64,000 nt of DNA, taken from NCBI GenBank assembly GCA_050250895.1, contig JBFWNU010000001.1:1672008-1736007 (forward strand). The letters are read 5' to 3'. How positions within the stretch are numbered: the stretch's first letter is position 1; the number at the start of each line of letters is the position of its first letter. The stretch is from Vulcanimicrobiota bacterium (GTDB lineage Bacteria > Vulcanimicrobiota > Xenobia > Xenobiales > JADMJV01). The notes below the pieces were generated by a model. The model did no database searches. It saw only the letters and a list, made by a program, of their open reading frames with translations, and was not told the origin of the DNA. This document shows positions 1 to 64,000 of the stretch, piece by piece. The position numbers were made by a program, and so were the translations under genes.

Positions 1-2
1 TT

Positions 3-974
3 CTGCGCGTCACCTATGAGCGCGAGGCTCTGGCTGATGTGCACGGCCACGCCCGCGAGTTTCTCGAGAACGAAATCTGTGGGGTGCTGGTGGGTGAGGT
101 CTGCCAGGACGGTCAAGGTCCTTTCGTCTGGGTGAAAGCGGCGATTCGCGGGGCCCACGCCAAGGAAAAGCGCACCGAGGTCGCTTTCACACAAGAGACC
201 TGGGAGACCATCCACAAGACCAAGGACGAGCGCTATCCCAAGCTGCAGATTGTCGGTTGGTATCACTCTCACCCCGGCTTTGGCGTCGAATTCTCCGAGA
301 TGGATATCTTCGTCCAGCAGAACTTCTTTCCGGCTCCTACTCAGATCGCGCTGGTGACCGACCCCCTGAGCGGCCAGCTGGCTATGCTGGTCTGCCGTGA
401 CAAGAAGCCTGTCTATCTCGAGCGTTTCTGGGTCGACGGCCGGGAGCACCAGGCCCAAACGCCCAGAGTGGCGTCAGCCTCCGGGGGTGGCGCCCCCGAC
501 CCGGCCACCGCCGAGAAGCTCAAGGCGGTCGAGACCCGCCTCAACCAGGTCATCGCCGCCGTGGATCGGCAGAGCACTTCACTGTATCGGTTCCAGGCGG
601 TTGCTCTGGGCATGCTGTTTGCGGCGCTGGCGTCCGGCCTGGCCTACAACGTTTGGAACGCTAGCAGCAAGACCTACAAGCCGCCCACCCTCAACAGCTA
701 CGCGCGGATTCCCGTCCAGGTTGGGGATCGCACCGTCTGGCTGGGCGTCCAGGTGGTCGACTGGGATGTGCCGCCTGAGCTCAACGCCGCTTACATCAAA
801 GCGGTGGAACGAAGACTGCAACTCGATTTTCCGCCTCCGCAGCAAGCGGTCCAGCCGTCGAGCGATTCGACGCCAACCGCATCCGAGACCCCGACCGAGA
901 CTTCCACCCCGGCCGAGCCAACGCCGGCCGAGACTTCGACCCCTGTTGACACAGCCACCCCTGAGGACCACTGA
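3..974 (+). CDS. JAB/MPN (JAMM) isopeptidase with coiled coil, TM helix and Pro/Thr-rich tail; 5'-truncated by window edge
   Basis: EICGVLVG...GWYHSHPGFGVEFSEMD fits the JAMM motif E-xn-HxH-x7-S-x2-D; frame is open back to position 3; hydrophobic VALGMLFAALASGLAYNVW. Confidence 0.85.
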   Translation: MRVTYEREALADVHGHAREFLENEICGVLVGEVCQDGQGPFVWVKAAIRGAHAKEKRTEVAFTQETWETIHKTKDERYPKLQIVGWYHSHPGFGVEFSEMDIFVQQNFFPAPTQIALVTDPLSGQLAMLVCRDKKPVYLERFWVDGREHQAQTPRVASASGGGAPDPATAEKLKAVETRLNQVIAAVDRQSTSLYRFQAVALGMLFAALASGLAYNVWNASSKTYKPPTLNSYARIPVQVGDRTVWLGVQVVDWDVPPELNAAYIKAVERRLQLDFPPPQQAVQPSSDSTPTASETPTETSTPAEPTPAETSTPVDTATPEDH

Positions 975-985
975 AAGGACCCGCC

Positions 986-2317
986 ATGCCCGAGAGAGAG
1001 TTTGCCTTGAAGATCACCCGCGAAGAGGCGATGGGAGAGCACGTCGATGACCTGTTGAAGCGCCAGAAGAGCCTTCGAGGCGAGTCGGCCGGTATCGACC
1101 GAGGCGGCAAGAAGGTCTGGTTTTACCAGAACTGGTTCGTCTTCATGATTGCCGGTTTGCTAGGAGCCTTGCTGGCCTGGGGTCTGCTCGAGCCCGCTTT
1201 TCAGGACCGGATCGAATGGCGCGGCACCCTCGAGACCCTCGACCTGCAGTCGGTTGCACCAGAGGGGCTCGAGGGCCAGGTTCAGGGCAAGTGCAAGGTG
1301 CGTGGCCAGGTCATCTACTTCTATCGCGACATGAAGCTGGCGGGATCGGGTGCGCCCTTCGACGCCAGCCAATTATCCATCGGCCAGGAGGTGGCATTCT
1401 ATATCGAGGGTGACGCAGTAGCCACCTATGTCGATCCAAATCCCCACGGGTCGTATTCTACCAGCAAGAGCCTGAGCGAACTCAGCAGTGCCTCGACCAT
1501 GGCGGCCATGGTGCTCTTTCCGCTGGTCGCCGGTATGGTGGGTCTTTTCATCGGAGCCGCCGACGGACTGGTCAGCCGGCTCATGGGTCGGGCCCTGGTC
1601 TGTGGTGGAGTGGGCCTGGTGGTGGGACTGATCGGCGGAGTCTTCTCTACCATCCTGGCCACCCTGGTCTACAATCTGCTGTCGGGGTGGGCCACCGATC
1701 ACACGGGCACGGCCGTGGCCGGCCTGAGCCTGTTCGGCTTCATGATGCAGGTGATCGCTCGCGCGCTGGGCTGGGCCCTGGCCGGACTGACCATGGGGCT
1801 GGGCCAGGGGATCGCCCTGCGTTCGTCGCGACTGGCCACTTACGGTCTGTTGGGCGGCGTCATCGGAGGTTTGCTGGGCGGGTTGTGCTTTGACCCCATC
1901 GACCTGCTGTTGCTGGGTGGCGACGGCCAGGTGAGCGCCCACCTGAGCCGCGGCGTCGGCATCGGCGTGATCGGCGCCGTGGTCGGCTTCACCATCGGCA
2001 TCGTCGAGCTGCTGGCTCGCGACAGCTGGCTGCAGATGCTCAAGGGGCCCCTTACCGGCAAGGAATTTCTGCTCTACAAAGACACGATGGTGCTGGGCGC
2101 CTCTCCCAAGTGCGACATCTATCTTTTTAGCGACGACCAGGTGCTGCCGATGCACGGCCAGATGCGCAGCGTGGGCGAAGAGACCGAGATCGAATCGCTG
2201 GACAGCGAAAATCCGGTTCTGGTCAACGGCCGGCCGGTGACCAGGTGTCGCCTCAACGGAGGCGATCAGATCACCATCGGCAAGACGGTCTTCTCCTACC
2301 GAAAGAAAAATCGATGA
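986..2317 (+). CDS. Multi-pass Gly-rich membrane protein with C-terminal FHA domain
   Basis: Many GxxxG-rich hydrophobic segments; C-terminal LGASPKCDIYL...PMHG...VLVNGRPV...LNGGDQITIGKTVF has the FHA pattern with a degenerate GR motif. Confidence 0.8.
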   Translation: MPEREFALKITREEAMGEHVDDLLKRQKSLRGESAGIDRGGKKVWFYQNWFVFMIAGLLGALLAWGLLEPAFQDRIEWRGTLETLDLQSVAPEGLEGQVQGKCKVRGQVIYFYRDMKLAGSGAPFDASQLSIGQEVAFYIEGDAVATYVDPNPHGSYSTSKSLSELSSASTMAAMVLFPLVAGMVGLFIGAADGLVSRLMGRALVCGGVGLVVGLIGGVFSTILATLVYNLLSGWATDHTGTAVAGLSLFGFMMQVIARALGWALAGLTMGLGQGIALRSSRLATYGLLGGVIGGLLGGLCFDPIDLLLLGGDGQVSAHLSRGVGIGVIGAVVGFTIGIVELLARDSWLQMLKGPLTGKEFLLYKDTMVLGASPKCDIYLFSDDQVLPMHGQMRSVGEETEIESLDSENPVLVNGRPVTRCRLNGGDQITIGKTVFSYRKKNR

Positions 2318-2874
2318 TCTGCCAGATCTGCCAGTGCCCGCTCGCAGAGGGCGAGCCGCGCCACACCTGTGGCGAGTGCAAGACGCCCTATCACCAGGAG
2401 TGCTACGAAGACAACCAGGGCTGCGCGGTCTATGGCTGCGCCAACGTGCCCAACACTGAGCAACTCGAGTCGTTCGAGGTGCCTACCGGCTACTGGGGGC
2501 AAGAAGATTGGCCCTGTCCCAACTGCGGCAAGCTGATCAAGGCGGTGGCCAAGCGCTGTAAGCACTGCGCCACCGTGTTCAATTCGGACCGGCCTCAAGA
2601 GCGCACGGAGTATCAGCAGGGCCGGCAGCTGCAGGTCGCCCGCAGCAGCACTCAGACCGGGGTGCTGGCCATCCTGGGTCTGTCGTTGCTGCCTTTCACC
2701 GCCCCGGTGGCGGCCGTGGCTGGCCCGCTGTGGTGGGCCAGCCGTCGTGACCACGTGAACAGCCTCGACGCTCTCCACGCCGGCTTACTGCGGGTGGGAG
2801 TGGGTGTGGCCTGGCTCGAGACCTTCTTGATGGGCTCTTTTGCCCTGGCCTATCTGATGAAAGGAGGGACTTGA
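2314..2874 (+). CDS. Prokaryotic RING-like zinc finger plus zinc ribbon plus TM helices (putative E3)
   Basis: CQIC...CGEC...HQECY...GCAVYGC RING-like pattern, then CPNC...CKHC ribbon, then two hydrophobic segments; ATGA overlap with upstream stop. Confidence 0.75.
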   Translation: MICQICQCPLAEGEPRHTCGECKTPYHQECYEDNQGCAVYGCANVPNTEQLESFEVPTGYWGQEDWPCPNCGKLIKAVAKRCKHCATVFNSDRPQERTEYQQGRQLQVARSSTQTGVLAILGLSLLPFTAPVAAVAGPLWWASRRDHVNSLDALHAGLLRVGVGVAWLETFLMGSFALAYLMKGGT

Positions 2875-3353
2875 TGCGACACCGCTTGCGCCGCTTGACG
2901 GCCGACTATTCGATGGTCTATCACGCCTTCTCGAGCCATCCTCACATCAAACTGCTATCGGCCGAGGGTGAGCCGCCCGAGAAGTATGTCTTCGAGTTCT
3001 CGCTACCCTCGCTGGTGCCGGGCCAGAAAGAGTCGCCTCCGGTGCCCGGCAACGTGCACCGGGCCGAGGTTTATCTGCCGGCCGACTATCCTCGCCGGCC
3101 GCCTTTTGCCCGTATGATCACCCCGGTCTACCATCCCAACATCGACCCCCAGAAAATCTGCATCGGCGACCACTGGAGCGCCGCTCAGACCCTGCAGCAG
3201 CTGGTGGTACAGATCGCCGAGATGCTCTGCTTTCAGGCCTATAACGTCAAGAGTCCGCTCAACGCCGAGGCGGCCGTCTGGGTGGGCCAGAACCTGGGCC
3301 GTCTGCCGCTGCTCAAGGCCGATCTGGGAGCCGGCTCACCACAGCCCTCCTAG
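2874..3353 (+). CDS. Ubiquitin-conjugating enzyme E2 (UBC fold)
   Basis: LRRLTADY N-terminal helix, YLPADYPRRPP, TPVYHPNIDPQKICI (HPN plus catalytic Cys), HWSAAQTL, SPLNAEAA; TGATG overlap. Confidence 0.9.
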   Translation: MRHRLRRLTADYSMVYHAFSSHPHIKLLSAEGEPPEKYVFEFSLPSLVPGQKESPPVPGNVHRAEVYLPADYPRRPPFARMITPVYHPNIDPQKICIGDHWSAAQTLQQLVVQIAEMLCFQAYNVKSPLNAEAAVWVGQNLGRLPLLKADLGAGSPQPS

Positions 3354-3710
3354 CCGCAAGAACCACAAGCCCAGGATGGTCAGCGCCACTCCGATGAAGG
3401 CCCTCTGGCTCAGGCCCGGCACCGGCAGGTCATAGCCGGCCGCCCGAGCGGTGTAAACGATGGCCCCAACCCAAAAAAGTGGATAGAGCACCAGGCTGAG
3501 GATGTTCTCGTGGGCGGCTTCGCCCCAGCGACCGGCCGACAGAGCCACGAAAGCGTGACTCATGCCGCAACCCGGGCACTTCAATCCGGTGGTAGCGCGC
3601 AGTACACACACGGTGGCGTCGCCGGGGGCGGGGGTGAGGAAAAACGAGACCACCAGGCAGGCCCATAAAAAGATGGCCGTGGCCGCGGCCTTGTGGCGCG
3701 GGTCGGTCAA
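3336..3710 (-). CDS. DUF2752-family membrane protein
   Basis: CVLRATTGLKCPGCGMSHAF motif between TM helices; TTG start overlapping the Uma2 stop. Confidence 0.75.
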   Translation of the reverse strand: MTDPRHKAAATAIFLWACLVVSFFLTPAPGDATVCVLRATTGLKCPGCGMSHAFVALSAGRWGEAAHENILSLVLYPLFWVGAIVYTARAAGYDLPVPGLSQRAFIGVALTILGLWFLRLGGLW

Positions 3711-4297
3711 TCCTGGTCCGGCACAGGAGCCATCAGGTGGCCCACCACCAGCGCGGGCCCGGGCACTTGAGCCGGGGTGATCTCGTCGTCGGGTTGCCAC
3801 ACCCGACGCAGGCTGTAAGAGGCGCCGAACGGGGCGGTGGTGTCTTTTTGCGGCTGCAGGTGTTGCTCGAGACAACGATCGACCAGGTTGACGATCCAAT
3901 ATTCCGGCACCCCGGCACTGGCGTAGAGGCTGGTCTTCTTGAGGCGATCGTAGGCCAGTGAAGTGAAGGACACCTCGATGACCAGATCGGCGCAGGTCGG
4001 ATGGCGGCGGGCCGCCCCTTGCTGTTCGGGGCGAACGAGGGCGAAGTCTGGCTCGGGCTCGGAGTATTCGCCCACCTGGATGGGTAAGCCGACTCGGACC
4101 AGATGGGTCTGTCCGTAGGCCCGCACCAGCAAGTTATTGGCCAGGGCCACCGAATCACTATGCATTTTATCGTGAGCGCTCAAGGGCAGAACCTCTCCAT
4201 CGATCAACTCCACCCGCTCATGGGGCCCGATCACCCCGACCTCGGCCATCTTGTTGTATTCGTCCACCGTCCAGCGACGCGGTGAGAGTTCTAGCAT
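3707..4297 (-). CDS. Uma2 family endonuclease-like protein
   Basis: RRWTVDEYNKM, RVELIDGE, SEPEPD, LVIEVS, KTSLYASAGVPEYWIVNL. Confidence 0.9.
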   Translation of the reverse strand: MLELSPRRWTVDEYNKMAEVGVIGPHERVELIDGEVLPLSAHDKMHSDSVALANNLLVRAYGQTHLVRVGLPIQVGEYSEPEPDFALVRPEQQGAARRHPTCADLVIEVSFTSLAYDRLKKTSLYASAGVPEYWIVNLVDRCLEQHLQPQKDTTAPFGASYSLRRVWQPDDEITPAQVPGPALVVGHLMAPVPDQD

Positions 4298-4369
4298 AGC
4301 CACTACTTCTGCGAGCCTGGCGGCCATCCCTCGGGCGGGGCTTTGAGGCCGGGTTGCGAACGAGTGGGG

Positions 4370-5683
4370 GTGGAGAAGTTTGCCTTTCTTCGTCTGGACC
4401 GGCTGCCGTCGCCGGACCGTGACGATCTTTTGTTGCAGTTGCCAGGACGGATGCGCGAGATCGGCTATGACCAACAGCTGGCCAGCTCGGCGGCGGCGCT
4501 CAACCAGGGGCCGGTGGCCCTGGCCGCTCTGTTACGGCGCACTGCCGATGGCCAGCCGGCTCAGCTGGCCTATCGCCTCTGGCTGCTGGCTCAGTGGCTC
4601 TCGTCGGAGCAGGCCGCCCAGGTCTTCGGCCCGGATTTGCTCGAGCGGTTACTGGAATGGGGTCTGCTGGCCGAGGTGGAGGGCCGGGTAGGAGCGACCG
4701 TCGATCTCTATCCGGTGGGCGGCGACTATCTGGCCACCGACCGCCAGATCGGCCTGGGTAGACGCCTGGAGGCTGTCTACCCCCCCGGCATCGATAGCTA
4801 CTCTTTACGTCGGATGTTGCCTTCCTTTAAGGTTGAGCGGGCTCTCGACCTTTGTACCGGCTCGGGTATTCAAGCTCTGGGTCTTAAGGCGGATCACACC
4901 GAGGCCGTCGACCTGTCTCCAAGAGCGGCCGAGTTTGCCGACTTCAATTTCGCCCTCAACCAGCCGAGCCGCAGCCGGGCCATCCATCAGGGAGCGCTTT
5001 TCGAGCCGCTGGCTGACCGGCCCTATGACCTGATTGTGAGCAACCCGCCCTGGGTGCCGACCCCTGACGGCGAGGTCGAACTCTTCCGAGGCGGCGGCCT
5101 CGATGGCGAGTTCATCACCCGTCAGATCTTCGAAGGGGCGGCCCAATGGCTGGCTCCCGAGGGCCGTTTGGTGGTCTATGTCGAGTACCCTCATCTGAAG
5201 GGTCAGTCCTATCCCGAACGAGTTCGCGGGTGGCTGGGCCAGGGCGATTGGGGGATCGCCCTGGTCAACATGCTCCACCTGTCCACCGAAGAATACGTGG
5301 CCGGCCAGGTGGCCAGCCACACCGGCCAGGATATCGACCGCGAGTTCGAACGCTGGATGCTGGGATATGAGCGGGCCGGCATCGAGGCCATGAGTCGGGC
5401 GGTGGTCTATGTGGTGCCAGGTGGCCCGTTCGAGGTGTGCCTCGAGGCCAGCCACCCGACCGAAAGCCAGGACTGGGTCGGGTCCTGGCTCGAGAATCTC
5501 GGTCGGTCGGGCACTCGGCTGCATTCGAAAGCGCAGCTCTGGACCAGCGGCGAGCGGGCTCGGGTAGAATGGCCCGGTAGCTGTCTTCATCCGGTGGAAC
5601 TCGACCCGACCGAGCAGGCCGCGCTGACGGGTCAGGCGGGCCAATTCGCAGTCGCGCTTCGGGCCCGGATGATCTTGGAGTAG
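4370..5683 (+). CDS. Class I SAM-dependent methyltransferase (HemK/MTS-like)
   Basis: LDLCTGSG motif I and VSNPPW motif IV; start uncertain (4343 or 4370). Confidence 0.8.
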   Translation: MEKFAFLRLDRLPSPDRDDLLLQLPGRMREIGYDQQLASSAAALNQGPVALAALLRRTADGQPAQLAYRLWLLAQWLSSEQAAQVFGPDLLERLLEWGLLAEVEGRVGATVDLYPVGGDYLATDRQIGLGRRLEAVYPPGIDSYSLRRMLPSFKVERALDLCTGSGIQALGLKADHTEAVDLSPRAAEFADFNFALNQPSRSRAIHQGALFEPLADRPYDLIVSNPPWVPTPDGEVELFRGGGLDGEFITRQIFEGAAQWLAPEGRLVVYVEYPHLKGQSYPERVRGWLGQGDWGIALVNMLHLSTEEYVAGQVASHTGQDIDREFERWMLGYERAGIEAMSRAVVYVVPGGPFEVCLEASHPTESQDWVGSWLENLGRSGTRLHSKAQLWTSGERARVEWPGSCLHPVELDPTEQAALTGQAGQFAVALRARMILE

Positions 5684-5718
5684 GGGCTACTTCTGGCGTT
5701 GCCAGGTCGCCTTGAACC

Positions 5719-7050
5719 TCATCCTCCGTCGCTGGAAGTGTTGCCGGGCCAGAAGTGGCGCAGCACCGCGTCGCCAAATCGCCGCATCGGCCAGGGGCGT
5801 GTCTGCTTGAGAAAGCGGGCCCAGTTGGGGGGCGCGCCCAGAGCCATGTGGTTGTCGGCGCAATAGCCGGGTTCGGCCAGGTGGATCGAGATACCGCTGG
5901 CAAAGCCGCGATGTTGGTGGTCGGTGCGCTGGGCCACCACGGTTTGCTCGAGCACCTGGCGGGTGGCCTCGACCGCCTGTTTGACCGCCGGGTCGGTGCA
6001 GTGCCAGTCGAGCTGCTGGAGCACTTCGCCGAGGTCACGAAGCTTGACCAGCGGGTTGAAGACGGCCCCCAGGGGACCGGGCGCCTGGGCCAGCGGGGTG
6101 GTGGCGGCCAGGGCGTCGAGGATCTGGCTGCGATGGCCGTTCTCGAGGGCCTGCCCGAGCGCCTCGCCGAGATTGTCGACTCGACCGGCCAGCAGGGGGA
6201 TGTGGTGGGTGTCGATGGCCGACAGCGGGCCGGAACGACCGCCGGCCAGCTGGACCAGCTTCTGGGCCGACTGGCGCGGGTCATCGCCCAGGGCTTTGGC
6301 CAGGCTGCCCGAGGGTAGCCCCGTGACGTTCATCAGGTCTTCTGAGGCGACGATGAATCGAGCCGTGGGAGCCAGATGCTGGAGCACTTCCAGGCTGGCC
6401 CCGCGACACTGCTCGAGCAACAGCAACTCGACCTTCTTACCGCGCTGGTCGCGCAGGGCCAGCAGCCCTTCGGTGACCGTATTCTTGGCCACGCCGCCAT
6501 AGTGGGTCGGGCCGCCGTGGCCAGCCAGATTCACGGCCAGAAACCGCGAGGGAAACTGGCGCGCCTTGTCGGTCAGGTTCTCGACCAACTGGGCAGTGCT
6601 CGGCTGCCGGGTCTGGTCGCTCGCTTCGAGCAGTTGCCCGTCGCCGAGATTGTAGGTTCGGGTGCCGCGCCAGTCGGGTTGCTGACCCACGTCGCGATGA
6701 AGATTGGCCCGGCCCAACTCGTTGAGCCCGCTCAAGGCCAACACCGGCGAGAAGAGGGCACCGAGCAATAGCGGGGGCCAGAGCAGGGCAGCCGCCGGAA
6801 TGGCCACCGCCCCCGCCAGTTGAGCCGCCCCCAGGGCTCGGGTCAACCACTTGTTGCTCGGTTTGCGACGCACCTGGGCCACCAGGTGGTGGTCGGCGGC
6901 ACCTGCCTCGAACGAATCGCCAAGCTTGCGCATAGCCCACGGTTCGGTATCGACGTGGGTGGCGTCGACCTGACTTAGGACCGTCCATGGCTTGGTTTGG
7001 GCCACCTTGCCCGGGGTTACCTGCCCGGGCAAAATACGACCAGGATTCAT
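5719..7050 (-). CDS. Clostripain-like (C11) cysteine peptidase domain protein with TM hairpin
   Basis: VNLAGHGG (His) and LLLEQCRGASLEV...FIVASED (Cys) resemble the clostripain dyad. Confidence 0.6.
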   Translation of the reverse strand: MNPGRILPGQVTPGKVAQTKPWTVLSQVDATHVDTEPWAMRKLGDSFEAGAADHHLVAQVRRKPSNKWLTRALGAAQLAGAVAIPAAALLWPPLLLGALFSPVLALSGLNELGRANLHRDVGQQPDWRGTRTYNLGDGQLLEASDQTRQPSTAQLVENLTDKARQFPSRFLAVNLAGHGGPTHYGGVAKNTVTEGLLALRDQRGKKVELLLLEQCRGASLEVLQHLAPTARFIVASEDLMNVTGLPSGSLAKALGDDPRQSAQKLVQLAGGRSGPLSAIDTHHIPLLAGRVDNLGEALGQALENGHRSQILDALAATTPLAQAPGPLGAVFNPLVKLRDLGEVLQQLDWHCTDPAVKQAVEATRQVLEQTVVAQRTDHQHRGFASGISIHLAEPGYCADNHMALGAPPNWARFLKQTRPWPMRRFGDAVLRHFWPGNTSSDGG

Positions 7051-7091
7051 CCCTGACTAATTGGCTACCGAGGTTCTGGAATCATTCTGCC

Positions 7092-8513
7092 TCAGGCTCG
7101 AAGCGCACAGTTCTTGACCGCCTCCATCAGGCTCGAAGGCGAGTCTGGGTGGGCATCAAACCAGGCCAGGAAGGCTTGCTCGAACATCTCGGCGGCCGTT
7201 TCTCCGGGCAGGGCCTCCAACTGAGCGATCAGTTCTTGTTGGCTCCTTACGCCCCGCGAGTCGTTTTGCGCGGCCAGGTCACCGCGAGCCACGGTTAGAA
7301 TCGCTTCGCGAGGGATGGACGCCCCTTTGCCGACCCCCTGGGCCGGCTTGTTAAAGGCCTCGATGATGGTACTTTCGTTAAGAGTAATCGAGTTCGGAAT
7401 CCAGCTTCTGTTGCTCTGAGCCTCGCGAAGAGTGTCGTCCAGCCTCTGGCTGCCCAAACAGGCCGCCCCCAGGCCGGCCATCGCTCCCAAGATTCCAACG
7501 AGCATGGCCCCCTCGGGCGGCACCACCAGGCAGATTCCTAGGGTTGCCCCTGCGGTCGCGGCCATCCCCAGACAGGTTGCGACGGTATTGCCCGCTCTGA
7601 CGCTTCGGGCCCAGCGCTGCTCGCTCTGGTTGAGGGGAGTAAAGCCGAAGTCAGAATAGGCGTCCCGGCATCGCCGAGTCACCTCCAGCAAGGTATCGCC
7701 TTCTACGTGCGTCACCGCCTGAGAGAGTTTTCGGTAGAATTTCGCTCGCTCGTGATCGAGGTTTTCCACCGCCAGAGCAGAGTGGGCCTGGAGGTGCTTC
7801 ACCACCTCCATCCGAGGCGCGGTAAGAGCGGTCAAGGCCGGCGTCATCGGCTTGCCGGCCATCTCCAGGGTCGCCTGGATGCGTTGCTTGTCGTCGGCAG
7901 CCAGCGAGAACGACGAGGCCTGTTGGGTCAGTCGCTCGCCAATCGAAGGCGGAAGACGGCGAAAGTCGGGGTCCAGGCGAAGAAGACTGGCCATGAAGAC
8001 AGGGTCGTCGCAAGAGGTCAACTCGGGCATCGTCACCTTCAGGTCGACCGAGCCGTCGGCATAGGCCCGGGAATAGAGCGTGTCGAGCCCAGACTCGAGA
8101 TAGACCTTGCGGGTGGCCTCGGGTTCGTCTTGCGAGCCCAATACCAGATCGTAGGCGGCTTTGCCTAGTGCGCCGAGAGTCACCTCGGGTTGGGCCATGT
8201 GCTTGAGGGCCACCAAACCACCTCGGAGCGCCGCCGACTGTCGCGTCGACGAGCCGATCTCGGCTGCCTTGCGCTGCAGGCTTCGCAAGGCTCGTCTCTG
8301 TCCGCGCGTCAGGTCGAGGTTGCGGCTGGCGTTCTCGAGAGCGAGCACAGCGCTGGCTGGCTTCTTTAGGGCCAGTTCGATCCAGCCTTCCAGTTGTCGG
8401 TCGAGCGGGGAGAACTGGATGTCGACCACATCCTGGACGGTAGCCGTCTGGCTGCTCGAGGCCCGAGACGCGGTCGTTCGAATTGGGGGCGAGGCTTGAT
8501 TGGAAATGAGCAT
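7092..8513 (-). CDS. Hypothetical protein with Ser/Thr-rich N-terminus and two TM helices
   Basis: Long ORF; AAAGGAG SD before ATG 8513. Confidence 0.65.
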   Translation of the reverse strand: MLISNQASPPIRTTASRASSSQTATVQDVVDIQFSPLDRQLEGWIELALKKPASAVLALENASRNLDLTRGQRRALRSLQRKAAEIGSSTRQSAALRGGLVALKHMAQPEVTLGALGKAAYDLVLGSQDEPEATRKVYLESGLDTLYSRAYADGSVDLKVTMPELTSCDDPVFMASLLRLDPDFRRLPPSIGERLTQQASSFSLAADDKQRIQATLEMAGKPMTPALTALTAPRMEVVKHLQAHSALAVENLDHERAKFYRKLSQAVTHVEGDTLLEVTRRCRDAYSDFGFTPLNQSEQRWARSVRAGNTVATCLGMAATAGATLGICLVVPPEGAMLVGILGAMAGLGAACLGSQRLDDTLREAQSNRSWIPNSITLNESTIIEAFNKPAQGVGKGASIPREAILTVARGDLAAQNDSRGVRSQQELIAQLEALPGETAAEMFEQAFLAWFDAHPDSPSSLMEAVKNCALRA

Positions 8514-8533
8514 GAGGATTCTCCTTTGTTGCC

Positions 8534-8598
8534 AGGCTACCGGGTAGCGGAAAACCAGGAGCAAAATCGAGGGGCCAGCCATGTAAAAAGGATGTTAC
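8534..8598 (-). promoter_or_regulatory. Direct-repeat site GTAACA-N5-TTTACA with candidate -10 TAGCCT
   Basis: Half-sites at 8593-8598 and 8582-8587; -10 at 8534-8539, 42 nt away. Confidence 0.45.
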
Positions 8599-8709
8599 CG
8601 AACCATCGAGATGACTCGCACAACCCCGGTGAGCCGGTCCCGAAGCTTCCTTGTCTTTCGCTTTGACCGTGCCTTCCTGTTCACCATCGAGGCCGAATCC
8701 GAAGGTCGG

Positions 8710-9321
8710 CTAGACCCAGCGCAAGACCGTCTCGAGGCTCTTGCGTGAGGTCGGTCGGGGCTCTTCGGCCGCATATCCCAGGGCCACCAACAGGGCCATC
8801 TGCCAGCCGTTCGGTATGCCCAGCCTGGCCTCGATGCGGTCGGCCGCCAGTAACGGGCCCGTCATACAGGTGGCTCCAAGGCCTCGGGCATGGGCGGCCA
8901 GCAACAAGTTCTGCACGGCCAGAGAAGTGCTGGCCAACCCGGAGTACAGTTCGAGACGCTCGATGGTCTGGCTGGGCTCGATCATTTGCGATAACAGCGT
9001 CAGAGGGCGAAAGGCCGGCACGATGACCACCGGAGCCTCGCGAAAGCGTACGAAATAGTCACCGTAGCGGGTGAAGGCAGGTAGTTCCTCAGGCGGCAAA
9101 ACCGCCTGCACCTCGGCCACCGCCTCCTGGACTGCCTGGGCCAGCTCGTCGATGAGCTCGGGTCGGTCGGTGACGAAGAAACGCCACGGCTGATTGTTGC
9201 TGGCCGAGGGAGCAGTGATGGCAAGCTCGAGCAGCTCTTCGACCAAAGACCGTTCGGGCCGGCGCTGGCTAAATCGCCTGACCGTGCGGCGGGTCCGCAT
9301 CACCATTTCCCAGTCGCTCAC
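8710..9321 (-). CDS. Nitroreductase family protein
   Basis: RRTVRRF, APSASNNQPWRF, QNLLLAAHARGLGATCM, LVALGY. Confidence 0.9.
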   Translation of the reverse strand: MSDWEMVMRTRRTVRRFSQRRPERSLVEELLELAITAPSASNNQPWRFFVTDRPELIDELAQAVQEAVAEVQAVLPPEELPAFTRYGDYFVRFREAPVVIVPAFRPLTLLSQMIEPSQTIERLELYSGLASTSLAVQNLLLAAHARGLGATCMTGPLLAADRIEARLGIPNGWQMALLVALGYAAEEPRPTSRKSLETVLRWV

Positions 9322-9469
9322 GGCCAGCGGTTCGCGACTGGGCGCTTTCAGTCTTTCTTAAGCCTGGCGGGCTAGATTCAGGACAAGACCATGGGACCGT
9401 TGCCGGAAGTTCCACGCCATCTTCCTCCGGCACGCGCAGGGGGTCGACCCCAGACGAAAGGCGTGGAAA

Positions 9470-10438
9470 GTGAAAGTCCAACCCCTCACCAAACAACAGG
9501 CCGTCGGCCGATTGCAATCCGAAGAAGCCCAATTCTTGCGGGATAATCGCATGGACCGGGCCACCGCCATGATCGAGGCCCGGGAGACCCTGGAGCGGGG
9601 AAAAGGCGATGACCTGTGGGAGATCTACACTCAGGCCCGCCAGGACGAAGCCCGTTGGGAACGCGTGGTAGGGATGATTGTGCCCAAAGAGCGCACCGAC
9701 GGTGAAAAGGCGAAGACCTTTATCGGCCTGAGTGCTGGCGGCGTCGCCGTCGGGGTGGCCGGCCATTATCTGCGCACGGGCGACCTGGGTCAAGCTCTGG
9801 CCCTGGGTGGGGCTGCCTCGTTCCTCTGTCTGACGGATGCGCTTTTTCTGGCCATCGGGGCCGACACCGGCGTGGACTTGACCCGGACCCTCGGGGCGAT
9901 CAATGCCACCGCAGTGATTGCGGGCATGACCGCCAATCATTGGCTGCCCGCCTTGCTCGCCGGGGGAGCCACCCTGACGCTGGCAACCACCGTCGGGTCG
10001 GTGGCCGCTCATCAGGCCGGCAAGAATCGACAGATCCAGCAAGTCATCACCGACAATCGGCAACTCTTCGAAGCCCCCTCGAGCCCCTCGACTCAACTGG
10101 GCTCGGCCATCACCAAGAGGCACATCCTGGAGACGCTGGCCAAGCTCAGCACCAAATCCAGGGAAGAGGGAGACTATCAGGGGGCGATGGATGCTCGTGA
10201 GGACATGCAGCGTCTCGCCAACTTGAAGGGTGACACCTATCACGACATGTTTCTGGGCACCCGCGGCGACGAGCGCGGACGGAAGCTGCTCACTCGCTAC
10301 GCCGATGCGATCCTGGATGACGCTCGCAACCGCGAAGAGATCCAGGCGCTTCTTCAGGGGGATCAGGCGGGCACGCAGCTGCTGATCGAAGAGGATGCGA
10401 TCGAGGTGGGGGACCAGCATCTGCCGGTCTCGTCTTGA
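9470..10438 (+). CDS. Hypothetical membrane protein
   Basis: 322-aa ORF with about four hydrophobic segments; ends IEEDAIEVGDQHLPVSS. Confidence 0.65.
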   Translation: MKVQPLTKQQAVGRLQSEEAQFLRDNRMDRATAMIEARETLERGKGDDLWEIYTQARQDEARWERVVGMIVPKERTDGEKAKTFIGLSAGGVAVGVAGHYLRTGDLGQALALGGAASFLCLTDALFLAIGADTGVDLTRTLGAINATAVIAGMTANHWLPALLAGGATLTLATTVGSVAAHQAGKNRQIQQVITDNRQLFEAPSSPSTQLGSAITKRHILETLAKLSTKSREEGDYQGAMDAREDMQRLANLKGDTYHDMFLGTRGDERGRKLLTRYADAILDDARNREEIQALLQGDQAGTQLLIEEDAIEVGDQHLPVSS

Positions 10439-10484
10439 TGGAGCCCCGGGAAGACATGAACTCCTGGCGGCGAAGTGTAGCTTT

Positions 10485-12560
10485 ATGCGACGAGGCCTGA
10501 GCCTGCTAGAGATCGTGGTCGCCACCGCCCTGCTGCTGGTGGCGGCCGGTCTATTCTTGCTGAACACCCGGCCGGCTACCTCGAAAGCAGGCGCGCGGTC
10601 CCTGGCTCAGTTGGTGGCCGAAGAGCTGCGTCGGGCCCGCCAACTGGCCATTAGCCAGGGCCAACCCGTGGCCGTTTGCTTTCCCAGCGATGAAGACCGG
10701 TTTAGCCATTGCCACAGTCTCTACGTGTTGCGCGGTTGGGACCAGCCTCGGATCGAACGGCGGCGCGACTTCTCGCAAGAGTTCAAGGGGGTGGCCCTGT
10801 TCAACGGCCGCTGGCCCTCCACCCCGCCGATGACGGTAGCGGCACCGGCCACGGAGAAGTTTCCTGGCTTTGATGTCGCGGTCTGGTTGGGTGGGTCAGC
10901 CAGCGACTTCTGCTATGTCTTTTTGCCCGACGGCAGCGTGACCAGTAACGGCCTGCCCTCGTTTGACCAGGCCTTCCACCTGGTGTCGGCCCACGGCCTG
11001 CGTTATGCCGGGGCAACTGGTTCGTCGCCCATTGTGCGCCAACTGGAAGGAACCGGTGAGGCCTACACGGTGTCGGTCAGCTTTTCAGGAGCCGTCGAGA
11101 TGAACACCGGAGTGACCGGCTCGGCTCTGACCGCCACGGTCGAGTTGAATGGCGAGCCAGGCGCCGCCTTGATAGACGAGGACGGCCCCTTTACGGGTAA
11201 TGTCACCATCCGCGAGGTCACGGTGTTGTCGGCCTCGCGAGTCGAGACCTTGCCCTCGGGCGTCTCTGCCACGTTAGGTCCCAACGAGTATCTCGAACTC
11301 GGGGTGTTGGCCTCGGCCGACCAGGGCGGCGAACTGTATTGCGAGTGGACCAGCCGCGGGGGCGGCACCTTCAGCTATCCCGGTCGCACCCGCATGCGTT
11401 GGGACGCCGAGGCGGGTGGTTGGCGTTCTGATTGGGTCTGGCGCCCGTCGCTGGATTCGGCCGACGGCCAGGTCTTCGAGTTGACCTGCGAGGTCGAGGA
11501 GGCTACCAGTGGCGTCACGGTCCAGACGCGCGACGCCGACTTTCCCAACGGTAGCAATCAGGTTCAGGTCGTGCGCCAGGGTCAGGTTCTATTCGAGAAG
11601 GACTTGGCCGGTCGGCGCCAGATCTTTCTGCGTAACCTCGACGGCAACTACGAGCAACACCTGATCACCAGCCAGGCTAATGACCGCCAACCCCAGGCCT
11701 CGGCCGATGGCTCGCGCATCGCTTTTCGTTCCGACCGAGCCGGCACCTACGACATCTATGGGACCAGTTTCGAAGCGGCCGGATTGGCGGGGGATACCCA
11801 GCGGCCCCAGGCCGAACGGGTGGGTCGTCTGGTGCGCATCTCGAATAGCCCCGGCATCGAGACCGTCCCCACCATCTCGCCAGCCGGCGACCGGGTGGCC
11901 TGGAAATGGGTGGACGCGGTAGGCGGGCTGAATCTTTGTCTGCGCCGCTGGGACGGGGGACCTCCCAGCGGGAACTACGTGGTCACCGCCCTGGGGCGTC
12001 CCTCGGTGCTCGAAGACAGATTGTGTTGGACCGCCGACGGGCGCAATCTACTGTTTGACGGACGACCGCCGGGTAGCACCGACGCGGTGCCCCTGCGAGC
12101 AGTCATTCGCAAACTGGCCAACGTGCCCTCGGGTCCGGTGGTCCAGAACCTGGCAGCCAACGGCGATCCCACTCGTGACGTCAACGACCCCGGTAGCAAC
12201 AACCAGAGTCCTCACCTGACCCGGGACGGCAACTGGTTGTTTTTTGCCTCCGATCGGGGGCGGCCCGAGAACGACCTGCGAATCTATCGGGTGCGCTGGA
12301 ATCCGGCCACCAACGATGTGGCCCAACAGGGCGTCGACGCTCTGGGCAACCCCGTCTTCCACGCTCCCCAGGTGATCACGTTTTCGGGACCGAGCGGCGC
12401 GCTGAGCTTGCCGACCACGAATACCGATGGATCGTTGTTGTTCGTGACCGAGATCGCGGGTAGTGAGCACCGCCTCTGGCGGGTGGAGTTGGCCTCGGGT
12501 CAGGCCGTCTCCTTGACCGACTCGGGCGAGTTGGAGGCCAACCCCAGTTGGACGCCTTGA
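10485..12560 (+). CDS. Pilin/pseudopilin (GspH/FimT-like N-terminus) fused to TolB/PD40-like beta-propeller
   Basis: Class III signal MRRG|LSLLE plus hydrophobic helix; repeats QPQASADGSRIAFRSDR, PTISPAGDRVAW, SPHLTRDGNWLFFASDR. Confidence 0.75.
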   Translation: MRRGLSLLEIVVATALLLVAAGLFLLNTRPATSKAGARSLAQLVAEELRRARQLAISQGQPVAVCFPSDEDRFSHCHSLYVLRGWDQPRIERRRDFSQEFKGVALFNGRWPSTPPMTVAAPATEKFPGFDVAVWLGGSASDFCYVFLPDGSVTSNGLPSFDQAFHLVSAHGLRYAGATGSSPIVRQLEGTGEAYTVSVSFSGAVEMNTGVTGSALTATVELNGEPGAALIDEDGPFTGNVTIREVTVLSASRVETLPSGVSATLGPNEYLELGVLASADQGGELYCEWTSRGGGTFSYPGRTRMRWDAEAGGWRSDWVWRPSLDSADGQVFELTCEVEEATSGVTVQTRDADFPNGSNQVQVVRQGQVLFEKDLAGRRQIFLRNLDGNYEQHLITSQANDRQPQASADGSRIAFRSDRAGTYDIYGTSFEAAGLAGDTQRPQAERVGRLVRISNSPGIETVPTISPAGDRVAWKWVDAVGGLNLCLRRWDGGPPSGNYVVTALGRPSVLEDRLCWTADGRNLLFDGRPPGSTDAVPLRAVIRKLANVPSGPVVQNLAANGDPTRDVNDPGSNNQSPHLTRDGNWLFFASDRGRPENDLRIYRVRWNPATNDVAQQGVDALGNPVFHAPQVITFSGPSGALSLPTTNTDGSLLFVTEIAGSEHRLWRVELASGQAVSLTDSGELEANPSWTP

Positions 12561-13327
12561 AGCGAGGCTATTCGCTGGCCGAGTCGGTCATCGGGATGTT
12601 GATTTTGCTGGCCGGCTTTGTGGTCATGGTGCGGCTCTACGACGCCGCTTTGCGCCAGGCCGCCGCCACCGAACGCCAGGCCCTGGCCACCGTCATCGCC
12701 GAGCGGGAACTCGAACGGATCAAGACCTGGTCCCAGGACGAGCACGCCGGGGGACGCGCTTTTTCAGACTGGAGCGGGGTAACCGGCACGCACCAGGCCG
12801 ATGGGTACTCGGACTTCGAGGTCGAAGTGCAGGTCTTTCCCGTCGAACTGGCCGTGCCTTCGAGCCAACTCGAGTCGGGGCTTGGGCCACTGCAAAAGAG
12901 GCTCGACGCTTCGGTGGCTCGAGTCGAGGTCGAGGTGCGCCACCGTGAGGGCTCCTTGCGGCTGGCCGGGCTCCTGACCGAGCCCCGGCGAACCAATCCG
13001 GTGGTCACGGTCACCCCGGTAGGAGGCGGCTCGCTGCCGCTGGCCCGCGACGGCGCGCTCGAATTCGAAGCCAGCGCGTTCGCCGACGGGGGACCGCTCG
13101 AGGATGTGGCTTTCGGTTGGAAGGTGACCGGGGTCGGCAACGGCACCCTCGAACTGCTGGACCGGTCTGGCCGACGAGTGCGCTTTCGCAACCGCATCGA
13201 GATTCCGGGCCAGGGGGTCACCTATTCGACCCAGACCAGCCCCGGCGCGACCTGCCGCGTGGAAGCTCGCGTCGTCTATTACGGAGAGGAGGTCTCGGGC
13301 CAATCCGACGCCTTCGAACTACAGTAG
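12548..13327 (+). CDS. Minor pilin/pseudopilin (PilV/GspI-like)
   Basis: KRG|YSLAE followed by a hydrophobic helix. Confidence 0.7.
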   Translation: MDALKRGYSLAESVIGMLILLAGFVVMVRLYDAALRQAAATERQALATVIAERELERIKTWSQDEHAGGRAFSDWSGVTGTHQADGYSDFEVEVQVFPVELAVPSSQLESGLGPLQKRLDASVARVEVEVRHREGSLRLAGLLTEPRRTNPVVTVTPVGGGSLPLARDGALEFEASAFADGGPLEDVAFGWKVTGVGNGTLELLDRSGRRVRFRNRIEIPGQGVTYSTQTSPGATCRVEARVVYYGEEVSGQSDAFELQ

Positions 13328-13815
13328 GCGCGAGCCTGGCCGAGGCCGTCATCACCCTGTTCCTGGTAGCGGTGGTGCTGGGGGCGGTAGCTCGCTTGCT
13401 GACGCTCTCGCACGAGGCGGTCGAGCATCTGGCCAAGAAGGATCGCACCACGGTGGCGGCCCAACAGGCTCTGAGCGGTCTTCTAGGCGAAGCGCGAGAA
13501 GGGTTGAGCTGGGTCCCCCATCCCGAGGATGCTCGGGGACTGGCCTTCGAGAAGGTCGACCCCGCGGCCGACCTGTTTGATCCGACCGGCTCGCTGCCCT
13601 GGCCGCCGGCCAGCGCCAGGCTGGTGGTTGGCTATCATCTCGAGTCGGGCCGCCTGATTCGCACCGCCGGGGCCACTCGCCAGACGCTAGCCACGGGTCT
13701 GGCTGGGTTCGAGTGGTCGCATGACCGAGCTCAGGTGCTCAGGGTCCGCCTGAGTGTGGAAGAGTCCAAGAAGGTCATGGTGCTCGAGTCGGAGGTTCGA
13801 TGCCCCCTTCAGTGA
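13303..13815 (+). CDS. Minor pilin/pseudopilin (PilW/GspJ-like); start uncertain
   Basis: G|ASLAEAVITLFLVAVVLG; no canonical start codon close to the motif. Confidence 0.55.
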   Translation: MRRLRTTVGASLAEAVITLFLVAVVLGAVARLLTLSHEAVEHLAKKDRTTVAAQQALSGLLGEAREGLSWVPHPEDARGLAFEKVDPAADLFDPTGSLPWPPASARLVVGYHLESGRLIRTAGATRQTLATGLAGFEWSHDRAQVLRVRLSVEESKKVMVLESEVRCPLQ

Positions 13816-14306
13816 CAAAGCGCGGAGTGGTCATCGTGCTGGTTCTGTTCACGCTGGCGGTGTTGCTACTGTCCGGCTTGGGCCTGCTCGGCAGCCGAGC
13901 TTTGCGCCAGGCTGCTACCCGCCAACAGCAAGAGGCGGTGCAGGCCGCCTGGCTGGCCCAGGCCGGTCTCGAGGATGCCCGGGTCAAATTGGCTAAGCGC
14001 CTGGATTTTCCGCCGCCGGGCGCCATGGACCAGACATTCTATAGCTATTCCGAGCGACTGGTGGATTCGCGGGGAGCCGAGGTCGGGCACTACCTGGTGA
14101 CCCTCGATTCTACTCAGTTGCACGAGCCGTTCTATCTCTTGCGGCTCACCAGTGAAGGCATGGTAGGGCCACGGCAGAGCCCGCGGGCCAGCCGAGTCAT
14201 CACGGCCACGCTCGACCTGCGCGGCGACGACCGTTTCGGTGACGGCCTACCGACTTCGCCCCGCCTGTTCCAATGGGTTGATTGGAACGACGGCGGGATT
14301 CTCTAG
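13812..14306 (+). CDS. Minor pilin (PilX/GspK-like)
   Basis: KRG|VVIVLVLFTL lacking E5, then QAAWLAQAGLEDA typical of the PilX N-terminus; GTGA overlap. Confidence 0.7.
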   Translation: MTKRGVVIVLVLFTLAVLLLSGLGLLGSRALRQAATRQQQEAVQAAWLAQAGLEDARVKLAKRLDFPPPGAMDQTFYSYSERLVDSRGAEVGHYLVTLDSTQLHEPFYLLRLTSEGMVGPRQSPRASRVITATLDLRGDDRFGDGLPTSPRLFQWVDWNDGGIL

Positions 14307-15907
14307 ACAAAGCTAGCGAGCATTCCATAAAGCGGCAAGAAGATGGACAGCACCACGGTAGCCACGGCGCCGGCCACCAGGGTCACCAGCAGTGGTTCGA
14401 GAGCCGCCGTCAGCGCCTCGAGGCGGCCCTCTAACTCTTGCTCGAGCAGGCGCTCGAAGTGGCCCACCATCTGGCCCAGGTGCCCCGATTCTTCACCCAC
14501 GCGAACCAGCCCCACCAGGATGGAAGGATAGCAGTCGGGCCGCGCGGCCATGTGCGCGCTGAGCGGCTCACCCTGAGTCAGGTCCTCGACCAGGGGGGCC
14601 GCGTCTTCTTCGATCAAAGGGTTGGCCGAGGCCTGAGCCGCTAGCGGCATCACTTGCAGCAAATTGAGACCGGCCCCGTTCAGCATGGCGATGGCCGAGC
14701 AATAGCGACTCAGACCCGTCAAGTGCAAGATGGGGCCCACCAGGGGGATCCGCAAGGCGAGCGAGTAGAGGCGGATTCGCCCCTCTTCGGTGCGACCATA
14801 ATCGCGCAGCCCGGCCACCACTAGCCCCAGCAAGCCGACGACGGCCAGATGCACGCCCGGGTTCTGGGCCGCGGCCGTGAGCCAGAGCACGGCTCGCGTG
14901 ATCAGCGGCAACTCGAGATTGCGGCCCTCGAAAACCTCGAACAAGCCGGGCATGACCGTCACGAACAGGCCGATGGTGATGAGGGCTGCACTGAGCAGCA
15001 CAAAAGCGGGGTACAGCAGCGATGAAACGACTCGCCGCCGAGTCTGGCCATCGCGCTCGAGCCAGTCGGCCGTGCGGTCGAGGGCTGGAGATAGGCCCCC
15101 GGTGTCCTCTCCCACCCGCACCATGGCCAGAAAAACCCGGTCGAAGAGCTGAGGAAACCGGCTCATCGCCTGCGAGAGGGTGATTCCCTTTTCGACCTGG
15201 GCGGCCAGGTCCAGCACGGCCTCGCCGAAGTTCGCGTCTTCTTGATGGGAAAGGGCATCCAGGCTAGGCACGATGCCGACTCCCGAGCGAAAGAGCAGGG
15301 CCAGCTGGCGGCAGAAGATGGCTATCGTCTCGGGCCGGCAGCGGGCCCGCTCGCGCCAGTCGGTCTGGGTTGAACTGGTCGTGCTCGGTGGGATCTGGCT
15401 GGCGAGTTGGGCGCGAGGGGCAGCCGGAGGGCGGGCCGGGGGCAAAATATGGTAGTCGGGAGTCGTCGCCAGCAAGCCTTGCGGCTGACCCGACTTGAGG
15501 CTCTGCTCGACGGCGCGACAGGTAGTTTGCACCAGACTCAGATCGGCGCGGGTGAAATGAGGCGTTCCCTGTTTGCCATCGGCGTAGATGACGCCCCCAA
15601 CCCGATCGCTGTCGAGCCAGAGGGGCGCGCAGACGATCGACTTCACATCGGCCAACAGCGACGAGAATTCGCGCTCGGGCAACTCGTGGGCGGTGTTGGT
15701 CAGAATCGGCAAGCCTTCACGCAGACAGTTGCGGATGACCGACAGACTGACGTCCGAGGCCGTCCAGACCTGGGCGCCCTCGACCCCATGACAGGCCCGC
15801 ACGGACGGCTCGGGTTGGGGTGGATCGGCGTGGAGGATCACGATGCGCTCGGCCTGCAAATCCTCCACCAGGTGAGTCAGGGCGGCGGAAAAAATGGCCT
15901 CAGCCAA
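14303..15907 (-). CDS. GAF domain fused to type II secretion/T4P platform protein (GspF/PilC)
   Basis: N-terminal SIVCAPLW...GGVIYAD GAF pattern; two T2SSF repeats FCRQLALLFRSGV...VRVGEDTG and ...VRVGEESG; LLYP and IFLPLY motifs. Confidence 0.85.
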   Translation of the reverse strand: MAEAIFSAALTHLVEDLQAERIVILHADPPQPEPSVRACHGVEGAQVWTASDVSLSVIRNCLREGLPILTNTAHELPEREFSSLLADVKSIVCAPLWLDSDRVGGVIYADGKQGTPHFTRADLSLVQTTCRAVEQSLKSGQPQGLLATTPDYHILPPARPPAAPRAQLASQIPPSTTSSTQTDWRERARCRPETIAIFCRQLALLFRSGVGIVPSLDALSHQEDANFGEAVLDLAAQVEKGITLSQAMSRFPQLFDRVFLAMVRVGEDTGGLSPALDRTADWLERDGQTRRRVVSSLLYPAFVLLSAALITIGLFVTVMPGLFEVFEGRNLELPLITRAVLWLTAAAQNPGVHLAVVGLLGLVVAGLRDYGRTEEGRIRLYSLALRIPLVGPILHLTGLSRYCSAIAMLNGAGLNLLQVMPLAAQASANPLIEEDAAPLVEDLTQGEPLSAHMAARPDCYPSILVGLVRVGEESGHLGQMVGHFERLLEQELEGRLEALTAALEPLLVTLVAGAVATVVLSIFLPLYGMLASFV

Positions 15908-17768
15908 GGCCAGGCTCCAGGGGCAGGCTCAGGCAGAAGCAAGCACCTCCCAATTGGCTCGGTTCGAGGCTCAGCTCGCCGCCTGCGGCGCGCAGATTTT
16001 GGCGGCTGATAGCCAGGCCCAGGCCATTGCCCTGACCGATCTTCTTAGTGGAGAAGAACGGCTCGAAAACCTTCTCGGCCTGCTCGGGGGCAACCCCGGG
16101 CCCGTTGTCGTCTACCCGCACTGCGAGCCGGCCGTCCTGGGGGGTGGCCGTGAGTCGAATCAAGCGGCGGGGCTGGTCGTCGGCGAGGGCGTCGATGGCG
16201 TTCTTGATGACGTTGGTCAGGGCCCAATAGCAATCCTGGGTACCGCCCTGGACGATGAAGTCCTCGTCGATCTGGTTTTCTAGCTCGACTCTCTTTTGAC
16301 GCAGATAGGGTTGGAGCGAGCTGAGGCTATCACTGAGCACCGAGGTGATCGAGAAGCTCTCGGCGGGTCGCGCCTCGGCCGGCCGGCTATAAAGCAGCAG
16401 GCGGTCGGTCACCCGCTGACACCGCTCGACGGATTTGAGGATCAAGCCCAGACTGTCGGTGGCCGGCGGCGGGCCGGTGAGAAAGGCGAGAGCAGTCTCG
16501 GCCGAGAGCTTGATGGCTCCTAAAGGGGTGTTCAGCTCGTGGGCGGCGTTGGCGGCCAGGCGGCCGGCCGCCGCCCACTGGCTCGACTCGACGAGCTGGT
16601 CCTGGCTGGCCCGCAGGTCGGCGTGCGACTGGCGCACTTGCTCGAGCCGCTCGAGAGCCAACAAGGCCGCCCCCGCCTGACGGCCGATGACGGCGAAGAA
16701 CTCTTCTAAAAAGTCGGGGTAGGGTTCGGGCCCTATCCGCCCCAGATGCATGACCCCCATCCCCCCCAGAGGGACCATGATATGCGAACCCAGCTCACGC
16801 CAACCCGGGTCGGAAAAGAGTTGACCGTTGGCCCGGGCCACCCGGTCGATCGATTCAGGCAAGCGAGGGGCGGGCGTCTCGCCACCGTTCAGCAGGCTTG
16901 CCGCCGCCTGAGCGTTGCACCAGACGAAGCCTCCGTCGGCGGCCACGATTTCGAGACTCTTCTCGAGCAAGAGGCGGCACAGGGCGCGAGTCTGATCGAT
17001 TTCGCTAAGGCCTTGACTCAAGGTGTCGAGCAGTTCTAGTTGGCGGTCCTTTCGCGACAAGAGTTGACCGCGCACCGCCGTTTCTCGCTTGAGTTCCCGG
17101 GCCTGCTCGCGGACATGGGCCAGACCGCGGCGTGTTCGCCGCAAGCTGTCGCGAAGAGCCCAAAGTTGCTTGACTAGCTGGCCCCGCAGAGCGGTCAGGG
17201 CAAATAATAAAGGCAGGTAGAGAACGGCCAGGCCCGGTTGGACGGCGGCGGCCAGATTCATGGCCAGCGCCACGGTCGGCAAGACCACCACCAGCAGAAT
17301 GTCCTGGTGGAAGGCCCGACTGCGGCAAGCCAGCAAAAGCCCCACCAGGAGATAGGCCTCGAGCACCTGCAATTGGCCCGAGAGAGTGTCCACGCCTCGC
17401 CACAGCGCCACCGCCCCGGCGGCTACCAGTGGCAACAGGGCGCGGCCCGAATCGGCGAGGTGTTCGGGGCGGGGCGAGCGCAGCAACAGCGTCAGGGCCA
17501 CTCCCAGCAGACCGCACAGCATGCCTGCCGCCAGTGGCAAGTGCGACCCTGCCATGGCAAAAAGGGCCAGGGCTGTCGAGGTGCGCTGCAGTTCGAGTTC
17601 GGCGGCCAGGCCGGCCACCAGTTCCAAAGCGACGGTAGAGCATAGCACCAGCCCGAGCAACAGAGCCGACCATTGGGCCGGTCCTGGAGCCGGATAGAAC
17701 AACAAAGCCAGGGCAGGCAGCCAGCCGCCCAGACACCAGAGCGTGGTGGTGAGGTCCGGATTTTTCAC
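15900..17768 (-). CDS. Membrane sensor histidine kinase
   Basis: Multi-TM N-terminus; AHELNTPL H-box, NVIKNAIDA N-box, DNGPG, FEPFFSTK, GNGLGL. Confidence 0.9.
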   Translation of the reverse strand: MKNPDLTTTLWCLGGWLPALALLFYPAPGPAQWSALLLGLVLCSTVALELVAGLAAELELQRTSTALALFAMAGSHLPLAAGMLCGLLGVALTLLLRSPRPEHLADSGRALLPLVAAGAVALWRGVDTLSGQLQVLEAYLLVGLLLACRSRAFHQDILLVVVLPTVALAMNLAAAVQPGLAVLYLPLLFALTALRGQLVKQLWALRDSLRRTRRGLAHVREQARELKRETAVRGQLLSRKDRQLELLDTLSQGLSEIDQTRALCRLLLEKSLEIVAADGGFVWCNAQAAASLLNGGETPAPRLPESIDRVARANGQLFSDPGWRELGSHIMVPLGGMGVMHLGRIGPEPYPDFLEEFFAVIGRQAGAALLALERLEQVRQSHADLRASQDQLVESSQWAAAGRLAANAAHELNTPLGAIKLSAETALAFLTGPPPATDSLGLILKSVERCQRVTDRLLLYSRPAEARPAESFSITSVLSDSLSSLQPYLRQKRVELENQIDEDFIVQGGTQDCYWALTNVIKNAIDALADDQPRRLIRLTATPQDGRLAVRVDDNGPGVAPEQAEKVFEPFFSTKKIGQGNGLGLAISRQNLRAAGGELSLEPSQLGGACFCLSLPLEPGLG

Positions 17769-20131
17769 CCGATCAAGCCGGGCGATTCATCGGGCAGTGC
17801 CAGGCGAGCCCGATGGTAGTATTCCATGACGGTGGTGCTGGGCTCGCTATCATAGAGCGAGCGCAGGGCTTTCTCGCATTCATGATACTGCTCGATGGCC
17901 GCCTCTGGACGACCGCCGTCGATGAGACACCGCATGATCAGCAAGTGGGCTTCCTGGTTGGCCGGCTCCAGCGTGAGGGCGCGGCGGGCGGCCGCTACCG
18001 CCTCACGGGGCTCGTGGCGTTCGAGGTTGAGCTCGGCCAATCGCATAGCTGCGCCCGAGACTTCGCGTTCCCAATGATCGCGTCGCTGGGTAGCCCAGTC
18101 ATAGTAGCATCCCTCCAGGTAAGGCCCGCGATAGAGTTCGAGCGCCGCTTGCAGCTCCCGGGCCTCCTGGTCCGGGGAACAACCCTCTTGCTTGGCGGCC
18201 TTGAGGTGACGGGCCAGCTCGGTGACATCGTGCCAGGCGGCGATCTCGGGATTGGTGCGCAGGGTCTCGTACTGACGCTCGACCGGGTCGCGGCGAAACC
18301 CGGCCGCCTGGAACAGCTTGCGAATCACCGAAGTACACCAGTAGAGGCCCTTCTTGTCGCTGCTGCGAGCCTCTTCCCAGACCGCTTCTAGCGCGAGCTC
18401 GTCGTGCACCGGGCGCCCCCACTCGTAGGCCAGATAGGCGAAAAGATAACGGGTGCGCTGGGTTCGCCAGGCCCGGTCGGGCAGGGTTTCGCCGGCCAAG
18501 GACAATTGGAACGGCCCAAAGGAGTGAATGCGGATCATTCCGGGCCCCTCCAGGTCCTCCATGCGAACCACCAGCTTCTCGGCCAATTTGCGCACCTCGG
18601 GCACGGGCGAAACGCGCAACTCTCGCCACAAGGGCTCGGGCACCTGATGGCCCTCATCGACCAGGGTCTGCAGCCAGAACAGAAGCTGGTCGGGGCTGAA
18701 AGTCTCGGCCTGGAGATGAGTGATGAGCAGGCGAGGAAACAGGTTGCAGAAACGACCCAGAAAGCCGGTCATGGGGTAGCGCTTCAGGTTTTCGAGCAAA
18801 TCGGGCAAAAGCCACTGACCGTGCACCTCGAGTTCTCGCGTCAGCGAGGGCATCAACAACTGGCGACACACCTGGGTAAAGCGCTGGCTGTCGATGTTCT
18901 CTCCGGCCGCGACCAGGGCGACCGCGGCCAGGGCCACGGCGTCACTATGGCCGAAGCGCATCAGCGGCGGCACGGCCCGGCGCAACAGGGTCAGGGCTTC
19001 GGGCCGGCGGTGCCGGCGCAGCAGCAGGCCGCCGTGAAAATCGGCCAGACAGGCGCGATAGGTGCCGATGCGAGCGGCTAGCGAGCAGGCGATTCCTAGC
19101 TGTTGCAGACACTCTTCGGGAGCTTGGGCCAGGCGGGCCAGGCCTAAACGGGCCTCCACTTCTCCGTCGAGGTCTGGCTGGTGGGCCAGATACTCGCGAA
19201 AGCTGGCCCGTGCCCCCGCCAGGTCGCCGGCACGTTCGAGGGCCTGTCCGATGGCCAACAGTCCGGTCGAGGCGTTGCCCGACTTGCGGGCCGAAGGGAC
19301 CGGTGCGTTTTGGCGTAAGACCCTGACCACCTGGGGGTCCAGCCCCTCGGTGTCCAACCCCTGGCCCTGGTTTTCTATCTCGCGGCGGGCCTCGGCCACG
19401 ACTGCCTCGACCACCCTGGCCTCGAGCGGTGGCTCGTGGTCGCCTTGACGATGGGCCAGCACTTCGGACAGCGAAGGTAGCAGCAGTGGGGCATCCAGCA
19501 AGGCCTGCCGGGCGGGGCCCACCACCGCCTCGGGCAAAAGTTCGAGCACGGCCGCCTGGGTGACTTGCTGTAACACCGGCCCTTCCAACTCGAGGGCCGC
19601 GCCGGCCCGGGCGGCCAACTCGCGAACCCTTTGCACCAGCTGGGGGTCGGGCAGGCCAGCCGGGTCCTGCAGGCACAGGACCAGGGTCTGCAGCACTTGA
19701 GAGACGACCTCGGCCTGCGCGCTGGCCGGCTGGAGAGGGCCGAGCTGCCGGGTCTGTTGTAACTGCTGGCGCACCAGTTCGAGAAAGCGCGAGGTCTCGA
19801 AGGGCTTCTTGAGAAAGCCCCCCACGCCGAGCTTGTGGGCCCGGCTGGTCTCTTCGAGCGAAGCATAACCCGACACCACCAGCGATCCGATCCCGGCTTG
19901 CGACTTCTGGGCCTGCTCGATCACCTCGATGCCGTCGGGCCCCTCGACGCGTACGTCGGCCACCACCAGGTCAAAGCTCTGCTCGCGGGCGGCCGCGATG
20001 GCCTCGTGGCCGGTCTCGACGGCCACCACCTCATAGTCGCTATAGCTCAAGATTTGGGTCAAGATGGCCCGCATCTCGTGATCGTCTTCGAGCAAGAGAA
20101 TACGGGGCTTCTTGTCGGTGGTCACACTCAT
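17765..20131 (-). CDS. Response regulator with REC, TPR-like region and SARP-type DNA-binding/BTAD domain
   Basis: ILLLEDD...VADV...FLKKPF receiver; IRIHSFGPFQL, ALELYRGPYLEG, EPANQEAHLLIMR BTAD pattern. Confidence 0.85.
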   Translation of the reverse strand: MSVTTDKKPRILLLEDDHEMRAILTQILSYSDYEVVAVETGHEAIAAAREQSFDLVVADVRVEGPDGIEVIEQAQKSQAGIGSLVVSGYASLEETSRAHKLGVGGFLKKPFETSRFLELVRQQLQQTRQLGPLQPASAQAEVVSQVLQTLVLCLQDPAGLPDPQLVQRVRELAARAGAALELEGPVLQQVTQAAVLELLPEAVVGPARQALLDAPLLLPSLSEVLAHRQGDHEPPLEARVVEAVVAEARREIENQGQGLDTEGLDPQVVRVLRQNAPVPSARKSGNASTGLLAIGQALERAGDLAGARASFREYLAHQPDLDGEVEARLGLARLAQAPEECLQQLGIACSLAARIGTYRACLADFHGGLLLRRHRRPEALTLLRRAVPPLMRFGHSDAVALAAVALVAAGENIDSQRFTQVCRQLLMPSLTRELEVHGQWLLPDLLENLKRYPMTGFLGRFCNLFPRLLITHLQAETFSPDQLLFWLQTLVDEGHQVPEPLWRELRVSPVPEVRKLAEKLVVRMEDLEGPGMIRIHSFGPFQLSLAGETLPDRAWRTQRTRYLFAYLAYEWGRPVHDELALEAVWEEARSSDKKGLYWCTSVIRKLFQAAGFRRDPVERQYETLRTNPEIAAWHDVTELARHLKAAKQEGCSPDQEARELQAALELYRGPYLEGCYYDWATQRRDHWEREVSGAAMRLAELNLERHEPREAVAAARRALTLEPANQEAHLLIMRCLIDGGRPEAAIEQYHECEKALRSLYDSEPSTTVMEYYHRARLALPDESPGLIG

Positions 20132-20171
20132 CGAGTCATCAAACTTGGCTGTCGGTAGCGCGATTCCTGGC

Positions 20172-21044
20172 TTAGATCGGCGTCGCGCCGGGCAGGCTAG
20201 GAGTTACGTTAGCCGTAGGGATCACCAATTCTTGACCCACCTGGATGTGACCGACATCCTCGAGTTCATTGACCTGGGCGATCTGCTCGAGCAGGTTCAG
20301 ATCGCGAATCTGCTCGGGTGTGTAGCCCTGACCGCGCAGGATCGAGAGCACATTTCCATTGGGCGTTCCGAAGGGGGTGACCGTGACCAGGGTAGCGGCC
20401 TGACCCGGGAACGGGTTGTCCTGATCATCGGCGGGCAGCACGAACGGCTCGCTCTGCTCGGGCGCTCCCACCGTCTGGGCTAGCGGAGAACCCGGTTGAG
20501 GAGGATAACGGTCGGCGAAGCTCTCGAGCTGTTCGAGGGAGAGGATGGGGCTGGCCCCGGCGGGCACGTCGCTCGGGATCAGCAGGATGTTGCCCGGCTC
20601 GAGACTTTGATCGGGTTCGAGTCGGTTGACAGCCCGGGCCTGGTCAAGCAGAGTCTGGCCATGCTCGTTGGGAGTGTTGATCTCGTCAGGGGTGAACCCC
20701 TCGGCCTGCAGAATGGCTTCGAGGTCGTTAAAAGGCTCTTGAGTGCCGGTGCGCACGAAGCCGGCACCGTGGCCTGAATAGGGATTTCTCTCGTCATGGC
20801 TGGCCAGGTCGTCGTCGTGGAGGCGCTCGCCGGCCTGCGAGGGAGCTGGAACTTCGCCAGTCAGAGCCAGCCGTCGAACCGCCCGCAGACGAGAGCTGAA
20901 CTCGAAGTCGTTAGCGTTGGAAGGAGCGAAGTCCGCGTCGGTTTCTTCGCTTTGGTAGGCCACGGGCACTTCTTGAGACCGGCTCAGCGGAGCGCCTCTC
21001 AGGATCGGGGTGGGGTTGCTGACATTGTTCTGAGTGTTGACCAT
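20172..21044 (-). CDS. Protein with two LysM-like repeats
   Basis: LEAILQAEGFTPDEI...VNRLEPDQSLEPGNILLIP and LSILRGQGYTPEQI...VNELEDVGHIQVGQELVIP; GGAGG SD. Confidence 0.65.
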   Translation of the reverse strand: MVNTQNNVSNPTPILRGAPLSRSQEVPVAYQSEETDADFAPSNANDFEFSSRLRAVRRLALTGEVPAPSQAGERLHDDDLASHDERNPYSGHGAGFVRTGTQEPFNDLEAILQAEGFTPDEINTPNEHGQTLLDQARAVNRLEPDQSLEPGNILLIPSDVPAGASPILSLEQLESFADRYPPQPGSPLAQTVGAPEQSEPFVLPADDQDNPFPGQAATLVTVTPFGTPNGNVLSILRGQGYTPEQIRDLNLLEQIAQVNELEDVGHIQVGQELVIPTANVTPSLPGATPI

Positions 21045-21071
21045 CGTTGTGTCCTCCGTTTCGTTGAGTTG

Positions 21072-21134
21072 ACTTTAGATGGACCAGCCGGAACTCAGGA
21101 AAGAAGACCCCGGCAAATGTTGCCGGGTTGTAAA
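21072..21134 (-). promoter_or_regulatory. Direct-repeat site TTTACA-N5-GCAACA with -10 TAAAGT
   Basis: Half-sites at 21129-21134 and 21118-21123; -10 at 21072-21077, 40 nt away. Confidence 0.55.
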
Positions 21135-21479
21135 CGTTTGGGCGATGTCTTTGGGCCGAATTCTCAAGAGGGCCGCGGCCGCCTCGGTCTCGGGAACGAT
21201 CAGGCTCAGAATAGGGCTGGATTCAGACCCGCCGCTCGCCGAAGAGGCCAGACCGGCATAGCCCCGGGACAGTCCTAGAGTTTCGGCCGTGGCTGAATGG
21301 ATTTTGGGGGCACATCGAGCCACTTCGAGGAGCCGACTAAGGTCATCATCGGGCCGACGAGGCGAAGGGATGTAGGCGTCACCTGGGTCCTCTCCGGAGT
21401 GGGATGGCTCCTTGGGAGTGAGTCTCTCGCGCGAGGCTGTCTGGTGAGCGGCGGGGAGCGGTGGGTTCGGGTTGAGCAT
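21075..21479 (-). CDS. Hypothetical protein
   Basis: 134-aa ORF with GGAGA SD directly after the Fido-domain gene; 3' end overlaps the next promoter. Confidence 0.4.
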   Translation of the reverse strand: MLNPNPPLPAAHQTASRERLTPKEPSHSGEDPGDAYIPSPRRPDDDLSRLLEVARCAPKIHSATAETLGLSRGYAGLASSASGGSESSPILSLIVPETEAAAALLRIRPKDIAQTFTTRQHLPGSSFLSSGWSI

Positions 21480-21510
21480 CTATCGTTTCTCCGATCGTTA
21501 GGGTTGAGAT

Positions 21511-24126
21511 TCAGGCTGCCTCGTCGGAGGCGGCGAATTGGGCAAAGATAGAGCCGGCCAGGGCACGAAAGCCCAGTACCGAAGGCGAAGCGATCTCGGC
21601 GGCCTGGGCCGGCAGGCGGGGCCGCTCGACGAAAAAGTCGGGAAAGTTCTGGGCGAAGGTGTCAAAGTCAGTGACGAAGGCCTCAAGATCTGGAGAGATG
21701 CCGGGCCGGAAGATGGGCGCCTCGATTCCGCGCGCGTCGAAGAGGGAGCGGACCACCGCGTTCTGGGCCGAGGCGCTGCCGCGGTGATAGGGGGTGGCCT
21801 GGGCCAGCAGCCAGTTGACCCGGGCAACCGCGTCCACCGTCTCGTCCAGGGGCAGATTGGGGTCGAGCGCCCGGCGGTAGAAGTCATCGGCCAGATCGAG
21901 CAACCGCCGGCCGGTGGCCGGCGAGGTGTGGACCCAGGCGAACGGCACGCCCTCCGAGTTGCGCAGTACCGGCGTCAACTCCAGGAGCTCGTCTCCGATT
22001 TGTAGCGAGCTGGCGGCGCCGACTCTATCGCGAATGGTCACGGCCCCACCGGCGTCTCCGTAGCGTCCGGTGATCGGAGTACGGGTCAAGATGGTCGGGT
22101 CATCCGCCCGCTCGACCAGAAAGCTGTCGTCGAAATGCTCGCGACCAAAGGCTCCCAGCGGACCTTCGGCCAGCTGGTCGAGGGCCTCTCGGAGAGTGGC
22201 CGGAGGGTTCTCGGCCAGGGCCCGAGTGGCTTCTTGAATCGTCTCGAGATAGGCGGGGTCAGTGGAATATCCCTGACTGAAGATCTGAAAGCGGGCTTGG
22301 TCGTCGAAGGGGTTGCCGGTGAAGATGGGGTTGCCGTACTCATCGAGGTGGCTGAGATCGATGACGCCGTCGACGCGGCCCGCCTCGACGATCTCGTCGG
22401 CGACGGTGGCGGCTTCGGCCACCTCGTCAGCGAAGGTGGCGGCCTCGGCCACCTCGTCGACCAGACCGGCCCCGTGAGCGCCAGCAAGCCCGCCTCCGGT
22501 GGCGACCTCGGTCAGAACTTCAAAGGCAACCGCTCCGGCGATGCCCGCCACGCCGTGCTCTTCAAGAATCGGCCGGAAGGATTCGAGCAGAAGCTCGGGT
22601 TGGGTGGCCACGTAGCCCAGCCCGGTGATGACCTGGCCCGGCTGGGTGACGATGGTGCCCAGTCCCTCAACGGTGCCGGCGGCGGCTTCTCCGAAACCAC
22701 CGAAGAAGTTGTCGACCTGATGGGTGACCAGCGCGCTCGCCTGGTCTGAAGCCAGGTCGATCTGGTCCCCGGCGGTCCGGACCTGAGCGGCCAGTCCCTC
22801 GGCGCCAACCGCGTCCAGAGCCCTACCGGCCAGTCCTGACAGCCCCTGGGCGCCGGCCCCCACGGCCGTATCGAGCAACTCGAGTGGAAGGCTGAACTGG
22901 TCGGCCACTCCCTGAGAGATGTCCCGCACTGCCTGCCCGACCAGCCCCGTGACCGCCTCGACCCCGGTCGAGACGGCCAGGTCGAGACCGTCGAGCGCCT
23001 GGTTGGTCACCCGGTCAAGATTGTCGGCCAGGCCATCGGCGCCCAGCAGACGCGCGCCGCCTTCGACGACTTCTTCGAAAGCCTCGATCGGGGCGGTGAA
23101 TACGCTGGTGACGAGGTTGTGGTCGAACTGTTCACCCACCCAGCCAAAAGCCCGGCGCACGCCATTGCTCACGTCCTCGCTCAGGTCGTCGAAGAACTCG
23201 TCGGCCTGGTCACCGGTCTGGCGAACCTGGTCGGCCAGACCGTCAGCCCCGACCAGGTCCAGAGTCGCCCCACTCAGGCCGGTCACGGCGTCGTTGACCA
23301 GACTGGCCAGGGCGATCCCACCGGTGGCGGGGTTGACCAGGTCGGTGATGGTGTGACCGAGGTCCGAAAACGCGTTGCCGACACGCTGCCAGGCGCTATC
23401 GTCGGCGCGCCGGATCGAGGTGATCGCCTCGTCGAGTTCGCCCAGCGCCGAATTGGCGCTCTGCTCGAGGTGAGGAGCTAGAGCAGGATGCCTTTCCAGC
23501 AGTTCGGGTAGCTGCTCGCCGAAGGTGGCCAGGGCCTGATCGGCCTCTTCATCTCCTTCGGCCCCGTCGAGCAGGTCTTCCAGGCGGGTTTCAAGATGCT
23601 GGCTGAGCAGGGTGCCGACCCGCTGCTGAGTGTCTTCATTCTGGTTGTTGTAGAGCAACCGTTGAAAGCCAAGAGCGGTGGGAATCTGCTCGAACTCTTC
23701 AAAGCTCTCGACGGTCTGGTCGAGGGCCGACTGGGCCGCCTGGCCCACCTCTTCGTCTTCTTCGGCCAACTGGGCCAGAGCCAGGTACTCGTCGTCACTC
23801 AGCCCATCCAGGGTCTCTGAATCGCGCAGGTCGTCGGCGAGCTGGGCGGGGTCAGCGGCCCAGTCATCGTAGATCTCCTGCGCGGGAGTCGGGTTGCGGC
23901 TGTCTTCGCGCAGCTCCTCCGTCTGGGGGGTCAGTTCTCTTCGAACCGGAGCGGCCTTCGAACTCGTTTCGCCCGCTTCACGCCGGCCTTTGGCGGCGGG
24001 GGCCGCTTTGCTCTTGGCTTGAGCGGAGGCCTGGCCGTTGCCACTGGCCTTCGAGGTCGCTTTGGAGGCGGCGCGGGCCTTGGCCCGTGACGGGCCGGTG
24101 GATTGAGAAGTGCCTTTGACTAGCAT
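21511..24126 (-). CDS. Polymorphic-toxin-like protein with C-terminal AvrB/AvrC-like Fido domain
   Basis: C-terminus WVHTSP...NWLLAQATPYHRGSASAQNAVVRSLFDARGIEAPIFRPGISPDLEAF...FPDFF resembles the AvrB/AvrC C-terminus; Gly/Ala-rich pre-toxin-like region; GGAGG SD. Confidence 0.65.
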   Translation of the reverse strand: MLVKGTSQSTGPSRAKARAASKATSKASGNGQASAQAKSKAAPAAKGRREAGETSSKAAPVRRELTPQTEELREDSRNPTPAQEIYDDWAADPAQLADDLRDSETLDGLSDDEYLALAQLAEEDEEVGQAAQSALDQTVESFEEFEQIPTALGFQRLLYNNQNEDTQQRVGTLLSQHLETRLEDLLDGAEGDEEADQALATFGEQLPELLERHPALAPHLEQSANSALGELDEAITSIRRADDSAWQRVGNAFSDLGHTITDLVNPATGGIALASLVNDAVTGLSGATLDLVGADGLADQVRQTGDQADEFFDDLSEDVSNGVRRAFGWVGEQFDHNLVTSVFTAPIEAFEEVVEGGARLLGADGLADNLDRVTNQALDGLDLAVSTGVEAVTGLVGQAVRDISQGVADQFSLPLELLDTAVGAGAQGLSGLAGRALDAVGAEGLAAQVRTAGDQIDLASDQASALVTHQVDNFFGGFGEAAAGTVEGLGTIVTQPGQVITGLGYVATQPELLLESFRPILEEHGVAGIAGAVAFEVLTEVATGGGLAGAHGAGLVDEVAEAATFADEVAEAATVADEIVEAGRVDGVIDLSHLDEYGNPIFTGNPFDDQARFQIFSQGYSTDPAYLETIQEATRALAENPPATLREALDQLAEGPLGAFGREHFDDSFLVERADDPTILTRTPITGRYGDAGGAVTIRDRVGAASSLQIGDELLELTPVLRNSEGVPFAWVHTSPATGRRLLDLADDFYRRALDPNLPLDETVDAVARVNWLLAQATPYHRGSASAQNAVVRSLFDARGIEAPIFRPGISPDLEAFVTDFDTFAQNFPDFFVERPRLPAQAAEIASPSVLGFRALAGSIFAQFAASDEAA
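22393..22460. repeat. 30-bp tandem repeat (about 2.3 copies) encoding DEVAEAAT(F/V)A
   Basis: ctcgtc(g/a)gcga(c/a)ggtggcggc(t/c)tcggccac units start at 22393 and 22423; partial unit at 22453. Confidence 0.8.
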
Positions 24127-24166
24127 TAGTACCTCCTGGTCGTCTCAAAGTGAGAGGGTGGGAAGA

Positions 24167-26017
24167 TCAGGCCGCGTCGAGGTTGGCCAACGCATCGAAG
24201 TCAGCCACGGCTGCGGCCAGGTCAAGCTGGGTCAGCGGGCGTCCGAGCTGGGCTTCCACCTCCTGGTGAAGGAGAAAGTCGGCGGCCTCGGCCATTTGAA
24301 GGATCGCCTCGGTGGGCTCCACGCCGACCGGGAGATTGGCGACGACGCCGGTGGCGATCGCGCTCAACCGGTCGTCGGCCAGGATATCCTCGAGCGAACG
24401 CCCGGTCACCAGCGCATCGCCCAGTTCGAGCACCGCTTCCAGGTCCGAATCGAAGACCGGATGCGGATTGTCGACATTGCTATCGGACTGGTTGGGAGTG
24501 GCTGCCTGGAAGGCCGGTCGAAAGTCGACGATGGTTTGATAGTGTTGCTGAGCCTCATCACCGAGCGCGGCTCTAGCCACGTTGAGGTCTTCTCGGCCGA
24601 AGAAGCTGTCTTCTCCGCCCTCATACGCGCCGCCGTCGATGACGCTGACCAGGGTGGGATTGTCGAGCAAGGTGGCCGCCGCCCCGGCCAACTCGTCGGC
24701 GCGCTCGGTTGCCTCCTCCTGGCTCAGGCCCGAGGCGGTGAGACTGGCGATGTAGTCGGGACGCCAGTCGTCCTGGTCGGCCAGAGTGACCAGGTCGTCA
24801 AGGCTGACGCGAGCGTCGTGGACATCGTCGGCGTTGATGGGATTGGCCAGATAGTCGAGGTTCTGGTCGATGGTATCCAGGGCCGCGGTCAAATCCTGGC
24901 GGCGCTGTTGGTCAGGCGGCAACTCAGGCTCGGATGCAGGCTCGGGCTCGGCTTGAGCGGCGTCGACATCCACGTAGCTTCCGTCCTCGCCCAGGAGGAA
25001 GCTCTGCACCTCGCCGTTCTGGCCGTTGAGGTTCAGCTCCTCGACCCCGTCGAGATTGACGACGGTCCCGTCCTCGAACTCGACCCGATTGACGCCGTCT
25101 TCAAAGACTACGTTCCCCTGCCCGTCGCCCGAGAGGTTGAGCACGTCATAGCCTTCGCCACCCTCGATATAGGCTTCGTCGGGACCAGCTTCCGAGGCGC
25201 CGTCTTGCAGGCGCACCTGGAAGAAGTCATGGCCCTCGCCACCGTCGAGTTCGATGAAGTCCTGATCAGCGCCGGCTTCGATGAGCAGCCGGTCGTTACC
25301 GCCACTGCTCGCGGCCGCCAGATAGTCCGAGCCCTGGGCGCCGCTGAGTACGATGGAGTCGTCTTGCTCGGAACCTTCGGCCAGGAGGTCGTCATCGCCC
25401 GAGGTCCCATCACTCTCGACCCGATCACCATTGGCCAGTAGTTGTTCGGTGTTGATACTGGGTGCCTGGGTGGTCGGCACATGGAGCACCTGACCGGCTT
25501 CGACCAGGTTCGGGTCTGGCAGGGAGTTGGCCTGGGCGACCTCATCGATGAGGGTCGAGCCGTCCGGGTTGGCCGCGTAGATCTCGTCGAGAGTGAAGCC
25601 TTGCCCCAGCAACACGCCTTCGAGGTGATCGTTCTGAGAGCCGTCGGAGCCATCCCATTCGGTGACCTCGACCGAGGTGGCGTTGTACTCTCCCTGATAG
25701 GCATTCTCTTCATCCTCGAGATCAAGAACCTCGGGCTCCCCAGCGGCGGCTGAAAAGTCCACATCCTCCAGCGCATACTCATCGCCCAGTTCGGCTGTCG
25801 AACTCGAAGAGCCATTGCCCGACTCGACTCTGGTGCTCGATGTCGGCGCGGCCGCTGAACTCGCGCTAGCCGAAGAGCTTGCCGGCCGGGGCGCGGGGCT
25901 GGTCGCACTGCTCGAGCCGGAACCGCTCGGGGTGGACGCGCCGCCGTCGCGGGGGGCCTGACGGCGCTCGCGGAACGCTTGACGACTGGTTGCCTTGTCG
26001 GTTTCAAGAATGGCCAT
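24167..26017 (-). CDS. Acidic exported-type protein with LysM-like repeat and RTX-like Ca-binding repeats
   Basis: LEGVLLGQGFTLDEI...ANSLPDPNLVEAGQVLHVP; GTSGDD, GAQGSD, SSGGND, GGEGHD, GGEGYD nonapeptide-like motifs. Confidence 0.7.
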   Translation of the reverse strand: MAILETDKATSRQAFRERRQAPRDGGASTPSGSGSSSATSPAPRPASSSASASSAAAPTSSTRVESGNGSSSSTAELGDEYALEDVDFSAAAGEPEVLDLEDEENAYQGEYNATSVEVTEWDGSDGSQNDHLEGVLLGQGFTLDEIYAANPDGSTLIDEVAQANSLPDPNLVEAGQVLHVPTTQAPSINTEQLLANGDRVESDGTSGDDDLLAEGSEQDDSIVLSGAQGSDYLAAASSGGNDRLLIEAGADQDFIELDGGEGHDFFQVRLQDGASEAGPDEAYIEGGEGYDVLNLSGDGQGNVVFEDGVNRVEFEDGTVVNLDGVEELNLNGQNGEVQSFLLGEDGSYVDVDAAQAEPEPASEPELPPDQQRRQDLTAALDTIDQNLDYLANPINADDVHDARVSLDDLVTLADQDDWRPDYIASLTASGLSQEEATERADELAGAAATLLDNPTLVSVIDGGAYEGGEDSFFGREDLNVARAALGDEAQQHYQTIVDFRPAFQAATPNQSDSNVDNPHPVFDSDLEAVLELGDALVTGRSLEDILADDRLSAIATGVVANLPVGVEPTEAILQMAEAADFLLHQEVEAQLGRPLTQLDLAAAVADFDALANLDAA

Positions 26018-26059
26018 TTCGAGATCTCCTTCGGTTCTAAGACGGTGAGTGTTAGGCTG

Positions 26060-26758
26060 CTAGCGCAGAACCCGCTGCCGTTGTTGCTCGACATAGCGTC
26101 GGAACGCCTCGTCGGGGCTGGTGCCGCTACCATAGGCAACGTGCCGGTCGCGCAGCACCTGGTGCTGCAACTGCTGACTGATCGAATCCACGGTCTGGCC
26201 GGCCTCGAGTCGATGCTCGAGGCCTTGCAGGTCCTGCTGGCTGAGTCCGAACCAGGCCGCGTCACCGGACTGGATGCTCAGAAACATCAGCTCGGGGTTG
26301 TGTTGATCGAGTTGGGTGAGGGTCTCGTAGAGGTCTCGCTCATTGGCCTGAATTCCATCGCGGGAGAGCTGTTGGGCCCGCAACCCGACTTCGTTGGAAC
26401 TCAAGAATCCGTCGTCGTTGAGATCGATCTGGTCGAAGTTCTGGCTGATCTGTCCGACCGCCTGGGCGGTCACCTGGGCCCGCGGCTCCGGCTGGGGGGC
26501 CTGGGGATACCCAACCTGGGGATTGCCGTAGCCGGGCTGAGGGTTGCCATTGCCGAAGCCCGGGGTGGGCGCGCCACCGCCGAAACCCGAGAAGCCTGTG
26601 AAAATCAGGTTGAAGACATCGAGCACCTCTTTGAGGAGGGCCAGGTTGGTAGGGGCAAAGTTGGCGGCGCCAGGATAGATGCTCCCCTGGTTCCCAAATC
26701 CTATGGGGTAGGGCTGAAACTGGGTTTGGCCGGGATAGATGTTGGCTGCGGTGATCAT
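26060..26758 (-). CDS. Hypothetical protein with EF-hand-like loop
   Basis: DLNDDGFLSSNE 12-residue loop; GGAGG SD; Pro/Gly/Gln-rich linker. Confidence 0.65.
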   Translation of the reverse strand: MITAANIYPGQTQFQPYPIGFGNQGSIYPGAANFAPTNLALLKEVLDVFNLIFTGFSGFGGGAPTPGFGNGNPQPGYGNPQVGYPQAPQPEPRAQVTAQAVGQISQNFDQIDLNDDGFLSSNEVGLRAQQLSRDGIQANERDLYETLTQLDQHNPELMFLSIQSGDAAWFGLSQQDLQGLEHRLEAGQTVDSISQQLQHQVLRDRHVAYGSGTSPDEAFRRYVEQQRQRVLR

Positions 26759-27030
26759 TTGCTGTTACCTCCGTCGTTTTTCTGGACTTGCTTGACGCCC
26801 TCGGAACGCCACGCCATGTAGGAGCGGATCGTGAGTTTTCGGTCCTCTCGCCCAGCCGGGTCAGGCTGGGGCCTTGGAGCCGGCCGCACTCGAATGACTG
26901 GCGGTCTCGCTATCGCGCTCAGCCGCGTGGCTTCTCGATACACGAGCACATAGTCGCTGAGCGGCCTGATGATGGGGGCCGAGCGTAACTCATAGAGGCG
27001 GGCCTGGTATCGAGTCAGCATCGCGGGCAT
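26755..27030 (-). CDS. Small hypothetical protein
   Basis: 91-aa ORF with ATGA overlap to the downstream gene, lying just after a promoter. Confidence 0.4.
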   Translation of the reverse strand: MPAMLTRYQARLYELRSAPIIRPLSDYVLVYREATRLSAIARPPVIRVRPAPRPQPDPAGREDRKLTIRSYMAWRSEGVKQVQKNDGGNSK

Positions 27031-27054
27031 CCTTTCGTCGAGTGGTGTGCACTG

Positions 27055-27117
27055 AAGATAGGACGCTCAACCGGGTGACAGGTTGAAAGGGGCGGCTAAG
27101 TGTTAACAGGTTGTAAA
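27055..27117 (-). promoter_or_regulatory. Direct-repeat site TTTACA-N5-TTAACA with -10 TATCTT
   Basis: Half-sites at 27112-27117 and 27101-27106; -10 at 27055-27060, 40 nt away; 13-bp exact match (27109-27121) to 21126-21138. Confidence 0.6.
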
Positions 27118-27140
27118 CGTTAGGACACGAGCAGAAGCGC

Positions 27141-27869
27141 TCAGGAGCCGGCCGTGAACCCGCCGTCAACACCGAAGGTGGCTCCGGTCACGAACGAAGC
27201 CCGCTCGCTAAGCAGAAAGACGACCATCTCGGCCACCTCTTCAGGTCTGCCGAGGCGGCCCATGGGAATCTTGGCGAGAATCTTCTGGCCGGCTGCCTGG
27301 AAGGCTTTGGCCAGCATGGGCGTGTCGGTGGGGCCGGGCTCGACACAGTTCACCCGGATGCCAAAGCGCGCATACTCGCTGGCCAGAGCCCGGGTCAGGG
27401 CCGCCAGCCCCCCTTTGCTGGCCGCGTAGACAGCCTGGCCGGCATGGGCGCGCTGCTGGCTGACCGAGCCGAGATTGACGATCGAGCCGCCGCGCTTTTG
27501 CATCATACCGGGTAGGATCGCTCGGCAACAGTGGATGGGACCCAGCAGGTTGGTGTCGAGTTGGGCCCGGATCTGGTCCAGGCTGAGGGTGGGCAAGAGG
27601 CCGGCGTGATGGATGGCCGCGTTGTTGACCCAGCCGTCGAACTCTTCAAGCCAGTCGCCGCAGGCAGCCTCGATCGAGTCGGGATCGGTCACGTCGAGGT
27701 GGGCGGCTCGGGCTCGCAGTTCGGTGGCCAGTTGGCTGGCAGCTTCGGGGTGGCGGTGATAGCCCAGCAGCAGCCGAGCTCCGGCCCGGGCGCAGGCGCG
27801 GGCAATGGCTTGACCGATAGCCCCGGTGGCGCCGGTGATGGCGATGGTCTTGCCGGCCAGCTCAGCCAA
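27141..27869 (-). CDS. SDR / 3-oxoacyl-ACP reductase (FabG-like)
   Basis: [27 protein letters not shown]. Confidence 0.9.
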
Positions 27870-27871
27870 GC

Positions 27872-28948
27872 TCAGAAGTTCATGTTCATCGCGGTGCGCA
27901 CTTCGTCGAGGGTGGCCTGAGCCACCGCCCGGGCTTCTTCGACGCCCCGGCGCAGCACTCGAGAGACCAGCTCGGAGTCCTTTGCCAGCTCGGCACGCCG
28001 TTCGCGCAGGGGCTTTAGGTATTCGTTGAGGGCTTCGGTCATGGTGGTCTTGAGCTTGCCGGCCCCGCCGTCGCCGATGTCGCCCGCGATGTCCTGGGGA
28101 GAGCGACCGGTGCATAGACTGGTCACCAGCAGCAGATTGGCCACCTCGGGTCGGTTGTCGGGGTCGTAGGTAATGACTCGCTCGGAATCGGTCTTGGCCT
28201 TCTTGATGAGCTTGGCCGTCTCGTCGGCACTGGCGCCCAGCATGATGGCATTATTGCGGCTCTTGCTCATCTTCTGGCCGCCGTCGAGCCCGAGGATCAT
28301 GGGGGCCTCGCTCAGCAATGGGTGGGGCTCGGGAAAGACTCTCTTCTTCTTGGCGAAGCGCTGGTTGAAGCGACGAGCGATCAGCCGGCTCATCTCGAGG
28401 TGAGGGATCTGGTCTTTGCCCACCGGCACCAGGTTGGCTTTGCAGAACAGGATGTCGGCTGCCTGATGGACCGGATAGGTGTACATGCCAGCGTTGATAT
28501 TCTTGAGGCCGGCGGCCTGGATCTCGTCTTTTACGGTGGGATTGCGATCGAGTTCGGCCATGCTCACCAGGGTGAGAAAGGGCAGCAACAGCTGGTTGAG
28601 CTCGGGGATGTGGCTGTGGGGAAAGATGACGCACTGCTCGGGGTCGATGCCGGCGGCCAGATAGTCGAGGGTGAGCTCGCGCACGTTGTTGGCGATCTCG
28701 GCGAAGCTATCGCGATCGGTGAGCACCTGATAGTCTGCGATCACGATGAAGATGGGCACACCCAGGCCCTGCAGGCGCACCCGATTGTTGAGCGAGCCGA
28801 AAAGGTGCCCGATGTGGAGCGCCCCGGTGGGGCGGTCGCCGGTGAGCACGCGGAACTTCTTGGGATTGACCTTGAGTTCTTCTTCGATCTCCTGGCTACG
28901 GGCCAGGGTCGCGGCATAGGTGTCGGAAATGGTGGCCGGGCTTGTCAT
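27872..28948 (-). CDS. trpS: Tryptophanyl-tRNA synthetase
   Basis: [35 protein letters not shown]. Confidence 0.95.
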
Positions 28949-28975
28949 ACTGCGGCCGTTCGCTTGCGGGCCGGG

Positions 28976-30172
28976 TTACCCCTGTCCGAGCACCAGGCAC
29001 GCGTTCTGGCCGCCAAAGGCAAAGGAGTTCTTGAGCATCAGGCCGGCGGCCGGCAGCGGCCGGGGACCTTCGGGGATATAGTCGAGGTCGCAGGCCGGGT
29101 CGGGTTGCTCGAGATTGATGGTGGGATGCACCAGGCCTCGTCGGGCGCAGGCCAGGGTGGCTGCCACCTCTACCGCTCCCGAGGCCGAGATGAGGTGGCC
29201 CAGCATCGACTTGGTCGAACTCACCCACAGACGCTCGGCGTGGGCCCCGAAGACGGCGCGCAGGGCCAAGGTTTCGATGGGATCGTTCTTGGGGGTCGAG
29301 GTGCCGTGGGCGTTGACGTAGGCGATCTGCTCGGGTCTCACGGCGGCGTTGGCCAGGGCCCGCCGCATGGCCAGCACAGCCCCCAGCCCCCGGGGGTGAG
29401 GCTCGCTGATGCCGTGAGCGTCAAACGAGTTGCCGAAGCCCAGCACCTCGCCGTAGCAGGTGGCCCCGCGGGCCTGGGCCGAGGCTTGCTCTTCTAGCAA
29501 CAACACGGCCGCGCCCTCGCCCAGCAAAAAGCCGTCGCGGCCTCGATCAAACGGTCGCGAGGCTTGCTCGGGTCGTTCATTGCGGGTGGTAGTGGCTCGA
29601 ATCTTGCAAAAGCCGGCCACTCCCATGGGGTTGATCATCGAGTCGCTACCGCCGGCCAGCATCCACCGGCGCTGACCTCGGCGGATGGTCCAAAAGGCGG
29701 TGCCGATGGCATCGGTCGAGGCGGCACAGGCCGAGATGTGGGTCTGAGGTGGATAGCTCAGGTTGAAGCGCCGGGAGATGGCTTCGATGCAAAGCTCGGA
29801 GGGGGTCTGGAGAAAGGTCTGGGGGTCGGCCCCAGGGGGCAGGCCATGATGATGCAGGTATTGGACCAGGTCAGGCATCGAGAAGAGATCGAGGCCGATG
29901 CCCAGGCTCAGGCCGCCAAGGCTGGGGTCGAGGGTCTGGCCGGCCATGGCTTGCTCGCTGGCGGCCAGAGCGAAGCTCCATTTGCGGTCGGGATGCTCTG
30001 GCAGGCCGGCGGTGTCGACCTGGGCGGCGATGCGCGTGGCCAGTCGAGCGGGCTCGAAGAGAGTGATGGGGCCGGCGCCCGAGCGTCCCGCCAGCAGGCC
30101 GTCGGCCAGAGCATCCAGAGAGTTGCCCAAAGGGGTGACCACCCCGATGCCGGTCACCATGACCCGCTTCAT
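28976..30172 (-). CDS. Beta-ketoacyl-ACP synthase (FabF/KS-alpha-like)
   Basis: VTGIGVVTPLG, SACAAS (Cys), NAHGTST and KSMLGH (His, His), NSFAFGG. Confidence 0.92.
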   Translation of the reverse strand: MKRVMVTGIGVVTPLGNSLDALADGLLAGRSGAGPITLFEPARLATRIAAQVDTAGLPEHPDRKWSFALAASEQAMAGQTLDPSLGGLSLGIGLDLFSMPDLVQYLHHHGLPPGADPQTFLQTPSELCIEAISRRFNLSYPPQTHISACAASTDAIGTAFWTIRRGQRRWMLAGGSDSMINPMGVAGFCKIRATTTRNERPEQASRPFDRGRDGFLLGEGAAVLLLEEQASAQARGATCYGEVLGFGNSFDAHGISEPHPRGLGAVLAMRRALANAAVRPEQIAYVNAHGTSTPKNDPIETLALRAVFGAHAERLWVSSTKSMLGHLISASGAVEVAATLACARRGLVHPTINLEQPDPACDLDYIPEGPRPLPAAGLMLKNSFAFGGQNACLVLGQG

Positions 30173-30945
30173 GGCTGCCACCGGCAGGCCACCGTCAGGC
30201 CGTCGGGAGTGTGGGCCCGGTGGGACCATTGCTGCTGACTGAGCTGATGGATCAACTCGGCCGGGCCCCAGGGCGAAGGCGAGGCAACCTGCCCGTCATA
30301 GGCGATGGAAAACTCGTGCAGGCGGGCCAGGCCCGGGCCTTTGCGCAGGCAGAGAAAGCCGGCCACGTCCTGGCCAGGGGGGTGACTGCGGCGTTGGCGG
30401 TGGTAGTCGACCAGAAAGTTGTTCTGGTCGGCCACCGCTCCCACTATAGCAAGCTCGATTTGGCCTTCTTGCAGGGCCCAAAGAGCCTGCTCGAGCACCT
30501 GGTAGAACTGGCCCAGGCCGGGAAAGCTGGTCATCGAAGGCCCCCGGATGCCCAGGTTGAGCGAGACGTGAAAGATCGGCATGTTGGGCAGACAGCGAAA
30601 GGTCAACAGCGGATTGACCTGATCCAGCCCGTCGCTCGAGAAGCGTTCCATCGAGAAGACTCCCTGTTCGGTCGAGTGCTCGGCCAAAGGCAGCATGTCG
30701 TCTTTTTCAAACGGGATGTGGCCGCTCACCAGATAGAGGCCGGCCTGCTCGAGAGCCCCGGGGTCGAGGTCGGCCTGGGCGGCTGCCTGGCAGGCGGCAG
30801 CCACGGCCAATCGGTCTTGTTTGCCCATGAACTTGAGCATCTTGCGCGACCTGAGCCAGGGGATGCAGTCGACGGGGTCCTGGCACAAAGCCAGTCCGGC
30901 CAGGCTTATCGAATCGCAAAGTCGAGCTTGAGGTGGCGTGTCCAC
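30169..30945 (-). CDS. Ketosynthase-like N-terminal-domain protein without catalytic Cys (CLF-like partner)
   Basis: KFMGKQDRLAVAAA, VNPLLTFRCLPNMPIFHVSLNLGIRGP, ALWALQEGQIELAIVGAV; no ACxS motif; start uncertain. Confidence 0.7.
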   Translation of the reverse strand: MDTPPQARLCDSISLAGLALCQDPVDCIPWLRSRKMLKFMGKQDRLAVAAACQAAAQADLDPGALEQAGLYLVSGHIPFEKDDMLPLAEHSTEQGVFSMERFSSDGLDQVNPLLTFRCLPNMPIFHVSLNLGIRGPSMTSFPGLGQFYQVLEQALWALQEGQIELAIVGAVADQNNFLVDYHRQRRSHPPGQDVAGFLCLRKGPGLARLHEFSIAYDGQVASPSPWGPAELIHQLSQQQWSHRAHTPDGLTVACRWQP

Positions 30946-31376
30946 AGGCTGTAGAGCTCCCGTCGTTGCTCGTGCACCCGAGGCGAGTCGACGGCCCGCA
31001 GCACGAAGGTCAAAAGGGCCCTGGCCACCTGTTGCTCGCCCAACTGGATGCGGCCCTCGACCTGGGCCGCGCCACCCAGGCTAGAAGACAGCTCGCAAGA
31101 TAGGCTGAGCACATCGCCGGGCCGGGCTGGATGGGTAAAGCGGGCCTGATCGATCTGGGCTAAAATGGCGCGTTGCTGGGGGTCTTCGCAATGCGAGATG
31201 TCCACCAGAAAGCCTCCCAACTGAGCCAACGCCTCCACCATCAGCGTGCCCGGAAAGAGCGGGTGACCGGGAAAATGGTCGTGCAGATAGTCTTCGCTCA
31301 GGCTGACGGCCTTGACGCCCCGGATGCTTTGACCGGGGATCAACTCGTCCACCCGGTCGACCAGAAAGAATCGCAC
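30906..31376 (-). CDS. FabZ/FabA-like 3-hydroxyacyl-ACP dehydratase
   Basis: FFLVDRV, HFPGHPLFPGTLMVEALAQ, PARPGD. Confidence 0.9.
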   Translation of the reverse strand: MRFFLVDRVDELIPGQSIRGVKAVSLSEDYLHDHFPGHPLFPGTLMVEALAQLGGFLVDISHCEDPQQRAILAQIDQARFTHPARPGDVLSLSCELSSSLGGAAQVEGRIQLGEQQVARALLTFVLRAVDSPRVHEQRRELYSLWTRHLKLDFAIR

Positions 31377-32831
31377 CTACCACCTCCGACCGGCGCCCAG
31401 TAGCTCCAGCGGTGGGCTGGGCCGGTGGGCAAAGCGCGGGTCGCGGGCCCGATAGAGGATGTTGTAAGAGCAGGTGGGCACGTTGCCGCCATCGGCCGAG
31501 GGCACGCCCACGCAGCACTGGCGAATGCGGTCGGTATCGAAATTCTCTTCGTCCATGTGCGAGTGGATGTAGATGGTCTTGGCCGAACGTTCGGCGATCA
31601 GCTGTTGCTCGGCATACTCCAGGGGACGGTTTGGAAAGATGCGACAGATGAGGTCTTTGAGGGCTTTGAGCACGCGCTCGCCGGTGTCGTCGGGAAGTTC
31701 GCGGCTCCACAGATCGGCGATGACGCCTTGCATGGCCTCTTCCATCCTGGCTCCGGGTTCCATGTAGAGATTGTCGGTGAGCAGGTGGCGGATGACGGGT
31801 TTATCCATGAAGCGCGCGAAAGGCAAAAAATCGCCCTGCCCCAGGTTGAGTAGGTAACAGGTCTGGTAGCACATCGGGTGGGCGCACGGCGAGGGCACGA
31901 AGTCGGCTTTGGCGATGCGGCCGCCGCTGGCTTTCTCGATGGAAGCCAGCACATCCGGCACGGTGATGCGGCTGTTGGGGTCAAAGTCGGTGCCCCCCTG
32001 GCCGGTGAAGCACATGGTGTGGATCTCGAGGCTACGAATGTGTTCGCGCTCGAGGCACAATTCGACCAGGGCCCCCACTTCGTGATCGTTGACACCCAGC
32101 GCCAGCACGGGGATGAGGGTGGTGTCGAGGCCGAACTGTTCGAGCCGGTCCAACACGCGCAGCTTGGCCGAGGTGCAGTTGGCTCCCAACATCTTGCGGT
32201 TGATGGCATCTTCGAACGAGTCAAAGGAGAGCACGATCCGGGCCCGCAACTCGGAGAGCTCTTCGAGCAGGGCGTCGTTCTTGAGAAAGGCCAGGCCGTG
32301 GGTGGAGATGGTCACGCGGTGGATCCCGGCCTCATGGCAGAGTCGCACGATACCAGGCAGGTCGGGATGCAGGGTCGGCTCGCCGCCGGTCAGGTTGATG
32401 ATTTTTCGCTCGGGGTCGTTGTGGCGCATCACCTCGAGGATCTGGGCGAACTCTTCCTGGCTGATGTGAAACGGCTCTTGGTTCTTGTTGATGGTATAGC
32501 AGATGGGGCAGTCGAGGTTGCACACGCTGGTGATGGGAATGACCGGCAGATAGGTCTTCTGCTGGTGGGCGCCGCAGGCGCCACAGTCATAGGGGCAGCC
32601 CTGTTCGATGTCTTTCTTGATCAGGGCCGGGGCCACCAGGGCGGCCGGATAGCCCATCGTCTCGTGATACCAGGCCGCGTCTGAGGCCAGCAGCACCGTG
32701 CGCTGGCCGTGCTCGGGGCAGCTTTTGCGCAGATAGACGGCCCCCTCGTGCTCGACGATCTCGGCCTCGACCCCACGCTTGCACACCGTGCACAGGCTCG
32801 AGGTCTTCGTCAACAGCTGGGTGATGGCCAT
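31377..32831 (-). CDS. Radical SAM enzyme of the Tes/GDGT-MAS (MJ0619-like) family
   Basis: N-terminal CTVC...CPEH, then CPYDCGACGAH, CNLDCPIC (radical SAM), TGGEPT, C-terminal MDEENFDTDRIRQCC...DGGNVPTCSYN. Confidence 0.8.
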   Translation of the reverse strand: MAITQLLTKTSSLCTVCKRGVEAEIVEHEGAVYLRKSCPEHGQRTVLLASDAAWYHETMGYPAALVAPALIKKDIEQGCPYDCGACGAHQQKTYLPVIPITSVCNLDCPICYTINKNQEPFHISQEEFAQILEVMRHNDPERKIINLTGGEPTLHPDLPGIVRLCHEAGIHRVTISTHGLAFLKNDALLEELSELRARIVLSFDSFEDAINRKMLGANCTSAKLRVLDRLEQFGLDTTLIPVLALGVNDHEVGALVELCLEREHIRSLEIHTMCFTGQGGTDFDPNSRITVPDVLASIEKASGGRIAKADFVPSPCAHPMCYQTCYLLNLGQGDFLPFARFMDKPVIRHLLTDNLYMEPGARMEEAMQGVIADLWSRELPDDTGERVLKALKDLICRIFPNRPLEYAEQQLIAERSAKTIYIHSHMDEENFDTDRIRQCCVGVPSADGGNVPTCSYNILYRARDPRFAHRPSPPLELLGAGRRW

Positions 32832-32933
32832 CAGCCTCTATTGGAATTGCCGGGGGTGTAACCCTTCCCCGTTCGAGTCGGTAAATTTCGAATTTCCGTT
32901 GCGAAATTTCCAGAAATTCCGTATCATTGTTTC

Positions 32934-34091
32934 GTGTTTTACGGACGAAGCCTCGCCTTGGAGCCCCTTCTCGAGCATCGTTCTGTGTTTCTCTTCGGGC
33001 CCCGGCAAACCGGCAAGACCACCTATCTAAGAGCAAGATTCCCGCAAGCGCGTTATATCGATCTTCTCGATGCGCGAGTCTTCCGGGAGCTTAGTGCCCG
33101 ACCCGAGTCGCTCAGGCAGTCTCTGGTTCCTGAGCAAAGGCTGGTGATCATCGACGAGATCCAAAAGCTCCCTGAACTCCTCGACGAAGTGCATCTGATG
33201 ATCGAGTCTTCTCCGCAGCTGCGCTTCGTTCTCACCGGAAGCAGCGCCCGAAAGCTAAAGAGGGGCAGGGCCAACCTGCTGGCGGGGCGAGCCCTGACCT
33301 GTTCGCTGCACCCTCTCGTGTCGGCTGAACTCGGTGGCGCCCAGCTCGACGAGCGAATTCAACGAGGCAGCTTGCCGCCGGTGCTCTCCTCTCCGATTCC
33401 GTTCGAAGACCTGCACGCCTATGCTGGCACCTATTTGCAAGAGGAGATTCAAGCCGAGGGGCTCACCCGGAACATCTCCAACTTTAGCCGATTTCTCGAG
33501 ACAGCCGCACTCTCCAATGGCCAGGTGCTCAACTACACGGCGATTGGCAGCGACACCGGTATCAAGGCCCGGACGATCCAGAGCTACTATCAGATTCTCG
33601 AAGACACTCTGGTCGGACACGTGCTGGAACCCTATCGAAAGACCCGAAAGCGTAAGGCCGTCAGCACCGGAAAGTTCTACTTTTTCGATGTCGGGGTGGC
33701 CAACGTGCTGGCCGGGCGAGAAGTGCTGGCTCCCCGGACGCCTGAGTATGGGGTGGCTTTCGAGCACCTCGTCTTCTTGGAGTTGCGGACCTTCCTGGAC
33801 TATCACAGAATCCGAACTCCCCTCACCTTCTGGCGGACTCACACTCAGGCCGAGGTCGATTTCGTGGTAGGGGATGCATTGGCCATCGAGGTGAAAGCAA
33901 CCGAACACGTCGGTCGACGTGATCTCGCCGGGCTGAGGCTCCTGGCCGAGGAACTTCCCGAGCTACGCCGGCTGGTCGTGTGCCGCGAGTCGACCGCTCG
34001 CGTGGAAGAAGACGGAATCGAGATTGTCCCGGTCGAGCAGTTCTTCCGACTTTTGTGGGACGGCCAACTCATTGGGGCGCAGAGCTTGTGA
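32934..34091 (+). CDS. AAA_14 / DUF4143 ATP-binding protein
   Basis: GPRQTGKT Walker A, IIDEIQK Walker B, LTGSS, KFYFFDVG, EVDF...AIEVK. Confidence 0.9.
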   Translation: MFYGRSLALEPLLEHRSVFLFGPRQTGKTTYLRARFPQARYIDLLDARVFRELSARPESLRQSLVPEQRLVIIDEIQKLPELLDEVHLMIESSPQLRFVLTGSSARKLKRGRANLLAGRALTCSLHPLVSAELGGAQLDERIQRGSLPPVLSSPIPFEDLHAYAGTYLQEEIQAEGLTRNISNFSRFLETAALSNGQVLNYTAIGSDTGIKARTIQSYYQILEDTLVGHVLEPYRKTRKRKAVSTGKFYFFDVGVANVLAGREVLAPRTPEYGVAFEHLVFLELRTFLDYHRIRTPLTFWRTHTQAEVDFVVGDALAIEVKATEHVGRRDLAGLRLLAEELPELRRLVVCRESTARVEEDGIEIVPVEQFFRLLWDGQLIGAQSL

Positions 34092-34578
34092 GCGCGCGCA
34101 GGCCCACGTCCACCAGATACAGACAAGCCGCGCCCACGAGGGTGGTGACCAGCCAGTATTGCCAGAAGGCGAGTCCTACTACGTCTCTGGCCGAGTGCGA
34201 GGCGTTGATGTTCAAGGCTGCCGGGGTGAGCCAGCCGCAGGCCAGGCGCACGGCCACGAAAAAGAGCCAGGCCTCTAACCAGACCGGAGCCCCGTTCTGC
34301 TTGCCCTGGCGCAGCCAGTAAATGGCAAAGGCCAGTCCGCCCAGGTGGGATAGATAGCTGACCGGCGCGATGGTCGGGTCGAGGGTGAGCTCGCGCAGCC
34401 ACAGGGGCGTGCCGGCCACGATCCAGAGCACGCCCATCCTGACCACGTAAGGGCGCTCGAGCAAGACGCCCAGGCCCATCAGCAGGTTGGCCAGCTGGCA
34501 CATCCAGAGGCTGTCCCAGACGACCCCGCGGCGGGCGTTGTCGGCAAAGTCGAGCAGAAACAACCCGAGGGGGATCAC
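34069..34578 (-). CDS. Hypothetical integral membrane protein
   Basis: About five hydrophobic segments; GTGA-coupled to the upstream SDR. Confidence 0.65.
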   Translation of the reverse strand: MIPLGLFLLDFADNARRGVVWDSLWMCQLANLLMGLGVLLERPYVVRMGVLWIVAGTPLWLRELTLDPTIAPVSYLSHLGGLAFAIYWLRQGKQNGAPVWLEAWLFFVAVRLACGWLTPAALNINASHSARDVVGLAFWQYWLVTTLVGAACLYLVDVGLRALTSSAPQ

Positions 34579-35282
34579 AGGCCCCCGTCGAGCAGCAGCG
34601 TCTGGCCGGTCAGATAAGTGTTGTCGACCACGAGCCAGGCCACCAGCTCGGCTACCTCAGCGGCGGTGCCGAAGCGCTTGAGCGAGCAGTGGGTCAGATA
34701 GGCCTGGCGCAGCTCGTCGCCCAGCTTGCTCGACAGACCCCCCTCAAGGATGCCCAGAGCCACCAGGTTGATGCAAGTCTGGCGATGGCCCAGCTCCTTG
34801 GCCAGCGACTCGACCATGCCCTTGAGGGCCGCCTGACTGGCGGCGAAATGGCTGGCCGCCGGCACCGGCTTGATGCCATCGATGGCCGAGATCAGCACCA
34901 GGTTGCCGCCCTCGAGGTAAGGAGCCGCCGCCCGGCACAGAGCGAAGTTGCCGCGGGCGTTGGTCTCGAGCACGTGGTCGAAAGCCTGGCGGTCGATGGG
35001 TTGCAGGCGGTCATAGTCGGGGGCGCTGACCTTCTGATAGAAGTAGTCATCGCCCGAAACACCGGCCGCCCCGACCACCGCATCGAGGCCTCCGAGGCGC
35101 TCGACGGCCGTGGCCACGACCCGCTCGAGGCTTTCGAAATCCCGGAGATCGCAGGCCAGTCCGTCGGGGTGAGGGCGGGTGTGATAGGTCGAGACAAGCT
35201 GGCAGTCTTCGGCCCGCAGCCGCTGGCAAATAGCTGACCCGACATAGCCGGAACCACCAATCACCAGACAGCGCCTCTTCAT
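34575..35282 (-). CDS. SDR-family protein with degenerate catalytic motif
   Basis: IGGSGYVG Rossmann motif, but FAASQ in place of YxxxK; LTGQTLLLDGG. Confidence 0.8.
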   Translation of the reverse strand: MKRRCLVIGGSGYVGSAICQRLRAEDCQLVSTYHTRPHPDGLACDLRDFESLERVVATAVERLGGLDAVVGAAGVSGDDYFYQKVSAPDYDRLQPIDRQAFDHVLETNARGNFALCRAAAPYLEGGNLVLISAIDGIKPVPAASHFAASQAALKGMVESLAKELGHRQTCINLVALGILEGGLSSKLGDELRQAYLTHCSLKRFGTAAEVAELVAWLVVDNTYLTGQTLLLDGGL

Positions 35283-36013
35283 AGCCCACCGTCCATGAGG
35301 ATGGTGGCGCCGGTCATGTAGCTGTTGCGGTCAGAAGCTAGAAAGGCGGCCAGGCGAGCGACCTCGTCGAGTTTGCCGACCCGGTGCAGGGCCACATGCT
35401 TGAGGTATTCCTTAAGCCGATGCTCGGGTAGATTGCGGCCCACGCCGTCGTCGAGCAAGCCTGGGGCCAGGCAGTTGACCCGAATGTTGTAGCGGGCGAT
35501 CTCCTTGGCCAGGGCCTCGGTGAAGCCTTTGACGGCGGCCTTGCTGGCCGAATAGTGGATGGGGGCCTCGATGAGGCGCAAGCCGGCCAGTGAGCCGATG
35601 TTGAGGATGCAACCGGCCTTGCGCCGGATCATCCCGCGCACCGCCGCGCGGGTGGCTATAAAATAGCCTTTCACGTTGACATCCATGACGGCGTCCCAAT
35701 CTTCGGCCTCCATCAGGGCCAGCGGCAGGGGCTGGCTGATACCGGCGTTATTGACCAGGATATCCAGGGCCCCCCACTCCTTTTCGAGCTCGCTCACCAT
35801 CTGGTTGAGGCCGGCCTCGTCGGTTACCGACACCTGAAAAGCTCGCCCTTGCGGCAACTCTCTCAGCGTTTGTTGGGCACCCGCCTCGTCGCTGGAGAAG
35901 TTGAAGGCCACTTGCGCCCCCTCGGCGGCAAAGGTTTGGCAGAGGCTGCGCCCCAGGCCGCGAGAGCCGCCGGTGACCAGCACCTTTTTGTCAGCTAGCA
36001 GGGGCTCTTTCAC
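35279..36013 (-). CDS. SDR / 3-oxoacyl-ACP reductase (FabG-like)
   Basis: TGGSRGLG, LVNNAG, YSASK, MTGATILMDGG; start uncertain. Confidence 0.9.
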   Translation of the reverse strand: MKEPLLADKKVLVTGGSRGLGRSLCQTFAAEGAQVAFNFSSDEAGAQQTLRELPQGRAFQVSVTDEAGLNQMVSELEKEWGALDILVNNAGISQPLPLALMEAEDWDAVMDVNVKGYFIATRAAVRGMIRRKAGCILNIGSLAGLRLIEAPIHYSASKAAVKGFTEALAKEIARYNIRVNCLAPGLLDDGVGRNLPEHRLKEYLKHVALHRVGKLDEVARLAAFLASDRNSYMTGATILMDGGL

Positions 36014-38798
36014 CGGCCTCGGGTTCGCCGCCCGGTTCGTGCTCTCCCGTTCCCGCCCGCCGGGGGTCAAGGCAACCACGCACTGCTTCGAGCAGTTCGC
36101 GGGCTTGGAAGGGCTTTTGCAGAAAGCGCTCCCACGGCTTGAGAAACAATTCCTGGCCGGCGATTTCGCGGCTGTAGCCGCTCATCAGCAGCACTCCCAG
36201 GCCGGGCTTATCTAGCTGCAGTTGCATGGCCAACTCTCGTCCCGAGGTCCCCCCGGGCATCATCATGTCGGTGACCAGCAGGTCGAAGTCGTGGTGGTGC
36301 TCTAGCCAGAGTTTTCGGGCGGCCGCCCCGTCAGGGGCCGACGTCACCTGATAACCGTAGCGCGAAAGGATGGCAGAAATCACCCGCCGCACGGCCTCTT
36401 CATCCTCCACCAGCAGGACCTTTTCTGCCCCTCCCCGCGGGGTCGAGGCGGGGGCCGCCACCGGGGCCTCGACCTGGGCTTCGGCACACGGCAGGTAGAG
36501 ATGAAAAGTGGTGCCCCGGCCAAGAGTGCTGTCGACCCGCAGCCAGCCGCCGTGTTGCTCGACAATGCCGAAGACGGTGGCCAGGCCAAGCCCCGTCCCT
36601 TCCTGCGCCGGCTTGGTGGTGAAGAAGGGCTCGAAGATCTTGTCTAAGTGCTCCGGCGAAATACCGCATCCGGTGTCGGTCACACTCAGATGAACGAAGG
36701 CTCCGGGGGCCGCATCGGCTTTGTCCGGAAGGTCAGCCTGATCGAGCATGAGCCTCTCGCTTTGCAGGCTGAGGCGACCTCCGTTCGGCATCGCATCCCG
36801 GGCGTTGACCACCAGGTTGGTCACCACCTGTTCTAGCATCCCTGGGTCAGCGTAGACCCAGATGGGTTCGTGGCCAAGTTCCAGCTCGAAAGCGATGTCC
36901 TCGCGAATGACCCGTCCCAGCAAGCCGGCCAACCCTTCGAGCAGTCGATTGACCTCGAGGTTCTTGGGTTGAACCACTTGTTTCCGGCTAAACACCAGCA
37001 ATTGCCGAGTCAATCTGGCAGCTCGCCCGGCATCCTCGACGATGCGCTCGATATGCTCACGAGCCTCAGCCGTCAGTTCGGATTCGAGGGCCAGATCGGC
37101 CTCCATGAGGATAGAACTCAGAATGTTGTTGAAGTCGTGGGCCACCCCCCCGGCGAGCTGGCCGACGGCTTCGAGTTTCTGGGCCTGGCGAACTTGAAGT
37201 TCGAGTTCGCGTGCGACCTGCTCGGCTTGCTTGCGCGCGGTAATGTCCACCGCCGCCCCCAGGCTAATTTCGGGCCGACCCTGATCGTCACACACCATGG
37301 TCGCGTGGACGTTCACCCAGACCTCACGACCGTCCTTGTGCTGATAGCGCTTCTCTCGCTGATAGCCCGAGCCCCGGGCGCTGAGAACCTTTTCGATGCC
37401 ATGCCGAGACTCCAGGCGGTCGGCGGGATGGGTGAGTTGGGCGATGGACATCTGTTGGAGTTCTTCCTGACAGTAGCCGGTCATCTCGCACAGCTTGCGG
37501 TTGGCCATGAGGATTCGGCCGGTGGCAGGGTCGGCTTGTCCCATGCCGATAGCCGCCAACTCGAAGATGGCTCGAAAAGTCTGTTCGCTGCGCCGCAACG
37601 AGGCCTCCATCATCTGGTGCTCGTGGCGCTCGACCAGCCTGTCGAGAGCGAACGAGATATCGCCGGCCGTCTCGTCGAGCAAGCGCATCTCTTCCGTGCG
37701 GAAGAAGCATTCCTCTCCCGAGCAAACGACCAGGGCCCCGACGCAGCACCCTCGCTCGAACAAGGGCAGCGAAGCCCAGGAGCGTACGGGCGAGCCATCT
37801 TGGGACTGGCAGATCTCTCGCTGGCCCAGCTCGGCCTCGGGCATCAAAACCCCCGCACCGGCTTCGGAGGACCAGCGAATGAGGCTAGAACTGCATCCGT
37901 TGGGCTTCCAAACCAGCGCGACCCCAAGGAACTTGCCATACTCGATCATCACCTCCGCGATCTTCTCGAACAGGTCCTCTCGGCTGTCGTAGTAGCGCAC
38001 GATGTTCTGGTTGACTTGACTGAGGGTGGCATACAGCCGCGTGTAGTGGTCGATTCTCAGGTTGGCCAGCACGGCCGGAGTGATATCTTGCAGGCTACAG
38101 CGCAGGCGAACCACGCGACCGTCCTGCTCGAGTGGCTCGCAATGAAAGCGCAGCCAACGACGAACCCCTCTTGGGCTGACCGTCTCCAACTCTAACTGCG
38201 CACACTGCGAGTGTTCCAGCGCATTGCGCACCGCCGTCTCGACCGCCAACCGGCTGGAACCGTGATGAAGCTCGAGCAGACCGGCTAGATCCGTGGGGGG
38301 CTTGTCGAGTTCATAGAGACGGGCAACCTCGGACGTTCCCCAGGCCCGGCCGGTGACGACATCGAGTTCCCAGCCGCCGATTCGCGCGGCCCGCCCCACG
38401 AAATTGAGCAACTCCTCGCGTTCTTTCAGTTTGCGCTCGGCCTCTACCCGCTGGGTAATCACCTCGCTCAGGATCAGTAGGCCTGCAATCTGTTCCTGCT
38501 CGTCGCGCCATGGATGCACTTCCCAGCGTAGCCAGACTATCGCACCGTCGGGTCCGGGAAAGGCGTCGAGTTCTTGCTTTTCCACCGCGCCTGCAAGGCA
38601 CCGTTGGTGCACCTCACGCCAGCGTTGGGGCAGGTCCGGAAAGAGTTCGTAATGACTCTGGCCGATGAACTCGCGTTCGCCCAGTTGGTATTCCTCGCAC
38701 CAGCGGCGACTGACCTTGAGGTAGCGCATCTCGCGATCAAACATGGCGACCGCGGCGGGACAATGCTCGATGAAGGTCTCTAGAACCGAGGCTGGCAT
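35991..38798 (-). CDS. Cytoplasmic hybrid histidine kinase PAS-PAS-GAF-PAS-HisKA-HATPase-REC
   Basis: PAS repeats, AGGVAHDFNNIL, NLVVNARDAM, FEPFFTTK...GTGLGL, LLVEDE...VTDMMMPG. Confidence 0.92.
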   Translation of the reverse strand: MPASVLETFIEHCPAAVAMFDREMRYLKVSRRWCEEYQLGEREFIGQSHYELFPDLPQRWREVHQRCLAGAVEKQELDAFPGPDGAIVWLRWEVHPWRDEQEQIAGLLILSEVITQRVEAERKLKEREELLNFVGRAARIGGWELDVVTGRAWGTSEVARLYELDKPPTDLAGLLELHHGSSRLAVETAVRNALEHSQCAQLELETVSPRGVRRWLRFHCEPLEQDGRVVRLRCSLQDITPAVLANLRIDHYTRLYATLSQVNQNIVRYYDSREDLFEKIAEVMIEYGKFLGVALVWKPNGCSSSLIRWSSEAGAGVLMPEAELGQREICQSQDGSPVRSWASLPLFERGCCVGALVVCSGEECFFRTEEMRLLDETAGDISFALDRLVERHEHQMMEASLRRSEQTFRAIFELAAIGMGQADPATGRILMANRKLCEMTGYCQEELQQMSIAQLTHPADRLESRHGIEKVLSARGSGYQREKRYQHKDGREVWVNVHATMVCDDQGRPEISLGAAVDITARKQAEQVARELELQVRQAQKLEAVGQLAGGVAHDFNNILSSILMEADLALESELTAEAREHIERIVEDAGRAARLTRQLLVFSRKQVVQPKNLEVNRLLEGLAGLLGRVIREDIAFELELGHEPIWVYADPGMLEQVVTNLVVNARDAMPNGGRLSLQSERLMLDQADLPDKADAAPGAFVHLSVTDTGCGISPEHLDKIFEPFFTTKPAQEGTGLGLATVFGIVEQHGGWLRVDSTLGRGTTFHLYLPCAEAQVEAPVAAPASTPRGGAEKVLLVEDEEAVRRVISAILSRYGYQVTSAPDGAAARKLWLEHHHDFDLLVTDMMMPGGTSGRELAMQLQLDKPGLGVLLMSGYSREIAGQELFLKPWERFLQKPFQARELLEAVRGCLDPRRAGTGEHEPGGEPEAGERAPAS

Positions 38799-38880
38799 GA
38801 ACTTGATCTTACCACGAAAAAAGCCTGACCCAATGATCTGGGTCAGGCTTCTCGGGCCAGACACTAGAATCTGTCAGAAA

Positions 38881-41800
38881 TTACCAGCCGCCTCCGCGCG
38901 AGCCCGACCGGCGGCCGCCACCAGACGAACCACCCCGCGAGCCGCTGCTGCTGCGCCGCCGTTCTTCGGCCCGACGTTGCTCGGCTCGGCGTTGCTCGGC
39001 TCGGCGTTGCTCGTCACGACGTCGTTCCTCGCTCCGACGTTGTTCGGCGCGACGGCGCTCTTCTTCACGTCGGATCCGTTCTTCGTGTTCGCGCTGCAGC
39101 CGCTCCAGGCGCGACTTCTGCGAGTCGAAGCGACTGCGGGCGCTGCTGACGGCGCTGCCAGCCGCGCTCTTGGCGCTCGAGGCTTTGCTGATGGCCGACT
39201 CGGCCTGGCTCTCGGCCTGTTCGTAAGCTTTGCTTCCCATCTGGCCGCGGGCGGCCTGGAGAGCTTGCTCGGCCGCCGACAGCGAGCTGTAAGCCGACGA
39301 CAGATCGCTGCGGGTGACCGACTCGCTGGCTCGACCTTGCGGGTTGGACCAGCTCCAGCTCTGCCCTTCGGCCGAGCTGATCTCCGAGCGCGCGCTGGCG
39401 ATGGCGCTGCCGGCTCGATCGATAGCAGAGTTGGCCGAGTCGAAGGCGTTCTTGTCGGATGCGATGGCCGACTCGACCGCCTGGCGAGCCTGCTCGGCCT
39501 GGGACAACGCCTCGGCCGAGGCGTAAGGGTTGAGAGGCTTGGCCGCCACCGCACCCCCCGCCTTCTTGAGTTCGGCCTCGGCAGGCGCCAGCAGCTTCTT
39601 GGCTGGGTCACGAACGAAGTTAGCGTCCAGATGCGATCGGGTTTCGTCGAGACGCCCGCCCAGGGCCTCGAGTTCTTGCTCGTTGCCGGCTTGCTTCTTG
39701 GCCAGCAGCTGTTCGGCTCCGCTGACGGAGTCGAGTTCGGACTGGGCCGAGCGCAGAGTGCCGTCAACCGTCTGCAGATCATCGCGGGCCGTCAGCAGCT
39801 GGGCCTGATCGAAGTGACCGACAGCCGTCTGAGTCTGCTCACGAGCCATGCCCAGCAGTTGGTTGGCGTTGGGAATGTCGTCGCTGATAGTCTGGCCCGA
39901 GTTGACGTCAGGAGCCACCAACTCGAGCACCACCGGAGCATAGGTGGCCTGGATGCGATCCAGCGCCGGCTCGTAGCTGGCTTCGATGCTGTCGTCGATG
40001 GAAACGGTCCTCTTCTTGCGTTCGTCGAGGGTCGAGGGAAAGGCCTCAAAGGCAGCTCGGCTGTCGGCCACCAACCCGTGGGCCTCTTGGGATAGATCGC
40101 GAATCGAATCGAGGTGCTGGCGGGCACCGGCCACGTCGCCCTGGTTGAGGCTTTGGGCCACTCCGTCGTGGTGTTGATGGGCCGATTGGGTGCGCTCGCT
40201 GGGGTCGCGGCCTTCTTCGCGCAGCATCTGGTCGGGGGTGCCGTCTTGGAACACGCCCATCGCCTGTAGCTTGCTGTGCAGGTCGGTGCGAGCCTCAGAG
40301 ATGTCCTTTTCGGCGCCTTCGATCTGACCGGGGGCCACTTCGCGGCGTTCCTGGTCGAGTCCGATGACTTGCTTGACCTGAGAGCCCAGGGCAGCCGCTT
40401 CGCCGCTGATTTTCTCGAGCTGGTCGGCGAGCGGGACGCGCACGGCCGTGTCGGCCGTGTCATCGAGGCGTTCCGAGAGCGCGTGTTCGCGGCGGGTAGC
40501 CCAATCGGTCTTGAGGCCAGCCGGAATCAAGGTCTGCTCGGCCTGGTCCATGATCGGCACCAGGCTTTCGCGCAACTGTTGACCGGTCGTAACCACTTTG
40601 TCGGCGTCACCGATCATGCGCTCGGCCGGGCGGGCGAAGTCCTCCCAGGCCCGCACCGGGTCCTGGTCTTTGACCTGCCGGCCTTTGGCGATCAGTCCGC
40701 CTTGCTCGGCATCCGAGAGCACGCCGGCCAGGAGGTTGTCGCGCACCGAGGGGGCCGTAAAGCGCGTGTCGTCGCCGGCCTTTTGGGCCAGCTCCTCAGA
40801 CTTCTTGTCGACCTCGCGCCCCGATTTTTCGAGCGTGTCGAGAAATTGGGTGATTTCCGAGTTCTTCTCGATGATCTCGTGGAGCAACCCGGCCGCCGTG
40901 TCGCGGTTTTCGGCCATGGCCAGCAAGACTTCATAGAGCGACTTTTTGAACTCGCGCGAAGCCCCTTTGCGCAGTAGTTCTTCGCGCCATGACTCGGCTT
41001 TGCTGCCCTTCTCCATGACGGTGCGCGAGCTGTCTTCAAAATTGAACGGCAGCCGCTTCTCGGGATCGGTCAGAAGCTGGATGGCCTGGTCGTAGTTGCC
41101 GGTAGTGAAGAGGTTCTTGGGCGAATTGGGCGCGATCAACTGCTCGGCCTCGGCCAGAAACTTCTCGGCGCCGCCCACCAGGGTGAGGGCGTCGGTCACG
41201 TTCTCGATAAGGTCTTTGGCCATCTTCTCGGTCTTGCCCGAATACTGGGCGATGGACTGGTAGTCGGCCTGGTCCATCAGCTCGATGAGAGCCTGGGTGC
41301 GGGCCTGGATGTCGGAAGTGGCGTCGCGCAAGGCCTGCTGGGCCTCTTTCTTGCGAGCCCGGGCCTTGGCGTTGGCGAAGATGCCCAGGGCGATGGTGCC
41401 GATCGCCACGGCTGAGGAGACACCGAGGATGACCCGTTTGGTGGTAGCCTCCTGGCTGTGGGCTTGTTCTACGTCCTTGAGTCCGGCGGCGGCTTCGCTC
41501 CGGGCCGTCTGCAGCGGGGCCAGGGCATCGCCGGTCTTGCCGTTGACGCGGGCCTCGTGCTGCTCGAGAGCGGCCTGGGCGGCCTCGAAGTGGCGGTGAG
41601 CGCTCTGGCCATGGCCGTTGTCAGGGGCCTTCTCGAGGGCGGCTTGCAGCTGCTCGACCTCGGCCTTGACCTGGTCCGAGAGGGCGTCGGCCTGACGGAA
41701 GTTCGCCATGGCCTGTTGATGACTCGAAATCGAGTTCACCAGGCTGCTAGCCAGCGACTTGGCCGTGTCGAAATCGCCGGCCCTCATAGCGTCTTGAGCC

Positions 41801-43101
41801 CGCTTGAGCTGGTCCTCCCAGCCTTTGACGTCGGGGCTGCCGATCTGACCGCCCTGGCCAAAGTCTTTCTGGAACTTGCTCAGAGCCTCTTTGTCTTGAG
41901 CCAGCGAACGTTCGGCCTGGCCCATCAGCTGGCTGGCGGTGGCCAGCGTCTGCTCGTAGCCGGTGATGGCCTGGTTGGCCGCGCCCACTGCGCCGATCAC
42001 TCCGTTGGCTTTGTCGATGGCCTGCTGGAACTGGCCCGAATCGAGGGCCGCTTTGGCCTCTTGCAGCTGGGTTTGCCAGCCCGAGAAGTTGGGCTCGGGG
42101 ATGGCGTTAGGGTGCTGTCGGTTGAAGTCGCGATAGCGGTCTTGCAGACGGGGCACCTCGCTTTCGCCTCGATGCACGGCCTCGGTGGCGCTGGTCCTCA
42201 GGTTGGCCACGTACTTGTCGATCTCGCCGTTGACCTCTTTAAAGACATCCTCGAGCATGCCGGGCATGTTCTTGCCCTGGTCGCGAGCTCTCAGGAAGGT
42301 GCGCAGCAGGCGCAGCGGATTGCCGTATTCGTCAGAGAAGTTCTCTTCGCCCACCCCCAGTTTGTCGGGCAGCTCTTCCGAGCGCATGAAGATCTTGCGA
42401 CCGCCGTTGCTGTCGAAATAGACCATGAAGACCGCCGCTTCTTTTTCGCCGGTCTCTTCGTTACGCACGCTCTGGAAGGCGTCGCTGTTGCCGATGCCGG
42501 TGCTGACGGTGTAGTCGAAGTCTTCGTAATTGCTGGCATAGTCGATCAGAACTACGTACATGTTGGGGTGCTGCTTGAGCACGTTCTGCATCTGCGCCAT
42601 CTCGCTGGCCGTGAGAGGGTTGCCCTTCACGTAGAGTTGCTGTTCTGCGCTAAACTTGTCGACCACATCCTGGGCGCTCGAGAAGGACACCGGGGTAGTG
42701 TCACGCGTCTGGTTGGCGCGCAGGATGTTGGCCATCAGTGAGGCCGAGTTGGCTGGGGCTGCCTGGGTCTGGCTTAGCGAGGCCGCATAGGCGGGACTGG
42801 CGGCGCCGACCATGCCGACCCCGACGCCGAGCACGGTCAAGCCAAGGGCCGCCGCTCCGGCCAGCTTTTTCATGCCGCTCGACTCGTCCTGGTGACCGTC
42901 GACTTCGCCCAGTGTTTGGGGTTCTAGTTTGGTGGGTTGCTCCCAAGAGCCTCCGGCGCTGGGACGCAGCCTGGGAGGCGGTGAGTTTTGAGCTGAGGGT
43001 TGGAAGGTTTCCCGGGGTTGAGCATCAGATTGCTCTATATGTCTAGCAGGACGAGCGCTGAAAATCACGCGCTCGCCAACGGGATTTACGTTGTTGGCCA
43101 A
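38881..43101 (-). CDS. 1406-aa coiled-coil membrane protein with internal signal-like segment and Gly/Ser/Arg tail (TPM-protein-like architecture)
   Basis: TTG start after AGGAGG; MKKLAGAAALGLTVLG...AYAA from residue 77; TM VILGVSSAVAIGTIALGIF; ends SGSRGGGW. Confidence 0.75.
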   Translation of the reverse strand: MANNVNPVGERVIFSARPARHIEQSDAQPRETFQPSAQNSPPPRLRPSAGGSWEQPTKLEPQTLGEVDGHQDESSGMKKLAGAAALGLTVLGVGVGMVGAASPAYAASLSQTQAAPANSASLMANILRANQTRDTTPVSFSSAQDVVDKFSAEQQLYVKGNPLTASEMAQMQNVLKQHPNMYVVLIDYASNYEDFDYTVSTGIGNSDAFQSVRNEETGEKEAAVFMVYFDSNGGRKIFMRSEELPDKLGVGEENFSDEYGNPLRLLRTFLRARDQGKNMPGMLEDVFKEVNGEIDKYVANLRTSATEAVHRGESEVPRLQDRYRDFNRQHPNAIPEPNFSGWQTQLQEAKAALDSGQFQQAIDKANGVIGAVGAANQAITGYEQTLATASQLMGQAERSLAQDKEALSKFQKDFGQGGQIGSPDVKGWEDQLKRAQDAMRAGDFDTAKSLASSLVNSISSHQQAMANFRQADALSDQVKAEVEQLQAALEKAPDNGHGQSAHRHFEAAQAALEQHEARVNGKTGDALAPLQTARSEAAAGLKDVEQAHSQEATTKRVILGVSSAVAIGTIALGIFANAKARARKKEAQQALRDATSDIQARTQALIELMDQADYQSIAQYSGKTEKMAKDLIENVTDALTLVGGAEKFLAEAEQLIAPNSPKNLFTTGNYDQAIQLLTDPEKRLPFNFEDSSRTVMEKGSKAESWREELLRKGASREFKKSLYEVLLAMAENRDTAAGLLHEIIEKNSEITQFLDTLEKSGREVDKKSEELAQKAGDDTRFTAPSVRDNLLAGVLSDAEQGGLIAKGRQVKDQDPVRAWEDFARPAERMIGDADKVVTTGQQLRESLVPIMDQAEQTLIPAGLKTDWATRREHALSERLDDTADTAVRVPLADQLEKISGEAAALGSQVKQVIGLDQERREVAPGQIEGAEKDISEARTDLHSKLQAMGVFQDGTPDQMLREEGRDPSERTQSAHQHHDGVAQSLNQGDVAGARQHLDSIRDLSQEAHGLVADSRAAFEAFPSTLDERKKRTVSIDDSIEASYEPALDRIQATYAPVVLELVAPDVNSGQTISDDIPNANQLLGMAREQTQTAVGHFDQAQLLTARDDLQTVDGTLRSAQSELDSVSGAEQLLAKKQAGNEQELEALGGRLDETRSHLDANFVRDPAKKLLAPAEAELKKAGGAVAAKPLNPYASAEALSQAEQARQAVESAIASDKNAFDSANSAIDRAGSAIASARSEISSAEGQSWSWSNPQGRASESVTRSDLSSAYSSLSAAEQALQAARGQMGSKAYEQAESQAESAISKASSAKSAAGSAVSSARSRFDSQKSRLERLQREHEERIRREEERRRAEQRRSEERRRDEQRRAEQRRAEQRRAEERRRSSSGSRGGSSGGGRRSGSRGGGW
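38961..39012. repeat. 15-bp tandem repeat encoding EQRRA
   Basis: gttgctcggctcggc units in tandem. Confidence 0.7.
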
Positions 43102-43146
43102 GATACTATCCTCCTAGATAGCACTCTAGAAAAAGGCCCTGAAAAA

Positions 43147-44016
43147 ATGCCCACACACCCTTCGACGGATGGTCAGGAACGTCACAGATTTGTAAAGAAC
43201 CTCCAGTTGATCCTGGGGGCGGCGGCCTGGAGCTTGCTGTGGCTGGTTTCTCTTGGTCTGGCCGAGCGTCTATTGGCGCTGGCTCTTTGCTTGAGTGTGC
43301 CCATCGGCTTGCGGGTGCTCGAGCGGCCTGTTTGGGTGCGCCTGGCCAGCGGCCTGGCAGCTGTGTTCGGCCTGTTCTCGTTTTTGCTGCCGGTCGGCCC
43401 CCGGGCGGCCGGGTTGGCCATGATCTGGGCGATATCCACCGGGGTGGTCGCCTTGACCGCCCTCTGGCCTGCGCCCGAGCGGCAACTGCGAAGCCTGTTG
43501 GCCAGCGCCGGCGGCGTCTATCTGGCGGTGGGCGGAGCCTGGATGGTGGTGGCCCGCTGGGGTCAGCCCTTCATGGGGTTTGACCCTCTGCTCTGCTTGT
43601 TGACGGCCAACCACTTTCACTACGCAGGCTTTGCTGCGCCCATCCTGGCCTCGCGGGCTCCTCGCCTGCCGGCCTGGGCCGGCTGGAGCATTCTGGTCTG
43701 TCCGATTTTGATCGCGATCGGAATCACCGCCTTACCCCTGCTGGAATGGATGGGCGCTGTCCTCTTCGCCGGGGCGCTTATTGCCCTGGCCGTTCTCAAC
43801 CTGGGAGCCGACTACGGCGGGCCGGCCGTTTTGACCCGACTGTCGTGGGCGGCTTTGCTGGTCTCGATGCCGCTGGCCGCCGTCTACGCTCTGGGCCAGT
43901 CCTTTCCGTTCCAGGCGCCGAGCATTCCGTGGATGATTCTCAGCCACGGCTTGCTCAACGCGGTCGTCTTTTCGCTCGGCGGTTTGGCGGGCGAACTCAC
44001 TCGGGGCGCTCGCTGA
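43147..44016 (+). CDS. YndJ-like membrane protein
   Basis: LLTANHFHYAGF motif and SHGLLNA; multi-TM; start uncertain. Confidence 0.75.
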   Translation: MPTHPSTDGQERHRFVKNLQLILGAAAWSLLWLVSLGLAERLLALALCLSVPIGLRVLERPVWVRLASGLAAVFGLFSFLLPVGPRAAGLAMIWAISTGVVALTALWPAPERQLRSLLASAGGVYLAVGGAWMVVARWGQPFMGFDPLLCLLTANHFHYAGFAAPILASRAPRLPAWAGWSILVCPILIAIGITALPLLEWMGAVLFAGALIALAVLNLGADYGGPAVLTRLSWAALLVSMPLAAVYALGQSFPFQAPSIPWMILSHGLLNAVVFSLGGLAGELTRGAR

Positions 44017-44407
44017 GCCCCGACTCACTGTCGTAAGCCGGAAAGTCAGGATGGTGCAGGCCGGCTCCCTCGTGGTTCGTGCCCTGGCAGCAGACAGAAT
44101 AGCCCGCCGGATTGAGCTGCAGCGACTCGGTATAGGTGTCGCGTTCGGCCGAGGGACAGGTCGGAATGGTCTTGAGATAATTGGGGGTCAAGCTGGAGAG
44201 TTCACTCGGAAACTGGCCTTCCCAGTCGTCGGAATACATCTCCATGGCGGTCCCAATGTTTTTCAGGTTCGATTTGCAGGCAGTCAACTGACCCTGGGCT
44301 CTCGCTCTAACGAATCAGGGAGCCAGAATGGCCGACAGCAACAGCAGAACACCGACCACGCAGCCGAGTGCCCCGAGACTGAAGCCCCTTGTCTTCTTCA
44401 CGTTCAC
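43997..44407 (-). pseudogene. Pilin/GspG-like gene interrupted by an in-frame TGA
   Basis: KKTRG|FSL...SAILAP-TGA(44315-44317)-FVRARAQGQLTACKSNLKNIGTAMEMY read in one frame; AGGAGG SD. Confidence 0.75.
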
Positions 44408-44790
44408 TCCTCCTTTCCGATGATTCGTCGCCAGTTGACAGCCAGAAAAATCAGGCAGTAGCCACGAAAGGCCAGATCCAGAGCCGGCCAGATCAGCTGG
44501 GCCGGATGCTCGGCCCGGGCGGTGGGGTCGAGAGCCACCAGATAGCCGACGGCGATCAATCCCCCCTGCAGGCTCGCGCCCAACAAAAAAGCGTAACCAA
44601 AAGTCTGGTCGAGATACAAACCCAGGATGGCCAGGACATGCATCATTAGTTTCAGGCTCAGGCCGAGGGAGAGTTGCCATTCACCCTGGTCAGAAAAGCC
44701 CTCGGCGATGGCTCGGAGGTCGCCCGGCAGGGCCACCGCCAACGTCAGCAGGGTGCCAAACAGGGCAATCTGACGAGCAACCACGCTCAT
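44404..44790 (-). CDS. Small four-TM membrane protein
   Basis: 128-aa hydrophobic ORF coupled to neighbours by ATGA/GTGA overlaps. Confidence 0.65.
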   Translation of the reverse strand: MSVVARQIALFGTLLTLAVALPGDLRAIAEGFSDQGEWQLSLGLSLKLMMHVLAILGLYLDQTFGYAFLLGASLQGGLIAVGYLVALDPTARAEHPAQLIWPALDLAFRGYCLIFLAVNWRRIIGKEE

Positions 44791-45179
44791 TCTGGCCGGG
44801 GCCTTCGCAAGAGATCGATGGCTACGGCCACGAGCACCACCCGAAAGAGCAGGTCCAGTCCACCAACGAGGGTGGAGGCGAGGGGTCCCTCCAACCCCTC
44901 GCGGACGAGAATGGTCGATAGGCCGCTGACGAACTGCAAGCGGCGCACCAGGCCCAGCAGTCCGGCTGCCAACAAGAGAATCTGACCCACCTGATGCTCG
45001 ACCAGCAGCGCGATGACGGCCGCCAGGGTCAACAGATTGCGCAAGCTCGCCGACAGCAGCAGGCCCGCGGTCCGGTTCTCGGCCACCGCAAAGAAGAGCC
45101 GATCGGCTCCCAGGTCGCCGATCAGCAAGCCAAGGCCGGCGATGATCAGCACTCCTCTCAGGACGAGGTTTTGTTGCAT
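44787..45179 (-). CDS. Small four-TM membrane protein, likely paralog of 44404-44790
   Basis: AGGAG SD; shared GDL..A and LDL(A/L)FR motifs. Confidence 0.65.
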   Translation of the reverse strand: MQQNLVLRGVLIIAGLGLLIGDLGADRLFFAVAENRTAGLLLSASLRNLLTLAAVIALLVEHQVGQILLLAAGLLGLVRRLQFVSGLSTILVREGLEGPLASTLVGGLDLLFRVVLVAVAIDLLRRPRPE

Positions 45180-45312
45180 AACGTCACTCCTACGATGGGA
45201 TCTTGTTCCCGGTTCATTCCGAGTTTCCGTCCGGGAGGGGGTTTGCAGAGGGAAGTCGCGTCCGGGGCGGGAAAACGTTCTTCGTTGCCCTCGGGGTGGT
45301 GGGTCTTTCCGG

Positions 45313-46251
45313 ATGAAGCAGTCAGTTGTAAAACTTCTCAAATCGGCACGCGGTCATCTGTTGGAGTATTCCAACTGCCAGGGTGCAATGGTGATGCTGC
45401 GCGAGGGGCCGGGCGGGCCGATGATCGTGCGCACCGTGCGCGGGGTCGATCCGGCCGAGCTTGGCCGCAAGTGTTGTACCAGCCACCTCATCGCCATGGT
45501 CGAGAAAAAGGGCGAGAGCGTGCTGGTGTCCGACGTTCGCAAGGACACTCGTTTCCAGGACAAGCGCCAGGATTTTCGGGCCGCGCTGTGTGTGCCCGTC
45601 ATCGACCGAAACAAAGAAACCATCGGCATCCTGTTCGCCCTCAACCGCAATCAGACCAATGCCTTTTCGGGCGACGAGCAGAGCGACGCCGAACAGTATG
45701 CCAAGACGCTGGCCCGTGAGCTGGAACGGGCTAAATGGGACGATTTTCGGGAAGACGATCCTCCCCCCAGGAAGGCGCCGGCCGAGCCCAGCGACGGCCT
45801 CACTCTCAAATCGTTGGTTCCCTTTATTTTGTTGGCCATCGTGGCGCTGGGGGTTATGGTCATTGGCATCTCGCGCGGCGGCGAGGACGGTCCCCCTCCG
45901 CCCGCGCCGGGTAGTGCCGATGCTCCCACCCCGCAGGGTTTCAACGCCGAGCGGATGGTGGTCGAAGGGCGTCTGCTCAATCTCGACGGCAAACCCCTGG
46001 CGGGCCAGTCTCTAGAAGGGCTGAGGCTGGTCGTGACCCTGCCCAAGTCGCGTGACGTGCTCACCGGCAAAGAGATCGAGCTGAAAGGTGACGGGCGTTT
46101 TCGGGCTCTGTGCAAGCAGCGGGTCATTCCCGACATGGTCGAGGTGAGGGTCGAAGTGCCCAGCTTCAGGGTCGAGCGGCGGCGCATCAAGGTCGCCGGC
46201 GGCCGAGCCCAGATCGGTGAGTTGACTTTAACCCCCCGGCGCGACCACTAA
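45313..46251 (+). CDS. GAF domain plus TM plus extracytoplasmic beta-rich domain
   Basis: VLVSDVRKDTRF...RAALCVPVI...IGILFALN...FSGDE GAF pattern; TM VPFILLAIVALGVMVIGI. Confidence 0.7.
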   Translation: MKQSVVKLLKSARGHLLEYSNCQGAMVMLREGPGGPMIVRTVRGVDPAELGRKCCTSHLIAMVEKKGESVLVSDVRKDTRFQDKRQDFRAALCVPVIDRNKETIGILFALNRNQTNAFSGDEQSDAEQYAKTLARELERAKWDDFREDDPPPRKAPAEPSDGLTLKSLVPFILLAIVALGVMVIGISRGGEDGPPPPAPGSADAPTPQGFNAERMVVEGRLLNLDGKPLAGQSLEGLRLVVTLPKSRDVLTGKEIELKGDGRFRALCKQRVIPDMVEVRVEVPSFRVERRRIKVAGGRAQIGELTLTPRRDH

Positions 46252-47657
46252 AGCGTCAACCCTACGATCAGAAACCCTACCAGCGCGAGGCCGCCGGCGA
46301 TCAACGCGTAAGGCATTTGAGTGCGCACATGGTCGATGTGGTCGGTGGCAGCGGCCATCGAGGCCATGATGGTCGTGTCGCTGATGGGCGAGGCGTGGTC
46401 GCCGAAGATTCCCCCCGAGAGCGAGGCCGCCACGAAGGGAGCCAACGGCAGCCCCATGGCCGAGGCGGCGGGTACGGCAACCGGCAGCATGATGGCGAAG
46501 GTACCCCAGCTGGTGCCGGTGGAGAAAGCGATGGCCGAGGCCACTAGAAAGACCACTGGCAAAAACACGGCCGGGCTCAGCGAGTTGGCGGCGATGCCGG
46601 CCACGAAAGCACCCGTGCCCAGGTCCCGGGTCATTTTGCCGAGAGCCAGGGCCAGCAGGATGATGAGGGCCATCGGCATCATGCCCTGAGCCCCTCTGAG
46701 GGCGGTGCGCGACAGCTCGTCCAGATTGGCTACCCTCTGGCTCAGCAGTAGCAGCCAGGCCATGGCCAGCCCGGCCAGCACGGCCCACAGGACCGAGGTC
46801 GAGCCGGACCCCTCGCGAAAGTCGCCGCCGCCGGTGAGGTAGAGTCCAGCCGGCATCATCACGATCATCACCAGCATCGGCAGTAGCATGTTGATGGCCC
46901 GGGGACGGTTGCCCTCGGGCATCGGCACGAACATGGTCTCGTCCATCATGGGTTGGGCGCCCGGCCAGAGCACCTCGCCGTTCTGAGTTCTCTCTTCGGC
47001 TTTGCCCATCGGTCCCAGATTGAGCGAAGTCACGGCCGTGACCAGGGCCAGGCCGGTGGCGGTGAGGGCGTAGAAGTTGAGGGGGATGGTCTGAAGAAAC
47101 AGCTGCAGCGGGTTTTCCACCCCGAGCGTGGCGAGAATCCCGATATTGTAAGCGCCCCAGGCGTTGAGGGGGATGATCATGCAAACCGGGGCCGCCGTCG
47201 AGTCGATCAGATAGGCCAACCGCTCCCGTGAGATCTTGAACCGATCGAACAAGGGGCGAGCCAACGCGCCAGCCACCAGGATGGTGATGTTGGACTCGAT
47301 GAAGATCAGCACTCCGGTCAGCCAGACCAAAAGCTGGGCCCGGCGCGGCGAGGTCATCCAGCCGCTGTTGTCGATCCAGTTGATGAAGCCTTTGACCCCC
47401 CCGCACGATTCGACCGTGCCGATCAAAGCGCCGATGACGAAGGTGAAGAGCACCACCCGGGCGTTGTCGCCGTCTTCGAGCACCTTCACGATGAGCTCGA
47501 TGGCCACCTGGGCGCCGACCAGGGGGTGGCCACCGCTGAGAATGCAGCCTCCCAGCCAGATACCGGCTCCCAGGGCCACGAAGACCTGGCGAGTCCAGAC
47601 GGCCAAAACGATGGCCAGCAGGGGCGGAAGAAGTGAGGTCCAATTGGGATCTGCCAT
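46248..47657 (-). CDS. Na+/H+ antiporter NhaC-family transporter
   Basis: SLLPPLLAIVLA, AYLIDSTAAP, GTSWGTF, GDHASPISDTT, DHIDHVRTQMPYA. Confidence 0.9.
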   Translation of the reverse strand: MADPNWTSLLPPLLAIVLAVWTRQVFVALGAGIWLGGCILSGGHPLVGAQVAIELIVKVLEDGDNARVVLFTFVIGALIGTVESCGGVKGFINWIDNSGWMTSPRRAQLLVWLTGVLIFIESNITILVAGALARPLFDRFKISRERLAYLIDSTAAPVCMIIPLNAWGAYNIGILATLGVENPLQLFLQTIPLNFYALTATGLALVTAVTSLNLGPMGKAEERTQNGEVLWPGAQPMMDETMFVPMPEGNRPRAINMLLPMLVMIVMMPAGLYLTGGGDFREGSGSTSVLWAVLAGLAMAWLLLLSQRVANLDELSRTALRGAQGMMPMALIILLALALGKMTRDLGTGAFVAGIAANSLSPAVFLPVVFLVASAIAFSTGTSWGTFAIMLPVAVPAASAMGLPLAPFVAASLSGGIFGDHASPISDTTIMASMAAATDHIDHVRTQMPYALIAGGLALVGFLIVGLTL

Positions 47658-47662
47658 AGTGG

Positions 47663-47691
47663 TTTACAAACTCTTAACAGTATGGTAATAT
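47663..47691 (+). promoter_or_regulatory. Sigma70-type promoter TTTACA-17-TAATAT with extended TG
   Basis: -35 at 47663-47668, -10 at 47686-47691; the -35 is also the first half of TTTACA-N5-TTAACA. Confidence 0.55.
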
Positions 47692-47697
47692 CGACGA

Positions 47698-47764
47698 GCA
47701 AACCAGATGGTTGGTATGCGTGTGAAGGTTAGAAGAAAGAGCGCTCCGGCGCTCTCTGTTTTTT
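47698..47764 (+). ncRNA. Candidate small RNA (about 65 nt)
   Basis: Promoter upstream, intrinsic terminator at the 3' end, no complete ORF inside. Confidence 0.4.
47738..47764 (+). terminator. Intrinsic terminator
   Basis: agagcgc-tccg-gcgctct hairpin followed by ctgtttttt. Confidence 0.7.
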
Positions 47765-47792
47765 GTACGGAGTTGTTTTCCCTGCGGAAATG

Positions 47793-47815
47793 AAAAAGAG
47801 CCCTTGCGGGCTCTT
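47793..47815 (-). terminator. Intrinsic terminator after 47838-48281
   Basis: aagagccc-ttgc-gggctctt hairpin; A-run on + strand is a U-run on - strand. Confidence 0.75.
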
Positions 47816-47837
47816 CGGCTGCCAGTGGGGTCAGGAC

Positions 47838-48281
47838 TCAGGCGACTTTGCCGGCCACTTCACCGTCGAGGCGACGCAACATCCCTTCCGAGTTGGGCAG
47901 GCTGATGAAGGCATGCTCGGTGCGAGCGCCCTCCCAGATGGTTTCGACCTTATTCTCGATAATCTCTTTGGTCTCCATACAGAAGACGATCTGTTGGGTC
48001 TGGCCCTTGTTGGGACAGAAGGTTCTCAGCACCACCTGGCGGTCGTTGCGGTTGACCAAAAGCTCCTGGCGCATGCCATGATTGCCGCCCAGGGTATAGA
48101 GCAAGGCGCGAGAGACGGTGTTGGCCTGATACTGCCAGCCGTCGCGCAGCATCTGAGCGGGCTTTTTCAGATAGCGGGTGAACCGCGGCGATTTGAGGTT
48201 GGTGATGGCGGTCAGCAGGCCCGCTGAGCGAACACCTTTGACCATCGTAGGAACTACGGCTGTTGAATACTTCGATTTCAT
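47838..48281 (-). CDS. Hypothetical protein
   Basis: 147-aa ORF with AAGGGG SD, its own promoter and terminator. Confidence 0.65.
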   Translation of the reverse strand: MKSKYSTAVVPTMVKGVRSAGLLTAITNLKSPRFTRYLKKPAQMLRDGWQYQANTVSRALLYTLGGNHGMRQELLVNRNDRQVVLRTFCPNKGQTQQIVFCMETKEIIENKVETIWEGARTEHAFISLPNSEGMLRRLDGEVAGKVA

Positions 48282-48344
48282 TTGACTGGCACCCCTTAAG
48301 CTGATACTGGTCTGATGGGTTCCTGCTTCCCACCTTACCCTCTC

Positions 48345-48429
48345 ATCTTAGACCCGAGTGCTCGCCGCAGTATTGCCTGGCGCGTGGAAATGTTAACGCC
48401 AGCTAAAAAGCATGTTAAAAAACCGTGAA
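48345..48429 (-). promoter_or_regulatory. Four 11-bp-phased half-sites with -10 TAAGAT
   Basis: TTCACG, TTAACA, TTTAGC, TTAACA at 48424, 48413, 48402, 48391; -10 at 48345-48350, 40 nt away. Confidence 0.6.
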
Positions 48430-48446
48430 CAAATGAACTAATTTCG

Positions 48447-50363
48447 CTACTCGCGAGTCAGATAGGTGTAGCCCCGAAGGCAGGTTTCGTAGTTCTCTAT
48501 CAGGGTTTGCGCCTGATCCAGGGTGATCGTTCCCTTGCCGGCGGCCTCTTCTGTCTTCTGGCGCACGTTCTCGACCAGGTCGGCCGGGTTGTACTGCACC
48601 CAGGTGAGGACCTCGGACATCTTGTCGCCGCGCACCACGTGCTCTACTTGATAGCCGCCATGGGGACCTAGCTGGATGTGGACGGCGTTGGTATCGCCGA
48701 ACAGGTTGTGCATGTTGCCCATGATCTCTTGATAGGCACCGCCCAGAAAAAGCCCCATGATATAGGGCTCGTCGGGATGCAAGCTGTGAACCTCGAGCAC
48801 GGGCTTGGTATCTTCGGTGCGGGCGATAAAGCGGTCGAGACGGCCGTCGCTGTCGCAGGTGAGGTCGGCCAGGGTGGCGCGCTCGGTGGGTTCTTCATCC
48901 AGACGGTGGATGGGCAAGATGGGAAAGAGTTGCTCGATAGCCCAGCAGTCAGGGGCCGAGCGAAAGACCGAAATGTTGGCATAGTAGGTCGAGGCCAGGA
49001 TGGTCTCGAGGGCGTGCAGATCGTCGGGCACATAATCTTGCTCGCGAGCCACCTCGAGGATCTTGCGGCAGCAGGCCCAGTAGAGACGCTCGGCCTGAGC
49101 CCGCTCGGGCAGGGTCAGATAGCCGAAGTTGAACAGGCTGACCGCTTCGCCCTTGAACTGGTTGGCGTCATGATAGGCCTCTTGATAGTTGTGTTCTTTG
49201 ATGGTGTTAAGGGTCTCGTAGAGGTTGCGAATCACGAGGTGCGAGTCGGGCTCAGGGGGTTGCGGGTTGGTGCGCGGCACCTCGCTGGCCCCGAGGATGT
49301 CGAAGATCAGCACCGACTGGTGCGAAGCCAGGGCGCGGCCCGATTCGGAGATCAGGGTCGGCACGGCCACTCCCTTTTCCTTACAGGCATCCTTGATGGC
49401 TGCCACCACGTCGTTGGCATAGTTCTGCATGTTGTAGTTCTTGGAGGCGTAGAAGTTGGTCTTGGAGCCGTCGTAGTCCACGGCTAGACCGCCGCCCACA
49501 TCGAGAAAGCCCATAGGAGCCCCCATCCGCACCAGCTGGACGTAGATCTGGCCGGCCTCGCGCAGGGCGTCTTTAATAACGTTGATGGACGAAATCTGGG
49601 AGCCGATATGAAAGTGCAACAGCTCGAGGCTGGCCAGCATGTCGGCTGCCCGCAGGCGCTCGACGGTCTCGACGATTTCGCTGATGGAAAGGCCGAACTT
49701 GGCCCGGTCGCCGGTGGAAATGCCCCAGCGCCCTTCGCCTTTGGTCATCAATTTGGCCCGGACGCCGAGATGAGGCTTGAGGCCCAGCTTGCGCGAGGTG
49801 GCGATGACGATGTCGACCTCACCGAGCTGCTCGAGCACGATGATGGGGTGTTGGCCGAGACGCTGGGCCAGCATGGCCGTCTCCATGTAGCTCTGGTCTT
49901 TGTAGCCGTTGCAGATCAGCAGGTCGCCGTCAGTGCCCAGTTTGGCCAAAGCGATCAGCAATTCGGGCTTGGAGCCGGCCTCGAGGCCGAAGTCGAACTG
50001 GCGACCATACTTCACCATGGCGTCGACCAGATGGCGTTGCTGGTTGCACTTGACCGGAAAGACGCCGCGATAGACGCCCTGGTAACCGTAGCGCGTGATG
50101 GCCTTGGCGAAAGCCGCCTGGAGCCGGCTGAGGCGGTCCTCGAGAATGGCCGGAAAGCGAATGATCAGAGGCAGCTCGAGCTTGCGCTGGCGCAGGGCAG
50201 CCACCAACTCATACAGGTCGAGCGAGCCGCCCCGATCGCCCTGGGGCGAGACGGTGATATGACCAGCCGCGTTGATGCTGAAGTAGGGATCGGCCCAGCC
50301 GTCAAGCTGGTAGAGCTGTTCTGAATCGTCGATGGTCCATTCCAGGGCCTGAGCGGTGTCCAT
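48447..50363 (-). CDS. speA: Biosynthetic arginine decarboxylase
   Basis: GVFPVKCNQ (PLP Lys), GLEAGSKPEL, HFHIGSQ, DVGGGL, DLTCDSDG, GAYQEIMGNMHNLFG. Confidence 0.95.
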   Translation of the reverse strand: MDTAQALEWTIDDSEQLYQLDGWADPYFSINAAGHITVSPQGDRGGSLDLYELVAALRQRKLELPLIIRFPAILEDRLSRLQAAFAKAITRYGYQGVYRGVFPVKCNQQRHLVDAMVKYGRQFDFGLEAGSKPELLIALAKLGTDGDLLICNGYKDQSYMETAMLAQRLGQHPIIVLEQLGEVDIVIATSRKLGLKPHLGVRAKLMTKGEGRWGISTGDRAKFGLSISEIVETVERLRAADMLASLELLHFHIGSQISSINVIKDALREAGQIYVQLVRMGAPMGFLDVGGGLAVDYDGSKTNFYASKNYNMQNYANDVVAAIKDACKEKGVAVPTLISESGRALASHQSVLIFDILGASEVPRTNPQPPEPDSHLVIRNLYETLNTIKEHNYQEAYHDANQFKGEAVSLFNFGYLTLPERAQAERLYWACCRKILEVAREQDYVPDDLHALETILASTYYANISVFRSAPDCWAIEQLFPILPIHRLDEEPTERATLADLTCDSDGRLDRFIARTEDTKPVLEVHSLHPDEPYIMGLFLGGAYQEIMGNMHNLFGDTNAVHIQLGPHGGYQVEHVVRGDKMSEVLTWVQYNPADLVENVRQKTEEAAGKGTITLDQAQTLIENYETCLRGYTYLTRE

Positions 50364-50428
50364 GGCGCGCTGCTTCTAACCGGCCGGGTGCCACACCTCC
50401 AGGGCCTGTCAGGCAGCCTGACAGGCTC

Positions 50429-50899
50429 TTAGTGGGATTTGCTCAGGTCGCCAGGGCGAAACGAGGCCTCGAAGGCCCTGGCCACCGGATTGTATGTTTT
50501 GGCCAGCGGCTCGGGATATTGAAACCAGAGCGTGTCCATCGAGCCCGGGCCGACGAAGGTCTTACGATAGTGGATGGTGCCTTCGTACTTCCACGAAACC
50601 ACAAACCACTTCTTGCCGGTGGCCTGATAGGACGGCTTGCCCGGGAGTTCTTGCAGGGCGCGCTGGTGAGCTTGCTTGAGGGTCAGGTTTTCGAGGTTGT
50701 TGGAGCCGTAGAGCCGAGCCTGAGCCCGCCCGTCGCTCGAAGTCAGGATGCAACCGTCGCCATTGGCCGGCTCTTCGCCCCGAGAAAAGCCTTGAGGTAT
50801 CTTCACCGAAAAGCCGAAGCGGGCGTTGTGATACTTCGTCTCGGCGGCCACCGCCAGGCTCAGCAAGGCCAGCAAGAGCAGAGTGGTCAGCCTGTTCAA
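50429..50899 (-). CDS. Secreted hypothetical protein
   Basis: Sec signal peptide ending AVAA; YHNARFGFSVKIP. Confidence 0.7.
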   Translation of the reverse strand: MNRLTTLLLLALLSLAVAAETKYHNARFGFSVKIPQGFSRGEEPANGDGCILTSSDGRAQARLYGSNNLENLTLKQAHQRALQELPGKPSYQATGKKWFVVSWKYEGTIHYRKTFVGPGSMDTLWFQYPEPLAKTYNPVARAFEASFRPGDLSKSH

Positions 50900-51864
50900 G
50901 ACTCCTCCAGCCAGAGCTCGTCTTTGAGCTCGGTCGCATCGACCTGCTCGAAGGTCGCGCCACCAAAGCGGTTGAGCAGGCCGCGAACCTTCTCGTAGAG
51001 AGGCTTGAGTTTGACCGAGCGCACCTGATAGGTGCCCTGCAACTGCTTGACCACCAGCTCGCGAGCCGAGCGAATTCTTAGCTGAAAGCCCGAACTGTCA
51101 CGGCCGGCGGCCTCGATGCGTTCGAGCAGATCCCCCAGGGCCATTTTCAAGGTGAGGTACTCGGCGGCGTCAGGGTGACCGCCGGAGGAGCCCAGTTCGC
51201 CCACGCTGCTGCGGCCGGTGCGAGTCTTGAGCAGATAGCGGCCCTTGCTCATAGAGAGCTCGTAGTCGGCTTCGGGCTTGACCTCGGCGGCGGCCAGGGG
51301 TTGTCCCAGGGCGGCCGCTTTGGCCAGCCGGTCGGCCTCTTCATTGAGTTCAGTGCCAGCGTGACCCTTGGTCCAGCGCAACTCGACGTTGCTCAGTCCG
51401 GCCCGCCGCAAACGCGACTCTACGCCGTCATAGACGCTCCAGAGATCGCGATTCTTATGGCGTTTGAAGGCCCCGGTGGCGCACTTGATCACGTACTGGC
51501 TATCGCACCAGACCACCACCTGTTTGGCCCTGGCGCCGTGCTCATCGACCAGTTGCCGCAAGGCCTCGAGAGTGGCCAATACGCCGGCGATCTCGGCCCG
51601 GTTGTTGCTGGTGGGCGGCTCTTGCAGGCGAGCCGGGATATGGCCGGCCAGATCCAGTCGATTCTTGCGCTTGGCATCACACAGGATCGAGGCAAAACCG
51701 GTCACTCCGCCGGGATTTTGCTCGGGGGCCGAGCCGTCGGTGTAGACGATCAAGCTGTCGAAGCCGGCCAGGGCTTGCCAGGCATCGCCTTGTTCGGTGC
51801 GGCTGGTGCGAATGGTCTCGAGAACCGAGAGCCATTCGGGTGGGCGAGTCGCGGTGGTGGACAC
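50896..51864 (-). CDS. rnhA: Ribonuclease HI with a second degenerate RNase H-like domain
   Basis: YTDGS, SNNRAE, CDSQY, WTKGHAG..LNEEADRLA; C-terminal AAEY...RELVVKQLQGTYQVR. Confidence 0.75.
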   Translation of the reverse strand: MSTTATRPPEWLSVLETIRTSRTEQGDAWQALAGFDSLIVYTDGSAPEQNPGGVTGFASILCDAKRKNRLDLAGHIPARLQEPPTSNNRAEIAGVLATLEALRQLVDEHGARAKQVVVWCDSQYVIKCATGAFKRHKNRDLWSVYDGVESRLRRAGLSNVELRWTKGHAGTELNEEADRLAKAAALGQPLAAAEVKPEADYELSMSKGRYLLKTRTGRSSVGELGSSGGHPDAAEYLTLKMALGDLLERIEAAGRDSSGFQLRIRSARELVVKQLQGTYQVRSVKLKPLYEKVRGLLNRFGGATFEQVDATELKDELWLEES

Positions 51865-51932
51865 GTTGGCGTCTTCTGGGCTCAGCCGGGAAACCCTTGC
51901 CCTTTCTTTTGTTGATGTGTAATATTGGCAGC

Positions 51933-52520
51933 ATGATTCCGCAGCGTCAGATCCGAGCTGACTACGATAGGGACACCATCGTCGTTTACCAGGCCTACCG
52001 TCCGGCCATCGCCGAGGCTGCCCTGGCCGCGGGTCGCTTCGTGGCTCCGTTCTCTTTTTGCCGGATGACCTGGATCAAGCCCTCGTTTCTCTGGATGATG
52101 GAGCGTTGCGGCTATGCCAGCAAGGCAGGGCAGACACGAGTACTGGCCGTGCGCATCACTCGAACCGGCTGGGAGAAGGCTCTGGCCGCGGCGGTCCTGA
52201 CCCACCCCGGCCCAGGTCGATCGGCCGACCAGTGGCGTCAACAGCTCGAGCAGGCCCCAATTCGCGTCCAGTGGGACCCTGAACGTTCTCTGCGCGGAGC
52301 TAAGCTCAACCATCGCTCCATCCAGGTGGGGATCGGTCGTCAGCTGAGTCAGGAATACGCCAACCATTGGACCGTGTCCATCGAAGATCGGACGCCGCTG
52401 ACCCAGAAGTTGCGCCAGTTGCGGTTAGAGGGTCGCTGGGAGGCGGCTCGCCAGTTGCTGCCTAAAGAGCGACCCTATCCGATTGACGAGGCCGTGGCTC
52501 AGCGCCTGGAGATGTTTTAA
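51933..52520 (+). CDS. DUF4291 family protein
   Basis: IRADYDRDTIVVYQAY, RMTWIKPSFLWMMERCG, VQWDPER; TTGCCC-17-TAATAT-7-ATG. Confidence 0.85.
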   Translation: MIPQRQIRADYDRDTIVVYQAYRPAIAEAALAAGRFVAPFSFCRMTWIKPSFLWMMERCGYASKAGQTRVLAVRITRTGWEKALAAAVLTHPGPGRSADQWRQQLEQAPIRVQWDPERSLRGAKLNHRSIQVGIGRQLSQEYANHWTVSIEDRTPLTQKLRQLRLEGRWEAARQLLPKERPYPIDEAVAQRLEMF

Positions 52521-52577
52521 CAACCGGGCCGGCTGCATCCAAAGTCCATTCCAAAGCGCTCCTACTAAAGTCGGGAT

Positions 52578-52901
52578 ATGAGAGTAGTGCGCAGATTAGG
52601 AAATGACACCTCGGTCACCGTTGCCCCACCGGGTAGTCACACCCTGGAAGGGGCTATCTATCACGAAGTTCGCCGGCAAAGGCTGAAGCGGCGCTTTGCC
52701 CTGCTGAATGCCAGTTGGGCCGAAGTCGATAGCGATGACGAGTTGGCCCGTCGGGTCTTGCGGACGCAAGGGGAGAGCCCCTGGTCGGACAATGCCAACA
52801 GTGATGGACGACAGGCGGCGTGGGGTGCGGCTGGCTTGCCAGCGCGACATCTCGGTGGACATGGGCCTGGCCCGGTTCGAGGCCAGAGCCCTCGACTTTA
52901 G
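52578..52901 (+). CDS. Small hypothetical protein
   Basis: TAAAGT-6-ATG start; overlaps the PilZ gene, so uncertain. Confidence 0.3.
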   Translation: MRVVRRLGNDTSVTVAPPGSHTLEGAIYHEVRRQRLKRRFALLNASWAEVDSDDELARRVLRTQGESPWSDNANSDGRQAAWGAAGLPARHLGGHGPGPVRGQSPRL

Positions 52902-53481
52902 CTGGGGGGGTGTCCTGCTCGCGAGCGAGCGGGCCTTAGCTCCCGGCTCGACCATTCGCCTCGAGCTGGTCGCCGACCGCCGTCACCTGCCCGCCTCGGC
53001 CTGGGCTGAAGTTCGCTGGTGCGTTCCGACCGAGGGGGCTTTCCTGGTGGGCTGCCAGCTTTACGACAGCACGCAGTATCCCATGGACGACCTGGTGCGT
53101 AGCCTGCTGGTCGAGCAAGAGCTGCCCGGCCGGCGTAGCGACTATCGCTTCCGCACCCGTCTGCCGGCCCGCTTCGGCCTGGGCGGCGCGAGCCGCACTG
53201 GCATGGTCATGGACCTGTCTGCGGGCGGTCTGAGGCTGCTCACGACGCCGCCCCTGGCGGTGGGCCAGAAGCTGCGGCTGAGCATCTCGGCGCCCGGGGA
53301 CCTATCGCGCATTCTGCTGGCTTGCGAGGTGTTGTCGGTGGACGCGAACTTGCACAGCCTGCGAATCACCAGCCTGTCGGCCGGCGATCTGCGCTTGCTC
53401 AGTTTCTATCTGTTGGAACTCTTGCGCAAAGCCCGGCCGGTTCAGCGGCTGGCGGCCAGCATCGCACCGTCACCCAGATAA
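52804..53481 (+). CDS. Tandem PilZ-domain protein
   Basis: RRRGVR...DFSWGG and RRSDYR...DLSAGG (RxxxR and DxSxxG, twice). Confidence 0.85.
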   Translation: MDDRRRGVRLACQRDISVDMGLARFEARALDFSWGGVLLASERALAPGSTIRLELVADRRHLPASAWAEVRWCVPTEGAFLVGCQLYDSTQYPMDDLVRSLLVEQELPGRRSDYRFRTRLPARFGLGGASRTGMVMDLSAGGLRLLTTPPLAVGQKLRLSISAPGDLSRILLACEVLSVDANLHSLRITSLSAGDLRLLSFYLLELLRKARPVQRLAASIAPSPR

Positions 53482-53729
53482 GCGACATTCTGCCAGGGAA
53501 CGAACTGCCGAGGAACCTGGGCATCCTGGGCCACTCCGACCACCAGACCGAACTCGTCGAGATGCAGGATCTCGCCTTCAGAGTCGGGTTTGTAGCCATA
53601 GTTGCTGATAGGGGCGATGGTGGCCAGACGCACCCAGGCCGGGCACTCTTCGACATGCAGCCGGGCCGCGATGGCTTTAGAAACGCCGTTCTTGGGATCA
53701 ACCTTCAGTAGATAGAGTAGTTCTTCCAA
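53442..53729 (-). CDS. Small hypothetical protein following the splicease gene
   Basis: TTG start with GAGGAGG/GAGG upstream, 13 nt after the rSAM stop. Confidence 0.6.
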   Translation of the reverse strand: MEELLYLLKVDPKNGVSKAIAARLHVEECPAWVRLATIAPISNYGYKPDSEGEILHLDEFGLVVGVAQDAQVPRQFVPWQNVAYLGDGAMLAASR

Positions 53730-53742
53730 CCTCTTGTCCTCC

Positions 53743-54969
53743 TCAATTGGATGGCCAGTCGGAGGGCCAGTCGACCTTCTCGAGGCTAAAGCGCATCTCG
53801 TCGTCAGCCGGCCATTCGGCCTCGAGCGGCTCGACCACGAGATCGAACTCGCCGTTGTCAAAGGGCACCCCCGGAGCCTGGTGTTTTACGAAAAATCTCT
53901 CGCGAAGCCCTCTTTCGGCCTGGACCAGCGCCCGATGATGACAATACGGGTTGTTGCCCCGGCGGTCGAAGAAGACATGCGAGGTCCACGAGCAACCCCC
54001 TCGGCACAGCTCGGCGTGATCGCACTCGCGGCAGAATCCCCACAGGTGACTGGTGCCGGCCGGCGTGCCGGCCCCCTGGTTGAAGTTCAGCTCGGGCGTG
54101 CGCCGGATGATGTCAGAGAGCTTTCGCTGGCGAATGTTACCCCCGGTATAGGCCGAGGTCGGTAGAGAGGGGCAGCCTTTGATAGCTCCGTCGGCCTCGA
54201 TGCCCAGGGTGTAAAGGCCGGCCTGGCAACCCATCCACAGGCCGCCGCCGCCGGCGCTACGCAGAATGCGCTCGAAGGGACCGTAGTAGCCGATGTTGTT
54301 ACCGGGCAAAACCAGCACTCCCTCGCGATTGGCTCGGGTCACCACTCGGGCCAGCATGGGATAGAGATGGAGCAGCTCGTAAGGCTGCAACAGAATGTGA
54401 TGGTTGTCGGCAGCGTTGCCCATGGGCACGGTCAGTTGGATCTGCCAGGCGGTGGCCCCGGCCTGTTGGATCTGTCGATAGAGCCGGGGCAATTCGGGAG
54501 CCGACAGCCGGTTGAGCTGAGTATTGCAGCCAAAGGGCAGACCCACGGTCCGAAAGTGCTCCATGGTGCGAAAGCACATTGCCCACGACCCCTCACGACC
54601 GCGCAGGTGGTCATGAGTGGCCTCGAGGCCGTCGACCGAGACCGAGACCCGGGCGATGCCGGCCTCGACCATCTTTTCCGCGGTGCCCCGCGAGATGCCG
54701 AAGCCTCCGGTGGTCATGGTGGCCACCATGCCGTGGTCGTTGATGGCCCGAGCGATCTCGAGCCAATCGCGACGCAAGAAAGCCTCGCCCCCGATCAGGC
54801 TGACCTCGCCGATGCCGGCCTCGGCCATCTGGCGCACCAGATCCAGGGCCTCGGCGGTGGAGAGTTCGTCTTGACGGGCTTCGCCAGCCCGCGAGCCGCA
54901 GTGGCTACAGGCCAGGTTGCATTTGAGGGTGATTTCCCAAACGGCGTAGCTGGTGCGGCGATAGCTCAA
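53743..54969 (-). CDS. Radical SAM/SPASM splicease (PlpX/PcpX-like tyramine-excision enzyme)
   Basis: YRRTSYAVWEITLKCNLACSHCGSRAG, IGGEAFLRRDW, PGNNIGYYGP, GCQAG...IKGCPSL, CRECDHAELCRGGCSWT...NNPYCHHR. Confidence 0.85.
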   Translation of the reverse strand: MSYRRTSYAVWEITLKCNLACSHCGSRAGEARQDELSTAEALDLVRQMAEAGIGEVSLIGGEAFLRRDWLEIARAINDHGMVATMTTGGFGISRGTAEKMVEAGIARVSVSVDGLEATHDHLRGREGSWAMCFRTMEHFRTVGLPFGCNTQLNRLSAPELPRLYRQIQQAGATAWQIQLTVPMGNAADNHHILLQPYELLHLYPMLARVVTRANREGVLVLPGNNIGYYGPFERILRSAGGGGLWMGCQAGLYTLGIEADGAIKGCPSLPTSAYTGGNIRQRKLSDIIRRTPELNFNQGAGTPAGTSHLWGFCRECDHAELCRGGCSWTSHVFFDRRGNNPYCHHRALVQAERGLRERFFVKHQAPGVPFDNGEFDLVVEPLEAEWPADDEMRFSLEKVDWPSDWPSN

Positions 54970-55730
54970 GGCCTGGGCAGGCCGTACATGGGTCGCACGT
55001 GGGGCAACTCTTCACCCGGGATCGGCATGCCGTACATGGGATGAATGCTCGGTTCGGTCGGGCTCGGCACCGGCATGCCATACATCGGCCGCACATCCGG
55101 CGACTGATCGCGGGGCGGCATGGGGGCGCCATACATCGGGGCCACCTCGGGAAAGTCCGGCACCGGCGGCATGGGTGCCCCGTACATCGGAGTGATGTCG
55201 GGCCCCTCGGTGTGGGGAGGGTTGGGCATGCCGTACATTGGCATGACTCCGGGGCCCGGCTCGTTGGGCATGGGAGCACCATACATTGGGCGCACATCCG
55301 GTCCGTGATCGTGGCCCGGGTTGGGCATGCCGTACATGGGCATGACCCCGGGCCCCGCGGGCAGGCGTCCACGCAGTCGCCAGGGCAGGCTGGGCCCGGT
55401 CAGGTCATCGATGCGGCGACGCCAATTGTTTTCAGACTGGCGCACCAGGCGGCGCGATTTGGCCAGCGCTTTCTGCAGGGCCTCGGGATCCTTCCAGCCG
55501 CTGCGCGGCAGCAACGGGCGGTCGGGCAAACTGGGCAGGTCGACCTCGCGCAGGCGGGCGATGGTGGCGCTAATCTTGCTCTGAAACTCGCGCAGGAGAG
55601 CACTCTGATCGGCGTTGAGCCGGGGTACCCTGGGCCCCTCTTCGAGAGCCCTGGTGATGCGCTCCAAAGCTGGGGGACGCGAGGGTTGCAGGGGGCCGGT
55701 CTGGCCGCCGTCGTGGATCGGAAAAGCCAT
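54966..55730 (-). CDS. Putative spliceotide precursor with eight PMYG motifs
   Basis: AGGAG SD; C-terminal half has eight xxPMYG(M/A/L)P units; TTGA overlap with the rSAM start. Confidence 0.85.
   Translation of the reverse strand: MAFPIHDGGQTGPLQPSRPPALERITRALEEGPRVPRLNADQSALLREFQSKISATIARLREVDLPSLPDRPLLPRSGWKDPEALQKALAKSRRLVRQSENNWRRRIDDLTGPSLPWRLRGRLPAGPGVMPMYGMPNPGHDHGPDVRPMYGAPMPNEPGPGVMPMYGMPNPPHTEGPDITPMYGAPMPPVPDFPEVAPMYGAPMPPRDQSPDVRPMYGMPVPSPTEPSIHPMYGMPIPGEELPHVRPMYGLPRP
54972..55345. repeat. Imperfect repeats of roughly 50 bp encoding PMYGxP units
   Basis: Recurring cc(g/a)tacat on the + strand, eight copies. Confidence 0.8.
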
Positions 55731-55765
55731 GGTGAGTTCTTCTCCTGGACGGGCCCGAAGGCCTG

Positions 55766-56980
55766 TTAGACCTTCACCGCGGCCAGGCGCTGATGAATCC
55801 CCTCGCGGACCTCGGTCTGGTAACGGTCGCCCAGTCCGGCCTCGCCGGGCTGCCACAGCTTGGCGAAGCGGGGGCGGCAAGCCAGCAGCGCCTCGAGAAA
55901 AGGCTTGAGGGCAGTCCGGAGAGCCTCGACGCGAGCCTGAAAGGCGTCGTTTTGGACCACCTGGAATTCGCTCAAGTCGGTGGTCAGGCCCTCGCCCGAG
56001 ACCAGGCACAACAGGCCTGGGCAACCCAGCTCGAGCGAGCACGGTGAGCTGGGCACGCCGTCGAGCATAAAGCAGACCGAAGCTTTCCCGGTCAGGCTCA
56101 GGGGCAGGGCAAAGGCGGCTCCACAACGGATGGTGTCGCCCAGCGGAGGGTCAAAGGGAAGGTGCAGAAACAGGCTCTGCCACGGCAGCGTCCGCCTCGG
56201 CCAAAACGAGATGTCGGCCCATCCCGTCCGATCCTCTCGAAAGCAGCTCCTTCGATACAGGTGGGCGCTCTCGCGGGTGAAGGGTTTCAGGCTGAACGGA
56301 TAGCTCCAGCCGGGCAGGGGGGCGCTGGGCGGGGCAAAGCCTTCCATCAGATAGTAGGGTCCCGACATGTAGTCGAACCAATTACCTCCGGGTCGGCTGG
56401 TGGGCCACCCTTTCTCGATGTTGCGACCATCCAGTCCGATGGGGATGGTCGAGTAGCGGCCCCGCTCATAGATGGTGGCATGCTCGCTGGCGTAGGACCT
56501 CAGGCCGCCAAGCATCGCCAACAAGCCCCCTCGGCGATGAAGAAAGCGAGCTTGTCCCGAGGTTTGGCCCTGGGTCCATTCGATGGGTCCGGGTCTTAGT
56601 TTCAGAAAGCTGTCACCGAGTTCCCAGCGCAGACCGGGTCCCGAGGCTGCCCGCAAGGCGGCTCCCAGATGACGCGCCGCTGGCGAATTCCAGTCGCGCC
56701 GACCAGCCAGGGCCTCGGCCAGTTCGAGAATCGGGAGCCGTTGATCCGACTCGGGCCTGAACACCGCCTCAGCCCGCCAGGGCGTCAGGCGAAAGCGAAT
56801 CGAACTGGCCTGCAAGCAGTGGGCCACCTGCAGCACTTTGGCCAGATAGAGGCCGGGCTGGGCTAGCTGAAACTGACCCAGGCGCTCGAGGGCCCGGGTC
56901 AATTCGACCGTGAAGACCCCTTCTGACTCGGTCCGGCCAGCCGTACGAGCCTGATCGAGAAAGTCTTCCAGGTCTGCCAT
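55766..56980 (-). CDS. Hypothetical protein
   Basis: 404-aa ORF abutting the GGDEF gene; N-terminal ESEGVFTVELTRALERLGQFQL. Confidence 0.65.
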   Translation of the reverse strand: MADLEDFLDQARTAGRTESEGVFTVELTRALERLGQFQLAQPGLYLAKVLQVAHCLQASSIRFRLTPWRAEAVFRPESDQRLPILELAEALAGRRDWNSPAARHLGAALRAASGPGLRWELGDSFLKLRPGPIEWTQGQTSGQARFLHRRGGLLAMLGGLRSYASEHATIYERGRYSTIPIGLDGRNIEKGWPTSRPGGNWFDYMSGPYYLMEGFAPPSAPLPGWSYPFSLKPFTRESAHLYRRSCFREDRTGWADISFWPRRTLPWQSLFLHLPFDPPLGDTIRCGAAFALPLSLTGKASVCFMLDGVPSSPCSLELGCPGLLCLVSGEGLTTDLSEFQVVQNDAFQARVEALRTALKPFLEALLACRPRFAKLWQPGEAGLGDRYQTEVREGIHQRLAAVKV

Positions 56981-57862
56981 CTAGCGCGGGCGCAGGCTGC
57001 TGGGGGCTTCGGGTCGGGCCGGCTCGTCGAAAGCCGGGGCTACCGTCAGCCGGGCTCGCCCAGTTTTTTTGGACTGGACCACTGCGCCCTCGGCGGCTTG
57101 CCACAATTCGGCCGCATCGCGGCCATCGCTAGGAAAGGCCGCCAGGCCGGTCGAGGCGGTCAGGCCGGGTTGGGCAAAGCGGGCTCGAAAGGCCTTCGTG
57201 AGCTGGTTGGCCAGCTTGCGCCCATTCTTTTTGTCGACCTCGCGCAAGATCAGGCCGAAGCGATCGCCCTCGAGGCGGGCTACCAGGTCGGAGGCGCGCA
57301 CCAGATCGGTGAGAAAGTCGGCCACTTCGTCGAGCAGACGATCGCCCATCTCGCACCCCAGACGACGGTTCACGCTCAGGAAGAGGTCGGGGTCCACCAG
57401 CAACAGGCAGAAGGGGCGGGCCATACGGTCGGCCCAGGCGATCTCTTCCTCGAGGCGGACCAGGAAGAGAGACTCGGAGTAGACCGGCAGCAAGCCCGGG
57501 TCAGGAAGAGCCAGGCTGAGCATCTGGGCCACCGTCTCGACGGCATCGGCCTGGCCCTGGGTGAAGCTGTGCCCCTCGAGATAGAGCGCACCCAGCAACT
57601 GGCCGGCTGGACCGACCAGAGGACACAGCATCACCGTGCCTCGCGCCAGGATGCGGGGACGACGCCCGGTCAATTCATAAGCGGCCAGGCCGGGATCGCG
57701 TCCGGCCAGGACCGGGCGCAATTGTCCGTTGCCGACCGTCAGCACGACCACCTCCGAGGCCTGGGGAACAAGCTCTTGAAGGCAGTCGGTGACAGCCTCG
57801 AAGCGACTGGGCTCGGAGAGGGCCGAGGCCAGCTTCTGGATACAGGCCAGGATCTGTTCCAT
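56981..57862 (-). CDS. GAF plus degenerate GGDEF domain protein
   Basis: LLLVDPDLFLSVN, RASD I-site, ARLEGDRF in place of GGDEF, TASTGLA. Confidence 0.8.
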   Translation of the reverse strand: MEQILACIQKLASALSEPSRFEAVTDCLQELVPQASEVVVLTVGNGQLRPVLAGRDPGLAAYELTGRRPRILARGTVMLCPLVGPAGQLLGALYLEGHSFTQGQADAVETVAQMLSLALPDPGLLPVYSESLFLVRLEEEIAWADRMARPFCLLLVDPDLFLSVNRRLGCEMGDRLLDEVADFLTDLVRASDLVARLEGDRFGLILREVDKKNGRKLANQLTKAFRARFAQPGLTASTGLAAFPSDGRDAAELWQAAEGAVVQSKKTGRARLTVAPAFDEPARPEAPSSLRPR

Positions 57863-57873
57863 CCCTTACAAGG

Positions 57874-58083
57874 TTACCGTCGCGGCCGTCGATGTCCTTC
57901 ACGAGAGCGGCCGAAAGCCGGTCTCAGGGGTGCCCCCATCCAGGCCACCGGCGATCGGCGCGGTTGGAGCGCCCGCCGGTTGAGTTCGGCAAACTGGCTG
58001 GTATGGTAGCGGAGTTCGGGATCATCGGGCACGAAGGTGTCCTCGAGTGGCAAAGTGTCCTCGAATTCGTAATCGTCTTCCAA
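57874..58083 (-). CDS. Small hypothetical protein
   Basis: 69-aa ORF, GGAGG before TTG. Confidence 0.3.
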   Translation of the reverse strand: MEDDYEFEDTLPLEDTFVPDDPELRYHTSQFAELNRRALQPRRSPVAWMGAPLRPAFGRSREGHRRPRR

Positions 58084-58153
58084 GGGAGCCTCCCGGCGCT
58101 GAGATGAACCCAGTTTAGCCGGGATGGCTTAGCGCAAACAGTGACGGGGATCA

Positions 58154-58669
58154 TCAGTGGTGTTCGAAAGCCGGGCCGAAGGCAAGGTCAAAGTCGTGAA
58201 GCCAGCCGACGATACCGTCGACCTTCACGCGGATGCGAAAGAACTGGTGGTCGCTGGCGGCCACGTAACGGCGCACCTCGAGTACCTTCACCTCGGCTCG
58301 GGGAGTGACCACCGCGATGGGGCGCTCCCACTCGCCGGGTTGGGCAGACATCTCGGCTGGCTTGGCGGCGATGCGAACCAGGTCGCCCGGCGCGCAAGGA
58401 TAGATGCTGGGCTGGTGGTAGAGGTCGGCGATGGTGATCTTCAGCTGGCCGTTGTGTAGCTTGGCCTGGGCGGCCGTGAAGAAGCCTTCGATGGGGTCGC
58501 CCTCGGTGTAGGCTTGCAGGCACAGTTGCGGGCGAGCGTATTCTTCGACGGTTCTTCTCAGGCCGGCCTCGAGTTCGCCGTCGGTCAGCCCGCGAGGCAC
58601 GATGCCGCGCACTTCGACCGCCTCGCCGGTTAGGCGGCGCAACTGCCTTTCTTCGAAGAAATAGCTCAT
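58154..58669 (-). CDS. Hypothetical protein
   Basis: 171-aa ORF filling the intergenic gap; SH3-like-looking C-terminus. Confidence 0.55.
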   Translation of the reverse strand: MSYFFEERQLRRLTGEAVEVRGIVPRGLTDGELEAGLRRTVEEYARPQLCLQAYTEGDPIEGFFTAAQAKLHNGQLKITIADLYHQPSIYPCAPGDLVRIAAKPAEMSAQPGEWERPIAVVTPRAEVKVLEVRRYVAASDHQFFRIRVKVDGIVGWLHDFDLAFGPAFEHH

Positions 58670-58723
58670 CGGGCTAGAGTTAGACGCTGACCCTCGCGAT
58701 CGCCTTCCTCATGAGGAGCCGGC

Positions 58724-59455
58724 CTATTGATCCGCCTGGCGGTAACATTGCTCGATGGTCTGCATCCTATCCGACAGGTAAGGGTGCGTGGTCCCTCCTA
58801 CGCCTTGGCGAAGCACCTGGTGCATCGAGGTGAGCACATCGTCGAGGGGCAGACCGGTCCGCTCGGCTTGCTTGCCGGCGTTGCAGTCTGCCTCGAGTTC
58901 GGCCTGGCGTTGCCAGGCGAGGCGGTCGGCCGTGGGAGTGGAGGCTGCCATGTCTCGCAATTGCTTGACGTGACCCAACACGATGTGTCCTTCCTCGTGG
59001 AAGAGTGTGCCAATGATGGCGGTATCCGGCGAGTTCAACCGGGCGGAGGAGATGTAGACGTCGGCTTCGCAGGCCACCGAACTGCCTGAACTGGCAACCA
59101 GGTGATAGTTTGCCCTGGGCATAGAGAGTTGGCCTTCCACCCGGTCGAGAATGCCGGAGAAGTGTTCCCACTCGGGCCCCTGGGTCACAGTCGTCGGGGC
59201 CTGGTCGCAGTAAGGATGGACCGGGCTGGGCGACGAGCATCCCGCCAGCCCGACCAGAGTCGTGGCCGCGGCTCCCAAAGCCAGCAAGCCGGCCCATCGC
59301 GGCCGGGCCGGGGGCGGGGGAGCAAAGTCTTCGGGGGTCTCCCCGAGAGTAGACGACGCAAAGTGGGTGCCCGACCCGGCCGGCCGTGCGGGGGAGCAAG
59401 GCTTGCCTGGAATTCGACCGGTTGCCAGGGGGGTGGTACGAAATTGGATGCTCAT
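58724..59455 (-). CDS. Zinc metallopeptidase-like protein (M48-like) with internal lipobox
   Basis: HEEGH, ELEADC, THPYLSDR; LAGC lipobox after a long N-terminal leader. Confidence 0.7.
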   Translation of the reverse strand: MSIQFRTTPLATGRIPGKPCSPARPAGSGTHFASSTLGETPEDFAPPPPARPRWAGLLALGAAATTLVGLAGCSSPSPVHPYCDQAPTTVTQGPEWEHFSGILDRVEGQLSMPRANYHLVASSGSSVACEADVYISSARLNSPDTAIIGTLFHEEGHIVLGHVKQLRDMAASTPTADRLAWQRQAELEADCNAGKQAERTGLPLDDVLTSMHQVLRQGVGGTTHPYLSDRMQTIEQCYRQADQ

Positions 59456-59559
59456 TAGACTCCGCTCTCGAGCGGTTGGACCATCCCCAGCCTACGCGAG
59501 TGACCTTAAAAAGATCTTGTCTTCGATCCGACCCCGGCCGACTGTGCTAAGCTCTAGGG

Positions 59560-60171
59560 GTGCCCGCCGAGAGAATGACGCTTCCCACCCACGCCCTGAG
59601 GGGACCGCTTCAGGCAGCCTTTTACCTTCTGCTGATGGGGCTCACGGGCGTATCCGTGCAGAACCTGTTCGTCTTGAGAGAGTGGTGGATCTTGCTGGCC
59701 TCGGTTTTCTGGCCGGCTCTTCTACTGCTCAGCCTGCGCGAACTCTATGCGAGCGAGGCGGGCTGGGAGAACTTCAAGCGCAACCGTTTGCGGCCGTTCG
59801 CTAGCCAGGAGTTCGTCGAACTGGAATTCGACGAGCAAGAACGATGGCTTTGCTGCGGCTACTGCCTGGCCGGTAGAGACTATCAGCTGCTGAAGGTGCC
59901 GATTCGTGGTATCACCCGGGTGGGTTGGAGTGCCGGCCAGGCCAGTTCGAGGGCGGGCAAAGATATGGGCGACTGGAGCGTGATCGTGTGGTTTGACCCG
60001 AGCCAGGTGGTCAAATGCACCGCCAGTGTGCGCTCGCTCTTCATCCTGGGGGAATCCGGCGAACTGGCGGTGGTTAGCGAACTCGGGAGGGATTTTCTGG
60101 CTTTCCTGGCCCAGGCCGGCCTCCAGTTTGAGCCCGGAGATGGCGACCACGCCTTTTTGCCCGTCCGCTAG
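59560..60171 (+). CDS. Hypothetical membrane-anchored protein
   Basis: Two N-terminal TM segments; TAAGCT-6-GTG start. Confidence 0.6.
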   Translation: MPAERMTLPTHALRGPLQAAFYLLLMGLTGVSVQNLFVLREWWILLASVFWPALLLLSLRELYASEAGWENFKRNRLRPFASQEFVELEFDEQERWLCCGYCLAGRDYQLLKVPIRGITRVGWSAGQASSRAGKDMGDWSVIVWFDPSQVVKCTASVRSLFILGESGELAVVSELGRDFLAFLAQAGLQFEPGDGDHAFLPVR

Positions 60172-60227
60172 TCAAGGCTAAGCTCGAGGAGGCGGTCAGT
60201 TGGGGCCGCAAGGACTCGGGAATAGCC

Positions 60228-60698
60228 TCACTCGCGCCGAGAACGTGGCTTGTCTAGCAACTTCAGCGCCCGATTGAACCTGTCCATGTCGTCACCCGCG
60301 AGTCCTTCGACGACAAACATTTCGAGTCGGCTCTCGGCACGGATAATGGCCTCGGGAAAGGCCCGGCGGAGGATGGATATGGTCGAGTCGAAGTCAGTAT
60401 AGACGACGAAGCGGGCGCCCGCGGGTGCGTAGATGGGAAGCGGGGGCGGTTCGGGCACTCGGTCGAGGTTCGGGATCTCCGCCCGGAGCTTGTCCAGGTC
60501 TGCGTCGGAGCCCGTGGCATAGAAGCCATTGAGCGTCTCGTGAGGCTCAAGCCGCACGGCTGGATACTCTTTTTCGAGAAAGTCCATCACTTTGGCTGCC
60601 GGAGCGGCCTCGAGCAAGAATTCTTCACGGTTCTGGTGCACAAAGGCCAGCGTCGGCAGAATCAGCACCAACAGGGCTACCTTGGCCAGTTGGCTCAT
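60228..60698 (-). CDS. Exported hypothetical protein with two secretin-N (NolW)-like repeats
   Basis: Signal-like N-terminus; LNGFYATGSDADLDKLRAEIPNLD and LEMFVVEG...FNRALKLLDKP. Confidence 0.5.
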   Translation of the reverse strand: MSQLAKVALLVLILPTLAFVHQNREEFLLEAAPAAKVMDFLEKEYPAVRLEPHETLNGFYATGSDADLDKLRAEIPNLDRVPEPPPLPIYAPAGARFVVYTDFDSTISILRRAFPEAIIRAESRLEMFVVEGLAGDDMDRFNRALKLLDKPRSRRE

Positions 60699-60722
60699 GC
60701 AGACCCTCCGGAGTCAGAACGT

Positions 60723-60745
60723 AAAAAGCCCGCCGGTGCGGGCTT
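60723..60745 (-). terminator. Intrinsic terminator downstream of the tRNA-Lys 3' end
   Basis: aagcccgc-cggt-gcgggctt hairpin with A5 on + strand. Confidence 0.75.
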
Positions 60746-60752
60746 CGTTTAG

Positions 60753-60800
60753 TGGTGCGCCATCAAGGACTCGAACCTTGGACCCGATGATTAAGAGTCA
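60753..60800 (-). tRNA. 3' fragment of tRNA-Lys(CTT); att site of an integrated element, not a complete tRNA
   Basis: Reverse complement TGACTCTTAATCATCGGGTCCAAGGTTCGAGTCCTTGATGGCGCACCA has anticodon arm, T-loop GTTCGAG and CCA end; no 5' half upstream. Confidence 0.85.
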
Positions 60801-60982
60801 TATCGAAACCGTCTCATGCGCGGTATAGCGTTTCGAGAAAGCCCTATTTGTAGGCGTCTTCGGCCTCATACGTGTCAACAGGATGTGTCTTTTGTGCCCC
60901 CGTTCTGCCCCATTGCTGCCCCATGAGGATTCTTCAATGGGTTTCTCAGAGGGCACCCAGGGGATGGGGAGAACCGTGGTGG

Positions 60983-61969
60983 ATGGGCCTACATGAATGC
61001 TTGGTGAGTTTCGGTAACCCCGAGGATTTCCAGCGGATGGTCAAGCAGTTGTTGAACCGCTCGGTGCCTGACTTCCAGGACAATGATGACAGCGGTGGGG
61101 ACTGGGGATGTGACGGCTTCAGTCTTGCGAAATCAACCCTCTACGCCATCTGGTGCCCGGAGAAGTTCGAAAAGTATGGTGAAAAGATGATCTCAAAAAT
61201 CCGAGAGGATTTACGAAAGGTCCCCCAGCTGAGAACCCGGCTTGGTGTACACTTCCAGAACTGGGTCTTCATTGCCCCTCGAGAGCCCCTTATGGGCGTC
61301 AACAAGGCGATGATCGACGCGGCGGAGGCTGTTGCAGTCGAGGCCAAATGTGAGGCGACCACTTGGCTGGTGAATCTCTTGAACGCATGCCCCGAAGTGA
61401 TTAGCAACTTTCCTCAACACTTTCCATCACTGGCGGCGCGAGGGCAGCTGGGTCTTAGGTGCTTGCGGGTCGATTCTACCTATGCATCAATTTGTTCAGG
61501 GGGATGGCTCAGGTTCATTGCGACGTACGAACTTTCCAATACGGGCCCGACCGTCGCCAAAGAAGTCTACTGGGCGGCATCATTCCTCGCGGACGGCGAG
61601 GGTTTTCGGCTCGACGTCAAATCTCCAGCCTCTAGAAGGACGACAAATATTAAGGGGTTAACCACCTCAGAGGAATATCTCGCCTGGCCAATCCGGCCAG
61701 GCGAGACGCGATCAGTCTTGTGGGTGGATTTGACCGTTGTTCGTCTTCCGGATGCAGATATTGCCTGTCAGATGTCTTGGGGCGGCGAAGGAATCCCGGT
61801 CCAGGGCGGCTCTCTCGTTCTTCCTCGAGCCACACTAGCCCAAGTGCGTAATGAGCAACGCCGCATTCACGCCGAGACTTGTCAAGTGAACGCGCCTGAA
61901 CCGGTCAAACGGCACCTAGTCCCCTGTTTTCAGCCCGTCTACGATGGCAAAAGCCCCCCGTTTGCCTAA
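60983..61969 (+). CDS. Protein with N-terminal restriction-endonuclease-like domain (possible defence cargo)
   Basis: EDFQRMVKQLL...GDWGCDGF...KIREDL resembles REase-fold N-terminal domains; start uncertain. Confidence 0.45.
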   Translation: MGLHECLVSFGNPEDFQRMVKQLLNRSVPDFQDNDDSGGDWGCDGFSLAKSTLYAIWCPEKFEKYGEKMISKIREDLRKVPQLRTRLGVHFQNWVFIAPREPLMGVNKAMIDAAEAVAVEAKCEATTWLVNLLNACPEVISNFPQHFPSLAARGQLGLRCLRVDSTYASICSGGWLRFIATYELSNTGPTVAKEVYWAASFLADGEGFRLDVKSPASRRTTNIKGLTTSEEYLAWPIRPGETRSVLWVDLTVVRLPDADIACQMSWGGEGIPVQGGSLVLPRATLAQVRNEQRRIHAETCQVNAPEPVKRHLVPCFQPVYDGKSPPFA

Positions 61970-62941
61970 TCAAAGGAACGGGTCGAAAGCCCGTTGCCGC
62001 GCTGCGCTGTATTGGTTACCGCGTGCCTCGCGGAGCGAGTGGTCGGTCCACCACCAGAGCGCGCCCTCGGCGTCCAAAACTTGTTCCTCCAACAACTTGG
62101 AGTCATCATCAAAGTTCTCGAGCGACCAACGGTCAAGCCTCTCCATCGCGGCTTTACCGAAGCGCACGACTGGTTGGCCGGCTGACCCGATCCAACCATT
62201 TAGCGGATGCGAGCCCTGCCACGTCCGCGACCACAGGAAAAATGGCTTATTGTCTGCAATTTCATCCTTGATGACGTGGGGCGGGGCACAACAAGGTGAA
62301 GTGCCAAAGCGGATGCTGATGAGTTCCACCGGGTGGCAACCGAGCTGGCCGGCCAGGGCGATAATCACGCGGTCAACCTGGTCGAAATCGGTACCTGTGA
62401 GGCCCCTCAAGAAGCTTTCTTGGGGCTTCGCTAGTTCTTTTGGCTTCACCGGCTCTTCAGGCTGCCAGTTCTCGAGGGCCTCAATCTCGAGCAGGCAGGC
62501 GTGAATCTCGTCCCTGGTGGCCGCGACGAGCCTCTTCAGGAGCCTCAGGGGGCCATCACTTAGCTGCAGGTCCAGGAAGGCTATCAGCGACTCCAGGTGC
62601 TCGTGAGCAATGATGAGCCGCGCCCGGCGGGCCGCTTCCCCGCCGCGTTCCAGGTCCTGCATTCTGGGGTCATCGTCGGGCAGGCTGTCGAGGTCCGACG
62701 GGTAAAACGGCTGGGCGTCATCGATAGCCTTCACCTTCTCCCATTCGAAGGTGCTGGGCGGCGACACGCCGAGCAGAAGGGCTTCGGCGTCCAGGATGTT
62801 GCGGGTTAGGCCCCTGATTTGGGGCAGTTGGTCCTTCGTCCGAAGTCCTCTCGGACAGGTTGAAGGCAAAAGGGCCTCGGCGGTGGAAGTTGAACTCCAA
62901 CGCTGGGGCCCGGCGTGTTCAGGGTTGCAAGCTTCGGACAC
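61970..62941 (-). CDS. Hypothetical protein with degenerate tyrosine-recombinase-like motifs
   Basis: DRVIIALAGQLGCHPVELISIR and TDHSLRE. Confidence 0.45.
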   Translation of the reverse strand: MSEACNPEHAGPQRWSSTSTAEALLPSTCPRGLRTKDQLPQIRGLTRNILDAEALLLGVSPPSTFEWEKVKAIDDAQPFYPSDLDSLPDDDPRMQDLERGGEAARRARLIIAHEHLESLIAFLDLQLSDGPLRLLKRLVAATRDEIHACLLEIEALENWQPEEPVKPKELAKPQESFLRGLTGTDFDQVDRVIIALAGQLGCHPVELISIRFGTSPCCAPPHVIKDEIADNKPFFLWSRTWQGSHPLNGWIGSAGQPVVRFGKAAMERLDRWSLENFDDDSKLLEEQVLDAEGALWWWTDHSLREARGNQYSAARQRAFDPFL

Positions 62942-62997
62942 GCGCGGGTTCCTCTCTTTCTGTGACTATCTAGCGGCCGTCGTCGCTCTCGCCTCCG

Positions 62998-63171
62998 TCA
63001 ACCGCTTCGCATTTCGCCAGAGTCAAAGCCCAGGTGCTCGTATATCAGACGGCGAGCATAGGCCGCTGCCCCGCCCTTTTGGCCGGGGTCGGCCGCCTCG
63101 GCCACACGTTGTAGCTGTTGCAGCGCCTTCGGATGTAGTCTTATCGTGAGCTTGGGTCGTCCTTTTCCCAT
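62998..63171 (-). CDS. Small RHH/CopG-like DNA-binding protein
   Basis: KLTIRLHPKALQQLQRVA...AAAYARRLIYEHL. Confidence 0.5.
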   Translation of the reverse strand: MGKGRPKLTIRLHPKALQQLQRVAEAADPGQKGGAAAYARRLIYEHLGFDSGEMRSG

Positions 63172-63371
63172 GGCGGGTCCCACCTTCGCTCTGGGTGGGT
63201 CCCGCTCTCCCGGAAAACATGTTCGCCAAATGCTTCTTCGTGATTCTCCACTGCTTCGAGCCTTTGAGCCCAGGTCTCAAAAGATTGCGCTCCGAGCGCT
63301 TCCGCGAAGGCGCTCGCAGCCTCCAGCGTCCAGGTGCCTTTCCATTCCATTGTGACTTGATTGCGTCTCAT
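63141..63371 (-). CDS. Small hypothetical protein
   Basis: AAGGAGG SD before ATG. Confidence 0.45.
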   Translation of the reverse strand: MRRNQVTMEWKGTWTLEAASAFAEALGAQSFETWAQRLEAVENHEEAFGEHVFRESGTHPERRWDPPWEKDDPSSR

Positions 63372-63413
63372 TGAGCCTCCTTTTCGCCCCGCTTATTTGC
63401 CTCAGGTCTTGAA

Positions 63414-63448
63414 TCACCTGTAGACAGGTGAATCATCCCTGGTATAAT
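63414..63448 (+). promoter_or_regulatory. Promoter TAGACA-16-TATAAT with operator-like palindrome over the -35
   Basis: tcacctg-taga-caggtga at 63414-63431; TATAAT at 63443-63448. Confidence 0.65.
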
Positions 63449-63543
63449 AGCTCAAGGGGCAGGGCCCTAAGCAAGAGAGGAGGCGGCTTCCGAAACGTAA
63501 GAAGCCCGGGTGACAGCCGGGCTTCGCGGGAAAGGAGGTCGAG

Positions 63544-63609
63544 ATGACTCTTGAGTTACTGGCTCTAGCTGTCGTCGCCATCGTCCTTGTGACGCTGGCC
63601 CGACGGTAG
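63544..63609 (+). CDS. 21-aa hydrophobic peptide MTLELLALAVVAIVLVTLARR (type I toxin-like)
   Basis: AAAGGAGG SD, single TM helix with basic C-terminus, flanking hairpins; below the ORF-track size cutoff. Confidence 0.6.
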   Translation: MTLELLALAVVAIVLVTLARR

Positions 63610-63679
63610 CCCCGACCGGGTCCTGGCTTTCGGGCCAGGGCCCCTTTCCACCGACCATTATAGCAGAAGGGTCCGAACG

Positions 63680-63916
63680 ATGGCAACTCAGAACATAAAG
63701 CTACAGTTCAATATCCCCCCCGACTGGCTGCCCCTCATCGCCCAGCATTGCGAGGCTGAGGGCATCGACCCGAACCCGCCCAGGGGCCGTACTGGTGGGC
63801 CCGCCGAATGGGTGCGCCGGCTCATCGCCCGCGAGTTGGGCATCGAAACCCCGATGGATCCCCACATCCAGCAATCGTTGGAGTTAAGCGGGAAGTTGAG
63901 AGGGGTAAGGTCGTGA
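63680..63916 (+). CDS. Small RHH-like DNA-binding protein
   Basis: IKLQFNIPPDWLPLI...PAEWVRRLIARELG. Confidence 0.5.
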   Translation: MATQNIKLQFNIPPDWLPLIAQHCEAEGIDPNPPRGRTGGPAEWVRRLIARELGIETPMDPHIQQSLELSGKLRGVRS

Positions 63917-64000
63917 GCAATCCAGTTGAGCGGCCCGATCTCTTTGTGGCGCCCCGTGTCGTACACTGCTCTGAGCACCGAATCAATTTTATGCAGCGCT

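Follow-up and report, generated by a model that had tools for sequence, protein, structure and literature searches.

A predicted membrane-associated ubiquitin-like conjugation operon in a Vulcanimicrobiota bacterium

The first 3,353 nucleotides of a 64,000-nucleotide stretch of the genome of a Vulcanimicrobiota bacterium (GCA_050250895.1, JBFWNU010000001.1:1672008-1736007; hereafter the window) probably form the 3' half of an operon whose nine genes are coupled in translation and whose products would make up, to judge from their sequences, a complete system for the conjugation and deconjugation of a ubiquitin-like protein (Ubl) at the cytoplasmic face of the inner membrane. Bacterial operons that combine a conjugatable Ubl with an E1 of eukaryotic type, a canonical E2, a RING E3 and a JAMM peptidase have a bearing on the origin of the ubiquitin system, and the present one adds a clean, complete and intact example.

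Layout of the operon

The operon lies at about 1,668,804-1,675,360 on the contig (11797-18353 in the numbering of locus L002), and it encodes, from 5' to 3', two membrane proteins with B-box-like, binuclear zinc fingers, a small soluble protein, the Ubl, E1, JAB, FHA, RING and E2, with junctions that are ATGA or TGATG overlaps or an 11-nt gap. Its last four genes are tightly coupled plus-strand ORFs that occupy positions 3-3353 of the window (Table 1). The first of them, JAB, is cut by the window edge; its full start is 75 nt upstream, and the whole gene (14925-15974 in L002 numbering) encodes 349 aa. An earlier note on this DNA had described four coupled genes carrying a JAMM motif, an FHA domain, a RING-like finger with transmembrane (TM) helices and an E2 with HPN and catalytic Cys, and the corresponding ORFs are indeed found there. 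The same note had predicted that an E1 and a Ubl would be encoded just upstream, and this is where a ThiF-family E1 and a YukD-like Ubl were found, next to the JAB gene. Its view that three of the four window components are membrane anchored also agrees with hydropathy, which places TM helices in the JAB, FHA and RING proteins, in the window sequences as well as in family averages. For the cassette as a whole, five of the nine products are membrane anchored (RING, JAB and three further ones), and E1, E2 and Ubl are soluble. Less than 6 kb upstream of the operon, on the opposite strand and about 830 nt off, are genes for a radical SAM protein, an acyl-carrier-like protein and an aminotransferase.

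Table 1. Genes at the beginning of the window and the matches that define them
Feature	Position	Strand	Evidence
JAB/JAMM peptidase gene, 3' 323 codons	3..974	+	Pfam JAB E 1.2e-10, Prok-JAB E 1.4e-10
Polytopic membrane FHA protein, 443 aa	986..2317	+	Pfam FHA E 4e-8; Yop-YscD_cpl E 3.7e-14
Candidate membrane E3, RING + zinc ribbon, 186 aa	2314..2874	+	Prok-RING_1 E 1.5e-6 (below cut-off), metal ligands, TM helices
Soluble canonical E2, UBC fold, 159 aa	2874..3353	+	UQ_con E 1.2e-14
DUF2752 small membrane protein	3336..3899	-	DUF2752 E 3e-14; convergent with E2, overlaps E2 3' end

The DUF2752 gene may be a loose accessory, outside the cassette core: of 43 other complete loci, 6 have a DUF2752-like ORF adjoining the cassette, and in 4 of these it is directly downstream of E2 and on the same strand.

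The peptidase, the E2 and the candidate E3

The JAB protein consists of a cytoplasmic JAB domain, a single TM helix at residues 219-247 and a tail rich in Pro, Thr and Glu. Its JAMM residues E50, H114 (codon at window nt 264-266), H116, S124 and D127 are each conserved in at least 90% of 46 orthologues. The E2 scores 54.6 bits against UQ_con, for a cut-off of 27, and is the only match to this family genome-wide. Its HPN motif is encoded at 3132-3140 and its catalytic Cys at 3159-3161; all 21 relatives in the alignment, the numbering of which is used here, have H88-P89-N90 and C97, and when the E2 profile is aligned with the eukaryotic UBE2N and UBE2D, both HPN and Cys coincide. The gene starts at a TGATG junction with the RING gene, with AAAGGAGG upstream of the start.

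Between the FHA and E2 genes is the gene of the RING protein, which most likely starts at the ATG that overlaps the FHA stop as ATGA; a GTG at 2245 was rejected in its favour. The window protein falls 0.6 bit short of the Prok-RING_1 gathering cut-off (28.5 bits against 29.1, E 1.5e-6), and an orthologue from a genome of the same phylum reaches 36.3 bits. The finger is N-terminal and of the C4HC3 type, with the eight metal ligands of a binuclear treble clef (C3, C6, C19, C22, H27, C30, C37 and C42), of which, in 48 sequences, C22, H27, C30, C37 and C42 never vary and C19 is kept in at least 90%, while C3 and C6 are conserved in about 80% of 53 sequences. It is followed by a second conserved motif, a CxxC...CxxC zinc ribbon (C68, C71, C82 and C85), and by a C-terminal part with two TM helices. 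Two further positions of the finger are kept: an Ile that lies between the first and second Cys and, after the sixth ligand, an aromatic residue, which is Y in this protein and W in 90% or more of the others. In a reconstituted archaeal system, E2 binding depends on these positions (PMC5654768). The natural reading of this protein is a dedicated membrane RING E3; that it acts as an E3, that thioester transfer takes place and that conjugation occurs at the membrane are predictions.

Conservation, genomic context and the possibility of a defence role

This kind of operon is widespread in environmental bacteria, the cassette being found in Planctomycetota, Verrucomicrobiota, Acidobacteriota and other phyla. 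Among 41 loci with at least 6.9 kb of sequence upstream of an intact E2 ORF, the order Ubl-E1-JAB-FHA-RING-E2 is kept in 37, and the B-box pair is also present in 35. The FHA-protein family profile retrieves 568 cluster representatives at E<=1e-30. Since dozens of genomes have these genes in one and the same order, the four-gene set is far beyond what chance would produce.

An alternative is that the operon serves in antiphage defence, like Bil or CBASS Cap2/Cap3; the Ubl would then be put on phage proteins at infection (at the membrane, say, as the phage enters or is assembled) and the JAB peptidase would act as a restraint. The distribution of the operon is indeed sporadic: among 400 other genomes of the phylum the E2 was found in 3, and among 15 of the family in none. 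Moreover, a passage of a 2023 preprint states that uncharacterised operon families with Ubl, E1, E2, RING and DUB are predicted to be antiviral (PMC10557695). The E1 tree can be used on both sides: there is some mixing of phyla, with 13 changes of phylum label against a minimum of 9, but phyla are mostly clustered, the shuffled mean being 23.8 changes. The same goes for the PADLOC models. The E1 and JAB proteins match the E1-E2 and JAB models (E 5e-15 and 3e-6), but these matches are to generic domains, and 7 of the 9 proteins are unmatched, including E2, RING, FHA and Ubl. Among the BilA-D models, the only match is a partial one to BilD (E 7e-7) that covers about 60 residues (27-89); Ubl and E2 are unmatched there, and the JAB hits are generic. 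In addition, identity across phyla in the main clade (56-68% for E2 and 57-70% for Ubl) is unusually high for defence genes. Finally, we scanned 126 of the 232 qualifying flanking ORFs, at 26 loci, and found no integrase, transposase, restriction or known defence family among them; the neighbours have housekeeping roles and include genes for tRNA synthetases, LpxK, KdtA, MetK, transporters and oxidoreductases. This genomic setting argues against a defence island, and we consider a defence function unlikely.

The putative tag, the FHA protein and the E1

The Ubl is a YukD-like beta-grasp protein of 89 aa (Pfam YukD E 3.1e-12, 47.5 bits for a cut-off of 27), with a weak match to EccD; its profile matches ubiquitin only weakly, at a per-domain E of about 180. 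It carries one conserved lysine, K53. It ends in ...IIAG, immediately followed by the stop codon, and these terminal residues, A88 and G89, do not vary in any of 40 sequences, the end common to orthologous Ubls being ...LRLQPEITAG. Ten of 44 aligned orthologues stop right at the Gly, as does that of the present operon, and the other 34 have tails of 1 to about 35 residues past it. These tails are variable, which implies processing, and an invariant Gly followed by disposable tails is the pattern of a tag that would be processed and then conjugated through this Gly.

The FHA protein has six predicted TM helices, five clearly hydrophobic and one weaker. Its conserved cytoplasmic N-terminus is followed by TM1 (residues 47-72), by a loop with little conservation (73-168), by a TM bundle rich in Gly (169-345) and, at the C-terminus, by an FHA-fold domain (residues about 350-440). 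This domain aligns with the FHA domains of GarA and OdhI (E 5.8e-9), and the earlier assignment of an FHA domain to a multi-TM protein holds, but the canonical phosphothreonine-binding residues are absent: where GarA has GR, SxxH and NG, the window protein reads GA, LxxH and NP, and across the family (n=45) the Arg of GR is kept in none, the Ser of SxxH in 2 and the Asn of NG in 9, the His being kept in 44. Given this family-wide loss of the Arg and Ser, the domain is predicted to be unable to read phosphothreonine.

A YukD-like Ubl encoded beside such a membrane protein calls to mind the type VIIb secretion system of Bacillus subtilis, in which, as the cryo-EM account in PMC12637312 has it, YukD acts without conjugation, by docking on the FHA domains of the membrane ATPase YukB (EssC) and stabilising the complex. 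By analogy, the Ubl of the window operon could be an unconjugated, non-covalent assembly factor of a membrane complex, with E1, E2 and JAB being regulatory relics or serving another purpose. However, the catalytic residues of these three enzymes are all kept and strongly conserved, the invariant C-terminal Gly with its dispensable tails would be pointless unless the Gly carboxylate were used, and no match to an EssC-type ATPase or to the WXG100 family was found within the operon; docking of the Ubl on the FHA domain encoded with it received no support in a single prediction run. We regard a purely non-covalent Ubl as very unlikely, and we favour a conjugated tag.

The E1 gene directly follows the Ubl gene, with 4-nt overlaps with it and with the JAB gene (E1 stop over JAB start). 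The E1 belongs to the ThiF family (E 1.9e-53). Its Gly-rich nucleotide loop G33-G38, the Zn ligands C166, C169, C254 and H257, and the invariant C185, the putative catalytic Cys, are each conserved in at least 90% of 47 sequences; D125 is conserved as well. It matches eukaryotic UBA7, UBA1, SAE2 and UBA3 at 1e-29 to 1e-20, as against 6e-18 for ThiF and 7e-14 for MoeB, and its nearest solved relatives are the adenylation domains of eukaryotic E1s. That the Ubl and the E1 would instead be a sulfur-carrier pair of the ThiS/MoaD type for cofactor or metabolite synthesis, with the upstream radical-SAM, carrier-protein and aminotransferase genes as partners, is suggested by the proximity of these genes and by matches of the E1 to the ThiF and MoeB models, but the latter are all far below their cut-offs, the candidate partners are on the other strand and are not kept beside the cassette elsewhere, sulfur-carrier systems do without E2, RING and JAB peptidase, and the E1 is closer to eukaryotic E1s, all of which makes this extremely improbable.

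Proposed mechanism and role

In the mechanism that we propose, the E1 would adenylate the C-terminal Gly of the Ubl and load it onto Cys185, from which it would be handed to the catalytic Cys of the E2 (C97 in alignment numbering). The membrane RING protein would then bind the charged E2 and steer the transfer onto lysines of membrane-proximal targets. The B-box proteins might be further E3s or adaptors. Both carry the pattern C-x2-H-x8-C-x2-C-x4-C-x2-C-x9-C-x2-C, the eight ligands of which are at least 90% conserved, and it is on these conserved ligand patterns that the B-box labels rest, because their zf-B_box scores (19.9 and 21.6 bits) are below the 24.1 cut-off. The membrane JAB peptidase would strip the tag and, in relatives with a tailed Ubl, mature its precursor. 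As for the FHA membrane protein, it could be a phospho-independent scaffold or substrate adaptor. Some observations speak against this mechanism: the Ubl is YukD-like and ends in AG instead of GG, the nine genes include none for a reader or protease that would act downstream of tagging, and relatives within the phylum carry partial or different cassettes only.

For the operon as a whole, we lean towards a cellular role, aimed at membrane proteins, rather than phage defence. If membrane proteins are tagged, this would be a prokaryotic analogue of membrane-RING ubiquitination. One can go further and suppose that the cassette serves bacteria with complex envelopes as an ERAD-like housekeeping machine. 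The RING protein, the six-TM FHA scaffold and the two B-box proteins, the latter acting as additional E3s or adaptors, would then form a membrane complex that tags inner-membrane proteins with the Ubl for quality control or regulated turnover, the membrane JAB recycling the tag. This more specific picture is possible but rather doubtful. If it were true, the cassette would be no phage defence but a bacterial analogue, or forerunner, of ubiquitination by membrane RINGs in eukaryotes, and prokaryotic B-box domains would gain a role in a ubiquitin-like pathway.

Comparison with known systems

The eukaryotic membrane RING E3s of the MARCH/K3 and Doa10 types carry a C4HC3 (RING-CH) finger at the N-terminus, with TM helices after it, and the window RING protein resembles them in its cytoplasmic C4HC3 finger and two TM helices, and in that it would work with a soluble E2 at the membrane. 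Sequence searches with the RING profile did not single out RING-CH, the best solved matches being a PHD finger (1.4e-4) and RING-H2 E3s, all with weak E-values (EL5 RING E3 1.1e-3, Arkadia RING E3 0.0097).

A similar system is that of Candidatus Caldiarchaeum subterraneum, whose operon for ubiquitin, E1, E2, a small RING finger protein and Rpn11 was made to work in vitro (PMC5654768, PMC6043591). In either case a compact operon encodes a tag together with a eukaryote-like E1, an E2 of canonical type, a RING E3, here a candidate one, and a JAMM peptidase. Caldiarchaeum makes its tag as a precursor with a C-terminal tail that is cut off by the JAMM enzyme (PMC5654768), and tails are also present in the Ubls of the relatives of the window operon; the RING positions for E2 contact are kept as well. 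The two differ in that the archaeal proteins are described as soluble, whereas here RING, JAB and three more are membrane anchored, and in that the tag is YukD-like and ends in Ala-Gly instead of being of the ubiquitin family with Gly-Gly. Furthermore, the window finger is C4HC3 with a wide last pair, whereas for the archaeal RING it is the RING-H2 family that serves as comparison (PMC5654768), and the window operon adds the FHA and B-box membrane partners.

Like BilABCD and type II CBASS, the window operon is a bacterial operon with a ThiF-type E1, an E2-fold enzyme and a JAB peptidase, and like Bil it has a Ubl, which in Bil is conjugated via its C-terminus (PMC10557695, PMC11601596). Bil and CBASS are not known to have a RING E3 or membrane anchors, while the window operon has a candidate RING E3 and membrane anchors; the Bil E2 is reported to have the motif CEHH, while that of the window is of the UQ_con HPN type; and CBASS has a fused E1-E2 that modifies a cyclase, while E1 and E2 are here separate and four genes apart, and Pfam and PADLOC matching found no cyclase (CD-NTase) family among the operon proteins. 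Our analysis does not put the operon in Bil or CBASS, as the PADLOC models match generic E1 and JAB cores only and the scanned flanks are housekeeping. The YukD/YukB pair shares with the window operon a YukD-family Ubl encoded with an FHA-bearing membrane protein; as described, that system is devoid of E1, E2, RING and JAB, and the window operon is devoid of a secretion ATPase and a WXG100 substrate.

By its predicted components, the operon belongs with the Prok-RING_1/E1/E2/JAB/YukD-Ubl operons that Burroughs, Iyer and Aravind predicted (Mol Biosyst 2011), in a genome-based work that is said to have delineated Ubl/E1/E2/RING/JAB neighbourhoods with YukD-like Ubls and Prok-RING_1 (PF14446). 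The YukD-like Ubl was reportedly proposed there as conjugated, with E2s of the HPN oxyanion type and Prok-RING_1 fingers on membrane proteins, and the component set of the window operon is equal to this. The abstract is also said to assign prokaryotic B-box domains functions unrelated to ubiquitin, from which their linkage to the cassette would differ. Later papers credit this work as the source of such predictions, in the passages that cite it (PMC5654768, PMC10557695). Our searches found no experimental study of this operon type and no RNA data for the operon, nor any tested example beyond the soluble archaeal Caldiarchaeum system and the RING-less Bil and CBASS. The window operon is a further member of the kind predicted in 2011. 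What the comparison brings is a narrower set of experimental targets: a fixed nine-gene cassette, the end of the tag, K53, an FHA domain predicted not to read phosphothreonine and a B-box pair that travels with the cassette.

Organization of the operon

Four forward-strand genes fill positions 3-3353 of the window in the ORF listing, and the earlier note had read them as a membrane-tethered JAB, FHA, RING and E2 operon. The ORF listing, the Pfam matches and the reading of the junctions show that this observation is real. The JAB gene runs past the left edge of the window, and the genes that precede it lie in the 15 kb directly upstream (L002, where the window position equals the L002 position minus 15000). 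The E1 and the ubiquitin-like protein tag (Ubl) that had been expected just upstream are indeed there, as a ThiF E1 and a YukD-like Ubl. The six L002 genes of the operon are on the same strand as those of the window, and they are joined by 4-nt overlaps or directly abut.

Within the window, the JAB stop codon (972-974) is followed by the ATG of the FHA-protein gene at 986. An ATGA at 2314-2317 overlaps the FHA stop with the RING start, and a TGATG at 2872-2876, preceded by AAAGGAGG, does the same for the RING stop and the E2 start. Because of the overlap with the FHA stop, the start of the RING gene is placed at 2314 and not at the GTG at 2245. The window spans G000:C1:1672008-1736007 of the source genome, which is 9.5 Mb long, 99.6% complete and contains a single UQ_con gene. 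A scan for promoters and terminators gave no usable result; no RNA run was listed for the operon, and four DNA runs each contained only 6-7% of the sampled words.

Coordinates, database matches and hydropathy-predicted transmembrane (TM) helices of the operon genes and of the ORFs downstream
Feature	Position	Strand	Database match	Predicted TM helices
131-aa protein, B-box-like finger	L002 11797-12192	+	DUF4190-like TM pair	2
210-aa protein, second B-box-like finger	L002 12192-12824	+		3
223-aa small protein	L002 12821-13492	+	no Pfam match	0
89-aa YukD-like Ubl ending ...IIAG	L002 13493-13762	+	E 3.1e-12	0
389-aa ThiF E1	L002 13759-14928	+	E 1.9e-53	0
JAB, full gene, 349 aa	L002 14925-15974	+		1 (219-247)
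JAB, 3' part	window 3-974	+	Pfam JAB E 1.2e-10, Prok-JAB E 1.4e-10	
FHA protein, 443 aa	window 986-2317	+	C-terminal FHA E 4e-8; Yop-YscD_cpl E 3.7e-14	47-72, 169-200, 199-232, 281-312, 320-345; weaker near 243-265
RING protein	window, start 2314	+	Prok-RING_1 E 1.5e-6, 28.5 bits, just under the 29.1 cut-off; plus zinc ribbon	2
E2	window, stop 3351-3353	+	UQ_con E 1.2e-14	0
Putative endonuclease	window 3707-4474	-	Uma2 family	
446-aa methyltransferase	window 4343-5683	+	DUF7059 N-domain	
443-aa protein	window 5719-7050	-	weak clostripain (Peptidase_C11) match	
496-aa protein	window 7092-8582	-	no Pfam match	

Catalytic and metal-binding motifs

The conservation of the motifs was read from aligned orthologues out of related loci. 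The JAMM motif of the JAB protein had been described as intact, and its residues E50, H114, H116, S124 and D127 are conserved in the alignment. In the E1, the loop G33-x-G-x-x-G38 is conserved together with D57, R68, K81 and D125, a zinc site (C166, C169, C254, H257) and a second CxxC...CxxC pair at 304-330, and Cys185, in the crossover region (RRSC), is invariant. This protein is closer to the adenylation domains of eukaryotic E1s (UBA7 at 1e-29, and also UBA1, SAE2 and UBA3) than to ThiF (6e-18) or MoeB (7e-14). As had been noted, the E2 carries an HPN motif and a catalytic cysteine; H88-P89-N90 and C97 are found in 21 of 21 relatives, and the E2 profile aligns with eukaryotic UBE2N and UBE2D with both elements in register.

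The RING ligands C3, C6, C19, C22, H27, C30, C37 and C42 form a conserved C4HC3 pattern, and the zinc ribbon of the same protein keeps its four ligands (C68, C71, C82, C85). Prokaryotic RINGs are described, in a section of PMC11354881, as C4HC3 fingers with a longer last spacing. Both B-box-like proteins score below the Pfam B-box cut-off and keep a common eight-ligand pattern at 90% or more; for the second one, only 'hypothetical' clusters were matched in the protein-cluster atlas.

Membrane anchoring and the FHA domain

The TM helices come from simple hydropathy with no trained topology predictor, and the window proteins and the family averages are in agreement. Three of the four window proteins (JAB, FHA and RING) have predicted helices and the E2 has none, in line with the anchoring proposed earlier. 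The catalytic and finger domains would then lie on the cytoplasmic side.

The FHA domain of the window aligns with GarA/OdhI (E 5.8e-9) with GA in place of GR, LPMH in place of SxxH and NP in place of NG. Across the family (n=45), the Arg is found in 0 members, the Ser in 2, the Asn in 9 and the His in 44. Judging from these residues, the cassette FHA domain is not a phosphothreonine reader. The membrane protein that carries it belongs to a family with 568 representatives at E<=1e-30 among 1.84 billion. A cryo-EM study, in a section of PMC12637312, describes a YukD Ubl that docks on the FHA domains of a membrane ATPase, which gives the idea that the cassette FHA domain might dock the cassette Ubl. 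The predicted complex of the domain (340-443) with the Ubl scored 0.00 against a mark of 0.32 in a run without controls, and thus speaks neither for nor against binding.

The Ubl tag and the small protein

The aligned Ubls all share ...LRLQPEITAG, in which A88 and G89 are invariant (40/40). In a 44-row alignment, the ORF ends right after this glycine in 10 rows, including that of the window, and runs past it in the other 34, with tails that are unrelated and range from 1 to about 35 residues. Examples of the tailed type are the Ubls of L012 and L020. By analogy with the archaeal Rpn11/Ub pair, whose Ub precursor is trimmed to expose its glycine according to a section of PMC6043591, this pattern is the signature of a precursor that is trimmed in the same way. 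K53 is the only conserved lysine of the Ubl (98%). Searched against solved structures, the Ubl profile gave only individually insignificant matches, to ubiquitin residues 46-76, and its low E-values to polyubiquitin chains arise because those chains are repeats.

The 223-aa small protein has no tblastn match among the 64 loci. Its first ~90 residues are nonetheless homologous to an ORF of ~100 aa (phmmer best E 2.7e-7, and an iterated HMM), which in 14 of 36 loci is located between the genes for the second B-box protein and the Ubl. The copy in this operon has an extra proline-rich tail of ~130 residues. The weak leads for this protein, bPH_2 (28% of one cluster, score 0.89) and Helicase_IV_N (score 0.90), are leads only, the former hinting weakly at a bacterial PH-like domain.

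Relatives and synteny

The E2 retrieves 799 protein clusters at E<=1e-5, its own at 98% and the next 119 matches listed at 62-72% identity; the few names among the listed matches point to Armatimonadetes, Acidobacteriota and Verrucomicrobia. It is rare in its own phylum, where it was found in 3 of 400 other genomes and in none of the 15 genomes of its own family. A scan with one genome per species gave 61 loci, which the submitters labelled Planctomycetota, Verrucomicrobiota, Acidobacteriota, Kiritimatiellota, Lentisphaerota, Gemmatimonadota, Thermodesulfobacteriota, Actinomycetota, Bacillota and, in one case, Bathyarchaeota; labels of metagenome-assembled genomes may be wrong. Among the loci, L054 belongs to a complete planctomycete genome, and L043 and L045 to Prosthecobacter.

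When the nine proteins were searched by tblastn in 64 loci, the E2 was found in 64, the RING in 56, the JAB in 51, the FHA protein in 50, the E1 in 49, the Ubl in 46 and the two B-box proteins in 38 and 39, most misses being due to short contigs. The order Ubl-E1-JAB-FHA-RING-E2 is kept in 37 of the 41 loci in which the sequence reaches 6.9 kb or more upstream of an intact E2 ORF, and the B-box pair also stands in front in 35 of these 41. Four loci, L039, L059, L062 and L063, depart from the core order, and the B-box pair was not detected in L044 and L047. According to the family HMMs, L026 and L062 have the E2 only and L039 the RING and E2 only, and in the Actinomycetota and Bacillota loci the cassette is rearranged and includes additional JAB, FHA and RING genes. 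In L039 (9376-10444), the contig labelled Bathyarchaeota, the RING is apparently split in two frames, the E2 is 59% identical to that of the window, and none of the remaining cassette genes lies in the 9 kb upstream.

Two same-phylum genomes carry other arrangements. In G007 (L069, G007:C4 3059-7198), lepA is directly followed by genes for an FHA membrane protein, for two Prok-RING_1 proteins and for an E2 of 347 aa whose C-terminus carries a long extension; Ubl, E1 and JAB are absent beside them, and pilin-like genes (N_methyl, DUF4900) lie downstream. In G035 (L070, G035:C25, about 9425-12013, reverse strand), a compact Ubl-E1-E2-JAB cluster, which has neither FHA nor RING partners, represents a distinct and smaller subtype.

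Genomic context and the defence question

The flanking ORFs of 43 complete loci and of the window were clustered. A DUF2752-like small membrane protein adjoins the cassette in 6 of the 43 other loci, in 4 of them directly after the E2 and on the same strand, and no further conserved neighbour was found in this set. In the window, the DUF2752 gene (3336-3899, reverse strand) runs towards the E2 gene and shares 18 nt with the 3' end of the latter; the ORF as listed has a long Arg/Pro-rich N-terminus that is probably untranslated.

Of the 232 flanking ORFs that lie within 3.5 kb and encode at least 100 aa, 126, from 26 loci, were scanned against Pfam. They encode tRNA synthetases, LpxK, KdtA, MetK, AdoHcy hydrolase, aminotransferases, transporters and oxidoreductases, and no integrase, transposase or restriction families were found among them. 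The nearest to mobile or defensive genes were one Fic-like_C/HATPase_c_4 protein and one Smr protein, and the PADLOC matches were confined to the generic E1 and JAB cores. In the E1 tree, built from 46 rows by a quick search under LG+G4, the phyla cluster for the most part, with 13 label changes for a minimum of 9 and a shuffled mean of 23.8; the E1 of the operon belongs to no well-supported clade, and the row nearest to it shares 62% identity. Together, flanks, tree and PADLOC favour a self-contained cassette in ordinary chromosomal settings, inherited mostly vertically with some transfer, and this speaks weakly against a defence-island role.

Upstream of the operon, and divergent from it across about 830 nt, L002 5930-10966 (reverse strand) encodes a class-III aminotransferase, a flavin monooxygenase-like oxidoreductase, a radical SAM protein with an HMPTM-type N-terminal zinc ribbon and a small acyl-carrier-like protein. 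This looks like a separate biosynthetic cluster. A link of the operon to this radical-SAM cluster was rejected, since the cluster is on the opposite strand and is not conserved beside the cassette elsewhere. A reading of the Ubl as a sulfur carrier was rejected as well: sulfur-carrier systems have no E2, RING or JAB peptidase, and the E1 resembles eukaryotic E1s more than ThiF or MoeB.

Proposed mechanism and comparison with known operons

The operon would most likely run a standard E1-E2-RING cascade at the membrane. The membrane JAB enzyme would both mature the Ubl and reverse the tagging, and the FHA protein would probably act as a scaffold or substrate presenter that does not read phosphorylation. 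The interpretation first given to the operon is supported at the level of sequence.

Burroughs, Iyer and Aravind reportedly predicted, in 2011, Ubl/E1/E2/RING/JAB operons with YukD-like Ubls, and are said to have defined Prok-RING_1. By its gene content, the window operon belongs to a known kind of predicted operon. Our literature search found no experimental work on this type, and sections of PMC3417536 and PMC11354881 agree that such bacterial operons are known but uncharacterised, the former also describing mobile prokaryotic operons with E2, JAB and sometimes E3. To this known kind, the present analysis adds a fixed nine-gene cassette with B-box partners, tailed Ubl precursors, a non-canonical FHA domain and an apparently non-defence context.

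Follow-up and report, generated by a model that had tools for sequence, protein, structure and literature searches.

The window analysed here is a 64,000-nucleotide stretch from a 9.5 Mb genome of the Xenobia lineage, in the phylum Eremiobacterota (Vulcanimicrobiota at NCBI). It contains three consecutive genes, here called A, X and Z, which encode a repeat-bearing precursor, a splicease homologue and a small conserved protein (Table 1).

Table 1. Features of the A-X-Z locus and its surroundings, in window positions
Feature	Position	Strand	Basis or remark
Gene Z, 95 aa, conserved, no assigned function	53442..53729	-	Alignment A2, AlphaFold2
Gene X, radical SAM/SPASM splicease homologue, 408 aa, TTG start	53743..54969	-	TIGR04103, Pfam Radical_SAM
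CxxxCxxC of X, residues 17-24	54898-54921	-	C17-x3-C21-x2-C24, invariant in 36-row alignment
Gene A, precursor, 254 aa: non-Nif11 leader and eight tandem PMYG units	54966..55730	-	Translation
Repeat region of A, residues 127-254: eight 16-17 aa units, variable 4-6 aa linkers	54969..55352	-	
Tyr codons of the PMYG motifs of A	55332-55334, 55281-55283, 55233-55235, 55182-55184, 55131-55133, 55080-55082, 55032-55034, 54984-54986	-	
Leader residues 70-101 of A (DRPLLPRSGWKDPEALQKALAKSRRLVRQSEN), like small proteins at the PlpY position, presumed activating helix	55428..55523	-	hhalign
M48-like HExxH gene, 3 kb upstream of the cassette	58724-59455	-	20.5 bits (cut-off 20.3)

The original prediction, made from the letters of the window, had described a 254-residue ORF with eight spaced PMYG units in its C-terminal half, coupled by a TTGA overlap to a radical SAM/SPASM gene, and both features are confirmed. 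PMYG begins at residues 131, 148, 164, 181, 198, 215, 231 and 247 of A, with spacings of 17, 16, 17, 17, 17, 16 and 16 residues, and all eight units conform to the consensus P-x-(V/I)-x-P-M-Y-G-(M/A/L)-P-x-P. All eight tyrosines in residues 127-254 fall in a PMYG motif, and when the residues of A were shuffled 100,000 times, at least two PMYG motifs arose in four shuffles and more than two in none. The gene begins with an ATG preceded by GGAGAA, and its TGA (54966-54968) overlaps the TTG start of X (54967-54969). A homologue that is 82% identical (P0003) has the same start site.

The PMYG motif is evidently preserved at the peptide level, and is a product of neither recent duplication nor misassembly, because the units have a mean nucleotide identity of 62%, the motif codons differ synonymously (CCC/CCA/CCG for proline, TAC/TAT for tyrosine and GGC/GGT/GGG for glycine), and no DNA-level array was detected at the A locus by Tandem Repeats Finder. 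The AlphaFold2 model of the whole of A has low confidence (pLDDT 55), with the repeat region modeled as coil at block-mean pLDDT values of 41-56.

Homologues of A number seven by a word-indexed search and 128 by a profile search, and 124 of the 128 profile matches contain at least three XYG sites, with a maximum of 24. A tandem-XYG precursor lies beside X in 11 further loci from relatives (L009, L012, L013, L015, L017, L018, L010, L011, L014, L016 and L019), with 3 to 10 XYG sites per precursor, and tandem precursors with RYG repeats are also found beside X on metagenome contigs. On the strength of these matches, the tandem-XYG precursors form a wider family. The putative spliced residue is methionine, leucine, valine, arginine or lysine across this family, and is usually uniform within one member (MMMMM, RRRRR, KKKKK or VVVV).

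The assignment of PMYG as a type of splice site, also part of the original prediction, agrees with the cyanobacterial precursors, in which PLYGV (40 occurrences) and PMYGV (39) are the commonest sites, and with the resemblance of the A repeats to tested PlpXY splice-tag peptides in the accessible part of PMC10533398. Both MYG and LYG sites have been spliced experimentally by PlpXY, PcpX and RcsX, according to the portions available of PMC10533398, PMC11414181 and PMC11626197. The accessible text of PMC5995677 further reports that PlpXY accepts multiplied XYG motifs and defines an 11-residue recognition sequence. Such sites are not always processed: in the sections available of the relevant papers, a DYG site in RcsA was left unmodified (PMC11626197), as were most splice-tag insertions in FtsZ (PMC10533398, Table 1).

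The X protein begins (M)SYRRTSYAVWEITLKCNLACSHCGSRAG, and its homologues share this start position, with the consensus MxYRRTSYAVWEIT. X matches TIGR04103 over positions 1-406 of 412, a span that includes its SPASM region, with a score of 719.9 bits, which is 5 bits under the curated cut-off of 725; the runner-up family, TIGR03913, scores 399.8 bits. TIGR04103 is an NCBIfam equivalog model for nif11-class peptide radical SAM maturase 3, a name applied to cyanobacterial enzymes. Its cut-off is reached in one of the 23 matching genomes in the phylum sample (G090, 725.8 bits), and a protein 76% identical to X (P0010) carries the TIGR04103 name at NCBI despite the cut-off. The Pfam Radical_SAM model matches X with an E-value of 3.6e-21, and the Pfam SPASM model stays just short of its cut-off of 21.5, at 21.0 bits (E 4.2e-4). 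Ten cysteines are invariant in the 36-row alignment A3 (C17, C21, C24, C248, C266, C313, C316, C322, C326 and C343), which would fit one radical SAM cluster together with SPASM auxiliary clusters, the seven from C248 onwards being the candidates for the latter.

Residues 1-405 of X are 69-72% identical to cyanobacterial enzymes. In a tree built with cyanobacterial relatives of the characterised PlpX, PcpX, RhaX and RcsX rather than with those four enzymes themselves, the clade that contains X (SH-aLRT 96) and one of 40 cyanobacterial enzymes (98) are sisters (84), and the 53 rows that include X are separated from the GDL-type outgroup with an SH-aLRT of 100. X had been proposed as a splicease, a view that was to be given up if it fell outside the splicease clade; it groups inside, and the TIGR04103 score and the identity to the cyanobacterial enzymes point the same way as the tree. 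The sequence comparisons thus support X as a PlpX-type radical SAM/SPASM splicease homologue, for which splicing chemistry would be expected.

The leader of A had been judged unlike Nif11, and this is upheld: searches of A against Pfam and NCBIfam return no family at E<=0.01, and no Nif11 domain is found. The leader finds no counterpart in the Nif11 precursors that adjoin X in cyanobacteria, and the single phmmer match between A and these precursors (L030) runs through the PMYG core. The original prediction missed a segment resembling the small proteins encoded at the position of PlpY. An hhalign comparison of the full-length precursor alignment A1 with a BLAST-defined cluster of proteins encoded downstream of cyanobacterial spliceases, a cluster in which 71 of 72 members follow X, gave a probability of 92.3% and an E-value of 5.4e-7 over only 34 columns at 26% identity. 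The reversed-sequence control gave 0.3% and an E-value of 0.18. R76, W79, D81 and L85 are invariant in the leader part of A1, and AlphaFold2 places helices at residues 76-79 and 82-103, with mean pLDDT values of 81 for residues 81-90 and 75 for residues 91-100.

The homology of this segment to PlpY-position proteins is new here, and a role in binding X is predicted for it. In the parts of the literature at hand, plpY immediately follows plpX (PMC5995677), and Richter et al. describe Y as an activator, PlpY-precursor fusions as active without free Y, and the leader of RhaA, from a binary system, as carrying a helix that is the equivalent of Y in both structure and function (PMC11414181). The leader of A looks like a natural fusion of activator and precursor. 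The Xenobia lineage has both fused and split forms of the Y-like segment and the repeat protein: four loci (L010, L011, L127 and L128) have an 82-codon stop-to-stop frame that contains LLPRSFW and ends in TAG, 9 nt ahead of the repeat protein's ATG.

The third gene, Z, is a real, conserved ORF with a TTG start 8 nt after GAGGAGG. Alignment A2 has 15 invariant columns, and the most prominent motifs are RLAT-x-AP-x-SN-x-G(Y/W) and VPWQN-x-AYL. AlphaFold2 models Z with confidence (pLDDT 92, pTM 0.81) as a beta-rich protein of six strands plus two short helices. It matches no family in Pfam or NCBIfam and has no predicted signal peptide. In a Foldseek search of the PDB nothing matched the model at E<=0.001, the best hit being a weak small beta-barrel (E 0.94), and VIA-align against 48,161 chains gave at best a Z score of 3.1 (rmsd 3.6, 55 residues aligned), below a meaningful level, the best matches being to Hfq and to de novo SH3-like entries. 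In the ESM Atlas, matches were limited to 'hypothetical protein' clusters, which lay at 0.83-0.84, under the lead threshold. Among the listed fold matches, all of them weak, there is no PqqD entry that would suggest a PqqD/RRE identity, and Pfam PqqD does not match.

Z and the splicease occur together in 13 of the 14 genomes that have either, and all 12 of the extended related loci have Z next to X. It lies downstream of X in the window and in L010-L014, L016 and L019, and is divergent, upstream of A, in L009, L015, L017 and L018. An HMM search found no Z in the cyanobacterial loci L028-L107, save L038 and L067, which are duplicates of the loci of two relatives. Two identities for Z were rejected. 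The NYG of the window protein reads NWG, NFG, NRG or NQG in homologues, and Z is therefore not taken as a second substrate. Nor is it taken as PlpY; phmmer and HMM searches find no Z in cyanobacterial loci, and the Y HMM does not match Z (E 0.36). Z is probably a small, conserved and beta-rich protein that partners this subtype of splicease. A complex prediction for X (A3), residues 60-160 of A (A1) and Z (A2) gave no answer, with a score of 0.00 in two runs without controls, and counts neither for nor against an interaction.

The other neighboring genes were rejected as parts of the cassette. The 404-residue protein encoded at 55766-56980 has no BLAST match in the 12 related loci, nor does a plus-strand ORF (57098-58009) that overlaps the GAF-GGDEF gene and was queried in its stead; a PilZ gene has weak matches (25% identity) in two of the 12. 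The M48-like gene, which on inspection has a lipoprotein-like N-terminus, also lacks a BLAST counterpart in these loci. Across the 12, the cassette has neither a conserved protease nor a conserved transporter as its neighbor, in keeping with the earlier remark that none was evident next to it; the M48-like gene of the window is 3 kb away. A word search of sequencing runs listed no RNA run and five DNA runs, with only 7-8% of the sampled words; therefore nothing is inferred on habitat or expression.

No route other than spliceases is known for making ribosomal alpha-keto-beta-amino acids, which are both a protease-inhibitor pharmacophore and a bio-orthogonal handle. A, X and Z very probably form a three-gene spliceotide cassette in which X is a tyramine splicease and A its substrate, with the leader of A activating the enzyme in cis and an intact poly-ketoamide as the favored product. 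Leader residues 70-101 would take the place of a separate PlpY, docking on X in cis, after which the enzyme would process the disordered, proline-rich C-terminal half of A. At each P-M-Y-G, X would remove a tyramine equivalent (C8H9NO, ~135.07 Da) from the tyrosine and the backbone would be rejoined with an alpha-keto-beta-amide at the site, giving at most eight ketoamide warheads per chain and a total loss of ~1080.5 Da. The product may then be a protease inhibitor in the form of a single uncut polypeptide, multivalent through its many ketoamides. The analysis leans, on weak evidence, towards this intact form because the linkers have no conserved cleavage sites, no signal peptide is evident, and no protease or exporter is conserved with the cassette.

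With the same enzymology, A may instead be a multi-core RiPP precursor, the linkers of which are cut by a protease encoded elsewhere or by a housekeeping protease to release about eight short proline-rich ketoamide peptides, exported as diffusible protease inhibitors. This fate is a credible minority possibility. The units of A are near-identical in their 12-residue core and variable in the linkers only, a uniform spliced residue in each family member is what a need for many copies of a single product would predict, and an M48-like HExxH gene lies upstream on the same strand. The available part of PMC11626197 also describes known spliceotides that, when tested as short peptides, inhibit serine and cysteine proteases. 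However, the linkers (GHDHG, NEPG, PHTEG, PVPDF, PRDQS, SPTE and GEEL) share no conserved cleavage motif, inspection of the A sequence reveals no evident signal peptide or double-glycine leader, and the related loci hold neither a conserved protease or transporter nor a counterpart of the M48-like gene. In addition, the layout of relatives such as L088 and P0007, with PMYG sites between non-repeat segments of ~100 residues, looks like that of a protein kept whole.

Another proposal concerns Z, which could be a self-protection or product-binding protein rather than a splicease accessory, for example one that sequesters the ketoamide polypeptide or shields a host protease. The variable position of Z would suit a gene that is linked yet acts separately, cyanobacterial systems function without it, and one locus (L125) retains Z though X is gone. 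With no family, fold match or predicted signal peptide, nothing in Z itself speaks directly for or against such a role, which is held here as a tentative and somewhat doubtful suggestion.

Within the favored reading of A-X-Z as a splicease cassette, a stronger version is conceivable but unlikely, namely that this is a distinct spliceotide architecture with the activator in the substrate, an obligatory new beta-barrel Z, and an uncut, disordered product whose eight identical ketoamides (3-24 in relatives) would together trap proteases in the cell or on its surface in a multivalent manner, with the class of protease set by which residue is spliced (M/L/V or R/K). Z might in this case grip the proline-rich tags and feed them successively to the splicease.

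It is improbable that X performs another radical reaction at YG, or uses only one or two sites, so that no eightfold ketoamide product would form. SPASM enzymes are chemically diverse, 62 related families whose functions differ were listed by the NCBIfam search with X, its score falls narrowly short of the curated TIGR04103 cut-off, and known spliceases convert incompletely and skip some sites, as the accessible text of PMC11626197 records. Against this stand the ~70% identity of X to a cyanobacterial family whose precursors bear P-(M/L)-Y-G-V, and the retention of eight motifs in A at the peptide level despite synonymous drift. That the repeat ORF is no gene at all, being an open frame in GC-rich DNA or a decaying remnant, can be dismissed: long spurious ORFs are common at 66% GC, the value here, and several ORFs overlap on both strands at the locus, but the architecture of A recurs beside X in the 11 further loci and in metagenomes with differing repeat sequences, its start site is common to the 82%-identical homologue, and the gene has a ribosome-binding site, overlaps the start of X with its stop codon, and varies synonymously where its motif is invariant.

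The A-X-Z cassette is best regarded as a well-supported, unsurprising addition to the known spliceotide family; non-cyanobacterial pathways that lack Y are already known by the hundred, as the available part of PMC11414181 states. The literature covered on spliceotides, spliceases and Xenobia RiPPs, a coverage outside which Scott et al. 2022, Lakis et al. 2022 and the supplements fall, holds no description of tandem-repeat precursors, of the Xenobia lineage or of a Z-like gene. The locus resembles, in natural form, what engineering has assembled in separate pieces, with the activator fused to the substrate and many tags on each chain. It might be used to gauge how many tags one enzyme processes per chain, to ask whether Z raises turnover, and to ask whether multivalent ketoamide proteins occur naturally. 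The uniform spliced residue of each protein hints that the inhibitors are matched to particular classes of protease, and the family supplies a panel of natural tags.

The types used in the following comparison are said to be defined in a catalogue of spliceotides by Scott et al. 2022 (Chem 8:2659). The type I systems are cyanobacterial and include PlpA/PlpX/PlpY of Pleurocapsa sp. PCC 7319 and PcpAXY of PCC 7327. The cassette is like these in its enzyme, to which the cyanobacterial enzymes are 69-72% identical and form a sister group, in the splice-site context P-(M/L)-Y-G common to A and the cyanobacterial precursors, and in gene order, X lying between an upstream precursor and a small downstream gene. 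Unlike type I, A has no Nif11 leader, the small gene downstream of X is the unrelated Z and not Y, with a Y-like segment inside A, A has eight sites where the 123 cyanobacterial Nif11-type ORFs beside X have 0-4 each, and the host belongs to Eremiobacterota rather than Cyanobacteriota.

The type II binary systems include RhaX/RhaA (RasXA) of Rheinheimera aquimaris B26 and RcsXA of R. pleomorphica. As in these, there is no separate Y, and the leader of A fits the logic of the RhaA leader, compared here by description only, from the accessible part of PMC11414181. The available text of PMC11626197 gives RcsA and RasA one modified site each, whereas A has eight candidate sites, and no Z-like gene is mentioned for RhaXA or RcsXA in the portions at hand of the papers on them.

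The GDL-motif maturases (TIGR03913) are the second-best family for X, far under their cut-off of 591.75 bits. They occur in the same phylum, in nine genomes of family f15, beside small peptides with one PYG and a GDL motif. These enzymes are 460-590 residues long, against 408 for X, and form the outgroup of the tree (SH-aLRT 100). The GDL motif of their peptides is missing from the translation of A.

Engineered splice tags and multiplied XYG motifs are reportedly the work of Morinaka (2018), Lakis (2022) and Richter (2023/2024). The units of A (e.g. PDVRPMYGAPMP and PHVRPMYGLPRP) resemble the PlpXY-tested tags GPIRP(L/G)YGLPI in Table 1 of PMC10533398, so far as the accessible part of that paper extends. 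Such tags and the PlpY fusions are laboratory constructs, and A, with its Y-like segment, linker and eight tags, looks like their natural counterpart.

The precursor gene A contains eight PMYG motifs in its C-terminal half, at residues 131, 148, 164, 181, 198, 215, 231 and 247, with a spacing of 16-17 residues. Every presumed splice site is embedded in the pattern P-x-(V/I)-x-P-M-Y-G-(M/A/L)-P-x-P, with a variable 4-6-residue linker after it. When the residues of A were shuffled 100,000 times, at least two PMYG motifs were obtained in 4 shuffles, and more than two in none. Tandem Repeats Finder detects no tandem array at the DNA level; the mean identity of the repeat units (62%) and the synonymous variation in the codons for the motif Pro, Tyr and Gly indicate that the array is under selection at the peptide level. 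In the AlphaFold2 model the repeats are coil, with a block-mean pLDDT of at most 56. The original prediction described this ORF, its eight motifs, its overlap with the enzyme gene and the third ORF correctly in every detail, and its view that the leader is not Nif11-like agrees with the lack of a match between A and the Nif11 models or any other Pfam/NCBIfam family.

Features in and around the splicease cassette (window coordinates)
Feature	Position	Strand	Remarks
Precursor A, 254-aa ORF	54966-55730	minus	ATG start, GGAGAA just upstream
X, radical SAM/SPASM protein, 408 aa	53743-54969	minus	TTG start overlaps TGA of A
Z, 95-aa ORF	53442-53729	minus	start eight nt after GAGGAGG
404-aa ORF	55766-56980	minus	just upstream of cassette
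GAF-GGDEF protein	56981-57862	minus	upstream of cassette, abuts 404-aa ORF
Peptidase_M48-like protein, 243 aa	58724-59455	minus	HEEGH motif; 20.5 bits, cut-off 20.3 (marginal)
Tandem-PilZ protein	52708-53481	plus	convergent; 3' end overlaps that of Z by 40 nt
DUF4291 protein	51840-52520	plus	~1-2.5 kb beyond Z
RNase H domain protein, long C-terminal extension	50896-51864	minus	~1-2.5 kb beyond Z

The best NCBIfam model for the enzyme X is TIGR04103 ('nif11-class peptide radical SAM maturase 3'; 719.9 bits, positions 1-406 of 412), a score that misses the curated cut-off (725) by 5 bits and exceeds that of the next family, TIGR03913 (the GDL-type maturases), by 320 bits. Its database relatives are 69-76% identical, and the named ones are mostly cyanobacterial and named by their sources as TIGR04103. 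The ten cysteines that are invariant across 36 homologues comprise the three of the CxxxCxxC motif and seven others in the SPASM half. A maximum-likelihood tree was computed from 58 rows: the window's enzyme, 41 of the 77 cyanobacterial-type enzymes, 11 enzymes of genomes related to the window's, and a GDL-type outgroup of 5; the characterised PlpX, PcpX and RhaX are absent from this tree. The window clusters with the enzymes of loci L012, L013 and L088 (SH-aLRT 96); the sister group (84) of this cluster consists of 40 cyanobacterial enzymes (98), and all ingroup rows are separated from the outgroup at 100, with the enzymes of the window's class forming a basal grade. The best model and this sister position, in a tree of that composition, bear out the proposal that X is a splicease homologue.

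In the cyanobacterial loci, BLAST clustering detects one small protein per locus (46-103 aa), downstream of X for 71 of 72 members and with the conserved core LLPR(S/Q)AWNSQ...LKAKQALD; this is the position described for plpY, downstream of plpX (PMC5995677). A full-length alignment of A from a homology search was compared with this BLAST-defined cluster by hhalign, and the leader matches it over residues 70-101 of the window's protein (probability 92.3%, E 5.4e-7; 0.3% with reversed Y sequences), a region modelled by AlphaFold2 with helices at 76-79 and 82-103. Richter et al. report that Y activates X, that Y fused to the precursor can stand in for part of the leader, and that Y is absent from non-cyanobacterial pathways (PMC11414181). 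Taken together with those results, the Y-like segment allows A to be read as a natural Y-A fusion. A split form also occurs in the lineage (L010:795-1460; L011, L127, L128), where an 82-codon stop-to-stop frame containing LLPRSFW ends in TAG, and the ATG of a repeat protein with 4-5 ALYG units follows 9 nt later. This frame is the unfused counterpart of A's leader.

A word-indexed search detects only 7 homologues of A, which share LPRSGW-x-D-x-x-x-L, an NWR/NFR motif and tandem PMYG units. Beside X in related genomes, precursors with the same architecture have 3 to 10 sites: 3 in L013, 4 in L009 and L019, 5 in L012, L014 and L016, 10 in L015, L017 and L018, and 4 and 5 ALYG sites in L010 and L011. 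A profile of 11 of these precursors, searched against 1.84 billion representatives (E <=0.001), retrieved 128 proteins, 124 of them with at least three XYG motifs; the mode is 5 (49 proteins), 11 proteins have at least 8, and the maxima are 17 (all VYG, in the 1177-aa P0249) and 24. The (L/F)PRxGW-type motif is found in 40 of the 128 under a strict pattern, and the spliced residue is usually uniform within a protein (M, V, L, R, K or A). The eight sites of A are therefore high yet not exceptional for the family. Protein-like relatives of 438-513 aa (L088:1377-2765; P0007, P0255, P0261) combine the LPRSGW leader with five PMYG sites, and non-repeat segments of ~100 aa take the place of the short linkers.

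The 95-aa protein Z belongs to no Pfam/NCBIfam family, and its AlphaFold2 model, a small beta-rich domain (pLDDT 92, pTM 0.81), has no significant fold match (Foldseek against the PDB; VIA-align). An alignment of 12 sequences has 15 invariant columns. In the window, as in each of the 12 extended related loci, the distance between Z and X is at most ~1.3 kb, and Z is placed downstream of X or else, in divergent orientation, upstream of the precursor. In the phylum sample, class-type X and Z are each found in 14 genomes and both in 13, the exceptions being G108, where X lies on a contig stretch of 4 kb, and G078, which is 75% complete. Of loci L028-L107, two have Z (L038 and L067), and these duplicate L013 and L012. 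Its homologues form 140 clusters, all named 'hypothetical', some labelled Myxococcota or Competibacterales. Eight metagenome loci were found via Z; seven have X immediately upstream (two are L010-type duplicates), and three have RYG-repeat precursors: L123 (4) and L124 (5), with an FPRTAW leader, and L126 (at least 4), whose ORF is truncated by the start of the contig. The eighth locus, the metagenome contig L125 (3556-4285), retains Z along with what is left of an RYG-type precursor leader (GFPATGW), but no X is detected by tblastn; it looks like a decayed cassette.

The window's genome (9.5 Mb, 17 contigs) is from the class Xenobia, within the phylum Vulcanimicrobiota (the NCBI name for Eremiobacterota); L067 comes from G100, a genome of the same family labelled Candidatus Xenobia. 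TIGR04103 matches 23 of 301 sampled genomes of the phylum at E <=1e-80. Fourteen, all of the window's class, score 527-726 bits; the other nine, from another family, score 415-447 bits, and the five examined adjoin single-PYG 'GDL' peptides. In that family (L022-L027), the GDL-type enzymes lie next to small ORFs with one PYG followed by (K/S)(R/G)GDL-x-x-M, as in GPIPPYGPAI...SGDLAQM. Second splicease-like copies in G050 (C25), G052 (C4), G068 (C20) and G110 (C336), with 583-638 bits, matches ending near position 385 of 412 and no Z match on the same contigs, may be another subtype. The X protein of L038, labelled a Selenomonadaceae MAG, is identical to that of G052 (L013), with the same hit scores; G052 is placed by the genome set in the window's own family, and the public label of L038 is probably wrong.

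The flanking GAF-GGDEF and tandem-PilZ genes are c-di-GMP genes. BLAST with the tandem-PilZ gene and the 404-aa ORF as queries finds weak matches to the former in 2 of 12 related loci, and no counterpart of the latter beside any of the 12 cassettes. The M48-like gene, 3 kb upstream of A on the same strand, encodes an N-terminus (LAGC) that is lipoprotein-like by inspection only; none of the related loci contains a counterpart. The RNase H and DUF4291 proteins are, as far as seen, unrelated to the cassette. Across the 12 extended loci there is no conserved protease or exporter next to it, which extends the earlier remark that none is evident nearby.

Most likely, leader residues 70-101 would activate X in cis, and X would excise a tyramine equivalent at some of the PMYG sites, or at all of them, leaving Met-derived ketoamides. 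This chemistry is proposed because splicing at MYG/LYG sites is established for PlpXY, PcpX and RcsX (PMC10533398, PMC11414181, PMC11626197), and because an 11-residue recognition sequence and tolerated motif multiplication are described (PMC5995677). The product could be cut into about eight peptides; we lean towards an intact multivalent polypeptide, because the linkers have no conserved cleavage site, no signal peptide is evident in A by inspection, the cassette lacks conserved neighbours for processing, and in relatives such as L088 and P0007 the sites lie between long non-repeat segments.

The locus belongs to a kind already known. [quoted passage not shown] A review describes mining as the counting of YG motifs in ORFs that adjoin rSAM-SPASM genes (PMC10849128), so that earlier sightings of multi-YG precursors are very probable. 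The Y-like segment in A's leader is shown by the present profile comparison, and of all features of the locus the conserved Z gene is most likely to be new. In the binary RhaA system, the leader likewise has a helix equivalent to Y (PMC11414181). The Nif11-type ORFs beside cyanobacterial X (n=123) have 0 to 4 XYG motifs each, whereas A has eight sites and no Nif11 match. Z is absent from all 9 GDL-type genomes.
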